A program made the translations under genes and the position numbers. Below are positions 1-64,000 of a DNA stretch of 64,000 bases, one piece after another. This DNA is from Minutocellus sp. GHC0000111 (taxonomy: Eukaryota). Every line of letters starts with the position of its first letter. The first letter of the stretch is position 1. The notes below the pieces were generated by a model that did no database searches, was not told the origin of the DNA, and worked only from the letters and a program-made list of their open reading frames with translations. The stretch spans positions 496,001-560,000 of the forward strand of contig OZ361260.1 of NCBI GenBank assembly GCA_977018835.1, in the 5' to 3' direction.

Positions 1-3000
1 CTCACCAGCTTCCTGCCTGAGGCGCTCTGCGAGCCACTCACTTTTCGTTCGCTTTCGGCACTTGTATCCCTCAGAGATCACAACGTTTCAACCGGCTCCG
101 CGAGGGAAACTAACCCTAAAAGAAATAGGGGTTTATTTCCCACTTTATAGCATTCGGTCTTCGACAATAAAACACAATTCATTTATTCGTTTCACATCTT
201 TTGTTACCATGGCGCATCCCTCCGAATGCAGAACGGCGGCGATAAAATGAGACAGAGAGCACTTGGAGACCTATGAAGGCACATATCGTACGGCCGACAT
301 GATGGCAAGTCCGCCGGTGTATCCCATAGGTCTCCAGGCACCCTACTTTTGGAGCACCACTTGCAGTCATCACACGACGACCGACGCGCCCGTATCCCAG
401 CACCACCCTCTCCCAACCAATGTAGTGCCGCCATTGCATGATTGGAGCCAAGATCATCAGCCCAACCGCCCAATTGTCCACCCTGATAGTCGCCAGGGCG
501 TGTTGAAAGCTTTCGGCACATGGCGATAGTCCAAAACACATGATGGATACGGTTTCCTTCCACGCATGCGACGGGGAAACTATTTTTGGGACCACCCGCA
601 CCACCAGAACGGTGGTGAATGCACCAATTTGAAGGAACTGGGAGACGAATGAAGGATCATCGAACGTGGCCAATATCATAGCAAGGCGAGCGGCGCATTT
701 CATTCGCCTCCCAGGACCCTACTTGTGAAGCAACACTCATGGTCATTGTCCGTCGACCGACACGCCCGTCGAGAAGGTTGGGAACCGGTGGGCATCTGGA
801 GGCGGTTCGTTCGTATGTGAACAAGCCCAACAGCTTCTTTTACGCTTTGGATCCGTCTTATGGGTATGTGGGGTCGAGAAAATGCAGTCTATCGTGGCAA
901 CGGTCTGCAAACACAGCTTCTGTGGTCGGTGCAGCAACTATTTGTGTCTCGTGGAGGCTGAAACCTGACCACAAATTGGACCTACCGGTGCCGACAAATT
1001 GGATGCAGATGAATTTTCCGTGGATACTTTGGCTCTGCCGGATACCTGTATATATGTGGGTGTTGGAAATTGTCTGGTGGTGAAGAACGGGGGCAGGCAT
1101 CATGTCTTCTTGGCACACATGGAACATCTTGAGAAACAGGCTGGAATCGGTGTCGCCTCGAACCGCAGACATGAAATTGATACAATTCGTCTCAGGCATG
1201 CAAACTCGCAAACACTTCCATGCAGTTACCTCCCTGTTATATATACCTTTCGACTTTTGATGAGTTTCATTGGGTTGCTGCGAGGGATGGGCGTGAATTT
1301 ATTGATTGCATTCAATTTTTATGGGCTCTCAGCAAGAGTGTACGAGGTCAACCTTGCCGAGGGAGGACGATAACAGATCGGCATGAGGACGCAACCAAGA
1401 GCATTCTATTTGCTTTAGTTCCATTATGTATATATGTAAGAAGTTATTTTTATGTAAATGGTATATTCTTGTCCACTTGATGGAGTTTTGTAGCCATGGT
1501 CATCAACAGTAGTTGATGATGGGGCCACCGCAGAGCCCGACCTTGCTCTCAGATAGTAGTAACATCTATAAACATCAAATTAAGCCATTTTACTACAGCT
1601 ACTACCCATAGAATTCCACTAGATATACACCCTGGTGTGGCTCTATAAGAGTGTTATTGAGTTCGTGATTATTTGTTGAGTTGTAAGCCCTGACTCTTCG
1701 TGGAGGTCGACGACCACCGAGATTTACGACACAATCCTCGATTTTTCACATTGATTTGCCTCCATTACTTTCCTTACCAGCACAAAGTACTTTCCATGAG
1801 TATAGAGGCCGCTCGGGTATACCAAGGGCCGTTGTTTAATGCCCTTCCCATCGAGTAGTTGTAGTTGATTGTTGTTCAGTATCAATATTGGTTTTTCGAA
1901 TCAGCCCCCCGTCAAATCTGGCGTCGACCTCCACGAAACATTCAGATACTTATGAAATCGTCAATCTTTGCAGCAAACCCGCGAAACTTTCCATCAATGA
2001 GCCACCACATATCATATGTAGGTGGGAATAAGGTACTGATGAGGTGAATGGACGCACATGGACCCAAACTATCGTCTTGTTGATATTTTGACCGACGAAA
2101 CTACGGAAACTTTCCTCCCAAAAATGTCAACATGACATAGTTTGGCCGAACCATCGATCCAATTGCCAGGAAAATGCTATCGGACCTTAGCGTGGGTACA
2201 TACTATCCGAACGGAAGCCTTGCTATCGTCAATTTGGCGTAGATAGGTACACCTATTGAGAAAGTGATATCGCGGTGGAGAAGTTGGGGAGAGTCTGGAA
2301 GTTCTGGTTTTACTTGTCATTGTGTGACAATGCAATGGGTTCCAAACACAAACTCAACAATCAACACACACACTTCCATTCTTTAGTACATACCTTGGCA
2401 GGATTGAACGAGAACCAGCACCCCAAGGTTCAATTTCAAGGACTATTGTACCTCATCTGATTTTGGCGCCCGTCCCAACACCGAGAAATTTCCGGCAAAT
2501 CCAAAAGGCCCCAACAAAATGATCCGCTTATTGACACTCAAACCGCAGAAGAAGCACATTGGTCGCTCCAGGAGTATCATGCTATCGAAATATCAAAAGT
2601 TGTATAGACACTCTCAGCGGATTTTTCGAGCAAAAGAACCACATCGACATTGAGGACCGTTTTTGCGACGAAGTCGAATTCTTGATTTTTCAGACGACAT
2701 CGGCGTTTAGCGACTATTGTGCGTCCGAACTCAATAACACTGCCATGCTGCTGCCCCATACTTGCATCAAACCGCCCCCCCAAGCCGTCAAATGTCAGCA
2801 ATCTCTCATCAACTTGACATCGTCGTTACTTTTCTTTGCGATTGTAGCTGTGATGGAGGTCGACGTCGGCCGATGACATGTGCCGAATGTCGATTTTCGC
2901 GAGTTTCAGGAAATCGAGGCTCGGAGTGAAGGCCCACGGGCCAAGTCACACATACAGAGAAGATATACTGAGGTGGGCATGGTGGTTGCATACCATCTTG

Positions 3001-3354
3001 GTGGTCGTTTGGGCACACATGCGAGGTTGGTGGGATTATGGCACAGACGAGGGATGGGCTCGATGACCATAAAATCCGGGTTACTTTGACGGTCATTGGC
3101 CATTCATTTATGCCGTGAAACGTTGTGAGATACTCTGCCGAGTGTAGAATTTCTTGCACCCACCCTACGTGTGACAAATTCCCATTTTTGAATGTTTGCA
3201 CGAAATGCTGACGTCGCGGAAATTAAAGAACTGATCGGAAAGTGTTCAGAACGGACGAAATGTTTTTTGCGGCTTTCTGCGGGAATTGGTTGGCCTTCAT
3301 GCGCATCTCGTCGGCATAAAAGGTGCCATTGCTTGCTCCTTCTGCCGAAGTATA

Positions 3355-3531
3355 CAGTCTGTTCTCACCTATAAGCAATTGGTAATTGCTTAGGTGAGGG
3401 CTGAGATTCTGAGCATATTGCTTATTCTAAGAGCTAATTGGTACCTCATTCCCATGTTATTCCTTATTCCAAAATAAGCAATTTGAGACCTCGGGCCCGA
3501 GTCTCAATTGATTATAGGTGAGAACGGACTG
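3355..3531. mobile_element. 177-bp non-autonomous MITE, Tc1/mariner/pogo-type
   Basis: Left end CAGTCTGTTCTCACCTATAAGCAATTG and reverse complement of right end CAGTCCGTTCTCACCTATAATCAATTG form a 27-bp TIR with 2 mismatches. TA flanks both sides (3353-54, 3532-33). CAGT termini with TA duplication are typical of Tc1/pogo. Confidence 0.8.
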
Positions 3532-3547
3532 TAACATGGTAACATAT

Positions 3548-3634
3548 TACAAATCAGCAAACATAGTAACATGTAGATCTACATGTATCAACGATCACCT
3601 AACTGCTACTAATGGCATTGTTTGCTGATTTGTA
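3548..3634. repeat. 16-bp perfect inverted repeat enclosing an 18-bp perfect palindrome
   Basis: TACAAATCAGCAAACA (3548-3563) pairs with TGTTTGCTGATTTGTA (3619-3634). ACATGTAGATCTACATGT lies at 3569-3586. Confidence 0.85.
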
Positions 3635-4175
3635 TCATGTGTACATGTACAGGATCTACTCAAGGTCTGTGCCCGCATGGATGGCGGTAGCCAGGGGCGA
3701 TGCTGTGTACAATTCGCCTGCCTTCGAGACGGAAGTCAAAGGTGGAGCCTACTCAGTTACATTTACACCTATACCGCCGTGCACTCTCTGGTGCCATAGC
3801 TCGAGGATTGTCTCTACACAAGCGATCGAGACTTCACTTTTTACGTGTCTCAAAAGAGGAGGCGGCTAGAGTAGCGGAAGAAGCCAAGTCTCATTTTGAG
3901 ACTGGCCGATGTTCTGAGGGAAATGGATTCTCTGCTCGTCATTCGAGTAGAGAGTATGGGTACTACGAGCAATTCCGAGGTTACAGGAGCGGTCCTGAGT
4001 GCCAGTACGAGTAAGAAAGACGACGTTTCTGCGGTATTCGCCTTTACCTTATTGATCTTATCCTCAAGATGACAGTCTGATAAACGTTTACGTAGATTTT
4101 ACTTATACATGTATGACCTATTAGGTAAATAAATGTACATTTGTAATAATATTGGAACTACGACTGAATAGATCT

Positions 4176-7100
4176 CTACGAATCTAAATCTTTCAGGTTG
4201 GCAGTGCTGCCCCTTTCGCTGCTGGTGCTGTGAAGCTGCATCTCCCACATGGCTCGGTATCGGCCGCCCTCCTTGGCCAGCAATTCTTCGTGGGTCCCTT
4301 CCTCAGCGACCAGACCATCATTCAAAACGATGATCTTGTCGGCATTCCGCACAGTCCCAAGCCGGTGTGCAATCACGAGGCAGGTCCTATCAGAGCCCAA
4401 TAGGTTGAGCGCCTCCTGAACAGAATTTTCAGTTACAGTGTCTGCAAAATTTTGGAAAGTTGGGGGTTGATGATGATCGAAGGGCGAGGTTAGATGCAAT
4501 CTCCATGGATTTATACCATCTATAATGCATGAAAATGCCGCTGTAGACAATAAAAAAACAAAACAACTAACTAAACTTGCCTAAAGCCGATGTCGCTTCG
4601 TCAAGGATGATCTGAATGGAGGAGGGAGGTGGAGAATAATAAGTCAAGCGAGGAAAGATGTCCAGGCACACCAAAGAAACATTAAATCCAAAGCGCAATC
4701 CCCTTTGCACGCTCTATACCAAACACTTACAAATTCTGGATTCTTGAGGAGACAGCGAGCAATGGCAGTCCTCTGCTTTTCGCCTCCAGAAAGTTTGAGT
4801 CCCCGATCTCCAACCATGGTATCCCACCCTTCCGGAAGCTGCTCAATGAAGTCAAGTAGCTGCGCATCCCTAGCGGCTTTCTCGAGCTCTTCGTCGGTCG
4901 CATCTCGCCTGCCATATAATACGTTGTTCTTGATGGTATCGTTGAACATTGTTGTTGCCTGCGGTACCACTCCGATCGCTTCGCGCAGACTTCTCTGGGT
5001 GATGGTGCGCACATCTCGTCCATTGACCTTGACTGCTCCTCCAAGAACGTCGTAAAAGCGAAATAGCAATCGACTTACAGTCGTTTTCCCCGCTCCAGTC
5101 GACCCAACCACAGCTGTTGTAGTACCTCTCTTCAGCTTGAAAGATAGACCCTTGAGACCCATAGCATCGGTTTGGGTTGGATAGTGAAACACGACATGGT
5201 CAAATTCGACAGCAACGTCGGGTTCGTCGTCATTAGTTGAGGAGAGCGGAACAGCATCAGGCGCATCCGATACGTCGGGGGACTCTGCAAGGAGCTCACT
5301 CAAATTGGCCAGGTCGATGAATGCCATTACAATGGCATTGTAGACGGAACCAAGGAAATTAAGAGGCAAAAATAGCTGCAGGGTATACGTCAAGACAGTG
5401 ACAAAGTCCCCAACCTCCATTCCAGGGCATTCATTGTACGAGACATCTGCACAGCACTGCGTTGTTCCGTCTTCGCAGCCGAGAGATTCACAGCAGTCGT
5501 TCCGACGCTTGATTGCATATGTAGCCAAGGTCAAGGAAGTTGCAAGGCAGCATTGCAGAAGAAAATTTTGGCTGATGTTGAGGAAGGAAAGACTGGCGGC
5601 GACGTTGACGCTACCAGACTGATATTTCTCAACCGCCGTTGCGTATCGCTTCATCTCAAAATCTTCTCCTGTGAAACATTTGACGGTCTCGAAGTTGACC
5701 AATGAGTCTGTACAAATATCGTGAAAGTCGTTGTCACTCTTGGTCACCTGCTTGCGAAACTTCTTTCGCCAGAGTGTGACGAGCACCGTCCACGTCATGT
5801 AGACAAACACGAAGAAGAACACGGCAACGGCCAGAGGAAAGTAATTGAAGTAGGTGGCGAAGATGATGACCACCAAAAGGCATTCGACGATGGCAGGAAG
5901 AAGCCATAGGAACATAAACTTCATCAGGGTGTCGCACGCCGCAATACCCCTGTCCATCGACCGGAGGACTTCGCCTAGCTTCTTTTTGAGATGCCAATCT
6001 AAGCTGAGGGAGTGAAGATGCCGAAAGGATACCTCGGAGAGTTGCACAAATGCCGCCTGGGCCACTTTGAGGTACACCAGCGATTGGCTCTCCTTGAAGA
6101 AGCTTCCTGCGAAGTTGAGCGTCGCGTAGAGGCACGCATATCTCACGCAATTGGCGTAGTCAGCCCGGGAAAGCGCGGTAGAGGCCCGTCCGAGGAGTAT
6201 CGGAGCGGTCAGATTGCAGGCCTTGGCGCTTCCCACGCACACCCACGTCATGGTGGCGCGTAGACGATTGGTAAAGGCCGAGGTGGCCGTCGCATCGGGC
6301 CAAAAATATGGTTTCAGGGTCACCAATATCGCCCGCTTGGACAGCGATGCCTTCTTCTCTCCCTTGGTCTTGGGTACTGGATATCGACATACCTTGCCTT
6401 CAATCAGAGCCAGCGCGGCATAAAGGACCAACACGGCGAGGGTTGCCCAATCGGCCGATGTGGGAGATCGACTCTCGGTGCCATCGGATGCTGGCCATGC
6501 CAAAAGGACGATGCACCCAACCAGCAGAATGAGCGAGCTAAAGGCATACATAAGTCGTTGGAAGGACGAAAAGCGGTTGCGAGCATAGTCGCGAACGTTG
6601 AGCACGAGACCGACGAACACGGCCACTGCCGAACATCCCAGGGGAATGGCCGAGTACACAGCATCGCGATAGGGAGCAGACGGTGACGACGGAAGGGCCG
6701 ATAGGATGCAGGCCACCAGCAGGAAAATAAATGCCGTCACATGAACAGCCGCTGATATCGCTGGCATGTGCTTCTCCAGACCGACCTTGGGTTCTTCTTC
6801 CGAGGCGAGACCGTCGGTGCCTTCCTCGTCAGCAAAGGCACTCTCGGTAGTATTGGCAAGGGTGCCATCACCAGCGCCAGCGCCAACGCCAGTGGAACCC
6901 AGAAATCGCATCGATTTGCGTCCCGCGATACCGCCGATGGACAACCTCCCATCGAAGACGCGGGTGGTCGACGCACGCTTTTCAGTGGAACGGCGACGGG
7001 CCCTACCAGCGCCGATGCCCAAGATGCTGCTCCTGTGCCGTCCGTCCTTGGCGGCGGGTCCTGCACCATCGCCGGTGCCGTTCGCGTTGGAGCCACCCTT

Positions 7101-7247
7101 GCTCTGCTGCTTGCCCGACTCGATTTTGGCGTCGTCCTTGTTCATCTGCATCGACGCGGTCGACACGAGATCGGCGACCAAGCGGAACAGATGGACCGTC
7201 GCGCCCACGCCGCTGGCCACGATGGCACTCTGCGGAGTGGAGCTCAT
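4176..7247 (-). CDS. ABCB half-transporter, HMT1/ABCB6/ATM1-like, with N-terminal TM extension; exons 7247-4731, 4611-4581, 4441-4176
   Basis: TMD motifs ([28 protein letters not shown]), Walker A GSTGAGKT, signature LSGGEKQR, Walker [11 protein letters not shown] in a 31-nt micro-exon, H-loop IAHRL. Intron 4730-4612 is GT-AG and 4580-4442 is GC-AG; together they restore the frame. Confidence 0.93.
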
Positions 7248-7790
7248 GGTTGGGAGGGGGTATTCGATGATTCAATTCAAATGGCTGCTCGGAGAATGAG
7301 ATCAGATCGTCATCTTCGTCGTTCTTCGCGTCATTCTCAAGTTTCGCCGGCGGTGAACTTCGCCGGAGGGGGGATAAGTACTCCTCATATGTAATAGTTG
7401 AGTATTATGTATCAAGAAATGTCCATTAAGGAGTGTACATGGGGTCTGTTCGCTTCCCCGCCAAACAAAGACGGCCATCCCGCCAGAGTGGCCAGAGTCA
7501 GTCCAGAGTGACCGTTGCCGCTACCGCTGCTGCTGCCGCGTGCTTTGTCATACAAGCTGCGTGCTTTGACTGATAGGAGCAGTAGTCTGCCAGTGCGCGA
7601 GGCTTGATAGCTGGCACATCTTGTGCGCTTTTCGTGAGTCTTTAGATTATCGGCCCATCAGAGGCAGGTCTGACCAACTGACCGCCAACGGGTTACTGCC
7701 TCACACAACTCACAACCACTCCGCTCGCTCCCATACCGGGTCTCCGCTGGACAACGTAGCTACGTAGCTAATAGCTGCAACGCGCTCATA

Positions 7791-10700
7791 ATGAGTTCGG
7801 AAGACGCCGGAGGTCGTCCCGTTGGTCCAGAGCCGATGGATGTTGTGCAGAATGAGGGTGGTGGCGGCCAAAATGAGACAATGGACGCTGCTGGCGAAGA
7901 CTCCGTCCTCGACGTTACCTTTGAAACTGCCCACGGCGATATTGAGGAAGAAGAAGAAGATGAAGAAGAGATATCCGACATCGATCTCGACTGCTACCCG
8001 TACACCTTTTCGCCTCTTCTACTCTTTGCCGAGTCCAAGTATTTCGATAAGGGCCATTCCAACTACAATGCCGTGTCGCAATTCTTCAACCCGGTCCTAC
8101 GCAATCCCGACGACCCCGACGACGACATTGACATGCTCCACAACGTCGTCTACGATCGCAAGAACATGCTGTACGAGGATCTGCTCAACTACGTCATCGA
8201 CAACGAGTGTCTGGTAACGTGCTGCATCGAGGCGCACTTCACGGCCTTCAAGATGTTCCGGCAGGGCAAGACGCCGGTCTTGGTCCATTACGATCCCATG
8301 AGGAGGGAGTTGCAGATGGGCCAGGGACAGGACGCGAGAAGGTTTGCTATCTTTATGATGATGAAATGCAACTACGGCGATGGGCAGCACATTCAGGACA
8401 ACAAGGATCACTACATGGGCAATGCCACCAACAAGGTCCGGCAGTACATCTACCACACTTGGAAGAAGATCCACCAGGTCGATAGGAGCGGCGTGTATCT
8501 GAGCGGTATTCGGCTCAACCTGAACCGATACGTCCTATTCAATCAAAAGAATGGCTTCACTGCCATGTCGACACAGCTTACTGGCAATACGTGCTACTTC
8601 CAGACCTTTCTGTAAGTACATCATCGGTGTGTTGATGCAAAATCTATTTGTACCATATCAATCTATTGCATCTCTATCCATAAATCTCACATCGGTTTTC
8701 ATCCACTTGCACCTTTCAGCTTTGCCCTCCTTTGCAAGGCTGGCAAGATTAAGTTGAGCAAAGATGGCAAATCGGTTGACATAGAAGATGTTGAAAGAGT
8801 CGAAGAGATCGCGGCTCGGATCTCTCGCTTCCTCTTGGAGTTTTTCGTTGAGGAGACCGAAGGTGGCCGCGCCCTCCTCCGACCTTTGACGAACAGTAAT
8901 TTTGTTTGCGACTTCTACCGTTACAAGGAGGCACCGTACTTTGCGCTTCTGACTGACTTTCTCCAGCATAGCAAGTACGGTGGAGAAGTGCCGGACTATG
9001 AGAAGCAGTACCAGGACGTGATGCAGTATTACCAGGAGACCAAGTGCCTGCACAAGTACGGCAGATTCCTACTTGGAGGAGCCACCGCGTCCTCTCCCAA
9101 CACCAAGTCCTTGACTTTCGTCAACAACTTTGATGGAGCCGCTGCGCTATTGTCGCAGTCTGACTATTACAAGTATCGCTCTTCGTCGTTCATGTTTGGT
9201 TTCAACACAAAGATCATGAAAGATATCGGTGATTTTTGCGCCTTCAATTCGTTTCGGAAGAATCAGATGCTTCATTGCTACGAAGAGCTTCGTCCTATGG
9301 TAAATGGCAATGCCAGAGCCATTATGGAGGCCAAAGGCGCCAATGTGTATCGCGACTATTACTTCATGGGACAGTTCGAGGTGGGACAACAGGAACTGAT
9401 TGACCTCCACCATCACACCTTCCTGATCGATCTGTTGGCAGAGACGAACCTCGACGATAATTTGGAACGACGCGTGGTGGCTGCCAATCAAGTCATGCTC
9501 CAGCACACTCTCTTTTCGACGAGCAAGCGCCACAATTATGAGAAAATACTTTCAACTAGTGACTTTATGAAAACGAAGAAGTATCGCGAGTTTCAGAGGT
9601 ACTTCATGAGCATCAACTGGTTTGATACGTTTTGTGGTCTTGGGTTTGATCAAATTCCCATGAGTGAAAAGGAGGTCAATTGCCTCACCAAGACACTTTT
9701 CTACACGATGGAATTGATGAAATCTAAGCAACACCACACTGAGTATGACTTTGAAAAGGAGGCAGTGAACAATTTGGCGAGAACATCGCTTCGGCAATAT
9801 TCTGCACAGTACAATGACAGGTTCGACATGTCGAAAAAATACAAGGTCCATGCCAAGATCGGCCATGGATTCACTTACTCCAAGTACAATACGCTGATGC
9901 ACTTTCTCAACGTCGTTCAGAGTTACTGGAGGAATCCCGATCTGAGTAATATTTCCGTCTTTGGCAAGGACATTCGTACGCTCCTTGCGATTTCCTCTCA
10001 GAAGGTCTTCTTTGAGGATCACCACTGTGGTTTTTACCACTACGGTCCGTTCGAAATCCCTGCAGGGGGGTATTACTCAAATGGTCACTATTACGACCTT
10101 GCGGTCGCGCAGAGTCTTGATAAGTGCGCCCCAAGCGTGGCTACAGGCAACAAGGGCGTGAATGACCTCATAGTCACAGATAGGGTCTATGAATTCAATT
10201 ATCTCAAGGGAATCCTGGAAAGCGTCTTTGAGAGCGCCGACGGCGTCCAATTCAAGACGGACAATGAGGTTCTGAACCTATCCCTCCTATCTCTTATGCT
10301 TGATTTTGGATTGTATCAGCGCTTCGTTGGGTTGCTGAACCTCAAGTTTTTGAATGAATTGCAGCACAAGGGCGATACAAAGGAATTGCAGGTGGAAGTG
10401 GCCAACATGATCTATGAATTTGATCGGAAGAATTCCGCTGATTCCATCACTCGCAGCCGAGTCGAAGAGCTGATCTATGAGACGTCCTACAAATTCCTAG
10501 GTACGTTTCCTCAGGCAGTTGCTAGCTTGGTTTTTTTGCCTTGCTTTTAAAATCATCGTTTGGGCGCCGGGCCTACTGACCCGTATGTCTCTTGTCTAAC
10601 CATTTCCTTCTTCCACCTCAACACAAATAATATCACCACAGTCAATAAGAATCTGGACCTTCGAAGCCATCAGTTCAAGATCATTCGAATGCTCAACTCT

Positions 10701-13700
10701 GATCCTGACTACCAGAGCTACGTACTTCTCGTCAAGATTTACATGTCTCTCTGTAACATCAACAAGTCCGTGGAGGTGGATTACTACAAGGTGAAGTGCG
10801 ATGGCGAGTTCCGCATCATCATCCCCCGCACCTTCAGCAAGATTACCAGCGAATATCTCGAAGACGTTAGCGTCCGCTATACCTTTTCGGAGAGCGAGGG
10901 CATTATGAAATACGATGACTTGCCTGTCTTTGATTTGAGGCCTCATCAACCTGAGATTGAGTTGTTCAGGGTGCGCTTTGACCCCGCAACGGATGTTCAG
11001 GTAAGTGAGGTAGATAAATCCATACAAATGCAGAACAAACAATTCGTCTATGCGCTTCTCCCTTCCCCCATCGGGAAGCTTTGGTCGAATTTTCCTCACC
11101 ATCTTTGCTCCTTCTCGTATATGTTTTAATCCAAAAGTCCATGGTAAAATACATTGAGGTGGAGAATGCCTTTCGGGTGATGGATGAGTCCAAAGAGCAG
11201 TACATCATGTTCGTCTCAGATAATGCACTTCTCATTGACATTCCCGATGGCAACCGCCGTCGAATGAAGATGCAAGTCAACAACATTCCTGTCGAGATTG
11301 CTACCATCTTCTTCAACGAGGCAATCTCATTCGTTCCGTGCTTTAAGTACACCGACAGCGAGGACGTTATCTTGTTCACTTCTCGTAATTTCCATTTCCA
11401 CGTGGATAATGGAGGCCAATTCGATGTCAACTATTACGGTATGAGGCACGAATTGATTGAGCTATTGACCTCGATTGAAACCTACATCGACCTGAATGAC
11501 AATCATCAGTTCAAGGAATACAAACTCAGCGAGTTGCTTACAGAGTCCAAGACTGTGTTCTACTTCCCGGACTATTTGATGCAGGTGACGAATCGCCAGG
11601 AGCTCATCAACCTGATGGATTTGGCGATTCACTTACGCAACATTCCGTTCTTCCTGCTTACATTCTTCTACCTCAACCGAACCTCTATTGACATCGGCGT
11701 TGTCGAAAGAGGAAAGAACATTCTGGGACCATGGAGAGAGGCTGTCATTAATGGTCTCGGTGAAGGGAACATCCGCAAGAATAAGCACTACACAGAAATC
11801 TTCGAGAGGCAATTCTTTGATTTGAATCAGTACCAAAACCTTTCCCTTGATGACTTCGTTGATCAGCTTTGCGACAACTTTACCAAATATCAGCGATTCG
11901 TCGACGGCCAGTATCAGATCATCCCTAGGGCCAAGCAACGAGATTTCCTAAAGCGAATTATTTGTGCCGAGGAATGCTTTCACTTCAGCGAGGTCGGTAC
12001 GGGAAAAACAAAAGTTATTCTGCCTCTTTTGTGCCAAGCCTTCCTATCAAATAATGCAGAAGTGCTGAGGCAAGGCCAAGGATACGTTGATTGTCCTTGT
12101 CCCTGAGCATTTATTGACAGATGCCCGCGCTCAGGTGTATCGTTACTGTCTTAATCTGAATTTCGGAGAGAACTACCGCGTCTATGACGATATTTTTGCT
12201 CTCAAGCATGATAAGGTCAATTTTAGCTCATCTCGATCTACGCAGAACAAGGTTTCCAAACAGATCTTCATCACGTCTTTCAACTCGCTGAAGAAGGCTC
12301 TCACGGATGATGTTATTGGGAGAAAGATGAAAGCGCATCGACAACACGTCCTGATTGTAGCCGACGAGGTCGACGACTTCCTTGACCGCAACAAACTCGT
12401 CTTCAATATCTGCTCGAACAAGAACAATTCGTTTGAGAGGTCGACGCTCGATCTCTTCTATGAGACATCTCGCGCAGCATATTATGAAAAGGGTTGTCCG
12501 AGCATGCTCGTGGACTCTTCAGAAAATCCGAGGTATTGGGAGCAGCTCTACAACAAGATGCGAGCCATCTTTGTTGAAATCCAGGATGCCAGTAAGTCCA
12601 TCAATAAGAGCTTTGGTATTTTCAACGAGCACACCCTCCGTCACTGCGTGTCCAATATCTCCCATGACATTGAAGGTTACAAATCGCTCATCGCCCGTCC
12701 CTACGAGTCGGTCAATCGAGCAATGCCGGGTTCGTATTACTCTGATGTGGAGAGGACCATTTTCCTCACCTTTGTGATTCTCACAGAAGACATTGCCAAG
12801 TACGACGAACTGTTCCAAAACGAACGCAAATTCATAAGTTATGAGTACTGGAACGAACACTTCATTCACCAGTTGGACTTTGATGACCTCGTTTATGGTC
12901 ACGAAAGGCTGTCCGAGATCTGCGAGAAACATTCCGAGGCGAAGGATGGGCTAACCCGCTTCCTCTATGAGATCATATTGAGACGAATGGAAATTCGGGA
13001 CAAGTCGAGGTCTGTCAATTCTATTGATATAATTTTTAACTTTGACTGCATAGGCTTCACGGGCACTCCCTTTTTGGACAATTACCCAACGGCTTCCTAC
13101 ATCCGTCATGGACGAAAGGATGGTGAGTTGCATGTTTGTTAATGTGTTTTGTACCAACTTACCTCGGGGACACTACTCACCCAGGGAACACTACTCACCC
13201 ACCATGTCAAACCTCTCTCCCTCTTCACCCATCTTTCGCTAATTTCTCTCCTCTCATCGTCTCTAATACAGATATCCCCGATATGATTGATCGTCACTTC
13301 TACGCCTACACCAGTGAAAAGCTGCCCCAAGATGAATTCCAACGTCGATTTGCCTCGTTTCAGGGGCAAAACAATAATGTCATGGTGCGCTACGCTCCAT
13401 CAGACTTTATTCGTCAGAGTCCCGACGAAATGGCAACCTTAGAGACTATTTTTGAACGAGAGGAAGAAACGATGGGCAATATCAATGCTGATGGCCATGG
13501 GGCAACGGCCCCGGCGCGTGCGCCAGCTTTTAATGCCCTTGTGGATTTGTGTGGAGTTTTCAAGCGTTCATCAATCTTGGATGTTGCCAAGCGCATCAAG
13601 AAACATTTTGGCCCCGACAAATTCCATTACCTTTATCACATTGACCAAAAAGATAACAGCGACCGCGTCCTCTGCCTCAAGACGGGTAACGACATCCAGT

Positions 13701-15414
13701 ACGATGAAGAATTCTACAAGTATCTGTGCAAGACATATGGTGCCGACCTTCGCGATCACATTTTCTTCTTTGTTGACAATCGGAACGTCATCGGCAAGGA
13801 CATACCCTTCCAACTGATCTACCAGAAGCACTACGGCCGGGCCCTCTTTACCAAGAGCGTTGTGATCGCTCACGATGTTGACGATTTCAGCAAGATTTGG
13901 CAGGCCATGGGCCGCTCGAGGACGATGAATCAGACTGAATTCAGCATCTACAAGAGCGATATCCCGAGCGAGCTGCTGCAGCAGATGGGCGATGGAGGGG
14001 CGCAGGACATCAAGGCCCTTGATTTGACTCGCCTGCTCTACGTGTCAAATTGCGACCGGAAGATGGCAGGCAATATCTCATCCATCTACCTCTCCCTGAT
14101 TGCACTCTACAATCTCGCCAGGGAGAACTTTTACTATTCCGATAAGATTGTGAATGTCTTTTTGGATAAGATGGATGGTACCATCACGAACAAGGTTGTG
14201 GGACACGAGAATGAGCTTGTTCACGAAGTGCTTGGTAGATCTGTACAGGCCGGAATTCTGCAGCATATCCTTTCCGATAAGTTCAGTAAAAGCCCCGAGG
14301 CGACCGTGTCGGAGGAAAGTCTCGACCGCGAGAAGCTCGAGCTTCTCCTTCGGCAGATTGTGCAACAAAAGTACGAACAACGGTCGCGATCGGGAGACAT
14401 CTTTGACGATCTCATCCTCTTTTTATCGGGTGAACAAAAGAGTTTGATGGAGATTAGCTACACCAAGCAGCACCAAAAGCAGAAGCAAAAACAACAGAAC
14501 AAGAACCAGGACAGCGATGCCATGGGACTTTTTGACGAAAGACATCGTTTCAGCATCAAGCTATCTAGCTCGTCGTATTTTGAAGATTCTCGAGAAGGCC
14601 TTGAAGATCAAACCAAAAGCATGCTGCTATTGGTGAGAAGCGCCAAGCCATCAACGTGTACCCCACAATGCAGTTTCTGTACTCGCACCACATCCGCCAA
14701 GAGTACATTGACGACAAAGTCAGGGGAATTATTCATGCGAAGCGATCGTTTGACGAGTACTACGATGATTTCATCTTGAGTGCGAGGCAAATGAAGCAAG
14801 ACCTTGAGCAAGAGCAGGCATTAAGTAATAGCACAGCAGGTGGTTCCAACGGACATAATTCCATCCAGGATAGCATTCAAGTCAATATCAACCACGTCCG
14901 ACAAAATCCCCAGTATACCATCGCCGCGATCGAGCCTGGAATTTACGTGATTGGCATGAAGGACCAATTCAACAGCTTTGATCTTCGCATGCAACGGTTG
15001 AGGAAGGATGTCCACTACATCGTTGACGAGATGGGTTTCGTACTATTTGATAGAACGGCCAGTCAAAGCGTTGACGAATTTGGCCCCTACTACATCGAGC
15101 AATACATCATTATGGAGCTACTGTCCAAGCACGAGGTGGCGCAGAATGTGCTGGATTACTACCGCGACCACAAGGAGACCCTTCAGCGCGGTCTCAACTC
15201 CTACGACGAGAAGCAGGGCAAGGGTTTTGTTTGCTGGCGTTTCCTCATCAACGAAACGGCCAAGGCAATGGCTGCTGCCGCAGCAGCGGCTGAAGCTTCC
15301 AATGGTGCCGATGCCGCTCCTAGCAGAGGTGCTTCGCCGGGTGCGCGAGAAGACGAAAGGCAGAACGATAGCGACATGGAAAGCGTCAGCAAGAAGATAC
15401 GAAAGGAGCTTTGA
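7791..15414 (+). CDS. Very large (~2350 aa) protein: N-terminal cysteine-protease-like domain plus SF2-like P-loop ATPase (DUF3638-like); exons 7791-8611, 8720-10500, 10642-11000, 11138-13122, 13272-15414; frame breaks at ~12068 and ~14632
   Basis: Four GT-AG introns join the ORFs in frame. Motifs: SEVGTGKT (I), IVLVPEHL (Ia), VADEVDD (II), GFTGT (III), QAMGRSR (VI); N-terminal AHF...YDP...QLTGNTC. Two junctions need a frameshift or an implausibly short intron. Confidence 0.75.
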
Positions 15415-15585
15415 GAGTATTAGATTCGAGCCAGTCTTCTTCTTTTGGCACTGCAGATGGTGCAGAATAGCTACTAGTAATATATCAAGTACTTTCTTGT
15501 ACAATCAATTTCTGCGATACATTTCATCTACCATTGCTACGTAGTAGTACAGTAGAGCTAGCTAGCATAATCAATTTTACGTTCA

Positions 15586-16803
15586 CTACTCGTACTCATC
15601 CTCGTCCTCCAAATCGGATTGCGAAAGGACGTCGGTGGCTTTGACCCTCTCGATCTCTCCATTGTCGAATTCCACCTCATACACCACCCCACCGGCTGCG
15701 CCGTCTTCTCCCACGTCCAGCACGTCGACGTCCTTGATGATGGCAGCGTACTTGTTCCCGTCCGTCCACTTGACGAGAACATCTTCTCCCACCTCCTTTG
15801 GCTTGAAGGAGGAGGACGAAGCGGACGTCGCCGCCGAGGAGGAGGCAGCTCTACTTGCTCTACTACTCGCTGTTCTACCGGCAGTTGGAGCGCCACCACT
15901 GTTCTTCTTACTGCTGCCAGAGGAAGCAGAAGGTCGAGATCTTCCAGTCCCCACCGGCCTTGGCTGCGATCGACCTGCCCTGGCTCCCGGGAAGGCTGTG
16001 GATGATGTCGTCGTCGATGATTTTGCTTGACCGGTACTCCCACCTTTGGCCTTGCTTCCTGGTCCGTGGAGAGGAGGCGCTGGAGGAGGAGGGGTAACGG
16101 AGGAGATGGTAGCAGTAGCAGGCTTGGCCTGGTTGAGGGCCTTGAGGAAGCTGAGCGCAGCCTCCGGCGGGGCATCGCCTTCGTCGGCATGTGCGTGACC
16201 ATGGGCATGCTGCTGCTGGTGTTGGTGCATCATCCTCTGTCGCTTCGCCGGCGGTCCGCCCACCCCATGCCCATGCCCACCTGTGAGGCTGCCCTTTCTC
16301 TGCTGGCTGTGCGGTGCCCCCTTGGCGCTGCCGGCGGCCTTGGCCGCGGCGGCCACCGCCGCCATGGACGACCTGGCGCGAGGCACCTGCTGCTTCTGCC
16401 CCCCTCCAACGCCTGCCGGGGTGCCGCCCATACCGCCTGGAGACGTCGAAGGATAGTCGAGGCCGCGCTTCCCGTGCATCCCGCCGCCGCCGCCACCTGC
16501 ATTCGACTGCTCTTTCCTCCCAATGACGTCGGCCGCCGACTTGACCCGCCGGTACATTCCCAGTAGCTTGTCGCCTGCGCCGTTGTCGCCACCATTAGGA
16601 CTGCCTTGGCCGCTGCCTGGCTTAGAATAACTGCCGAGGAGAAGGCGGCACGCATCCCGCATGGTGTCAGGACGGAGGACGGCACATGCCGCGCGGTACT
16701 GCTCGGCCGTTACTACCTGTGCTGTGCCACGGGGCGCTCTACCACCGCCCGAAGCTGCTGCCGAATGCTGCTGGCGTCTCTTGGGTGATGCCGCCGATGC
16801 CAT
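15586..16803 (-). CDS. Low-complexity, probably nuclear protein with C-terminal Tudor-like domain (405 aa from MASAASP)
   Basis: C-terminal VGEDVLVKWTDGNKYAAIIKDV...YEVEFDNGEIERVK matches the Tudor pattern; NLS-like PPAKRQR. Confidence 0.75.
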   Translation of the reverse strand: MASAASPKRRQQHSAAASGGGRAPRGTAQVVTAEQYRAACAVLRPDTMRDACRLLLGSYSKPGSGQGSPNGGDNGAGDKLLGMYRRVKSAADVIGRKEQSNAGGGGGGMHGKRGLDYPSTSPGGMGGTPAGVGGGQKQQVPRARSSMAAVAAAAKAAGSAKGAPHSQQRKGSLTGGHGHGVGGPPAKRQRMMHQHQQQHAHGHAHADEGDAPPEAALSFLKALNQAKPATATISSVTPPPPAPPLHGPGSKAKGGSTGQAKSSTTTSSTAFPGARAGRSQPRPVGTGRSRPSASSGSSKKNSGGAPTAGRTASSRASRAASSSAATSASSSSFKPKEVGEDVLVKWTDGNKYAAIIKDVDVLDVGEDGAAGGVVYEVEFDNGEIERVKATDVLSQSDLEDEDEYE

Positions 16804-17136
16804 TGCCGAAGTCGAAGCACGCCTGACGTGGCTGTTCGGCCATAGCCGAAAAATGAAGACGCTTGCAGCGGCATCGGCAGCTTTTTCTGAAATGCGCAAA
16901 AATGACGCAGAAAAATCCTTGAGCGGCTGCCGGCCAGACCGAGCGCTTTTCACTCCTCGCGCTCTCAATTCATTTTTCCCGAGAAAGGTACCACGTCACG
17001 CCACATCTCGTGCCGTGTTCTTTCTTCAAGCGAGGCGAAGAAGGCGCACCGCACCCGGCCATCTCCACTGCTACCACGCCCACAGCTGGTAGTCAGCGAG
17101 GTAGAATTAGTACACTACTGGCTTAGTCGATTCGGC

Positions 17137-20100
17137 ATGGTGTCGTTCGACAAGCAGGACGACGAGGCGCCGCCGCCGGAGGCACCGGCGCCATCGGCTT
17201 CTTCAACTTCTGCCACCATGGCCTCCCCGCAAGCCGGCCGTCCGGACCATCTCAAGTCCCTCATCCAGAGGAATCAGTCCACCCGGGCCGGGAAGATGGC
17301 ATTCGCGTCGGCCATCCTGGAGGGCATCGACGAGGAAAGCGGGAGCGATGACGAGGAGAAGGCCCAGCAGCCAACGGCGCAGGCCTCGGAAGTTTCCACA
17401 ACCACCGCTGGCAGCAGCCGACCAAAGCGCGGGGCCGGCCTCACCCCCGCCCAGCAGCGCGTATCCCGCCGCATGTCGCAGTACACCCAGCGCCAGTCGG
17501 TGTACCAGGCCCAGGCCCCCGAGCGGCTCGTCGAGGTCCGCCTCCGGGACGTGTCGTACCACGTCCCCGTCAAGATGGATGCCCCCTCGGTCAAGACCGT
17601 GGCCAATCAGTCCGTGTGTTATGGTGCCTTTGAGTTCTTCCGGCGGTTGCATCAGTTCTGCCAGAGGGGCAGTGGCCGTGAGGATGCCGCCCAGCAGCAG
17701 CAGCAGTGGGAGGCCAAGACCTCGTCGGACGTTGTGTCGCCCTACGGCCAAAAGGCCATCCTGCACAACATCGACCTGGTCCTCAAGCCGGGAAAGGTGT
17801 ACCTCATCCTGGGCCCTCCGTGCTGTGGCAAGACGACGCTTCTGAAATGCATCGCCGGTCTGCTCCCCGATGCCGCTGCCCACGGTGCCCAACCGAAGAA
17901 GAATCAGGCCTACCAGAGTGGCAGGGTCGAGTTCAACGGTGTGGCGACCCAGGAAAGTCATATCAAAACCAAGTTTTTTGTTTGCTTGTTTGTAGATAAT
18001 ATTTTGTGGATGTGTTGATTTGAACTCACTCACCCCACAATATACTTCCCAATCACCGACTGCTTTGTGCCATCCCTTGGACAGGACGATCCCAACATGG
18101 TCCTAGCGAACATCGTGAGCTTCGTTGGCCAACTGGACAATCACGCCCCGTACCTAACGGTCCGCGAAACGTTCGACTTTGCCTTCCAGTGCCGTACGGG
18201 TGGGAAGCACGCCAATGTCGGTGCGCTTGGTGCCGACCTCGCGGGATCGATGGACAAGGAAAACTTTACGGAAAATCTGACCATTGAGGGTCTCGATCTG
18301 TCCGTCTGCGCCGATACCTTTGTGGGCAACGACGACGTCCGTGGCGTAAGTGGCGGTCAAAGGAGGAGAGTTACCGTCGGAGAGATGATGCAGGGACAGA
18401 ACCCGTTCGCTTGTGCCGATGAGATTTCCACCGGCTTGGATGCCGCTGTCACGCGGGACATTGTGGACAACATCGTCACCTTCTCCAAGGCTGCGAAGAC
18501 GACGCGCATCATCTCCCTCCTCCAACCTGGACCGGAAACCTTTAGTTTGTTCGATGAGGTCATTGTCCTATCGGAGGGCCATGTCATTTACACCGGACCT
18601 ATTGAGGAGGCCGGCCCTTACTTTGCCGGCCTTGGCTACAAGCAGCCAGCGACTATGGACGTGGCCGATTTCCTCCAGTCGATTCCCACCCCTGATGGCA
18701 ACTTGTTGTTTGACAGCTCTACCAGTCCTGCCGATGAACATTATACGTCGGAAGGATTCGCCAAGGCGTTCAAGGAGAGCGAACAGTACAAAAAAATGGT
18801 CGCCGAGCTGGATTCAATTAGCCCACATGCATGGACGTCCAACGAAGGAGGTACCGGCGATGAGGAGACTGGTACAAAGAACGAAGAGGCCAAAATCAAG
18901 TCGGTGCCCGATGAATTCAAGGTTGGATATCAAAACTCGTTCTGGCGATCGACCGTTCTCAACCTCAAGCGCCATTTGACGTTGTGGAAGAGAGACAAGG
19001 GCTTCATCATTGGCAAGACGTTCGAAAACATTGGTATGGCCGTGGCGACCGGAGGCATCCTCTTTGGCCAAGGACGAGTGACCTGGTCGGCAGATTCGGA
19101 CCTTAGTGACCCAACGACGTCGGAGCAGTTTTATCGGCTCATTTCTGGTATTTACGGGGCTCATTTTATGACGACATTTCACATCCTCCTTGGAACGAGC
19201 ACTAGCGTCCCAGATGAAGTCGACGGACGTTCGATCCACTACAAGCACCATGACTCGCGTTTTTATCAGGCCGGTGCCTTCACTATCGGTCGGCTGATCT
19301 CAACTATCCCCCAGCGAAGCTTGGAAATTACCGCCTTTGGTATTCCCCTATACTTCTTCGTTGGGCTTGACCTTTCCGCGGCATCGTTCTTCATCTATCT
19401 TGCTATCCTCGTGTGCTACACCATTGCTCTTAAGATGGCATTTGGTATTCTGGCGCAGATACTACCGAAGAAGGCCAACGTGCAGGGCGTCGGAACCTTT
19501 TTGGTTTTGATTTGTACTCTATTTGGTGGCTTCATTGTCTTTCCGGCATCCGTGCCGAACTATTACACTTGGCTGTATTGGGCGAACCCAATGTCGTGGG
19601 CACTACAAGGCCTGCTGTCGAATGAGTTCACTTCATCAAAGTATGACAATGTTGGCATTCCTCCGGAAACATTCTTGGCAATTCGAGGATTTCAGCTCGG
19701 TCGTGAATGGATCGGTTACTGTTTTGCGTATATGATCCCGTTCACCCTGATCTGCGCCTTTCTCCTAACATTGGTTCTGAGAAAGGTGCGCATTGAACCC
19801 GAAAGAGCAATCATCAAGAAGAAGAACATTGCCATCGGCAGAATCAAAAAGCGAGACAAGGATGAGAACTTCAACCTTCCTTTTACTCCAGTGGATCTCA
19901 CCTTTGATAAGGTGGTCTACGAAGTAAAGGCGTCGACTGGAGATGAGAAATTGAGACTCATCAATGAAGTGAGCGGCGCTTTCATGGCCGGAAGACTGGT
20001 AGCTCTTATGGGAAGCTCTGGTGGTGAGTTATATTTTGATCATGATTTCTTATTCGGGTTGGCCTCGATGCGCCCTCGCGAACATCTCTCTTACAATTCG

Positions 20101-22117
20101 CACATTTAAACTTCCATCCACCATTGTACTTATAGCCGGGAAAACCACCTTGATGGATGTGATCGCCATGAGGAAGACGTCGGGAGAAATATCGGGAGAA
20201 ATTACTCTAAACGGGCACCCTCAGGAACGAACGTCTTTCTTGCGATGCTCTGGCTACGTAGAACAGTTTGATATCCAGCAACCAGAGCTCAACGTCAGAG
20301 AAACGGTTGAATTTTGTGCTCGCCTCCGTCTTGATGGAAGCGACCCTGCTGTGGGTGGTCTTGAAGGAAAGCTAAAATATGTTGATCACGTTCTCGAGAC
20401 CATGGAACTTACAAACATCCAAAACCTTCAGGTAGGTTCCTACGAAGAGGGTGGTTTGACATTCGAGCAGAGAAAGCGTCTTGCTATTGCCTGTGAGCTA
20501 GCTGGCTCTCCCTCTGTTCTCTTTTTAGGTAAGTGGAAAGGCTCCATTTTTCTGTTCGCGGATTGTGTTGATCCAGATAGACTACATGTTACGATACTAT
20601 CCGTATCTACAAGCACTAATCATTCTGCTATTCGCACACTTAAATCCTACAGATGAGCCTACCTCAGGGTTGGATTCTCGCGGCGCTCTCGTTGTCATGA
20701 GAGCAATGAAACGCATTGCTGACACTGGCAGAACCGTTTGCGCCACAATCCACCAACCATCAGCAGCCGTCTTTGAGGTAAATTCATGTTGTGCCTATCT
20801 TCAATATAGATGCCTTGCCACTTGCTAGCTAGAGTATCATTTATAGTCAATTGCCGCCTTTTTCTAATCCATATTCCGCGCTCTTCCCTTCTTTTACAAT
20901 TTCAATAGATGTTCGACGATCTCCTTCTACTAATGAAAGGAGGTAACACGGTCTTTTTCGGTGAACTTGGAAAGGAGAGTGCTAACCTCGTCAACTACTT
21001 TGAGGGATTGGGAGCGGATTCAATTGAATACGGAGAAAATCCAGCTGCCTGGATGCTCCGGGCATATGCAGGCGACACTGCACCACGTCAATCGGAGCAA
21101 GTCAAGAAACTACGAGATCAGATCGAAGCTGCTAATGAATCGCCCGATGACGCCAAGAAAATTCAGTACGATTCTGGCTTTGCCACACCCTACAAGGAGC
21201 AGGGTGCTCTCATGAATCGTCGAATCGTTACCATCTACAAGCGGTCGCCTGCCTACAACCTTACTCGCCTAATGATCGCGGTATTCTACTCCTTCATTAT
21301 CGGCTCTGTCTTCATAACAAAGGCTTACAAGGAGGACCAGCCTTATCTGGAAAATGATGCCGAAGGCATTCTGAGCACAATCTTTCTCTCGCTCATCATT
21401 GTTGGAGTGACTTCCATAACAATGGCTGTGCCCGTAATGAAAAAGATTCGAGATGTGTTTTACAAACATCGCGCTTCTGGAATGCTGGAACACAACTCAG
21501 TTGCCTGGGCCTTGGCTCTGGGTGAGACGCCGTATATCTGCTTGGTATCGGTCCTGTTTGGAGCAATTTATTACGCGACAGTAGGATTGTTCCAAAGCGT
21601 TAGATCTTTTGGCTTGTTTTGGGTATTCTTTACCCTCAACATCGCTACCTACAGCTACTTCGGCCAAGCTTTCATATGCCTGGTTCGCGATATTCCGACC
21701 AGCATGGCCATTGTCGGAGCTCTCATCGGTTATAACGTCTTCTTCTCTGGCTTGATCGTCAAGCCCCAGTACTTTGGATCAGTCTTCCAGCTCGGTCTTT
21801 GGACTGCCCCGGGCAGATTTGCATACGAAGGTCTTGTTATGTCTCAATTTGAAGGGAGCGATCGTGAAATTGCGGCGCAAACCAACTCGCCCTTCTATTT
21901 CTTCCTGGGCTGCGAACCTTACCAGGGCAATGGAACTGCCTTGCCGGAATCTGGGTCATGCACGGGTACCTTTGACCAGTATGTTAATTTCTTCTTTGGC
22001 GGTCTTTTTACCAAGAATAATTTCTGGCTTGATGTTGGTGTCCTCTTGGGCTACATGACCCTAGCCAGACTTTTGACTTGGTTCTCCTTGAAGAAATTCA
22101 ACTACACCAATACATGA
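17137..22117 (+). CDS. Full-size ABCG/PDR transporter; exons 17137-17952, 18085-20023, 20136-20528, 20653-20777, 20909-22117
   Basis: NBD1 [29 protein letters not shown]2 [31 protein letters not shown]; two TMDs. Introns 2-4 are canonical. The best donor for intron 1 is CAG|GAAAGT (non-canonical). Confidence 0.93.
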
Positions 22118-22177
22118 TGCAGTAACTCTGATCATAGCTCGTTTTATGTGTTATTCAGTAGCGATATATTATGTAGA

Positions 22178-23358
22178 TTAAATTTGACTTGTAGTATTTG
22201 AGTTTGGTTCCCAACCCTCAAGCCGATCCTTTTCCATACCAACTATTATTTCTTCCCATTTTTGATATGCTTCGTCTTGCTTGTCCTTGCCATCCTTGAC
22301 ATCAAGAGTCGTCACATCCAATGCTCGGGAAGCTCCAAGCGAGGAGAGTTCCGAGTCCAACCCGAAGCCAAACTGGGCAAAGTGGCGGAATTCCGAAGAT
22401 CCCAACGCAGCTATCGCCACAGATGTTCCCTTGAGTGGCTTCTCACATACCGCCTCTCCCTCGCAGTAATCAGCGTTCTCTTCTTCGTCTTCGCAACGTA
22501 GTGCCGCTAACTGCGAGAGGGAATAAAAGATCTCCCCATCCGAGGGAGGTCTACCGGACACGAACGTGGAGTAAATGAAATAAACACGACGGAATCGGGC
22601 AATATCCTGGAGGGTGGTCATCTTGACATTTCTTACCACGAAATAATCATCGCCCCCGAGAGCTTCATGGAGGCGGTAGGCAAAGCCCTTGGCAGTACCA
22701 GTTTGTGATGCAAAGACAACCATTGCCTTCATCTTTTTCTATTCTTCCGGGACATATTCGAGTGCATCCGAGGCACAGTCGAACGAGAAGCCATCGCCCA
22801 TACCGTACATACACTTGGTCCAAACTCCATCAGTAGCGTGCACCAGGACGTCGCCAAGGAGGGAACGGCGCTTTTGGATGACGGAATCAGCAAGATTCTT
22901 CACTAAAACCTCGCTCGTGCTGTCGTGACTGTCGGTTCTGCTCCTGGTCCCAGTATTACTTGATTTGCTGCCCCCAGATCCTCGAAGTGCCAGACCAGCA
23001 TCGTCCAAAGCTGCCGCTGTCTTGTCCAAGAGATCCCTCGCGTCAACCCAGGAGTGATTAAAGTCTGTGGCTTCGTCAATAAGATTCAAAGCTGTAGCGA
23101 TTCGGTCGCCTGATCGAGAAGGACTGTCTCATTAATAGGTTTCACAACAATGCCATTGGCAAATTTTGGTGTGCTCGTCGTTCCAGCGTCTGATGATGAA
23201 GGGACTGTCCCGGTTTTGCTGCCTCCTTTGGACGATGCGGACTTCTTGCTCTGAGAAGCACTCGAATTGGTGTCGTCACCAGGAACGACGGCGCCAGGCT
23301 TTGACTTTTGCTTCTTGCCTCTCAACTTGGGCAGTGATATCCTCATCCTGGACGGCAT
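22178..23358 (-). pseudogene. Flavodoxin-domain protein (flavodoxin_1/NOS-CPR-type fold) interrupted by a frameshift (~23090) and an in-frame TAG (22741-22739)
   Basis: VVFASQTGTAKGFA, STFVSGRPP and ALGSSEFRHFAQFG are FMN-binding motifs. ORFs 22739-23089 and 22178-22732 share a frame across a single TAG (EYVPEE*KKMKA). The upstream ORF abuts in another frame with no room for an intron. Confidence 0.7.
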
Positions 23359-23724
23359 GTTGCTTTTTATTTACACGTAAGTAGGGAAATGTTTGAGGTG
23401 GTATCGAGTGAGAGTACCTAGGTACGCTAGTCCTATGTAGGGTCGTCTGACCCTACTTTTGCGAGCACGCGACCAACGTCGAGTCTTTTTGAACTGCTGT
23501 CTGTTCCGCCCTTGGTTTCTGTGTGGGAGGTCGGGGCAGTTGTCATGTCACGGCACTCACGTGGCAGTTAGCAGACGCGCTTTTGACGCTTCGCGGGTTG
23601 TCACTTAGCAACTTCGCCGAATATCCGGTTCCAAACTTCGCCGAAGTGGCTTACTCGACTCACTCGACTCATCACTCCTCAATCAAGTCAAGTCATCAGA
23701 TTCAATTCCGGAAGCAGATGACGG

Positions 23725-23855
23725 AACTTTGCAACATGGATCCGATAAGGCAGAGGATAACTTTGCAACGATGGATCCGAAAAAGCAGAGGATATTAATA
23801 CGACGCCAGAGGAACTTTGCAACGATGGATCCGAAAAGGCAAAGGATACGACGCC
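23725..23855. repeat. Three copies of a ~35-bp unit AACTTTGCAAC(G)ATGGATCCGA(T/A)AA(G/A)GCA(G/A)AGGATA
   Basis: Copies start at 23725, 23759 and 23813. Copies 2 and 3 are followed by a shared ACGACGCC. Confidence 0.9.
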
Positions 23856-23914
23856 GAACCCGTTGTTGTTACATGCATTATTGTTCGGCGCCACTACATA
23901 TTGCAATTCTCACG

Positions 23915-25035
23915 ATGACGACGGCGCCCCTATCGCCACAACCTGTTGGCTTTGCCTTCGCTTTGACCATCACAACTTTCAACATGCTCGCATCCGTCCA
24001 TAGATCAATGCACAGCGATCATCCTGAAGGCCCCACAAATGGTCAAGATGATTGGAGGGAGTCCGATAGGACCGAATGGTGGAAACCTCGTGCAGAGCAG
24101 GTGGCAAGATTCGTAGCCAACGAGTTGTCCTCATCTGACGTTGTTCTACTTCAGGAATGGTGGACTCGCTCGGAGTTTGAGGATCTATTCGATTCGCACA
24201 CACGGCATTTATTCCATCGAGCATCGGAAAGGCGACCAGGCACTGCCCGTGGTGGCATGGAAAGAGAGGATGGAATGGCAGTGTTGGTCAAACGAACTGG
24301 CAAAATAAAGCTCTGTAAATCTCTGAGGGTAAAGACGGGCCCACAGCGAATCGCTCAGATTGTAACCTGCAGAGAGAAAGAGGGGGACAAGAGGCATGTC
24401 ATTATTGGGAACTCTCATCTAAGCTTTCCAGGAGGGCCATGTTCAATCGCGAATGCACGTCGGCAAGCCTACGAAGCACATTTGATAGCGAGGGCAGTTG
24501 CGAGGGGGGCCGGTCTTTATCATCGCTCGCAGAACACCAAAGTCACCTACAACTAATTGCTGGCGACTTCAACTCCAACTCATGTGCGCTGGCCGCACAA
24601 TCCCTCGAACAGAAGCACGACTTTGTAAACTGCATGTCCGCATCCGCTTTGCAGACCCTCTCGGCATCTATCGGAGGGCGAACCGAACTTGGTGTGACAC
24701 ATTTGAACCATCTTGGGCAGCAAGTAAGCGTCGATCATATCATGGCTAATTTCATTCATCAAGACGGCACATCAAGACGAAGCTGCGGCGAAGCCCTCCA
24801 AAAGATGGGTTATTTTGACAATGGAGGAACTCGGTTATTGAACTGCCGAAAGCGTAGCATACGGCTCGACGGTGACGATATTATATCAGATCATAGACCG
24901 GTGACAGCACAATTTGTCTGGCCATCACGCAGCTCTGCCGCCGCAGGAACAAAGAGACGAACGATCACCAACCAACACCCGTCCTTGGACACAAATACAA
25001 CGCTTCATTTCTTGCAATCTTATTGGGATAGTTAG
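23915..25035 (+). CDS. Endonuclease/exonuclease/phosphatase (EEP) family hydrolase, frameshifted at G6 run 24504-24509
   Basis: TTFNML, LLQE and NSHLSF lie in the first frame; GDFN, VDHI and SDHRPV lie in the second. Confidence 0.85.
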
Positions 25036-25061
25036 AATAAATATTATATACATGTATGGAC

Positions 25062-25895
25062 CTATGAATCTTTTCGTCGTTCAAATACAAAGACAAATAT
25101 ATCATCTTCTTCCTTGGCCACAGTATGCTCAAATCCGGCCTCTTTCGCGGCAGCAAGAACCATGTCCAGATCGACCTCATTCCCTTGCCTTCTACAGCAG
25201 TGAGCCATAATAAACTTTGAGTTCGGCTTGGTGCCAAGCAGTGTCTCCACTGTATCAAAAAGAGGCGAAATCACCTTCTCCACATAAATCAGATCTGATC
25301 CGAAAATAATGTCAAATGGCTCGTCAGATGCATGTCGCTTGAGAAATGTTGTGGCTGTTTCAGTCCCCCATAGCAGCTGATGGCATCGTATCGGCAGAGG
25401 ACCATTTAGCTCAATATTCGCTCGTAGCTGTAACAAGGTATCGCTATCACCATCGGTCAAATAGACGGCGCTGCTGCTCTCCTTGGAATCATCCACAAGC
25501 TTACTTGCCAATATTCCACATCTTCCGAGCCCTGAGCCCAACTCCAGAATGCGTTTGTCTTGCAACATTTTTACGTTCTCGACCAGGTAATCGCACAGGT
25601 ACTGTGAAGATCTCCAAAGTGTAAGCCCTGTCGAATTCCATATCTGCTCAGACTCTGATTCAAATCCCTTCAGCTCAATGACAATGTCCTCGCCGTCCTT
25701 TGCTGCTGGGTATGTAAAGCGATGGCACTCGGTGGGGGGAGGTAACGGCTGGTCATCCTCGTCCTGATCTACGCCCTCATCATCGTTGTACACTGCCATC
25801 GAGTTGCGTTCCCATCGAACCCAGGCATCGACCCACGTCGCCTCATCATCGGGGGTAGCAGCAGCAGCGCTACTCTTAGCATCACTGGAACTCAT
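25062..25895 (-). CDS. Class I SAM-dependent protein methyltransferase (METTL21/Methyltransf_16 family)
   Basis: STGLTLWRSS, ILELGSGLG, LTDGD, LLWG and GSDLIY motifs. Confidence 0.92.
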   Translation of the reverse strand: MSSSDAKSSAAAATPDDEATWVDAWVRWERNSMAVYNDDEGVDQDEDDQPLPPPTECHRFTYPAAKDGEDIVIELKGFESESEQIWNSTGLTLWRSSQYLCDYLVENVKMLQDKRILELGSGLGRCGILASKLVDDSKESSSAVYLTDGDSDTLLQLRANIELNGPLPIRCHQLLWGTETATTFLKRHASDEPFDIIFGSDLIYVEKVISPLFDTVETLLGTKPNSKFIMAHCCRRQGNEVDLDMVLAAAKEAGFEHTVAKEEDDIFVFVFERRKDS

Positions 25896-26528
25896 GGCTG
25901 GTGCCGCGCAGAGTGGAAACACGACGGACAGCGTACAGACCAAAATTCCAAAAGATACGAAACGTGCATGTCAAGCACGTGAAACGAACGAGAACACAAA
26001 AGAAGAGTACGTCTGATGATGCCACCACCTATCGCTGGCTTTCACTCCCACTCATTGACTTAAGAGGGCGCTGTCCATAACTTTTAGGAAGCCCCCAAAA
26101 AGCGTGTTTTGTGCCGTTTTTTCTTCGCACCATCGCCAAAGTTAGCACTCCAACGTGACAATGGGCTCCTCATCGAAGGCCGCCGCTCTCCACAGTGGCG
26201 AAGAGTCATCGACGTTCCTTTCAGCATTAAGTCGGAAATCCCTCCAGGAACACTTGGTTCAGAGGAACTTCGATGAATCAACTCTCCCTCAGAAACACAG
26301 CAGTCGACGCACACATCATCGTCGGATCGACCGAAATTAGTCTCGGCCGACGCACAACCAGCATTGGTGGTGCTGGTGGGAAGATGTCTTGAAGTTTTGC
26401 TGTTGGGAGGTAAGGGGATATTTGTTTGGGGTGTTTTTGCACGTCTCCCTCATTTGGGGTTCTTTTTGTAAGGTTCTCATCGAAAAGCGTGTCTTGCGCC
26501 AGAACCGACACAAAACAAAAAAACAACC

Positions 26529-29057
26529 ATGGAAACATCACGTGCTGACGCCAAGGAGGCAATCCTCTCACTCTTGCTCTCATTCCCAGACGACGTCAGA
26601 TGCACTTGCTACACTGTTGATGAGCTTGTCCGTGTCTTGATGCGCGGTGGTGTGTCGCCGAGCTTAGAGATCTCTCTTGTTCGATCATCTCTTCAACACG
26701 TCCCAACACGACACGAGGTCAACATCCAACGACGACGTCCAGAGAAAACATCAGGCCTTGACGTTGCAAAGCCCTTCTGCCGCTTCTCCAGAACAGCCGA
26801 CAACGCCAGCCCACGCTCTCAACGCAATGGCAAGCGATCACTGCCGACCACACCTGAAAATTGCTTCCAGGACGATGAAAAGCATGGGCCCCATCTCAAC
26901 GCGATGCTGAAATGTCACTCCGACAAGAATTCTTCGGGCGGTCGGTCATCTGCTCCCACCGCCAACGCCACCGATCGTCCCAACATCACCGGCGTGCAGC
27001 TCAACGGCAAAAGAATTGTGGTTGAGATGAAGCAGCTGTGTGATTTCGTGCAGAATCTCCACCGATCGTGCGGCAATCTGCATCTCTCGGCCGAGCCAGT
27101 TCGGCGTGGATTCGGCGTCACATTTGAATGGCGATGCGACAGATGCAACCAACCTTTTTCTTTTTGCACTTGGATCGGCCAGAGGTCAGAAGTTGTGTGC
27201 CCCGGCAGAAAGCATTCTAGAAGTCAGGCTGGAATGAACTTGGAGCTGATGGAGGCAGCGGAAGATGAGGCCATGCACGCAAGTCGCTTCATGAATTTCT
27301 GCACGAAGGCCGACATCGTCCATCCGACCGAAAAGAGTGCCCGACAGGTGGAAAAGAAATGCAGAGCAGCGGCTGTTGAAGCAGCTGATGAAATCATTGA
27401 CGAGAACAGGGCAAAAGCATGTGCCGCTAGCAGCAAGACTGTTGAGTTTGAACAAGGCGGCGAGATGCACACGGCGGCGGTGGTTGCGGTGGCCCAAGAC
27501 GGCAGCGCCCTCAAACGCGACTACGGCCATTGCTACACTGGCTCTGCTGCAGCGGCATTTGCCGTAGACAAGGAAACTGGCCTTGTTGTTGACAAGGGAA
27601 TCTCTCAGGCAAGCTGCCACTGTTGCGTGAGAGCCTGCAATGCAAGATTGAGGGAGAGGCGGGAAGCCGGCAATCCAACAACGCCGAGTGAGCTCAAAAA
27701 CATGAGCAAGGATGAGACACTGGCCCTGTACGACCATGATGGCTTCTGCTGTCGCAACTCTTCCTGCTCCCCCGGTGTGGCAGAGGAGCATCTGGCCGAG
27801 AATGTTGGACGGAATCTTCTGGTCGACGATGAAGGAAGCGTGCAGGCGTGTCCTCTTTTCGTTGAGAAGCACGTTGCCGATGGCGACAGCAAAGGCATTG
27901 CTAGGGCAGCAGCCGCTCAGGAAGACATAGTAGGTGATGAGTTGGCTTCTGGTGTTGAGCTTTGCCGTGACTTTAATCATCTGAGCAATTCAATTGACTC
28001 AGGCTTTCGAAAAGTATGCAAAGGAGTTGAAAATTTTAATGCCATCCCCCGACCACGCATCAATCGGATGAAACAGGACATTTCGAAGATTGCTGATCGG
28101 CACAAGCACAGCGTTCTCGATCAGCCCGATGGTGCTGTGTCCGAGGAGGAAAAACAAAGTCATCTGGCCCTCCTTCAGAAAGAACTCCAGTCCGTCGTTC
28201 GTCACCAATGTGGCATTCACACTTTTTGCACCACCAACACGTGTGATTGGATTCGCCTCAGCATTGCTCATCCTGATTGGAGTGATGGCAAGCTCGATGA
28301 GGAATGGAGCTCGGGGAATCAATTCGATGGCGACATATTGGAGATTAGTGACGACACGATTCGCAAGATGACGCTTGAAATAACCAAGAGAATCAACAAG
28401 AATACTGCCAACTCCAACTGCAAGAAGGAATCTACCACCAGCGTCGAACAGCTCAACGGGATGGTGACGAAGTTCACGATGGGGAAAAGGCCGAATTTGA
28501 CTGCTTCAGACGCCTACCCAAATGCAACAAGTAGAGCCGCTGGCCACAAGTCACTGGGTACGGAATTCAATGAGCGAGTTCTTGGAAAGTTGGGATCGAG
28601 GGATTCTCCTACCCGAAAAGATGGATTCGATGCAATTGACCGGAAGCTCGAGGGCGACCTTGCGCGTAAGCGCACCGATGAGTACAAAAAGAGCAAGAGC
28701 GACAGCAAGCGCCTTCGAGCAGCCTTGCGAAACAGAAGCGAGAAAGACGACAAGGACTATGTGTACAAGAAGAACAGGGCCCTAGCTGCTGGTAAGGCGA
28801 AACCAGCAAAGCCTGGCCGCAAGAAGAAGATTGACCAGCAGTGTCAGAAATGCAAGCAGCTTGGCCACACTCGGGCTGAATGTCAATGCGACGATGCTGA
28901 CGACGTTGTCGTTTACGCCGGAAAGAAGCGCAGAAGCCCAGGCAGCAACAAGAAATCTGCAAGAAATAATAAGAAAGCTAAGACAAACTTCGGTGCATCG
29001 GCAAATGATGTTAGCTCTTGGATGCCGGCGATAATGAGAGAAAATGGCAGCTTGTAA
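26529..29057 (+). CDS. Kolobok DDE transposase (Mutator-like transposase domain) with C-terminal CCHC knuckle, 842 aa
   Basis: AQDGSALKR (D1), ETGLVVD..SCHCC...H..C.RN, VADGDSK (D2), DFNH, TTSVEQLNG (E); CQKCKQLGHTRAEC knuckle; lies inside the TIRs. Confidence 0.88.
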   Translation: METSRADAKEAILSLLLSFPDDVRCTCYTVDELVRVLMRGGVSPSLEISLVRSSLQHVPTRHEVNIQRRRPEKTSGLDVAKPFCRFSRTADNASPRSQRNGKRSLPTTPENCFQDDEKHGPHLNAMLKCHSDKNSSGGRSSAPTANATDRPNITGVQLNGKRIVVEMKQLCDFVQNLHRSCGNLHLSAEPVRRGFGVTFEWRCDRCNQPFSFCTWIGQRSEVVCPGRKHSRSQAGMNLELMEAAEDEAMHASRFMNFCTKADIVHPTEKSARQVEKKCRAAAVEAADEIIDENRAKACAASSKTVEFEQGGEMHTAAVVAVAQDGSALKRDYGHCYTGSAAAAFAVDKETGLVVDKGISQASCHCCVRACNARLRERREAGNPTTPSELKNMSKDETLALYDHDGFCCRNSSCSPGVAEEHLAENVGRNLLVDDEGSVQACPLFVEKHVADGDSKGIARAAAAQEDIVGDELASGVELCRDFNHLSNSIDSGFRKVCKGVENFNAIPRPRINRMKQDISKIADRHKHSVLDQPDGAVSEEEKQSHLALLQKELQSVVRHQCGIHTFCTTNTCDWIRLSIAHPDWSDGKLDEEWSSGNQFDGDILEISDDTIRKMTLEITKRINKNTANSNCKKESTTSVEQLNGMVTKFTMGKRPNLTASDAYPNATSRAAGHKSLGTEFNERVLGKLGSRDSPTRKDGFDAIDRKLEGDLARKRTDEYKKSKSDSKRLRAALRNRSEKDDKDYVYKKNRALAAGKAKPAKPGRKKKIDQQCQKCKQLGHTRAECQCDDADDVVVYAGKKRRSPGSNKKSARNNKKAKTNFGASANDVSSWMPAIMRENGSL

Positions 29058-29161
29058 ACACGTGTAAAATATTTTATCACTGTAAATAAAAATGGATTTA
29101 TTGTGTGCTGCTACTCACGTGCTACGCACATTCTTGTTATCTGCATGTGTTGAGGTAATGA

Positions 29162-30391
29162 TTATGCATTTTCCTCTTCTTCTTCCTCTTCATCTTGATG
29201 ACCAGGGATGAATCCAACATATCGTTCACCTTTATCATTTGGATAAATGAACCTAATGCAAAAGACTAGACAGGTTGGCAAGGGCTTCCGATCAAGCCAA
29301 CCTCTCACATGATACACCTCAGTTGCATAGTACCAATACAGCATGTTCCTCTTCAAATTATTTGCCATGGCTTCGACTGGCATGGTGGTTGCGTAGTATT
29401 TGTCAGCGATATCCTCCAGGTCCTCCTCCGTCGGCACCAGCATTTCTTCGCAGACGCATTTCTGAAAGAAGAGTGTGCCGTACATTGAGCAGCTTCGGTT
29501 GGCGGCAGTGCAGCAAGCAGGGGGTATTGGTGGCCTCTCTCTGGTCTCGTCCCAATTACCGAATGTGTCTGCCTCCGGCGCTGCCGTCGGATCATCGTCG
29601 GCTTCCTCACAAACGGCCGCAACAAGAGCATCCGTGTCCGATCTGATCGCTGCTGATGGCCCACCATCTACCTGCAGAAGTTGGCCCATTCCAACAATAT
29701 CAAAATCAACTAGTCCAATCCCAGCAGTAGAGTGTATGTCATCATATGGAGCCACATGCCATCGGTGGAACTTTGTCAATTTGATCACATGGCCCTGTTG
29801 TAGACTTCGGGCCTTTTCGGTAATTGTCAGGGCAACACGAGCGACGATAAGCTTTCCGCTTCCATCAAGCAAAGTAAGCGATGTGGTGTTGAAAGGTCGG
29901 CCGTGCGCAGCAAGAGCCGATCCAATATCGATCCGTTTCCCATGAAGTTGAAATATAGGGAAGAATTCAGGTCCGGCGTCAAACATGGGATCTTGCAATT
30001 GATCGACGATGCCGACCGTCAGCCTCAACTTCACATCAGCCACGGACAGGTTGGTAACTACGAGGCCGGGCCGCTCAGCAGCGACATCAATATCATCCCG
30101 AACATGATACTTATCAGCGCGAGCCTCGACTGCTTTGACAAGATGTTGAAGTGCATGGCCGACGCCGGGATTGTTCCATAATTCTCGTCCTTGTCCGTTC
30201 GGGTCGTTCTCCAACGTGACGGCGAGGCCCTCCAGTATCTCGGTAACGGCGTCTTTCGCTTTGTCCTCCGCCTTCTCTTTCTTCTTGTCAACAGGCAAAA
30301 TCGGGCGACCGGAGTTATCTGTCTTGAGTTTCCGCAACCGCGTATCTGCGTTGTGGGCCGGGCCAGCACTATTATCAGCGCTGCGCTTCAT
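29162..30391 (-). CDS. KolX-like accessory protein (P2X7 C-terminal-like domain), possible OB-fold in the middle, 409 aa
   Basis: C-terminal RNMLYWYYA..GWLDRKPLPTCLVFCIRFIYPNDKGERYVGF matches the KolX/P2X7-C R..LP.C.V..IR...P....Y.GF pattern and is preceded by a Cys cluster; convergent with the transposase. Confidence 0.78.
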   Translation of the reverse strand: MKRSADNSAGPAHNADTRLRKLKTDNSGRPILPVDKKKEKAEDKAKDAVTEILEGLAVTLENDPNGQGRELWNNPGVGHALQHLVKAVEARADKYHVRDDIDVAAERPGLVVTNLSVADVKLRLTVGIVDQLQDPMFDAGPEFFPIFQLHGKRIDIGSALAAHGRPFNTTSLTLLDGSGKLIVARVALTITEKARSLQQGHVIKLTKFHRWHVAPYDDIHSTAGIGLVDFDIVGMGQLLQVDGGPSAAIRSDTDALVAAVCEEADDDPTAAPEADTFGNWDETRERPPIPPACCTAANRSCSMYGTLFFQKCVCEEMLVPTEEDLEDIADKYYATTMPVEAMANNLKRNMLYWYYATEVYHVRGWLDRKPLPTCLVFCIRFIYPNDKGERYVGFIPGHQDEEEEEEENA

Positions 30392-30584
30392 CGTAATGAA
30401 GAGGGGGCAGAGCGGCGATTCTCATGGTGGGGTCGAGTTTTTGTCATGCTTCGCTCGTCATAAGAAATAAGAATAAGGGGGATTAAAAACGGGGAAAATT
30501 ATGGACAGCGCCCTCTTAAGGTATCGTCCTTAGTACAAAACGAGGAATAAATAAAGATGCAAATGATTCTCAATTTTCACTCAC

Positions 30585-31941
30585 CAGTAGATGTTCCAAT
30601 AGATGCCAAAATGCGTCCATTGTTTGTCGGGAGTTTATAAGATTGCTCCCAAACGCCTGCGTCATGATTCCACATGCAACAACGGCTATAACACCGGAGG
30701 TTCCACCTATGATTTCTGCAACATAGAATGTAAGATACGCCATTCCGAGTGTAGCTGAAACCTGGACCACATTTTCCTCATTGTCGAGCCGGCGTCGAAG
30801 AAGAAATAGCAGCAGCAAGAGGGCCAGTCCAAAGCCAATGCCAATAGCAGCCCCGCCGAGAGACATTTTGAAGAAGATTGCAAAGCCTTGCCCGACACCA
30901 ATCTCTTCACCGAGTCCCTCAATCCCAAGTTCAGCAAGAAATATGCTCGAGAAGATGGAATAAAATACGACAGCACTGCCATCGTTTAGGAGTGATTCGC
31001 CTGTTGTTTGGACATCATGAATAGGAAATATGTATGTAATATAACGCTGATGAGAGGAACAGATAGTGGCGAGTTGCAAGAGAAGTAATGACTTCAAGCC
31101 GACCTACCTGACACATGCATCTTCAACCGAGGTGGGGCCCCAACTTCGTTCAAGAGTGCACTAACAGCGACCGGGTCTGTAGCCGCGAGGATCGACCCAA
31201 AGGTCATGGCAAGAGAGAAAGACCAGCTGTACGGGAAAACATAAAAACCAATCAAGGCGACGAGGCACGTTCCAGCCAATACCATTGGGAATGCCTTCGT
31301 GAGAAGCTGCCAGAAGCTCGCACGAAAGAGGTGAAAGTTGACCTCAAATGCATCCTTGAACAAAAGTCCTGGCAAGAAGACCAGCAGTAGGACATGCCCA
31401 TCAATATTGACCCATTGCATGACGGATGTAGCGAGATCGTTTGTTGTTGAGCCCGTACGGAGAATGACGCCGATTCCCATGAACATTCCAACCAGAAACA
31501 TTATCGCGGTGTAAGGTAATGCATGGCAGTAGCGCTGGTAATTAGAAGAGAAGAGAAGAGGATATCGAAAAGAAGAAATGTCAGAATATCAGTAATGATG
31601 TATGAAGAAGTACCAAACAAGACATCGATTCTCGTTTTGCATGATCCCAAATGATGCTAGAATGCTGCACTTACCGAAAGCACGAAGAAAACTAGCACTC
31701 CAATGATCTCGGCAAACCAAGGGAATAGGATGGCGGTGACTGGATGAGATCCATGGTCACCCCCTCCACCTTCGCCGGCGTCATGCGGGTCGGTTCCATA
31801 AGCATGACCATCAGGATCAGCGCCGGTCTTCTCTTCGCTGTGATCGACGACTTCGGAAGCGGCTGCCGCAGCTGTCACAGCAAGTGTTGCCAGATACACC
31901 AGTATTGCCGCCAAGCGGGCGGTCTTATTCGTTGATTTCAT
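30585..31941 (-). pseudogene. 5' fragment of a CPA1 Na+/H+ antiporter (SOS1/NHX7-like); exons 31941-31675, 31534-31108, 31000-30585; truncated at the transposon
   Basis: VFLPGLLFKDA, GSILAATDPVAV, GESLLNDG and GTSGVIAVV motifs; canonical introns. The third donor (GTGAGT at 30584) runs into the Kolobok end, and no continuation was found on the far side. Confidence 0.85.
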
Positions 31942-32129
31942 TATAAAGAAGCCTTTTGGCTGATGAATTGTTGTTGTTTTGTGAGTTGTGGCGTCGACGA
32001 AGCATATCTTCTCTGCCTTCCATCGCGGATGGTCTTGGGCATGGCGCCAAAAAAGAGAACTCAAAATTTTGGCGGCGGTGTCGAGATTGTGTCAGATGGC
32101 AGTTCGCCAGCAGGCTCAGGCTATTGTGC

Positions 32130-32329
32130 NNNNNNNNNNNNNNNNNNNNNNNNNNNNNNNNNNNNNNNNNNNNNNNNNNNNNNNNNNNNNNNNNNNNNNN
32201 NNNNNNNNNNNNNNNNNNNNNNNNNNNNNNNNNNNNNNNNNNNNNNNNNNNNNNNNNNNNNNNNNNNNNNNNNNNNNNNNNNNNNNNNNNNNNNNNNNNN
32301 NNNNNNNNNNNNNNNNNNNNNNNNNNNNN
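32130..32329. other. Assembly gap (200 N)
   Basis: Run of N. Confidence 1.
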
Positions 32330-32553
32330 CGGATCAATACCTGGCTGTCTTTGCTTTTGGCTCTTCGTCTCCACGTAGATACGGTAAAATGACTAGACCT
32401 GCCACATCAAATCGAGCCAAAGAGAAAGAGATCCGAGCTCATCGATTGAACCCCATCGCTCCAGTGCTGTGATGTGCCCAAAATCAAAGAAATCATCAAG
32501 GACAAAGCGGAACAAAGCAGGATTGATGTTGAATTGCAATTCCTGAAGGAACG

Positions 32554-33507
32554 TTAGGGCCGATTTTGTGATTCCAAGACAGGTGTTCTCGTATCCTGTC
32601 TGGAGGAGATACGAACATTCAAAGGTGAAAGGTCGGCACTTGTATTATATCTTTCAATGTAATCGCCGATAGCCTGCCGAATCCCCGTATCGAGGTGGAC
32701 ACAAAAGGACGGAGGGCCAGCATTTTGGCGCAAACCCAATTCATCCGACGTGAATATAGATCTACACAATGAACGACATAAGTCTATCGCTTTCTCGAAG
32801 ATACTCGGCCCCACCTGGGCGAGATGCATGATGTCCAATCTCTAGCAGACTTTGAGGCACGGCATATTAGCACCGCCAAAAACATCAAGAAAGGGAAAGA
32901 CAGAACAAACGCGTTGACACAATGCGCAAGGCGCACTGCCATCACGAGCCTCGCACATGTGCACATTATCATCCTTGGAAATAACGTCCAAACGGCGTAG
33001 AGGCTGCAGTGCTCGAGATTCAAATGCGCCACACAGTGAGCAAATCATTCGCCGAAAGAGTTGTGTATTGATGTCAGTTGACATAATAGCAGCGCTATTG
33101 GTTTGATCAGAGAGGCAGTGCCATGGCCCAAACAACTCAAAATAACGATCGGGGAGAATGAAACCAATTTTGACGCATCTCAGTGTTGGGAAACACAAGA
33201 GGAACGGAACAATCTTGCTGACGGTCAGAGAACAAACTTCCATCATGGCATTGCCAAAAGAATGTTTTACGTCATCGAGAGTCCTCTTGGGCTTGCAAAG
33301 GCAAAGAATGTTGACTTCAGTGACGTTGGAGAATCTCCGACCCGTAGGAAAATCCATCTCCAAAGGGGAAAAGACGTTGACCACTTCGATGTGATCGGCC
33401 ACATTGCGGCGAAATACGCGGCCGATTCGGAGGCTAGATCGAACATCGGCATAGGGGAGAAAATTCAGCGTTGATCCCCATACCACGGGCGGGAGGGAGG
33501 GTGCCAT
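32554..33507 (-). pseudogene. Mirror copy of the F-box-like gene, with in-frame TAG at 32844-32842
   Basis: Translation identical to 34957-35910. Confidence 0.6.
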
Positions 33508-33705
33508 CTGTCTGCGCCCCACCGGTCGGTGAGATTCGATCAACTTAGAACGCACCGCCAATGCTCAAATGATGAGGATACCAGGAGGAAGCATCTTCCA
33601 CGGTGCCCAGAGAAAAGTGGAGCATTCCACGATGTGGAAGCTCACAATCTGAACTGAAAGCTAAACGAATAGCAATCCAATAATGCCAGCACAACCCGTC
33701 GATTT

Positions 33706-34260
33706 TTACACACCGCCCTTGTGGTAGCATTGGCCCATCCCCATCCGCATGACGGCCTCGGCACCGCCAAAGGTCTTGAGCAGACCCGGCGGGAGGAATC
33801 CGTTCTCGCACGCACACCGCCACGTGTTGCTGTTGGTGGTGCCCAAGTCGTCGTCATTTTCATCCTCCTCCTCCTCTTTGTTTTTGCTTCCAGAAGCTGA
33901 ATCTTCAGCTTGATTTTCGGATGTCTTTGCGCCGAGGGCATCGGTCTCCTCTCGGCTTGTATTATCATCACCACCACCATCATCATCATGATCATCCCCA
34001 TTCCCGGACGTGCTCGGCGGTACCTTGTCAGCGCTGACGTGTTGTACGTCTCTGTAGGCGTCGTTCAGTATCTAGGTCTCCACCGTCACTACCGGTACTC
34101 CATCGTCACCCATGAAGAAGAGGATGACGACGAGGGCAGTGGCACCGAGGGCGTAGCGAATGATGGGGTGGATGTAAGCGATGGGCAGCCAATTGTCGAG
34201 GGGCAGGACGGCGACGGCGAGGGAGCCGTACCATAGGACGGAGTCCAGCGATACCGCCAT
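33706..34260 (-). pseudogene. Small membrane-anchored protein ending WRCACENGFLPPGLLKTFGGAEAVMRMGMGQCYHK, with in-frame TAG at 34074-34072; 5'-truncated copy at 34390-34758 (+)
   Basis: MAVSLDSVLW...VET*ILNDAYRD...CYHKGGV reads in one frame across a single TAG; N-terminal hydrophobic segments, acidic linker and Cys-motif tail. The ORF track does not join it. Confidence 0.6.
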
Positions 34261-34956
34261 GGTTGGAAGGTCGGGTTGGTAACCAAACGGTTGTGCCGTT
34301 GTGCCGGTGCCAGTCAGTGGCGTCAGTGGCCGTGGGCGCGTGGGCGTCCAGATGACTTCGCCGATAAAACTCCGCCGATAGATCTGAGATAGATACTGAA
34401 CGACGCCTACAGAGACGTACAACACGTCAGCGCTGACAAGGTACCGCCGAGCACGTCCGGGAATGGGGATGATCATGATGATGATGGTGGTGGTGATGAT
34501 AATACAAGCCGAGAGGAGACCGATGCCCTCGGCGCAAAGACATCCGAAAATCAAGCTGAAGATTCAGCTTCTGGAAGCAAAAACAAAGAGGAGGAGGAGG
34601 ATGAAAATGACGACGACTTGGGCACCACCAACAGCAACACGTGGCGGTGTGCGTGCGAGAACGGATTCCTCCCGCCGGGTCTGCTCAAGACCTTTGGCGG
34701 TGCCGAGGCCGTCATGCGGATGGGGATGGGCCAATGCTACCACAAGGGCGGTGTGTAAAAATCGACGGGTTGTGCTGGCATTATTGGATTGCTATTCGTT
34801 TAGCTTTCAGTTCAGATTGTGAGCTTCCACATCGTGGAATGCTCCACTTTTCTCTGGGCACCGTGGAAGATGCTTCCTCCTGGTATCCTCATCATTTGAG
34901 CATTGGCGGTGCGTTCTAAGTTGATCGAATCTCACCGACCGGTGGGGCGCAGACAG

Positions 34957-35910
34957 ATGGCACCCTCCCTCCCGCCCGTGGTATGGGGATCAACGCTGAA
35001 TTTTCTCCCCTATGCCGATGTTCGATCTAGCCTCCGAATCGGCCGCGTATTTCGCCGCAATGTGGCCGATCACATCGAAGTGGTCAACGTCTTTTCCCCT
35101 TTGGAGATGGATTTTCCTACGGGTCGGAGATTCTCCAACGTCACTGAAGTCAACATTCTTTGCCTTTGCAAGCCCAAGAGGACTCTCGATGACGTAAAAC
35201 ATTCTTTTGGCAATGCCATGATGGAAGTTTGTTCTCTGACCGTCAGCAAGATTGTTCCGTTCCTCTTGTGTTTCCCAACACTGAGATGCGTCAAAATTGG
35301 TTTCATTCTCCCCGATCGTTATTTTGAGTTGTTTGGGCCATGGCACTGCCTCTCTGATCAAACCAATAGCGCTGCTATTATGTCAACTGACATCAATACA
35401 CAACTCTTTCGGCGAATGATTTGCTCACTGTGTGGCGCATTTGAATCTCGAGCACTGCAGCCTCTACGCCGTTTGGACGTTATTTCCAAGGATGATAATG
35501 TGCACATGTGCGAGGCTCGTGATGGCAGTGCGCCTTGCGCATTGTGTCAACGCGTTTGTTCTGTCTTTCCCTTTCTTGATGTTTTTGGCGGTGCTAATAT
35601 GCCGTGCCTCAAAGTCTGCTAGAGATTGGACATCATGCATCTCGCCCAGGTGGGGCCGAGTATCTTCGAGAAAGCGATAGACTTATGTCGTTCATTGTGT
35701 AGATCTATATTCACGTCGGATGAATTGGGTTTGCGCCAAAATGCTGGCCCTCCGTCCTTTTGTGTCCACCTCGATACGGGGATTCGGCAGGCTATCGGCG
35801 ATTACATTGAAAGATATAATACAAGTGCCGACCTTTCACCTTTGAATGTTCGTATCTCCTCCAGACAGGATACGAGAACACCTGTCTTGGAATCACAAAA
35901 TCGGCCCTAA
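34957..35910 (+). pseudogene. Hypothetical protein with F-box-like N-terminus; in-frame TAG at 35620-35622
   Basis: LPPVVWGSTLNFLPYADVRS start. ORFs 34903-35622 and 35626-35910 share a frame (CLKVC*RLDIM). Confidence 0.6.
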
Positions 35911-36253
35911 CGTTCCTTCAGGAATTGCAATTCAACATCAATCCTGCTTTGTTCCGCTTTGTCCTTGATGATTTCTTTGATTTTGGGCACATCACAGCAC
36001 TGGAGCGATGGGGTTCAATCGATGAGCTCGGATCTCTTTCTCTTTGGCTCGATTTGATGTGGCAGGTCTAGTCATTTTACCGTATCTACGTGGAGACGAA
36101 GAGCCAAAAGCAAAGACAGCCAGGTATTGATCCGGCTTATCTTCATTTTAAAAAGCTTTTATGTTACGTTTAAAGTCTATATCTGTGTGCGTCGGAGTGT
36201 ACGTATCGATTTTCCTCTGCTCTCTCTCTCTTTCTATTGTGCTTCATTCAAAA

Positions 36254-39200
36254 TCAAAATCGGCTATGGCGCAAGTCACTATCATACTTCCTCCTCGAAG
36301 AATCATCTGACAATGTGTCGTAGGCCTGCTGGACGGGAAGGAAGTCTTCGTCACTACCGCCCTTGTCGGGGTGGTACTTAAGGGCCATCTTACGATATGC
36401 CTTCTTGATCTGTGCAACGGTGGCATTTCTGCTGATGCCGAGCACTTCGTAGTGCGTCCTTCCCTTCGGGTTGCCCTCAGTTGGCGCGCTAGCTTCGCTC
36501 TGCTGCTGGCGATAGGACTGGCTCCTCTGTTGTTGCTGCTGATACTGCGCCCGAGGAGGGCTCCTGTGGTGCGAATAGCTCCTTCCAGTATTGCCTCCCG
36601 GCTTCTTGGGACTGGATCCATTGAATGAGTCCCAACGCCGAGATCCGTCATTTCCGGCAGACTCGTACCATTGTTGCTTCCGTCTGTGAGCATCGGATGC
36701 TGCGCCGGAAGCACCACCACCGACACCGCCACTACGGAGATTGTCGTCGTACCATTTCTGTCTTTGGGCCCGGGCCCTCGCATTTGCTTCGGCCTCGGCC
36801 TCGGCCTGAGAATTCTTGGCCTTCATAGCTTCATTAAGCTCAACCCGTGCCTTTTCGATATCATCGGGTGTGGTGTCACTCGGCTTATCGAAGTAGCAGG
36901 CAGCAGCGTATTCGGCGGCTGCGCTCTGAGGATTCCGCGCTGCGGCCTCCGCTAGAGATATCCAATGTTGATACTCACTCACAGCTTCCTCATGGCGCTG
37001 CAGACGGCTATGGCAGCGGGCGCGGCGAAGCATCGCCTTCATATATAGTGTGTGAATGTGCAGGGCAGCAGTACACTCCTTGGCTGCCTCGCGGTATTGC
37101 TTCGTTGCCATGAAGCATGCCGCACGGTTGCAGTGCAAGACGGCATGAAGACGACCACCTGCGTTGGAGCCATCTGCGGTGGCAATGTCTTCGCCCTCGG
37201 CATCGACAAGAAGGCAGGCGGCGTACTTGGCAGCGGCCTCCTCGTACTGGCCCTTGCGAAAGAGAGCATCACCAGTATCCTTGGTAGTGCAGGTACGGAT
37301 TCGCTTCTTCTGCTCTCTCTCCAACCATGTGATGGGACAACCAGCAAGGTTGCCCTCTCGAGCGCTGGCCAACAAAACCGACGCGGCTCTCTGAGCCTCG
37401 GCATATCTCTCTTCCAATCTCAGAGCTCGCAAGTATATTGGAAGCATGGACATGGGCATTCTTCGGACTGCTTCTCCTACCGCTTCTTCTGAAAGGAGCT
37501 TGGGCGCGTTCGTTGCCGCATCCAATACGGACAAATCGAAGTGGTCGCCCTTTAGGGTCTGAGCCAGAGGAGCGGATGGGTACGGATTGAGGCTGGCAAG
37601 GTCGTCGACAAAAACGCCATCGAATTTGACGCAATCTGAAGCAAATCTCTCGCAGTGCAGCGCGAGATCGGCCCATCGCTTCATGTAAGCGAAGAGCTGT
37701 ACAGTGTGCGAGTGCAGCTCAACATCTCCCGGCGCCAATTCAAGAGCAGTCTTGACGTGCGCAAGGATCTGAGCACCGTACCTCTGAGCAGCAACGTTGG
37801 GAGGCAGGCCGGAGCAGTACTTGTTGATCTCGTTCTTTTCCTCACGCAGACGTCTCGCATCGGTTTTATTGAGGGTTGCATCAGCGATGCTCTGATCCAG
37901 AAGATTGACAGCCTTCGGATCAACGTTGTCTCTGCCGTATCTGACAAAAGTTTCATCGGCAATGCGGATGGTGGTGTCGAAGGCCTCCTCGGCAGCATCG
38001 ACTTTACCTGCCTTGAGTAGTGCGCGTCCCATTCGACCCAGCAGCCGAGAACGGAGAGCGGGTCCAGAGTCTGCCTTGAGATCCCAGACAGCAGCATCAG
38101 GAATCTGTTCGAGGCCCTTACGGCAATCCGAAGCAGCAGCATCATAGGCACCAACCATCAACAAGGCGGCTGCGCGATTTCCAAGGATCTGGGCGAGCAA
38201 CAAATCGTTTTGGCCAAGTCTCGGGGTCACGGTAAAATTGCAGGTCCTAATCCTAAGAGCGGATGAGTACCGGACTACACTCTCCTGGTACCGCCGTTCA
38301 AGATAAAGCTCTCGACCCTCATCGCGGAGGGCGGCAATGTGAGCGACCTGGCCTTCGCTGGGCGCACTAGTGGGTACCGAAGGTGGCTTCGGAGCTGCTT
38401 CCGCAGGAGCGGGTGCAGGAGCAGGTGCAGACGCAAATGGATCAAGAAAGGGCATCGGGCCCGACGTGCTGTCAAAGCTAGCATCGACAGTAGTATTGAC
38501 ACCTCCACGAAACATGGACGAAGCCAAGGGCTTGGCTTCTGACTTCGTTCCAAATCCAGGCAACTTGTTCTTGCTTTTTCGGCCTCCCCGGGCGCGTGGG
38601 CTCTTCCGTGGTGAGGCTCCGATGGAAAAGTCCTGCTTCAAAGATGGGTCGACATTGGCAGCAGCGGCGGCGGCAGCTGCAGCCAAGGCTTCATCTGACG
38701 AGCTGGGGCGGCTGGTAGGCGAGGTGCCGGCCATTTCCACGTCCTTCTCCGCCGATGTCTGCGGGGCGACCATACTGGCTCGCTGACCCTTCGACTTGCC
38801 TTGCTTACGAGCACCACCATCCTTGCCCTTTGACAGATCCACACTGAATTGAAACGAATTTTGACCAATGCCTCCAATACCCTCACCTACGGTAGTACCC
38901 ACGCCAACAGCAGCTGCGGATCCCGCCTCCACGTTGGCCGCTGGCGCAACCTTTCTTCTCATCTTGCCCTGCTTCGCATTGGTATGAGGGGGCTTTTTCA
39001 AGGGTTTGATATTGGATCCGTTTTCCTGTGGTTGCTGCTCCTCGGGTGTTGCTGGCGGTGGCGGATCGAACGCAAAGACCGATGGCGCACTGAATGCATT
39101 GACCTTCTCGGCGGGGCTGTGGAAGAAGCTCATCTCGGGCAATCCCTGCTCATCCAGGCCGCTATCTAGATCGAAGCTGTCGTCGCTGTTGGGGGTTGGA

Positions 39201-41056
39201 AACGCCGCATCGGGAAAACCATGCTCGTCCGTATTGGACGCCGGAGTAGCCGCCGCCGCTGCTGCTGCTGCTGCTGACGCGTCCTTGACACTTTGCCCTT
39301 TCGTCGCCTTGGCCTTGGCAAAGGCTTCCTTCGCCCTCGCTTCAGCTGCAGCCGGACCTGTCAGATTGGCGGCTGAAGTGGTAGATACTCCCTCGTCCGT
39401 TTCAACGGCGTCTATATCGGCACCTTCGCCCTCGGTCTCTGTGTTTCCGCGGGCTGCTTTGGCGGCTGCGGCGGCAGCAGCTGGGTCGGGAGAGGAGAAT
39501 CCCTCCCACATGCCTTTGAGGTTGCTAAACTTAGACGCAGTTCCTGGTGTTGCGCTGGCGTCATTCGCCACCGTCGCCGCTGGAGTCGATTGCATGGCCG
39601 ACACCTTGGTGGTAGGAGTAGCGTTGGGAGTACTCCTGCTCGCGGCAGTAGCTGCTGCAGGGACGCCAAATGGCTTGGGCTTCGATACTGGAGTAGCAGT
39701 GGTAGTGGTGGTGGAAGATGAGGCAGTTCCATCGTTCTTCTTCTTGCTGTTGCCATCCAGACCCAATCTTTGAACACGGCTGGCAACGATGCCTTCGGGA
39801 GATCGGGCATTGTTTCTGTTGCTGTCCCCAGCAGCTACATCGGCGTTATCGTCCTCCTCGTCGTCATCAATCTTCATCCTGCCCAGGAACTGAGCCTCCT
39901 TGTTGACCTTGGCGGAGGAGCTGCTGCTAGTTGTGGCTGCGGCGGTGGTGGTATCGGCAGTCTCAAATGCCAAACGAGCAGTTCGGAAGGTCAGTTCCTC
40001 AGCCGCGGCGGCAGCGGATGTTGCTGCAGCTCCGGTATCCTCGGCACCGTCCACGTCGACCCAGGAGCTGTCCGAGTCTGCACCAGCGTCTGCCTTGTGC
40101 TGGTACTGCTGGGACTGCTGCTTCTCCTTCCTCGCCGAAGCGGCGGCGTGAGCGGCAGCCCTGGCGGGACTCATTTCGGCCCTCTTGGATTGATGTGCCT
40201 CATCGTCCTCGATTGTGGTGGAGAACGGAGCCGGTCGCTTCCGGATCTGACATCGCATGATGGCCTCGGCCATCTCCCGGATGCATTCGTCGTCGAGCTC
40301 TCCGTCGAGGTTGAGAGCCCTTGGCAAATCGTTGATGAGATTGTCCATGAGTTTAGGACCGTTGGGCAGTGCGTACGGGTCGGTAGTCACGGTAGAATTA
40401 GTGTTGCTACCAGCCGCGGTAGATGTAGCGACACTGGACGGTCCAAAGCGTGTGATGCCAGTACCAGTACCAGTAACTGGCGAAGAGGAAGAGCCATTCT
40501 CCTTGTCGGATGCCGATGAGCCGAGGGAGGAGTCGGGGCTGGGACGGGGAATCTCCAACGTTGCGGTGGTGGAGGTAGATATGGTCAAACTTTGCAGGAG
40601 CTGGCGCATGTTGTACGGAGATGTGGTGGACGTTGCAACAGTACGAGATTGAGTGGCCGAATATCCGGCAACGGTGGCGGGAGGGGGAGGTGCAGTGGGA
40701 GTGCCACCCGATGGCAGGCCAAAGGGCCGACTGGCAGAGGCCGAATTGTTAAAGGTATTTCCCGTAGTGGCAGCGCCGGGAGACGACCTTGACGAGGGGC
40801 TGGCCAACTGCTGCTGCCGTGCCGAACGAGGACTGGCGGCGGTATGGCCGATCCGTCCCTGCCATTTTTCTCGCCGGTCGCGCCGGCTGCGGTTGGGACT
40901 GGCCTTGGCCTTGCCCTTACCGGATGAGCCGGCGCTGGTACTGATGCCGGCGGAAAACCCAGCGCCGCCGGCATTGAATCGAGGCGGCGTGGTGAGGGTG
41001 GCACCGCCCAGAGGCGACGGGGCGGGTGCACCGGACCGAAAGTTGGGCGATTCCAT
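36254..41056 (-). CDS. TPR-repeat J-domain co-chaperone (DNAJC7-like) with a long disordered N-terminus, 1600 aa
   Basis: TPR motifs ([24 protein letters not shown]) and C-terminal J-domain HYEVLGI...[16 protein letters not shown]. Confidence 0.93.
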
Positions 41057-41804
41057 CGTTGACGATTCGATTTATTTGTGTATTTGAACGGACCGCTCGT
41101 GCCAATCAAAGCAAGGGCAGCACTTTCGAAGTGGCACCTCCCAATCGATGCAAACTTTAGAGCCTCCCTTTCTGATAGCAGTGCAAACGATTCGATTCAA
41201 TTCAATCGAATCAAATTGCTCTGGCTGCCACGAGTATCTGATCTGTCCAATAACAACGTCGAGCGAGAGGCCAATTCAAAATCTCCCTCCAGCAGGACCG
41301 GTATCCGGAAAGCAGCACGTCTCGTGCTGGTTTGCGCTGTCCTTTGCGATTTCAGCCACCGACGGGGACTCAGAGCGACACCTCCGAAGGATACTATCTA
41401 CTGCTCTGTGTGTTTTGGCGATCACTGCTGCTGATGGTATCTGAAAGCGGCGGAGCGGTCGAGGCAAGTCAAACATGCATGTGCCTCCCCACTCTGCCGA
41501 AAAATGAACGAACAGCCAAACCAAACCGTCAAAAATGAGCGTGGGGGGTCCCCAAAATGGAGGAACCCCTATTTCTACAAACAACATCCTCGAAAGCAAA
41601 AGGTGGTGTGGTGGTGGTGTCGCGCTAAGTATAGCTTAAATCTATCTATCATAATGAAAAGTTAGAACCAAATCCAATTGGATAGGTAGCTGCATTTGCA
41701 TCAGTAAGAACGAATATTAATAACATAAAAAAAACAAGATCGCAATTGTAAACTTTGTAGGGTAAGATTGAGTGAGGGTGAGGTGGGGATCAGCATTTGT
41801 AGAT

Positions 41805-42314
41805 CTACTCGAGGTCACGGTCTCTCCAAGCGTTGGGATTGTTGGCCGGTACGAAGCCTTCGAAGGTAGCTGCCAGATTAAGTCTGGCTGATTGGCTCCT
41901 GGTAGTTCTTCGCGGTGCGGGTACTTCTGTGTCGTCTTCGACCGTTGCTATTACTGATGCTACTGTAGCATTAGTAAGAGCATTGATCATGGGGGACATG
42001 GTAGCACGCTCGGTACTCTGAGTCGAACGGGGAGACAATTCGTTGACGGCTACTTCTATGTCATCGGCAGTAAACGGCTCTGTGATGACGGTGGTATCGT
42101 TGGTAGTAATGAGGGAACATTGGGCATATGTTGGACCATGGCGGAATTCACAACTGTTGCAGAAGGGAGGTCGGCTGAGAGGGGAGAGGCACGGCGGGCC
42201 GAGGCAATCTACGCATCGACAGTTCCCGCAGATTGCAGGGCCCTGATCGTTGCTCGGTGTCGAAAGCAAAAGGCCAACTGCATGCACAACCATGCCAACC
42301 ATCCATCCAAGCAA
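41805..42314 (-). other. Cys-rich ORF of unknown nature, possibly a repeat or TE fragment
   Basis: CGNCRCVDC..C..CNSC..H..C cluster; no clear start or family. Confidence 0.25.
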
Positions 42315-42401
42315 AGTTAACTCATGCTTCTACCGTAACTGATCTGTGCTTTTTCGCATCAACATTACTAAATCTATTATGATGATAACTTACTTTTGGC
42401 T

Positions 42402-43292
42402 TTATCCATTCATTTCGTCTCCCCCCACCCGTATCCTAAGTGGTATCGGATCGACAAAATTGCTCACAATTGGCGGTCGCTTCGGCTTGGTGTTCACCAA
42501 AGGGCGACTCAACAATGCATCAACCTTGGCCATATCGTCGTCAAAGACCTTGGCGAAGACCGTGTGCCCATGCTCCCACTCTGGATGCTGGGCCAGCGCA
42601 ATGAAGAAGTGAGGGCCGCCCTTCCCTCCCGCCCAAGCCACCATGCCCCTTTCGATTATCGGATTGTGAGATTCGGCTGGCGGTGGTGCAGGAGTAGAAC
42701 TACCATCTTCATCCGCCAAGATTGCACCCTGCACCAATGCATAAGGTGGACCCCACCGCCCGCCATCAAAGTAGCGATCTGGATATTCCTCGGATCCCCA
42801 GTAAGATGGAACAGGCTCGCCCCTGTACAATGTGCACTTGTTACATTGCTGTTTGGCATTGGACGCCAGATGCTTAACATATCGTGCCGCCTCGGGTGCT
42901 TCCTCTTCATACAATCTCATTCGAATGTCCACAACACTAGTAGGTTTGATTCTATCGTTGGCGTTGTTTTCTTCTCTGTCCTTGTCGTCGAGTTCGAGAG
43001 AAAGAATCACCACGTCGTCGCCGTCATTGGTCCTTTTGTTGGACGTTGCACTTGTGCCTGTGTTTACGCTGCCGTCGTTTACGCCCCCTCTTATCACGCG
43101 CCCACTGTTGCCAGCATTCGACTCATTCTCCGTTGCAATATTATTATTGGTGTTGGGGACACCTGCCTGCAAGAGCAGAAACACGATACATGCAACGACA
43201 AAAAATATTGTCGTTACTCTGCGAGCAAGCGCCAGGGGCGATGTGGTGCTTTGCCGACGACCACTACTGATGCCGCTGCGTATCTTGGTCAT
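42402..43292 (-). CDS. Membrane-anchored cyclophilin-like domain protein
   Basis: N-terminal TM segment (IFFVVACIVFLLL); ALVQG, RGMVAW and GPHFFIAL..HPEW..GHTVFAKV cyclophilin-fold motifs. Confidence 0.8.
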   Translation of the reverse strand: MTKIRSGISSGRRQSTTSPLALARRVTTIFFVVACIVFLLLQAGVPNTNNNIATENESNAGNSGRVIRGGVNDGSVNTGTSATSNKRTNDGDDVVILSLELDDKDREENNANDRIKPTSVVDIRMRLYEEEAPEAARYVKHLASNAKQQCNKCTLYRGEPVPSYWGSEEYPDRYFDGGRWGPPYALVQGAILADEDGSSTPAPPPAESHNPIIERGMVAWAGGKGGPHFFIALAQHPEWEHGHTVFAKVFDDDMAKVDALLSRPLVNTKPKRPPIVSNFVDPIPLRIRVGGDEMNG

Positions 43293-43806
43293 GAGACCAG
43301 TAAAATGATGAAGGTGAGGTAGCCCAGGGCGCTCATGCAGCAAACAATATGCATGGACTGGACCCAGTTCCCTCGTCCATGTTGCCGTTTTGCAGTTTGT
43401 GCTGTCTCTGCTCCAGCCCGTGAAAAGTCGTTGCCGCGTGCCGATCGCCGGACGACCGACAGAGCGTTTTGGCGCATCAATTCGACCGTTGAGCTTGATA
43501 CGCCCAGATAGGCCTACGCACCACCAGTCAGTGCGGCCTCACTTCTCTCTGCGGCAGCCAAGGCGATGCCTTCCACGGGCCAGTCGGCGTGGCATCGACC
43601 TCTGGCGCTGCAGTATTTTCTTTCCGTTTGATATCGAAAGACTCATAATTATTTGAGGCATCTCTTAAAAGAAGACGGCGCACCCGAGAACAAAAGTAGG
43701 CGGGTCATTTATCCGCGTCTGTGTCGTCGTCTACGAGAGGCCAGAGCTCGCCCAGTCGAATTGTTCTTTGGCATTTAGGAATTCCTATTTGGAGATACTT
43801 CGAGCC

Positions 43807-46800
43807 ATGTATTCCTCACGGTATGAAGTCCTCGCAATCTTGGGCATCTGCGCGTTTTCTCTATCGTTCCACGTCGTTGGTGCTCAGGAGGATGTTGGTC
43901 TGCATCACTGTCCAGAGGAATTGCAAAAGCCACTTTCAGTGCTTTCTTTCGATGAACAGCAAGAGACGTCAGTTCTTCGCCTTGCCATCCCTCTAAATGG
44001 ACTGTGCACACTGATCAAGATCACCACCGAGGATGATACTGGCCATCAGCATCTCATGCCAGCGGGTCGAGCGTATGATGGACTTCCGTGGGAAGCAGTC
44101 CAGCCTCTTCGACTGCCCTTCAAATGTGTAGATGCGCACTGTATCGTTACAATACCAGCATTCGATCGCAGCGAGGAATATTATTTGGTCTCTTATCGGC
44201 ACTCCTTATCACATGAGCAAGAAATGTCGCGCCTGCTGCAGCAAACGAGTTTTGGTCCCACGTTCAAAGAAATTCAATCTATGGTGGCGAGCAACACATC
44301 GGCTTCACAATACGTTCAACAGCAGATGGAGGAACCAGCTACTCTACATCGATCCTATTATCGGCGGAATACGCAGGCTCGTCTCTATGAGAGCTACTCC
44401 GTTGGCAATCCTCGGCATCCGTGCGAAAAGTACTCTCGATGGAGACGCTTTGCTTTTACGGTGGAGGATCGATACAAGAGACTCACGGTGTCATCTGAGG
44501 GACCGCCATATCTTCTGAGTGTGGATGGTTTTGTCAGGACCGAGGTGATGGAGCTCAATAACTTTGCACGTGCTAGCGAAGGCGTCTTAATTCCTGCTGG
44601 ATACGATGGAATGATATGTGGGAAAGGCGCGAGTGATGATGCAGTGGGTGGCGAGAGCGTGCGCATCACCGATGACAAGCTGCGGTGCAGGGCTAGCGGG
44701 ATACCCAACCCTCCAATCCAGCTGAGAGAGTCGACGATTTTGGCACACAACATTTCACTTCTCGTGCTGGAAGACGACAAGCTGAAAGCAGTGAACAATG
44801 AGAGGGCAGGACGCGACGAGCTCATTAGCCTCGTCGATCTTGATGATCCGCTATGTGATGAAGTTCCCTCTGAAGGTTCAGTGAAGCCCTTCTTTGCTCG
44901 TTTGCACGATGGAAGCCTTTACATGCATGATCCTTTCCTCATGTTGAAGGACAACACTCCAGAAAATCCTATTTTAGAGGGCGGCCAGTGGGGCAGTGTG
45001 CCAGGAGTACTTTGTCCGTCGGCTCCGCGAAACCTCATGTTTGAAGATGATTGTGTCCTCTCGAATTCAGAGGATTACTGCTCGGCAAGTGGAGATTCTG
45101 GACCTGGCAGCGTTGTTTGCCCTTCGCCTGGTGAAGTGGCTAATGATCCGGAGGGCGACAATCTTTTTGACATGACGCATAATCGTGAAGCCGATGGAAC
45201 TGGTGTGCGGACAGACTTTGAGTGGCAGCGATTTTCCCTCTGGATGATGGTTGGACTGTCTGCTAATGACCAACTTCGTCAACGAGTTGCGTGGGCACTG
45301 TATAATATCATTCCATTGGAGGCCAACCTTATCGACGCCGACACAGAATCGCACACTGCATTTTTCGATTTATTTGTTCGGCATGCGTTTGGTAACTTCA
45401 GAGATTTGCTCCGATCTATCGCGTACTCTCCATGGATGGCAGAAATGCTATCATTCGAAAATAACAAATCAACAGATTATGTGTACCGAACGGAAGGTGT
45501 GTGGACGTGGCCCGACGAAAATATGGCCAGAGAGATGACACAGTTGTTTACAATCGGAATGTATGCTCTCAACATAGACGGAAGTCGCGTCCTTGATGAA
45601 AAAGGACAAGCTATTAAGACATACGCGGAGCACAATGTGCAAGAATTCTCGCGTGCGTGGACTGGCTTTTCCTTCAGCTTTCCTCGAGGAAATATCGAAG
45701 CAATAGGACGAAATTTTATCGATCCTTTGCGCCTAAAGCACTATCGGGACGTTTTTCCAAAGGCAAATCTTTACGGGGGGTATCTGGGGGATGGATATCC
45801 GTTGTGCTATAAGGCTCCGCCGCGATCCTTTTTAAGAAAGGGGGCAACCTATCGTTTACTCGGCAATAGTTTAAGTGATAATTCGTATGCCTATGACAAG
45901 AGATGGTGAGTTATGTGGATTTTTACAGATCGAGTTGGTGATGGGAATTAGTTTGCCGGTACATACTCACCGCTTTTGTTTCTTCACAAATTGATTTGTT
46001 CCCCCTTCTTTCTACGTCACATTCGACAGGCTCTATAACGGCGATGATCATCTTTACATAGACCCATCGGAAGAACTTTACACAACTATTTGCAACGCTA
46101 GCGCCAGCGAAGAGTGCAATCATCGCATGAAAGTGGTCCTTCCTCGTGACATTGACCTTTCCCTTCAATCCAACCTCACGAAGGTCGACACCGTCCGTTT
46201 CCTCAAGGTTGGCGGCATGTACTACGAATATCAAACTGCACCTTGTGTAGAATTGTCATTCTACAACGATGGCAAGAAGGTCTCCTTTGGTTCTCAGGCT
46301 TCCTACTCGCGATGTGCCAATCCGCACGCGGCAGCGGCTGGTGGTGCGTGCTGCAAGGATCATCCTGAAAAGATGCACAAGGCATTTCCGACGTGCGAGT
46401 ACACCGGAGAACGTATCACATTTGACCATCTCGTCGAACGATGCGATGACAAAGACCGGAATGTGCCATGTGACTTTGACAAGATCTCCCGGAATGGATG
46501 CGGATCGTGCTGCAATGTCCAGCACCTTTTGTGGACACCACAAGAATGTTCGATTCTAGCCAAGGTCGGCGATGGCGGTCAAGTTTCCATCGTCCACAGG
46601 CCCAACGAAGCCTTTGGCGTCGATGACAAGTATTCTCCTGATGCTAAAAACTTCTTTAGTGTCTCTTGGGAAGAGGGCGCACACCCTTCGCCTGAAAATG
46701 GATGCGGCAATGGCATCTGCAACATGACTGATGGCTTTTGTTTCTGCGAGACGAGGGAGACTTCCCAGCCTGTGTTGTCGAATTTCAACAATGTCGCACA

Positions 46801-49486
46801 AATGAGTCTCCGCGATCTTTGGTCCATTTTCCACCTTGGTAGCTTTTACCCCACTTCGTACGATGCCGGCACATTCATGGATCCGGAAGCTATCGCCACC
46901 AAAGATGGGCACGAGGTATTAATATGGAGATCTACCACAGGGATCATCGAGGATACCGTTTTAGCTCTTCCAGGTCTAGCAGGAACAAAGTACTGTCGCA
47001 ACAGAGAGTCTACCGTGCAGATAGTCGACGCCGCTGGTCACCCCAAGTACTCGTTCCGGAACCCACCAAGCTTTGGTGAAGACATTCGCGACGCCGCCGA
47101 AGAAACCGAGGCCCTTCTTGATCATCTCTTTTTCCATTCCAATACTGCCCCGTTCATCTCCCATCGCCTCATCCAAAGACTTGGTACATCAAACCCTTCG
47201 CCTGGATATATTGAACGAGTGGCGACTGCATTTACTACCGGACTAGCTACATTCGACGGCATACAATTTGGATCCAAGCAATACGGATGCCTCAAGGCGA
47301 CGGTCGCTGCAATCGTTTTGGACCGAGAGCTTCGATCTGAAGTCCTTGATGCTGATCCAAGTGCAGGGTCGTTGCGTGAACCTCTTGTGCGGCTGGTTCA
47401 TTTCATGAGATCGATGGAATTCAAGCCTGAGACATCGAATGCCGGCAAGCTTGTGCTCTTGGATCTCGAAGAGGAGATTGGAGAAATGGCGTATGGTCAT
47501 CCGAGCGTTTTTTCATTCTTCTTGCCTGAATACAAACCTCCTGGGCCGATTGCTTCCGCTGGCCTTGTATCACCCGAAGGCACGTTACTAACACAACCGT
47601 ACGTCGTCGGCCTCGTCAAAGGACTTGTTAGCCTTATCAAATATGGAATGGTTCAGTGCGAGGGTGGCTTTGGAATCGGACCCAAATCTTCTACTTGCTT
47701 GGAGCTTATAGAAGGAAACTACGAGGGATCCGAAGGCCACCTTTACTACACTCCTTCGGACAATAATCTTCAATCCATTGTGGGGGAACTTGACTTGCTC
47801 TTGACAGGCGGTCGACTCAGCGAAAATGATCGAAGAATAATTTCCGGTGCGCTGGCTTGGGAACAGAACATGGCGGGACGAAACGATTTGGCATATCTTG
47901 TCCGACTTGCGCAACAGCTCATCGTGACGACACCGGCGTTCCACACAAGCGCCCTCGTTGACCAAGGGCTGGAAATGGCATTTCACAATGCTGCATCAGG
48001 ATCTCTTGGGACCAATTCTACCGGTCTTCTTCGTACTTCTAGCAGTGGGACTGGCGCTAATTCTACCGGGCTTCTTCGTGCTACTAGTAGTGGTCATCTA
48101 CAGGGAGAAGAAAATTCCGGCGCGCGTAGGGTACAGAATCAGACCCCTCTCGACTCAAATCTTGACACGGGCAATCGAGGATACAAAGCAGTTATCTACC
48201 TCCTCCTCATTGGCGGAAATGATGGCTACAATATGCTCGTTCCATTTTCTGATTGCCAAGAAAAAGATCTCTATGATGAATACGTAAAAGTTCGAGGGAA
48301 ACTTGCCCTCAGCAAATACAATCTTCTTCCGATTGACGTCGGTGCCGGCCAGCCCTGTTCCACTTTTGGCATACACTCTTCCTTTCCTCTCCTGGCCAAA
48401 ATGTTCAACGAAACTGAGGCGGCGATCATCGCCAACTCAGGACTACTCTTCGAGCCATCAAGCGCTGGAAATTACAGTGCGATCCATCAATCCACCCGTC
48501 TCTTTGCTCATGACGCCCAGCGCCGAGACACAATGATGGCCAATCCTCGGGAAGATGCCTTCAGTACGGGCATGCTTGGTAGAGCTGTTGATGTACTGAC
48601 AGACTACGGCTATTCCACAAGTTCCGTCGCCCTTGATAACAACGCCGATGTCCTCAATCCAACTCCTTTTAAGTCCAATGGCGTTGAATTTATAAATGCA
48701 CGGAAGCCAACGAAATTCTACGAGAATCCGTCGTCGCAATCGCTAGAGAATCTCGTCCTTCAATTGAACACTGGTAAATCATCGTTGGGATCCGGTGTGT
48801 ACGGCCAGAGTTTTTCCGATATGCTGACAAAGGCGCAAAAGAGCACTGACTTCTTCTATGATATCTTGAGCCGCTACGAATCTGCTCCTGTTGAACGCAA
48901 GAATAACGATATCGAAGAAGAACCCGTGCCAAGTACCAGCCTGGGAGCAAAACTAGACGTCGTCAAGAAACTCATCTGGGCAAGAAATGAAAGGAAGGTG
49001 GAGCGGGACGTCTTCTTCGTGACTCTTGATGGTTTTGATATGCACAAGGAGCTATTGCCGAGACAGGAAGCAAAGTTGGATGAAATCAACTCGGCGCTCA
49101 AGGGATTCATCACGTCTATGAAGGCATCCGGTGTCTGGGAAAACATTGTTATCGCCAGCTCAAGCGACTTTGGTCGCACGCTCACAGCGAACAGCAATGC
49201 TGGCAGCGACCACTCATGGGCATCGCACCACTTTATCGCCGGCGGCTCAGTCAAGGGAGGGCAGGTCTTTGGCCATTACCCTCGAACTCTCGAGCCCGAT
49301 GGGGATATTATCCTCAATCGAGGGCGGGTTGTCCCTACAACGGCCAATGAAGCTTATTGGAATGGTATTCTCGAGTGGTTTGGGGTAAACGACTCGGAGC
49401 TTGATCACGTCCTTCCCAATAGAAAGCACACGACAAAATTATTTTCTGAAAGGGACATGTTTGATAATCAAAATGAGATGGAATGA
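43807..49486 (+). CDS. Secreted DUF1800-DUF1501 fusion protein; exons 43807-45905 and 46030-49486
   Basis: Signal-peptide-like start. DUF1800 motifs DQLRQRVAWAL, PDENMARE..QLFTIG, SNPSPGYI; DUF1501 motifs GGNDGYN, GFDMH, SDFGRTL..GSDH. GT-AG intron 45906-46029 is in frame. Confidence 0.88.
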
Positions 49487-49599
49487 TCTGTGTAGCTACG
49501 CAGCTGGCTACGATAAAACCATAAATACTCTAAATAATGAATAGAATCATTAAAGACAAGTCCACAATTGAAGTCCACGCAAATAACTCTCTTGCCTTT

Positions 49600-50142
49600 T
49601 TACGTCTTGACGGTAACAATGAAGAGTGGCAAGGTAAACTGGCGATCAGATTTGCAATTGAGTGTTGTGTCGGAGAGCTCCAGTCGGTAGCCTCCGTCAA
49701 CCAGCACCGCCAACACTAGAACGTCCACCACGTTGCAGTAGTAATTTTCTTTGTATTTGCTTCGGCCCACAGCATAGTGGAATGAGCTGGTGTAATAAGA
49801 GTCATCGCTCATACCGTTCCGGCAGATGCTGGCAACGGAGTGCCTGGCCGTGCCGTGGAACATAATCCCCATGGGCATCGTATATCTCTTGCGATAGTTG
49901 CCACGAAGGAAGCCATCCAAAAGCGCTGAATTTGTGTTGACATTTCGAATCCGAATAATTTTGTGCCCACAGGAGCAATGCTTTCCCTTACCGCAGTCAA
50001 CGAAGCAACCGTTTGGATTACGAAAATCTCCCTTCAAACTATCCAAAAAATCTTTCCTCAGATCACTCAGTCTCTCTTGCGTCGATGGCGATGCTTTCGC
50101 CCTACCACTGTCACTAGCAGATCGTCTTCCCATTCTGTTCAT
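49600..50142 (-). CDS. Small PARP-like ADP-ribosyltransferase-domain protein (start uncertain; 50211 possible)
   Basis: MFHGT..SVASICRNGM, YYTSSFHYA and VLVLAVL resemble the PARP H-Y signature strands. Confidence 0.55.
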   Translation of the reverse strand: MNRMGRRSASDSGRAKASPSTQERLSDLRKDFLDSLKGDFRNPNGCFVDCGKGKHCSCGHKIIRIRNVNTNSALLDGFLRGNYRKRYTMPMGIMFHGTARHSVASICRNGMSDDSYYTSSFHYAVGRSKYKENYYCNVVDVLVLAVLVDGGYRLELSDTTLNCKSDRQFTLPLFIVTVKT

Positions 50143-50610
50143 TGGCAATAGAACCAGGTGAGGAAAGCGGTGTGATCTCACCAATGATTTTGAATGTTGC
50201 TTTTGCTTCATGTCATTGGGATTTATTTGTACCTTGTCCGCTTTGTTCCTCAAAAGATAACCAAAGCGTGGAGCAGCACAAGAGACACATTTAAATTTTG
50301 TGTGTGTATCATTGTGCCCCAAAGGCCCCCAAAGCCCCCCAAAGGCCACTCCAGCCTACCAAGCCAATCGATAACTGATCTCATAGCAGCAAGATCTCTA
50401 GCTAGATCTCACATCGTTTCTCGTGTCAGCTTGGTGCCGCCGCGCGAGTAGCCGTTTTGAGATTTGACGACGGACAGACCATTTCTTTGGCGAAATCGAA
50501 AGGCCAACGGTGGCAAGGCAGCCACATAGCAGCTACACATGTATTTGAGACAATGATACACCTATCCAATATAGATCTACCTATCCATTATATTCTCATA
50601 AAACGGCGGC

Positions 50611-53111
50611 CTATAAACGAAACGTAATATTATACTCAATGCCATAATGGTCAAAATCGTCGAATGTAGAAAATTCCACCCGAAGTTGATAGATGCCCGA
50701 CTTCATTATGTAAGGAGGCTCCACCTCATATGTTGGTAACACGGGGCTGGTAGAGCATTCAATGCCAATGGCCTGGCTCGTGCTAGATGCCATACGCACC
50801 CCATCAATAAACAGAACCATACTCTTCATAGCCAGAGTCCAAACTTTCACCAAACCCCCCTAGAGTGTAACTCAAGGCAAGCCTCTTCCCTTCTGGAACA
50901 AAGATTCTTGCCGATGCCGTGCCTTTCTGTTCGTTGACATTGGTTCCTTCAAAACAATTCTCTGACTTTTCCGCAACAAAGCTTAGAGTGAGACCTTTGT
51001 CACTGATATGCCATCCAAACCGATCGTCCTTGAGAAGACCGCTTTGAGTTGTGGTCCACGAAATCAGGTCGGGGGCAACGGTCGGAATTTGACTTGGCTC
51101 GAAGCTCTTTGTGGGAGATGCGCTGGGCTTTGCAGAGGGCACCTTTGTCGGAAAAGGGCTCGGCGGAGCCGATGGAAGACTGCTAGAAACCAGGGTCGGA
51201 GCTACGTGTAATGGGCGAGCGCAAAGAGTTGGCGTAAGAAGATGAATACGATCGAAAGATCATTATGATATGACAATTAAAAAATGAACATAAAAAACAA
51301 TCTACGTAGCTACACAACGTACAAGGGGTCGGATGAAACGTTGGCGAGGGCGAGGGCAAGGGAGTTGGCGCTTTTGTAGGAGCTGAAGATAAAAATGACG
51401 GAAAGGAATAAGAAATCAAAAATTTATTGTATGCAGGTGAGCCGACGAATTCAAAATAAAATTGGTGGTTGGTTTCAGACACTGAACTCACATTGTGTTG
51501 GATGCGATGTCGGCGATACAGAAGGCCTCGAAGACGGTGCTATAGTTGGATGCATCGTAGGGCTCCGAGAGGGAGTCTTGGAGGGGGCTAAAAGAAAGAG
51601 AGAGAGGCGAGGATTGGAAGTGGTGAGACCCAAGATATATATTGAGAGACAATGACCAAACTTTCATAATTACAATCGTGCAACTCACAGTGGGTCGGAT
51701 TTAAAGTTGGCAAAGAGGACGGCATGCGGCTTGGTTCCCCGGATGGATTCGCTGATGGGCTGCTGGTGGGTGCATTGGATGGAGCTGATAAAGAAAATAC
51801 ATGAAGGTACGAGAGAGGATTTGTGAGTTGCGACAGATTGATGATATAAAAAGGAAGAGAAGAACAGGAACAGGCCAACTCACCGCTCGTTGGCTCCATT
51901 GACGGCGACACTGATGGCGCAGTACTTGGTTCTCCCGTTGGGTGCACTGAAGGTTTACTGGACGGCACACCAGACGGGGCTAAATAAACACAAAAGGGAA
52001 GATGCAAACAAGGAAATTAGATGAGGAAAAGTCAAAGTCGCTGAGCATCAATGGAAAATAGCCACAAATAGCGCGACTCACACTGCGATGGACGCGCCGA
52101 AGGTTTCGCTGACGGTTCAAAGCTAATGCTCGGCGACGACGATGGCATCCCAGTCGGCCTCTCGCTGGGCATCGCACTTGGACTGGCGCTAGGGGATACG
52201 GAGAACGTCCCACATTCAATGCCACATGAACACGGGCAGCTTTCGACGAGGTCCAGGATTTCCTCATCCGTATAGCCAACGTGCCCGAACGCCGTACAGT
52301 CCAGTGTGGTATGGCGCCAGCACGGAACTCTCATCTTGCTGTGATAGTAAGGATTGTCCTGGCAGGTGCTGGACCAGCCTGGGTAGCATGATCGCTGGCG
52401 CTGGAGCTGCCGTTGCCGATCATTGCGACGACCACGAATGTTGTTGTTGTCGCCATATCCGTCATCACCGCCATCCCCAAAGGTCAGTGAATGCAAGATA
52501 TCCACAACGTGATCGGGATCGTCGTCGGAAAGTCCAGCGTTATTGTTGGTGCCGTGAAGCAGATATGTGTTGGACGATCGACCATTTTCGTCAACGTCGT
52601 ACCAACAGGACGGCTCGTCGTCGTCTCCGGTGACAATGCCACAGCTACGAGGGCAGTGCCACTTCAACGCCGCCACCTCATCCGGTGCAAAGCCAATGAT
52701 GGCGTAGGCGTCGCAGGGGCTGCTCCCCACCTCCAAAGTTTGGCTGGAATCGAACCACTCGACGTGCTCCGAGCAGGAAAGACCCAATCGACTTTCATAC
52801 GATGGGTTGTCACGGTCACATTTCCTCGCGGGGATGACTACTGCGGAAGCAGTAGAAATGCCCGCGGGTAAGCTTTCAGATGCCGAACTACTCGTACTCG
52901 TATCTTCCACTTTCTGCATCTGTAGAGGAGGGATGAGCTCCAGCTCGGAGGCTGCTGCTCGGCATGTGTTTGAAGACGTCGAAGCGACGGCGAGGGCACC
53001 AGCGGCGATCAGGAGCGAGCGGTTGGTAGCGACCATAATCCCAGTCCTTGGCCGCTTCCTACCACTGCCATCGCAGCTGCCGCCGCTTCCACCGTTCGTT
53101 TCTCTCGTCAT
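50611..53111 (-). CDS. Secreted/surface protein with two ShK-like Cys domains, a PS/PT tetrapeptide stalk and a C-terminal beta domain; exons 53111-52082, 51979-51884, 51784-51689, 51587-51492, 51382-51323, 51201-50611; frameshift at ~50824
   Basis: CDRDNPSY..C...CPRSCG and CQDNPYY..C...CPCSCG domains; five phase-1 GT-AG introns join the PSxx repeats in frame. Confidence 0.8.
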
Positions 53112-53442
53112 GGTTGTTGGGGTAAAGTAAGGACCAACTTTTTGGCGGGTTTTGGCACAGAGTGGCGTCGTTTGTCTCGACCCAAGATTTACTTGGTCTG
53201 GCTTGCTCGCGCGGTAAAACCGCACACACTACCAACGGATCGGAACAGATTAGCTCGCTCGGCCTGCACGCCAGCGCCCACAGATCGAAAGGTCGAAAGG
53301 GCCAAGGAAGCAAGCTGGGGTCGGTACGTACCCGGCATTGTTCGAGGCGCTGAAGTGACCAAGCGCAAGGGACCAAGCCATTTGGAGTCGGCGGAGGGAC
53401 GCTGTCGCACTTTCATTGGCTGTCTGCCGTTTAATAGCAAAA

Positions 53443-55895
53443 ATGACACATGATATGCTGCCCCGGCATGCTGCTGCATATGCTGCTGCTGCCACTGCCG
53501 ACGAGTTGGACTTGTCGGCATGCTTGGCTCCGTCATGCGCATCATCGGTATCATCCACCAGCACCAGACGATCGACATCATCCGTTGCCTCCCTGATGCA
53601 GTTGGCTGCTGCGTTTGGCTGCGGTATCCTTGTGGCCAATATGGGTGGCGGCGATCAGCCAGCGGCGGCTGTTCGAGGACAGGAGGGACAAAGGGAGCCT
53701 TCTACTACTGCTGCTCATGCTGCTGCCACGTCCAACGAAGGGGAGGCGGAAACCAACCGTCGTTTGCAAACCGGAGAGAGCTGCGCCACCAACTTTGGCC
53801 GCGAATCCAGCGATCGGTCCCCTTGGGACCGTCTGTCGTCCAGTGAAAATCTCTGGTCTCCCAGGCGCTTCAATCGGGCCTCAATCTCGACATGTACGAT
53901 AATGATCCATTCGAGATCGATGCCGTTCGAGCCTACGACGTCGACGAGCCCGACAAGGCGGCGATGCTGGAGTATCTGGACAACGAAGGGCCGGAACCTC
54001 CTAGATATGCGCGAGCATGGGTCTACCATGGGGCTGGGGATGACGACTTTATGATGGAATATAGAGTCGGACCGATCGACGCCGCAGCGGGGACGGTGGG
54101 AGGCATCGAACCACTGACGGTGCCAGGCAACATCCCCGCCCGGACCATGATGATGGACTACAAGCAAAGGCGGATGATCCGGAATGTTGTCAATGGATTC
54201 GTGTATCATCCCACCATGCAGCAGTTCCTAATCGATGCATTTGGTTCCACCAACACCATCGAGTGGAGCATGCACGAGAATGAATTGCAGGCAGATACCA
54301 TCCGATACGCCAACATTGCGTACCGACGCAAGACGTCGCTGCTGGACAACATCTTGGCCTATCCCCTCCCGTTGGAATTTCGTTTGGAAATGGATCCGAT
54401 CAATGATCGATCTCAGTGGAAAATCGTCAATGTGTTGTACCGTCACGAGTACTTTGCCACATCGACCGAATTCATCCGGGCGTTGGAGGCTGGCAGTGTG
54501 GCGGTTGTGCCGACGGAGCCCTTTTCGACGAACCCATTTTGGCAGACATTGAATCACAGACAGACCGGCCGTCCCAAAAACAATGCCGCTCCAGCCATCA
54601 ATGTCCAACCCACCAAACGATACACCGTCAAGGGAGGTCGAGTGGAATGGTTGGGATGGAGCTTTCACGTGAAGAATCGTCTCCGTACATCCATGGCTAT
54701 CCACGACGTTTCCTTCATGGGCGATCGCATCGCCTATGAATTAAGTTTGCAGGAACTTCAGGCAATCTATACCGGCCGCCAAGCGTACATGTCCAACAAA
54801 TACCTGTTTGACAGTGTCTTCAGATACGGCGCACTCAATCGAGAGCTCAAGGCGGGAATTGATTGTCCTACCCAGGCGACATTTTTCGATAACATATGCG
54901 TCTTTGAACTGGACGCTGGCATTCCGCTGTGGCGCAAAGACCACCAGGGCAACAAATTTTATGCTGGCGCCAAAAGCACACAGCTCGTTGTTCGGTCGAT
55001 CTTCCCTGTGGGCAACTACGATTATCTGGTCGAAGCCAAATTTAGCCTAGATGGGAGCATTGGCATGGGCTTCTCGGCTACTGGGCAGCTTTACATGAGC
55101 TATTATGACGAGACGGAGGAGTCTTTTGGCACAATGGTGCACGACGAGGCACTGGCAAATGTTCATGCACACTTTGCTGCCTTCAAGGTTGATCTTGATA
55201 TTTTGGGGCAGAACAATTGTGTCGAGAAGACTTCGGTGAAATACGGACCTCGAACAGAGATTCCAGGAACAGAAACGGACCACCCCGATCTCCATGTGCC
55301 CGAGAAGAATATGTACATTCATCGCACCATCGTCGAGACGGAGGACGAGGCCAGGGTGAAGGTTAATAATCAAGCCCCCGTTCAATGGAAGGTCGCGAGC
55401 TGCAGTGAGATGAATCAATGGGGATACCACAAGGGCTACGACATTATACATCCCAACACCCCCCTCGGCATTATGGACGAACCATCGTTCAACGATTATC
55501 ACATGATATTTTCCCAGAGGAAGGAACACGATGAGGAGTTCTTAACAACTCCGGTCGACTTTTTGACCATCAATGAGCCCGTCCTTCCCATTGTTGAAGT
55601 CAACAGAACCGTCGATGGGTCGACAGCCACCGGCATCTCCAATGGCGAATCATTGGAGAACGTTGATGTGGTCACTTGGATATCGCTCGGTTTCTACCAC
55701 GTCCCACGAGCGGAAGATAATCCAGTCACCAACATCGTCTCATCGCACTTTCGGTTGACACCAAACAATTACTTTGATGAAAATCCCTCGATTGATCTTG
55801 GTCAAACAGAGCGGGTACAACAGAGGCCAGAAGGTGGAGCGCACTCCCTCAGGGCAATGTTCTATTGGGCTTTAAAATTAATTAAAAGTAGATAG
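53443..55895 (+). CDS. Copper-containing amine oxidase, frameshifted at A4 run ~53846-53849
   Basis: TPQ motif GNYDY, Cu ligands VHAH and FYHVPRAED. The N-terminal anchor and SPWDRLS lie in the upstream frame. Confidence 0.9.
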
Positions 55896-56101
55896 GGGAG
55901 ATGTAATTAGATGCATACAATCAATCGGCCATTTATTTAGACAATAGTGTGAGTAGATCTGGCTCAGTTGTTGTGACGTATTTCGCCGACTTCACCGACG
56001 AAGAACACCCTCGCCTCGCTCCATGTTGCAATGTGTCCATGTGCATCACGTGCACAACATCTCCACCCATCACTGCGCCACTGCCCAGTCATTTATCAGC
56101 C

Positions 56102-57664
56102 ATGATCCCGGCTCTCGCTGTTTGCCTGGCGCTTAGTTGTACCGTGTTGGTGCTCCTTGCCAGGGCATCTGCGCAACGAGCAAAGAAAGGCATCGAGGGG
56201 CTGCCAGAAGTTCCTAATGCTCACTGGCTATTCGGTCACTTCAACATCTTCAAGCGCATCCTGAATAGCGCAGAATTCGGCGACGCCCAACGCATCCTGG
56301 CGTACGACTACGCCAATAGCGACGGTGTGTGCACCTTTCGCATGTTTGGGAAGCAATGGGTGTCCTTCACTAAACCAGAAAGCGTAAGGAAGGTGCTAAC
56401 GCTCGCCCATCACCGAGATACCTCCAAACCTCAGACTAGACATGGAGCGCGCTTGTTCGGTCGACGGAACCTTGTTTCCATGCGCGGAAGGGAGTGGCGT
56501 TTCTGGCGTACTGCTGTTCATCGCGCCTTCACGCCAGCGACACTGAAAGGAATGCAAGCGAGGATGGCGGCAGTTGCATCAACCCTGGTCGAATCGATTG
56601 CAAAACGGATTGATGACGAACAACAAAGTTCCTCGCCCACTTGGATGGATGCCGAAGAGCTGATGAAGATGGTCACCCTCGACACATTCGGATTGACTGC
56701 CTTGGGCGTTGATTTTCGATCTTGCCGAAATTTAAACCCTTCACCGGTCGCCACTGCTTTCGATTTCCTCTCGAGTGAGTTGATGCGACGAATGAAGACA
56801 ATGTATCTTCCGACGTCTCACTTATACTCTCTCCCGACCGAAGCAAATCGGAGACACAAACGAGAAAGTGCGGTGATAAGAAGTGTCCTTGACGAAGCAG
56901 TTAAGCGTCGGCGAGAACAAGCGACACAAACAAGCGACGAAACAGAAGATGATTTGCTGGCCCATCTTTTTCGCGCAGTGGATAGCGCCGGCACAAAGAC
57001 TGAGTTCGATTTATCTGATGAGATCTTTAGCGACATGCTCATGGGTTTGCTATTTGCTGGATACGAAACCACAAGCATAACCTTGACATATTGCTTGTAT
57101 TGCCTAGCGAAGAATCCTGACGTTGAGCAGCGGGCATTGGAGGAGATTAATTCAGTACTTGAACAGACCCCTGGCGATAATGACGAGCCTACAAACCCAA
57201 TCGATCCAGACCAGCTCTCCTATTGCCGGGCAATCATAATGGAAACATTAAGGATGTACCCGCCAGTTATCCTCACCTTCCGGACACTGGAGGAGCCAAT
57301 GAAAATATCTGGATGTGTAATTCCAGCAGGAACTCAAGTCTTTATTCCAATTTGGGCAATTCAGAGGGATAGTCATACATTTCCGAAGCCACTGGAATTT
57401 ATTCCTGAACGTTGGGATGATAATATGAGTGCTGAGTGCGATGTCCCGCCTGGAGATCGTAACGGCTTTCTATGCTTCTCTGGAGGTGCACGCTCATGTA
57501 TAGGAAGAAAATTTGCAATGCAAGAAGCGGTCATCATACTTGCTCAGTTGCTCCGAAATCTGAAGTTCGAGGTAGACGATGACTATGTCGTGGAACCTTT
57601 CAGGGCAGGCCTCATCCAAACCCCTCGAGGCGGAATGCCCATGAAGATTAGTCGTCGTTCTTAG
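56102..57664 (+). CDS. Cytochrome P450 (intronless, membrane-anchored)
   Basis: AGYETT, ETLR, PERW and FSGGARSCIG heme motif. Confidence 0.96.
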   Translation: MIPALAVCLALSCTVLVLLARASAQRAKKGIEGLPEVPNAHWLFGHFNIFKRILNSAEFGDAQRILAYDYANSDGVCTFRMFGKQWVSFTKPESVRKVLTLAHHRDTSKPQTRHGARLFGRRNLVSMRGREWRFWRTAVHRAFTPATLKGMQARMAAVASTLVESIAKRIDDEQQSSSPTWMDAEELMKMVTLDTFGLTALGVDFRSCRNLNPSPVATAFDFLSSELMRRMKTMYLPTSHLYSLPTEANRRHKRESAVIRSVLDEAVKRRREQATQTSDETEDDLLAHLFRAVDSAGTKTEFDLSDEIFSDMLMGLLFAGYETTSITLTYCLYCLAKNPDVEQRALEEINSVLEQTPGDNDEPTNPIDPDQLSYCRAIIMETLRMYPPVILTFRTLEEPMKISGCVIPAGTQVFIPIWAIQRDSHTFPKPLEFIPERWDDNMSAECDVPPGDRNGFLCFSGGARSCIGRKFAMQEAVIILAQLLRNLKFEVDDDYVVEPFRAGLIQTPRGGMPMKISRRS

Positions 57665-57838
57665 GAATGTTTTTGTTTTATTAGAACTTTTCCATGTGTA
57701 CCTAGGTATGTTCTGTAGTTTGTCCATCGCTTCTTTTTTAAAGGAGATAAAATAAATGAGTTCGATCACAGCATTTTAGAATGTGTAAACCAGCACTATG
57801 ACTCTATTACGAGTATAGTAGTACTTATCCACACTATG

Positions 57839-60268
57839 TTATCTGAAGCCGCCGGGAAATGGAGCTAATGTTAGCCCCGAGAGACACAATAAAAATGTCA
57901 AAAGCCACAACCGGATAGATCCGACTCCGGTGACTTCGTCAGAGCAAAGAATTTCTGCTTTGCGATGGTATAGCAAAATCAGAAAGGCACTAAATTTGGA
58001 CACTGTTGTACTCCCATTAGCTGCACTGATGAAGAGAATCAACAGCGACAGGAATGAGGCAAGAGCTGCATTGCGCCGACCAAAAGCCGCTAACATGGCC
58101 CTGCCGCCATCGAGCCGACCAATAGGTAAGAGAGATATAGCTGAAAAAGTAAGGCCACTCATGCCAGCAAGAAACAAGGGATGGACGGACACGGGCTGAG
58201 ATAGTGGCTGCATCAGTAACTTGGGACACATTTTCATTGTGATGAGGGATATGAGAAAACTTCTTTTGCAAACTACACCCGCCGGGATCGCTGGCATTCT
58301 TGTCAAAGTAGGAGGCGTTGCAGTGACTGTAAGATGAAGCCCTCCAATGATCATAAACAAAGAAAGCAGAACCGTGGCGACAGGACCACTTAGTGCCACA
58401 TCGAGCAAATCCTTTCTTGTCTTTGGAAATGATCGCAGTTGTATCCTGCTACCAAGAGTGCCAAATCGTAATGACGGCATCGGTATTGGTAAACCACGCG
58501 AGATTCCTCGGCGTTTCGCCATGGCATATCTTGCCGTTTCATAGATGACGAACAAAGATGCGATGCCTCCGCCCAATAGTGATAAACACGGCTTCAAGAC
58601 ACTCATACTTTTCCCCGTCGTCAAGCTTTCAAAAAAAGATCCGGTGTTCAATGCATGTGAAGAAATGGCGAAATTAATGGTAGTGTAGATTGTTGCGAGA
58701 GTCATCAGGATTTTTGTCGAGAGTCGATACTCGGTGCCTCGTATTGGTCGGATAGAAGATGGTACTGCTAAAACGGCAGGCGGCAACTCGCCTTGCTCAT
58801 CACGCCTTTCTTCAGGATCTTGTAAAAGGAATAATTGCAGGCGACCATAGAGTTCGGTCTTGGCAAAACGGGATTGAATGGCCTGAAATGCCGACGAACT
58901 GATGCGATCGTTCTCCAAGCTTGAAACGCTAAACTGGGGGAGGGTATGGTTGACCTTCTGTAACGCAGCCGCCTTCCGTTTTGCAGCCTCCATGCTTTCG
59001 AGTTGTCTCCGCTCAACAAAATTACCCCTGAAAATTGTTGCATAACCGCAAGATTCCCACCCAGTGCAAAAGAATGGAGATCCTGCAAGTACTTCTTCTC
59101 GGAGCTGTTGTGTGTCGTTCTTATTGATTGGCTTCCGATGTAGGAGAAGGAACGGTACTATCGCATTTGGCAGCCAGTTTGGCACTTCGACAAAATCTTT
59201 AATCGCGGCGAGAAGTGTTGAATTGCCCACTCCGGTATTGTTTCTCTGTAGGGTTGTAAGAGTGGCATTGGAACCCCGCCGGATCAATTCCAGACGCTTT
59301 GAAAACAAGGCGAAATTGCGCTTGGAGACTTCTTCGTCGGCTCTGCGCAATTCCTTCAATCTGGTTCGAAGCTTCGGTGCAGCAGCAGTGCTACCTGCGA
59401 GGGCAAACCTATTCCGAGACCCCGGCGTTTTATTTTCACATTGGGCCGAAATACCAACGTCACTTGGTGGAGGCTTGGACGATGGCCTTTGAGCACCAGT
59501 AGCTTCATCGTACTCCGAGCCCGTGCCCCCTTCTTCGATTATTTCAATAGCATCAATCAGTGCCTGAGCAAGACCACCCAAGCCAGCGCCCAAGGCCACC
59601 TTCTGAGCATCATCTTGGCTGAAATTTGCTTTCGTCCCTCCTATAGCCGTGGGTCCCATCCAGTTGCCAGCGTCTGTGGCTACGTTCTCCCGCTCATGTA
59701 TCCTCTCGACAATCCTCAATAACTTGGTAGATGAGAGAGGTTCCGGGTACGATTGCAACATCTTGACGATTGCATCGACACGTTTCATTTTAAAGACTTC
59801 GTCTGAGCCATCTGGAAGCATCCCGCCATTCTCCTTGGCGCCCAACAGCACCAGTTCGGTCTGATTGACCGCTGCAGCCGCCACCAGCTCATCGATGAAT
59901 ATATCCATCTCTGCATCTCTTTCTTGTTTGCGTGCGTTGCTTTCGTCGCGAAGCTTGCGTTCCGCCGCCTCGGCCTCCGCCTTGAGGGCCCGGGCCCTCC
60001 GACGCAGTTCCTGAGCCTGCTCAATTGTTGTGATCTCAATGTCTTCAACGTTATCGACGTCATCCTTCTTTATTTGTCGTCTGGTAATTGATGGAGATTG
60101 ATGATGGTGACGACGATGGTGCCCTCCAGATGCGGGAATGCCGCTGGTTCTACGAGTACTGCAGCCGATACTCGCTGGAGAAAATGCACAGACGCCACAC
60201 TCATTTACAGCGAACGACACAAATGCAAACGCCACCGCCGCCGCGGCAATGGCGTGAAACCCCTTCAT
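57839..60268 (-). CDS. Plastid-targeted EGY-like M50 family protein, probably catalytically dead
   Basis: Signal peptide ending VCA|F then a transit-like region; LPIPMPS..GTLG, DVALSGP and LLPIGRLDGGR motifs; the HExxH position reads YETAR. Confidence 0.8.
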   Translation of the reverse strand: MKGFHAIAAAAVAFAFVSFAVNECGVCAFSPASIGCSTRRTSGIPASGGHHRRHHHQSPSITRRQIKKDDVDNVEDIEITTIEQAQELRRRARALKAEAEAAERKLRDESNARKQERDAEMDIFIDELVAAAAVNQTELVLLGAKENGGMLPDGSDEVFKMKRVDAIVKMLQSYPEPLSSTKLLRIVERIHERENVATDAGNWMGPTAIGGTKANFSQDDAQKVALGAGLGGLAQALIDAIEIIEEGGTGSEYDEATGAQRPSSKPPPSDVGISAQCENKTPGSRNRFALAGSTAAAPKLRTRLKELRRADEEVSKRNFALFSKRLELIRRGSNATLTTLQRNNTGVGNSTLLAAIKDFVEVPNWLPNAIVPFLLLHRKPINKNDTQQLREEVLAGSPFFCTGWESCGYATIFRGNFVERRQLESMEAAKRKAAALQKVNHTLPQFSVSSLENDRISSSAFQAIQSRFAKTELYGRLQLFLLQDPEERRDEQGELPPAVLAVPSSIRPIRGTEYRLSTKILMTLATIYTTINFAISSHALNTGSFFESLTTGKSMSVLKPCLSLLGGGIASLFVIYETARYAMAKRRGISRGLPIPMPSLRFGTLGSRIQLRSFPKTRKDLLDVALSGPVATVLLSLFMIIGGLHLTVTATPPTLTRMPAIPAGVVCKRSFLISLITMKMCPKLLMQPLSQPVSVHPLFLAGMSGLTFSAISLLPIGRLDGGRAMLAAFGRRNAALASFLSLLILFISAANGSTTVSKFSAFLILLYHRKAEILCSDEVTGVGSIRLWLLTFLLCLSGLTLAPFPGGFR

Positions 60269-60412
60269 GGTGGTGCCCTTCACGCTGGATGTATGGCCGA
60301 CCCTTGCCTCTGACCTCGTATCTTGCCGATGCCGCGATGCCCACGCCTCGTTCTCGTCCGTCCGCCACCCGGATCTGAAACCTGCCTCATTCCTCATTCT
60401 TCACGGCCCGAG

Positions 60413-62000
60413 ATGGGGATCGGGACGGCGCTCGGAGCGCCGCTTGCCGCTCTTCTGCTCCTTGTTCTTCCACCGAACGCCGATGCCATGGTTCTTTCGT
60501 CGATACCTCGTCGTATCCCCTGCCTGGGTTTGCAGCGCCTTACAGCAGCGACCGGCACATCCTTTTCATGCACAAACTGGCGGCACCATCCTGCTCATCA
60601 GCATCGGCACCGACGTGCTTCTTCTGCTTCAGCGGTAGCGGCTAGTCATGCCTCCCAAATAACCTCGCCGCTCTCATCATTAGCATCAGAATGGACAACT
60701 ATGGATTGGCAGAGCGAAACGCGCGACCATAGTGGCATTCACGGTGGTGAAAATTCTGCATCTTATGAAGTGGCGACATTCTCGGATCTGCTACCAACAC
60801 CGTCACCACAACAACCATCTCCGGTCGAGAGGCTTCTTGTCAGAGACAGACTCGTTTATGTAAAACGCGATGATTTGCTCCGTCTGGCCGACTCTAACGT
60901 TAGTGGTAACAAGGCACGGAAATTCCTGTCGCTGAATGAATTTGCTGCAGAAAATTTTCCCGACGTTGTGGTCAGCTATGGTGGTCCCCAATCAAATGCA
61001 ATGCTGGCCTTGGCGGCGATTGTCCATTCCAAGAACGTAGATGATGGAACAGCAAAGAAGAAGCGTTTTATTTATTACACCAAAAAACTGCCAAGATACC
61101 TCCGGCAGCAGCCCAGCGGCAATTTTCTTCGGGCAAAGTCGCTTGGGATGAAATTGGTTGAGCTTCCTCACTGGAAATATGACGAATTGTTTGGAGGGGA
61201 ATCGGGGGGCAGTGCATCACCACCACCGGAACTGGAACCACCGCCGCTGGCGATAGACGACGACGTAGAAGCTGCGAGCGTCTCAGCACCTCTATCATGT
61301 CTGTGGGTGCCACAGGGTGGAGCCTGCGGTGTGGCATGCAGAGGTGCACGGGTCCAAGCAGAGGAAATCGTCGAGTTTTGGCATCAAAGTGGAAAGGGCT
61401 TGCCTCTAGCGGTGTGCTTACCTGGCGGTACGTGCACAACGGCGCTCCTTCTCCACCGCGAAATGAATGAGATACTGCATAGACGGCGACAGATCCACGA
61501 GGTACCTCTGGACATTCAAGTTGTAGTAATTCCTTGTGTTGGCGGCGACGAGTATGCACAACGTCAGATGAGTAGCCTCGACATGGCACTTGGTGGCGAC
61601 GGCAAGGACCTGCCAGAGATTTTGAGACCGATCCAACCGCAGGCGAAAGAGCAAACTTACAAGGGGAACAAGAATAAAATATTTCTCGCCACCAAAACGG
61701 ATCGATAGAAAGCCGAAGGGCTATTACCGCTTTGGGAACCCAGATATCGATCTTCTAGATACTTACAACGAAATGAAGGAGGAGTACGGAATACTTTTCG
61801 ATCTGTTGTATGGCGCCCCGGCCTGGACCATACTGCTGCAGCACTGGTCTGATAAAACAACACAGAGCAGCCATGGCGACGAAAGTCCTGTTGCCGGACG
61901 ACAGATAATGTATGTTCACAGCGGTGGTTTAGAAGGTATCTCCAGCCAAATGACAAGGTACAAACACAAAGGACTGATAGATCCGAACTCCATACAGTAG
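60413..62000 (+). CDS. PLP-dependent D-cysteine desulfhydrase/ACC deaminase-like protein, frameshifted at A4 run ~61676-61679
   Basis: YVKRDDL, SGNKARK, SYGGPQSN, VPQGG and PGGTCTT in the first frame; YYRFG, FDLLYG and YVHSGGLEG in the second. Confidence 0.87.
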
Positions 62001-62112
62001 CAGAGACGCCTTTAAATAGCAATACTAGACTAGCGAGTTTATATAACATGTGTCATATGTGGTCTTAATCGTTTATGTGCAATGTGTATAAAATAAGTGA
62101 GTCAATGAAAGT

Positions 62113-63234
62113 TTATGCCATGCTCAACCTGCGAGTCTGCAGTTTGGCAAGGCGGGTCTTTGCGGCGCTTTTCAGATAGTCATTGAGATGCTGCACCGGG
62201 CAAGTACCATCGGCCACCTTGCCATAGTAGTACATCGCCTTCTCCTTGTTCATATTTACAGTGACATGTCCAAAGTGATACCAGCAAGCTAAGTTCCAAT
62301 TGGCGAGGTCGGAACCGAGGCCGGCGGCAAGGCCCGATAGCATGAAGCCCTCACAAACATTGCGGTCCGTCCCCCACCCCTCAACCAGACACGATCCTGC
62401 ACTGGCCATGCCCTTGGCATCGTTCGCGTCGGCGGCTTTTTTAAAGTACTCGAAGCCCACCTTCTTGTCGACATCAAAACCGTGCCGACCATGAAAATGC
62501 CACTGGCCGACTTCCCACATGACTGAAACATCCCCTTCATTGGCCCTCTTGACGTAGTCCTCGACCATCTGCTTGGTCTCCATTCCCTTCCTCCATGCAT
62601 CGGCATAATCTCCGTGGATGACATCGTTCTCGATGAGGTGGCGAATCGTGTTGCGAACATGGATGGCAGGGAGGAGAGTCTGACCCATCAGGGCATTCGT
62701 CATCGGACTTCGGACCTTGGGCAACTTTCTCTTGGGAACATCGGTTTCGCCGGCGACACGGCCACGCTGCAGACGCTCGCCGCCAACTCCCACGCTAAAC
62801 CCACCGAGCCGAAAGCTGAAGCTACCAAGGACGTAGTCCAGAACGCCACGCCAATATTCATAAATGCCTCCTCCCCGACCAGCACCAGCACCAGCGCCAG
62901 CGATTGGACTGCCGGGTTCGGCCACCGGATTTTCCCAGAAGTGCTTCTTGATGGCCGCCCGCTCGTAGGTGCACCCGTCCTCGGCGGTCACCGGGTCAAT
63001 GGGCAATTCACGGGTGATAGGGCACAACAATTCCTTGACAACAAAGTCGCCACCGACATGATGCTTGGCCCGCTTGGTGTGCTTGGATGGGTCAACAGCG
63101 TCGGCACCGGCGTCTTCGTCCCGTGGCCGTTTGTTGCTCGTTGAGTTAGACTCCATGTTCTCAGTTTTTGCCAAATCACTGCTGGGCATGTTCGAGTTGG
63201 ACTGTTCCACGGCCACGCTCTCACTTTGTGTCAT
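62113..63234 (-). CDS. U-box plus Sel1-repeat protein
   Basis: LLCPITRELPIDPVTAEDGCTYERAAI...SPMTN U-box; Sel1 repeats (GFEYFKKAAD, EGWGTDRN, KAMYYY). Confidence 0.88.
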   Translation of the reverse strand: MTQSESVAVEQSNSNMPSSDLAKTENMESNSTSNKRPRDEDAGADAVDPSKHTKRAKHHVGGDFVVKELLCPITRELPIDPVTAEDGCTYERAAIKKHFWENPVAEPGSPIAGAGAGAGRGGGIYEYWRGVLDYVLGSFSFRLGGFSVGVGGERLQRGRVAGETDVPKRKLPKVRSPMTNALMGQTLLPAIHVRNTIRHLIENDVIHGDYADAWRKGMETKQMVEDYVKRANEGDVSVMWEVGQWHFHGRHGFDVDKKVGFEYFKKAADANDAKGMASAGSCLVEGWGTDRNVCEGFMLSGLAAGLGSDLANWNLACWYHFGHVTVNMNKEKAMYYYGKVADGTCPVQHLNDYLKSAAKTRLAKLQTRRLSMA

Positions 63235-63581
63235 TATTATCTCCCAAGGATACAACGATTTGGTAAATTAGCTGCGGTAATTCCTGATAAATGACACTGA
63301 TGAGCAGTCAAGGACCGCGACCGGCCGTTCGGAATTACTTGCGATCGTTTGCCGCCCCCCTCTTGCTTTGCGCTTCCGCGGCGTTGCTGTTTCGAGTTTC
63401 GACACTCCTCAACCAAATTTTCCCCTGTATTTAGCCTCAACTCTTAAAGTAGAGGAGTAATTATCATCAGCATAGCACCATGCATGATATCGGCAAATTA
63501 TCATGCCATTGTGGCTGACCTGTGGCATTGCTGCTGACTGTTCCTCTCTGAGTAAAAGAAACTTGGCCGTCCGATAGCATT

Positions 63582-64000
63582 ATGTCTGAAGTCGACAAGC
63601 CGGCAGAGAAGAAAGACGATGAAGCCGAGAGAGCCCCCAAAAGGAGCCGCTCTGATGCAGACACCAACGCCACCAACGCCAATCCGACAAAAGTGGACGA
63701 ATCATTTACATCTCTCAAGTCCAGAATGAAGGAAAGTATGTCTAAGGATGGCATAATCAACATGGTTCAGGAGATATGGGAGAGCGAACATGCCAGCAAA
63801 CAGACTCGCGAGCTCATATTCGACACGATCAAGTGCAAGCATGAGGAGAGAATGGCCAAGCTGAGGGACTCATGGATGCCCGCTAATGACCAGACCATCA
63901 TGCTAAATTACGACTGGAAGAGTGAGGATAGCCGGTTCATCTTCAAGGTCAAGAGTGTGATCGATAGCAAGTCCAAAACAATAATGTTGCAAGGCGAAGG
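63582..64000 (+). CDS. 5' part of a hypothetical protein running off the window
   Basis: The frame starting ATG TCT GAA GTC stays open to the window end (~139 codons); divergent from the U-box gene. Confidence 0.6.
   Translation, partial: MSEVDKPAEKKDDEAERAPKRSRSDADTNATNANPTKVDESFTSLKSRMKESMSKDGIINMVQEIWESEHASKQTRELIFDTIKCKHEERMAKLRDSWMPANDQTIMLNYDWKSEDSRFIFKVKSVIDSKSKTIMLQGE

What the first reader, a model, noticed from the sequence alone, without database searches (positions are those of the whole stretch)
26100..28320. TpA-depleted, Tyr->Cys/His-rewritten transposase: signature of a RIP-like TpA->TpG/CpA hypermutation system
Seen (hand counts): 26521-28320 has only ~14 TA dinucleotides in 1800 nt (~8/kb), with none across ~26670-27215. 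A host exon (8761-9360) has ~24 in 600 nt (~40/kb). The first ~660 transposase residues contain 4 Tyr but ~29 Cys. Cys/His sit where Tyr reads naturally, e.g. NCFQDDEKHGPHL, KCHS, LCDF, RKHSR, IVHPT, ACPLFVEKHVADGDSK and DRHKHS. The last ~180 residues (5 Tyr) and the KolX ORF of the same element (~11 Tyr) look normal. TAY->TGY (Cys) and TAY->CAY (His) are the two strand outcomes of A->G at TpA. Such changes cannot turn a sense codon into a stop, which explains why a heavily altered ORF stays open. Surviving TAs are mostly CTAG, TTAA, TTAG or CTAC/GTAG, which hints at a context preference. Inference: a repeat-targeted adenine-deamination or mutagenic genome-defence process, analogous to fungal RIP (C->T) but opposite in direction. 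I do not know of a characterised mechanism for this in diatoms.
Basis: partly seen in the sequence, partly recalled or inferred. Interest (0 to 1): 0.9.

Follow-up and report, generated by a model that had tools for sequence, protein, structure and literature searches.

The report
TA-erasing hypermutation of a diatom transposon
Copies of a young DNA transposon in a probable diatom have had the A in TAT/TAC changed to G on either strand, mostly in the element's first 2.2 kb, likely by a natural DNA adenine deaminase; in my searches such a process was in print only for one other alga.

Summary
The counts are right: 14 TA in 26521-28320 and a 553-nt TA-free gap. The stretch is the left half of a 4.45-kb Kolobok DNA transposon (TTAA flanks, probably tens to ~100 copies) in a probable diatom. 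Polarity is TA to TG/CA: a relative's 18 Tyr align to 9 Cys, 5 His and 4 Tyr here, and sibling copies took Cys or His largely independently. The motif is 5'-TAY-3' on either strand. It covers 23 of 28 DNA differences, and sites with TAR on both strands are undepleted. Repetition alone is not the trigger. The equally repeated right half is spared in 14 of 15 listed copies; one copy has 27 A:T>G:C changes there, 24 at TAY. Best mechanism (0.6): a TadA/ADAT2-type deaminase acting on DNA in a locally marked domain. TAY is the preferred motif of TadA-derived base editors. No enzyme was identified and expression was not measured. The closest known case is TpA hypermutation of integrated viruses in Bigelowiella natans (2026 preprint). 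This scan noted the same signature, including TAY, on other DNA.

The parts
26064..30515 (+). Kolobok-type DNA transposon, 4452 bp, multi-copy
   Evidence: Inverted repeat I7; TTAA on both sides; contig loose ends at both borders and depth 47-493 times the left flank in 4 runs (depth is not a copy number)
26060..26063 (.). Left TTAA target-site duplication
   Evidence: Sequence
30516..30519 (.). Right TTAA target-site duplication
   Evidence: Sequence
26064..26084 (+). Left terminal inverted repeat, starts 5'-GA (RR)
30495..30515 (-). Right terminal inverted repeat, 20 of 21 nt matching
26100..28330 (.). Hypermutated tract: TAY 6.6/kb against 41-47/kb outside; YTAR sites at background density
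   Evidence: 25 of 28 window-G/C versus contig-A/T rows lie here
26529..29057 (+). DDE transposase, 842 aa, open frame; likely triad D324, D453 or D451, E640; DxxH at 481-484
   Evidence: PF20700 E 5.5e-20; alignments; motif positions; triad assignment inferred
29162..30391 (-). ORF2, 409 aa, KolX-like accessory protein; spared here and in 13 of 14 other listed copies, saturated in P0032
   Evidence: weak P2RX7_C match (best E 0.055) in 3 of 13 family members, none for the window protein
27808..28022 (.). 215-nt segment present here but missing from a large share of copies (428-aa truncated transposase); both subtypes carry the TA hits
   Evidence: Joint 27807-28023 in 4 of 4 runs; five 428-aa proteins ending at that codon

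Best explanation
Copies of this Kolobok transposon carry A-to-G changes at 5'-TAY-3' on both strands, largely independently and mostly in the first 2.2 kb, likely made after insertion by a host TadA/ADAT2-type deaminase that would turn DNA adenine into inosine. Shown: the spectrum, polarity, TAY motif, both strands, copy-to-copy differences, and confinement to part of the element. Inferred steps: (1) A TA step is hit on one strand, replication fixes TG or CA, and the motif is destroyed, so Tyr splits into Cys or His and Ile(ATA) into Met or Thr. (2) The target is a locally marked domain, not a sequence or repeat status. It usually covers the transposase promoter and 5' two-thirds and occasionally includes ORF2. 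My preferred reading (about 0.4) is silenced chromatin, with the ORF2 transcription unit protected. Single-stranded DNA exposed by transposase transcription (0.3) and small-RNA guidance to the left half (0.3) are close. (3) The change cannot create stop codons, so it degrades by missense. The mobile progenitor probably survived an earlier round, since three Tyr>His/Cys changes are fixed in all covering copies. A defensive role is plausible but untested.
For: Polarity: P0005 has 18 aligned Tyr, which are Cys 9, His 5, Tyr 4 here; the 4 kept are surviving CTAC/GTAC sites. DNA: of 28 shown rows where the window has G/C and contigs have A/T, 23 are TAY, 4 AAY, 1 TAA; 15 are + strand and 13 are - strand. 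Survivors: YTAR 4.1/kb against 3.6-4.9 elsewhere, RTAY 1.4 against 10.5-12.4. ORF2 copy P0032: 27 of 27 changes are A:T>G:C, hitting 24 of 41 TAY, 1 of 15 TAR and 2 of 334 other non-synonymous A sites; 13 other copies have 21 changes in all, 1 at TAY. Strand rule: Tyr after a pyrimidine gives Cys 29, His 5; after a purine Cys 35, His 27 (p 0.006). Independence: 165 of 253 site pairs are four-gamete incompatible. TadA-derived editors are most efficient at TAY (PMC10879117, section 7). Same spectrum arose de novo in B. natans mutation-accumulation lines.
Against: No enzyme was found and no genome was available to search. The TAY match is to an engineered enzyme working on single-stranded DNA. 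4 of 28 rows are AAY, a WA-like tail that also fits polymerase eta. Incompatibility is below the shuffled mean (192 +/- 9.6; 5 of 1000 shuffles as low), so part of the pattern is shared, and gene conversion between copies could also scramble sites. Only 40 of 85 difference rows and 15-17 copy proteins per ORF were seen. Most copy evidence is protein-level. Expression and methylation were not measured.
Confidence: 0.6

Rival explanations
1. Error-prone patch synthesis by a polymerase-eta-like enzyme, as in the A:T phase of immunoglobulin somatic hypermutation, acting over about 2 kb from the transposase promoter.
For: All 28 rows have a 5' W. Hits decline from the left end: non-Tyr states at Tyr columns are 98 of 132, 36 of 98 and 2 of 32 along the protein. 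Pol eta is the A/T mutator at WA (PMC11507097, passages and reference titles).
Against: 27 of 27 changes in P0032 are transitions and only 1 of 101 AA sites is hit. The 3'-pyrimidine rule is strict. Pol eta spectra include A>T and A>C and accompanying C:G changes (recalled).
Confidence: 0.13
2. A methyltransferase marks TAY adenines (6mA or another modification) in silenced DNA, and the modified base deaminates or is miscopied, giving A>G.
For: It would give pure transitions in a fixed motif on both strands and in domains (inference).
Against: Known symmetric eukaryotic 6mA is at ApT and in active genes (recalled), whereas TAC is hit as often as TAT (11 against 12-13). Near-saturation in young copies needs far more than spontaneous decay.
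Confidence: 0.12
3. A-to-I editing of double-stranded transposon RNA, copied back into DNA by reverse transcription and gene conversion.
For: Both strands, 5' T preference, and a tract limited to part of a gene. Some linkage remains among sites.
Against: TAG, the context ADARs favour (recalled), is spared: 0 of 7 in P0032. The element is a DNA transposon. The tract begins about 430 nt upstream of the ATG. The B. natans target was single-copy and silent.
Confidence: 0.07
4. Reverse polarity: CpG decay from an ancestral CG (giving TG or CA), or fungal-type RIP turning CA/TG into TA in the other copies.
For: Cys/His and Met/Thr splits are also one step from Arg (CGY) and Thr (ACG). Five shown rows are CpG>TpG/CpA-type changes in the window copy.
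Against: Relatives at 46-84% identity have Tyr/Ile at most of these columns. These processes raise TA, but it is depleted here. CG is at 1.01 of background. In ORF2, 14 of 15 copies have TA and one lacks it.
Confidence: 0.02
5. Intrinsic composition or selection (avoiding its own TTAA target), or an assembly artefact.
For: The family is Cys-rich.
Against: TTAA survives while TAY is lost. Relatives have 22-31 Tyr against 9 here. Alternative alleles at the same sites appear in contigs of 4 runs from 2 studies; these runs may include the window's own source.
Confidence: 0.02

Closest known systems
TpA hypermutation of integrated NCLDV and virophage DNA in Bigelowiella natans (Mettrop et al., bioRxiv 10.64898/2026.01.13.699255; read parts 1-3 of 5 and term passages; supplements closed)
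   Same: Nearly pure A:T>G:C, at TpA, giving TpG and CpA, local to foreign DNA, apparently switched on and off, ADAT2-like enzyme proposed. The paper also finds DDE and RT domains enriched among TpA-poor genes.
   Different: Here the host is a probable diatom, the target a young multi-copy DNA transposon, the motif resolved to TAY with a minor AAY tail, and only half of the element is hit. The main text I searched has no 'diatom', 'TAY' or 'trinucleotide'; Fig. 2B or Table S2 may show flanking bases.
Fungal repeat-induced point mutation (RIP)
   Same: Dense, one-directional, context-specific transitions in transposons on both strands.
   Different: RIP is C>T, raises TpA, makes stops and is triggered by duplication (recalled; passage). 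Here A>G, no stops, and equally repeated DNA is spared.
TadA-derived adenine base editors (ABE) and ADAT2/3
   Same: A>G in DNA with highest efficiency at TAY (PMC10879117, section 7).
   Different: ABEs are engineered and Cas9-guided; no natural enzyme was identified here.
Kolobok DNA transposons, Kol0 group (PMC9587614, passages)
   Same: TTAA duplication, RR..YY termini, DDE transposase with DxxH, second ORF; Kolobok is reported from a diatom.
   Different: KolX identity of ORF2 rests on a weak match; lineage not placed on a tree.

Membership tests
B. natans-type TpA hypermutation | Almost only A:T>G:C transitions | tested here: met
   27 of 27 in P0032; G>A and C>T make 46 of 74 places in run X1 against the window
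B. natans-type TpA hypermutation | Mutated A preceded by T, on both strands | tested here: met
   24 of 28 DNA rows (15 +, 13 - overall) and 25 of 27 in P0032; 4 of 28 are AAY, so less strict than the paper's 'all'
B. natans-type TpA hypermutation | Local to foreign or mobile DNA, host genes spared | tested here: met
   Only bins 26001 and 27001 have TAY/TAR near 0.5; all other 1-kb bins are 0.91 or more; one window only
B. natans-type TpA hypermutation | About 1000-fold raised de novo rate, in a subset of lines | not testable with these tools
   On/off state among ORF2 copies (1 of 15) is only an analogy
B. natans-type TpA hypermutation | Target transcriptionally silent | not tested
   No RNA coverage was obtained
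Fungal RIP | C:G>T:A direction | tested here: not met
   Polarity is TA>TG/CA
Fungal RIP | Triggered by duplication as such | tested here: not met
   Right half (same family) and the 1745-nt perfect inverted repeat are undepleted; that repeat adjoins an N gap and may be recent or an assembly product
TadA/ADAT2-type DNA adenine deamination | TAY preference | tested here: met
TadA/ADAT2-type DNA adenine deamination | Enzyme present and active on DNA | not testable with these tools
   No genome held; no deaminase family among 20 window ORFs scanned
Kolobok | TTAA target-site duplication | tested here: met
Kolobok | 5'-RR and YY-3' termini with TIR | tested here: met
   GA...TC, 20 of 21 nt
Kolobok | DDE transposase with C/DxxH and zinc fingers | tested here: met
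   QDG 323, ADGD 450, DFNH 481, HQCGIH 559, EQLN 640, conserved in relatives; Pfam labels it Mutator-like
Kolobok Kol0 | KolX with P2X7 ballast fold | tested here: inconclusive
   PF20478 best E 0.055 in 3 of 13 members; no PDB sequence hit; model pLDDT 38.7 unusable

The most novel reading that the evidence does not exclude
Diatoms, and perhaps the SAR lineage generally, have a natural DNA adenine deaminase with the TadA TAY signature that is switched on domain by domain against mobile DNA. This family, with many near-identical copies hit on one half and occasionally on both, shows that targeting depends on local chromatin or RNA state and not on repetition. It would be a natural counterpart of engineered adenine base editors and an A>G mirror of AID/APOBEC and RIP.
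Probability: 0.45. Interest if true: 0.9.

Novelty: new variant of a known kind. Interest (0 to 1): 0.7.

Why it matters
The preprint I read names a single reported case of A-deamination of DNA (amphioxus ADAT2), and base editors had to be engineered from a tRNA enzyme. A TAY-specific A>G process in diatoms would extend the single B. natans report to a second major algal group and to transposons. This element is a good test system: many young copies give replicate outcomes from one known starting sequence, with a spared half as an internal control. It also matters for annotation, since such copies keep open frames and look intact.

Tried and rejected
No whole genome is held, so genome-wide scans and an enzyme search were impossible.

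Metagenome scan: 3 distant loci (22-47% identity) out of 118 candidate stretches, none TA-depleted (rho 0.56-1.05); not informative.

ORF2: no Atlas hit, no PDB sequence hit, low-confidence model, so no fold search was run.

Host amine oxidase search: close relatives were unnamed.

RNA coverage of the two halves was not obtained, so the transcription-based targeting ideas stay open.

Strand bias was not significant (28 of 46, p 0.18; 35 of 62, p 0.37).

The 'TA-explained' column tally (41 of 68 columns in aa 1-530) is permissive and is not relied on.

The Tyr-column gradient is biased low beyond about aa 470, where P0005 ends; DNA TAY density supports the same contrast independently.

Rejected: TTAA avoidance, CpG decay or RIP in reverse, artefact (see rivals).

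Literature searches that found no diatom or TAY report: (open-licence library only; for some only the top 20 were listed).

Full report
Observation. All hand counts hold: 14 TA in 26521-28320, none in 26670-27215, 24 in the control exon, and 4 Tyr with 29 Cys in the first 660 residues. The 553-nt TA-free gap is the longest in the window. Three of the seven quoted motifs (RKHSR, IVHPT, ACPLFVEKHVADGDSK) are ordinary conserved Cys/His, and the family is natively Cys-rich.

The element. It spans 26064-30515, with 21-nt terminal inverted repeats, GA...TC ends and TTAA on both sides. It encodes an 842-aa DDE transposase (PF20700) and a convergent 409-aa ORF2. These features meet the Kolobok definition in PMC9587614 (passages). 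KolX identity of ORF2 is only weakly supported. The transposase cluster has 170 members, many of them fragments, and the main ORF2 cluster has 71. Contig depth is 47-493 times the flank in four runs. Tens to about 100 copies is a fair reading, not a measurement. That the copies share one assembly is inferred from matching multi-megabase contig lengths. A large share of copies lack 27808-28022. The host is probably a diatom: an ORF2 relative at 64% identity clusters with a Minutocellus polymorphus record. Close host-gene relatives were unnamed.

Direction. The relative P0005 has 18 aligned Tyr; here 9 are Cys, 5 His, 4 Tyr and none anything else. Relatives at 46-56% identity mostly agree at the variable columns. 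Sibling copies split Cys/His at the same Tyr (for example column 185: 6 Cys, 5 His) and Met/Thr at the same Ile. These are the two strand outcomes of one TA. CpG decay from CG could mimic such splits, but outgroups carry Tyr and Ile, TA is lost, and CG is at background.

Motif. I saw 40 of 85 difference rows. Of these, 28 have G/C in the window against A/T in contigs: 23 TAY, 4 AAY, 1 TAA, with 25 in the left tract. The other 12 rows are 5 CpG-type changes (2 left, 3 right), 4 alternative hits at the same TA, 1 transversion and 2 flank variants. Contexts were read from the window's own neighbours, which may be mutated. Survivors agree: TA with a purine after it on both strands (YTAR) is at background, 4.1/kb against 3.6-4.9, while RTAY falls to 1.4 from 10.5-12.4. 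The rule predicts that Tyr after a pyrimidine gives mostly Cys. It does: 29 Cys and 5 His, against 35 and 27 after a purine (p 0.006).

Independence. Among 23 chosen sites in 15 copies, 165 of 253 pairs are four-gamete incompatible. A clean tree gives none and shuffles give 192 +/- 9.6. Hits are therefore mostly independent, with some sharing, and gene conversion is not excluded. Both alleles occur in full-length and in deleted copies. Three Tyr>His/Cys changes (62, 119, 370) are fixed in every covering copy, so the progenitor probably carried earlier hits and still multiplied.

Targeting. The right half has normal TAY density, and the window's ORF2 protein is on record letter for letter on 22 contigs. 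Of 14 other listed ORF2 copies (15 listed of 40 read of 71), 13 carry 21 changes of mixed kinds. One, P0032, carries 27, all A:T>G:C, hitting 24 of 41 TAY, 1 of 15 TAR and 2 of 334 other sites. ORF2 is therefore targetable but usually spared. Repetition cannot be the trigger, unlike RIP; the perfect inverted repeat at 32330-36134 is also untouched. A second subfamily (P0006) shows scattered Tyr>Cys/His, Ile>Met/Thr and Asn>Asp changes up to about aa 575 but keeps 19 shared Tyr. Its ORF2 relative P0057 looks unhit by eye. Whether silencing, transcription or small RNAs set the tract is open, since expression was not measured.

Mechanism. Pure transitions with a 5'-T, 3'-Y rule fit adenine deamination by a TadA/ADAT2-fold enzyme; TadA-derived editors work best at TAY (PMC10879117, section 7 read). 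I put this at 0.6. Polymerase eta (0.13), adenine modification (0.12) and RNA editing copied back to DNA (0.07) remain. No enzyme was identified.

Known. Mettrop et al. (bioRxiv 10.64898/2026.01.13.699255; parts 1-3 of 5 read; supplements closed) report 230 of 231 de novo changes in two viral inserts of B. natans as A>G/T>C, all at TpA, and propose ADAT2. The lead to this paper came from earlier scan notes. Four such notes describe the signature in other diatom-like DNA, two of them with TAY; these are unchecked AI notes, and the TAY ones were seen after my own counts. My searches found no paper on diatoms or on the TAY rule. Verdict: a real process, a new variant of a kind described once, valuable here for its replicate copies and its internal spared control. 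Interest 0.7.

Noticed in passing
window 32330-34074 and 34390-36134: A 1745-nt inverted duplication, 100% identical, 315 nt apart, next to an N gap (32130-32329). Not TAY-depleted. May be recent or an assembly product.
   Followed up: partly
window 27808-28022: 215-nt deletion in a large share of copies removes the second catalytic Asp region and DxxH, giving a 428-aa product: a likely non-autonomous subtype.
   Followed up: partly
P0006: Apparent chimera: the first ~140 residues resemble this family, the rest a second subfamily (P0023/P0007 type); partly TA-hit.
   Followed up: partly
P0247: Distant transposase relative with 0 Tyr in 319 aa and 6.6% Cys; possibly a saturated copy from another genome.
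   Followed up: no
P0051: ORF2 variant with two neighbouring changes (Ile219Met, Thr222Ala) at sites classed as TAC: a possible short processive patch.
   Followed up: no
window 26633, 26651, 28410, 29531, 30365: Five CpG>TpG/CpA-type differences in the window copy, in both halves; hints that CpG methylation does not mark out the TA tract (small numbers; polarity checked only at 28410).
   Followed up: partly
window 23609-25035: Endonuclease/exonuclease/phosphatase-like gene in two overlapping frames, with three 36-nt repeats at 23724-23848; intron or frameshift not resolved; not TAY-depleted.
   Followed up: no
window 7674-14779: Run of long Tyr-rich ORFs on the + strand; the one scanned (8616-10547) has no Pfam match.
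   Followed up: no
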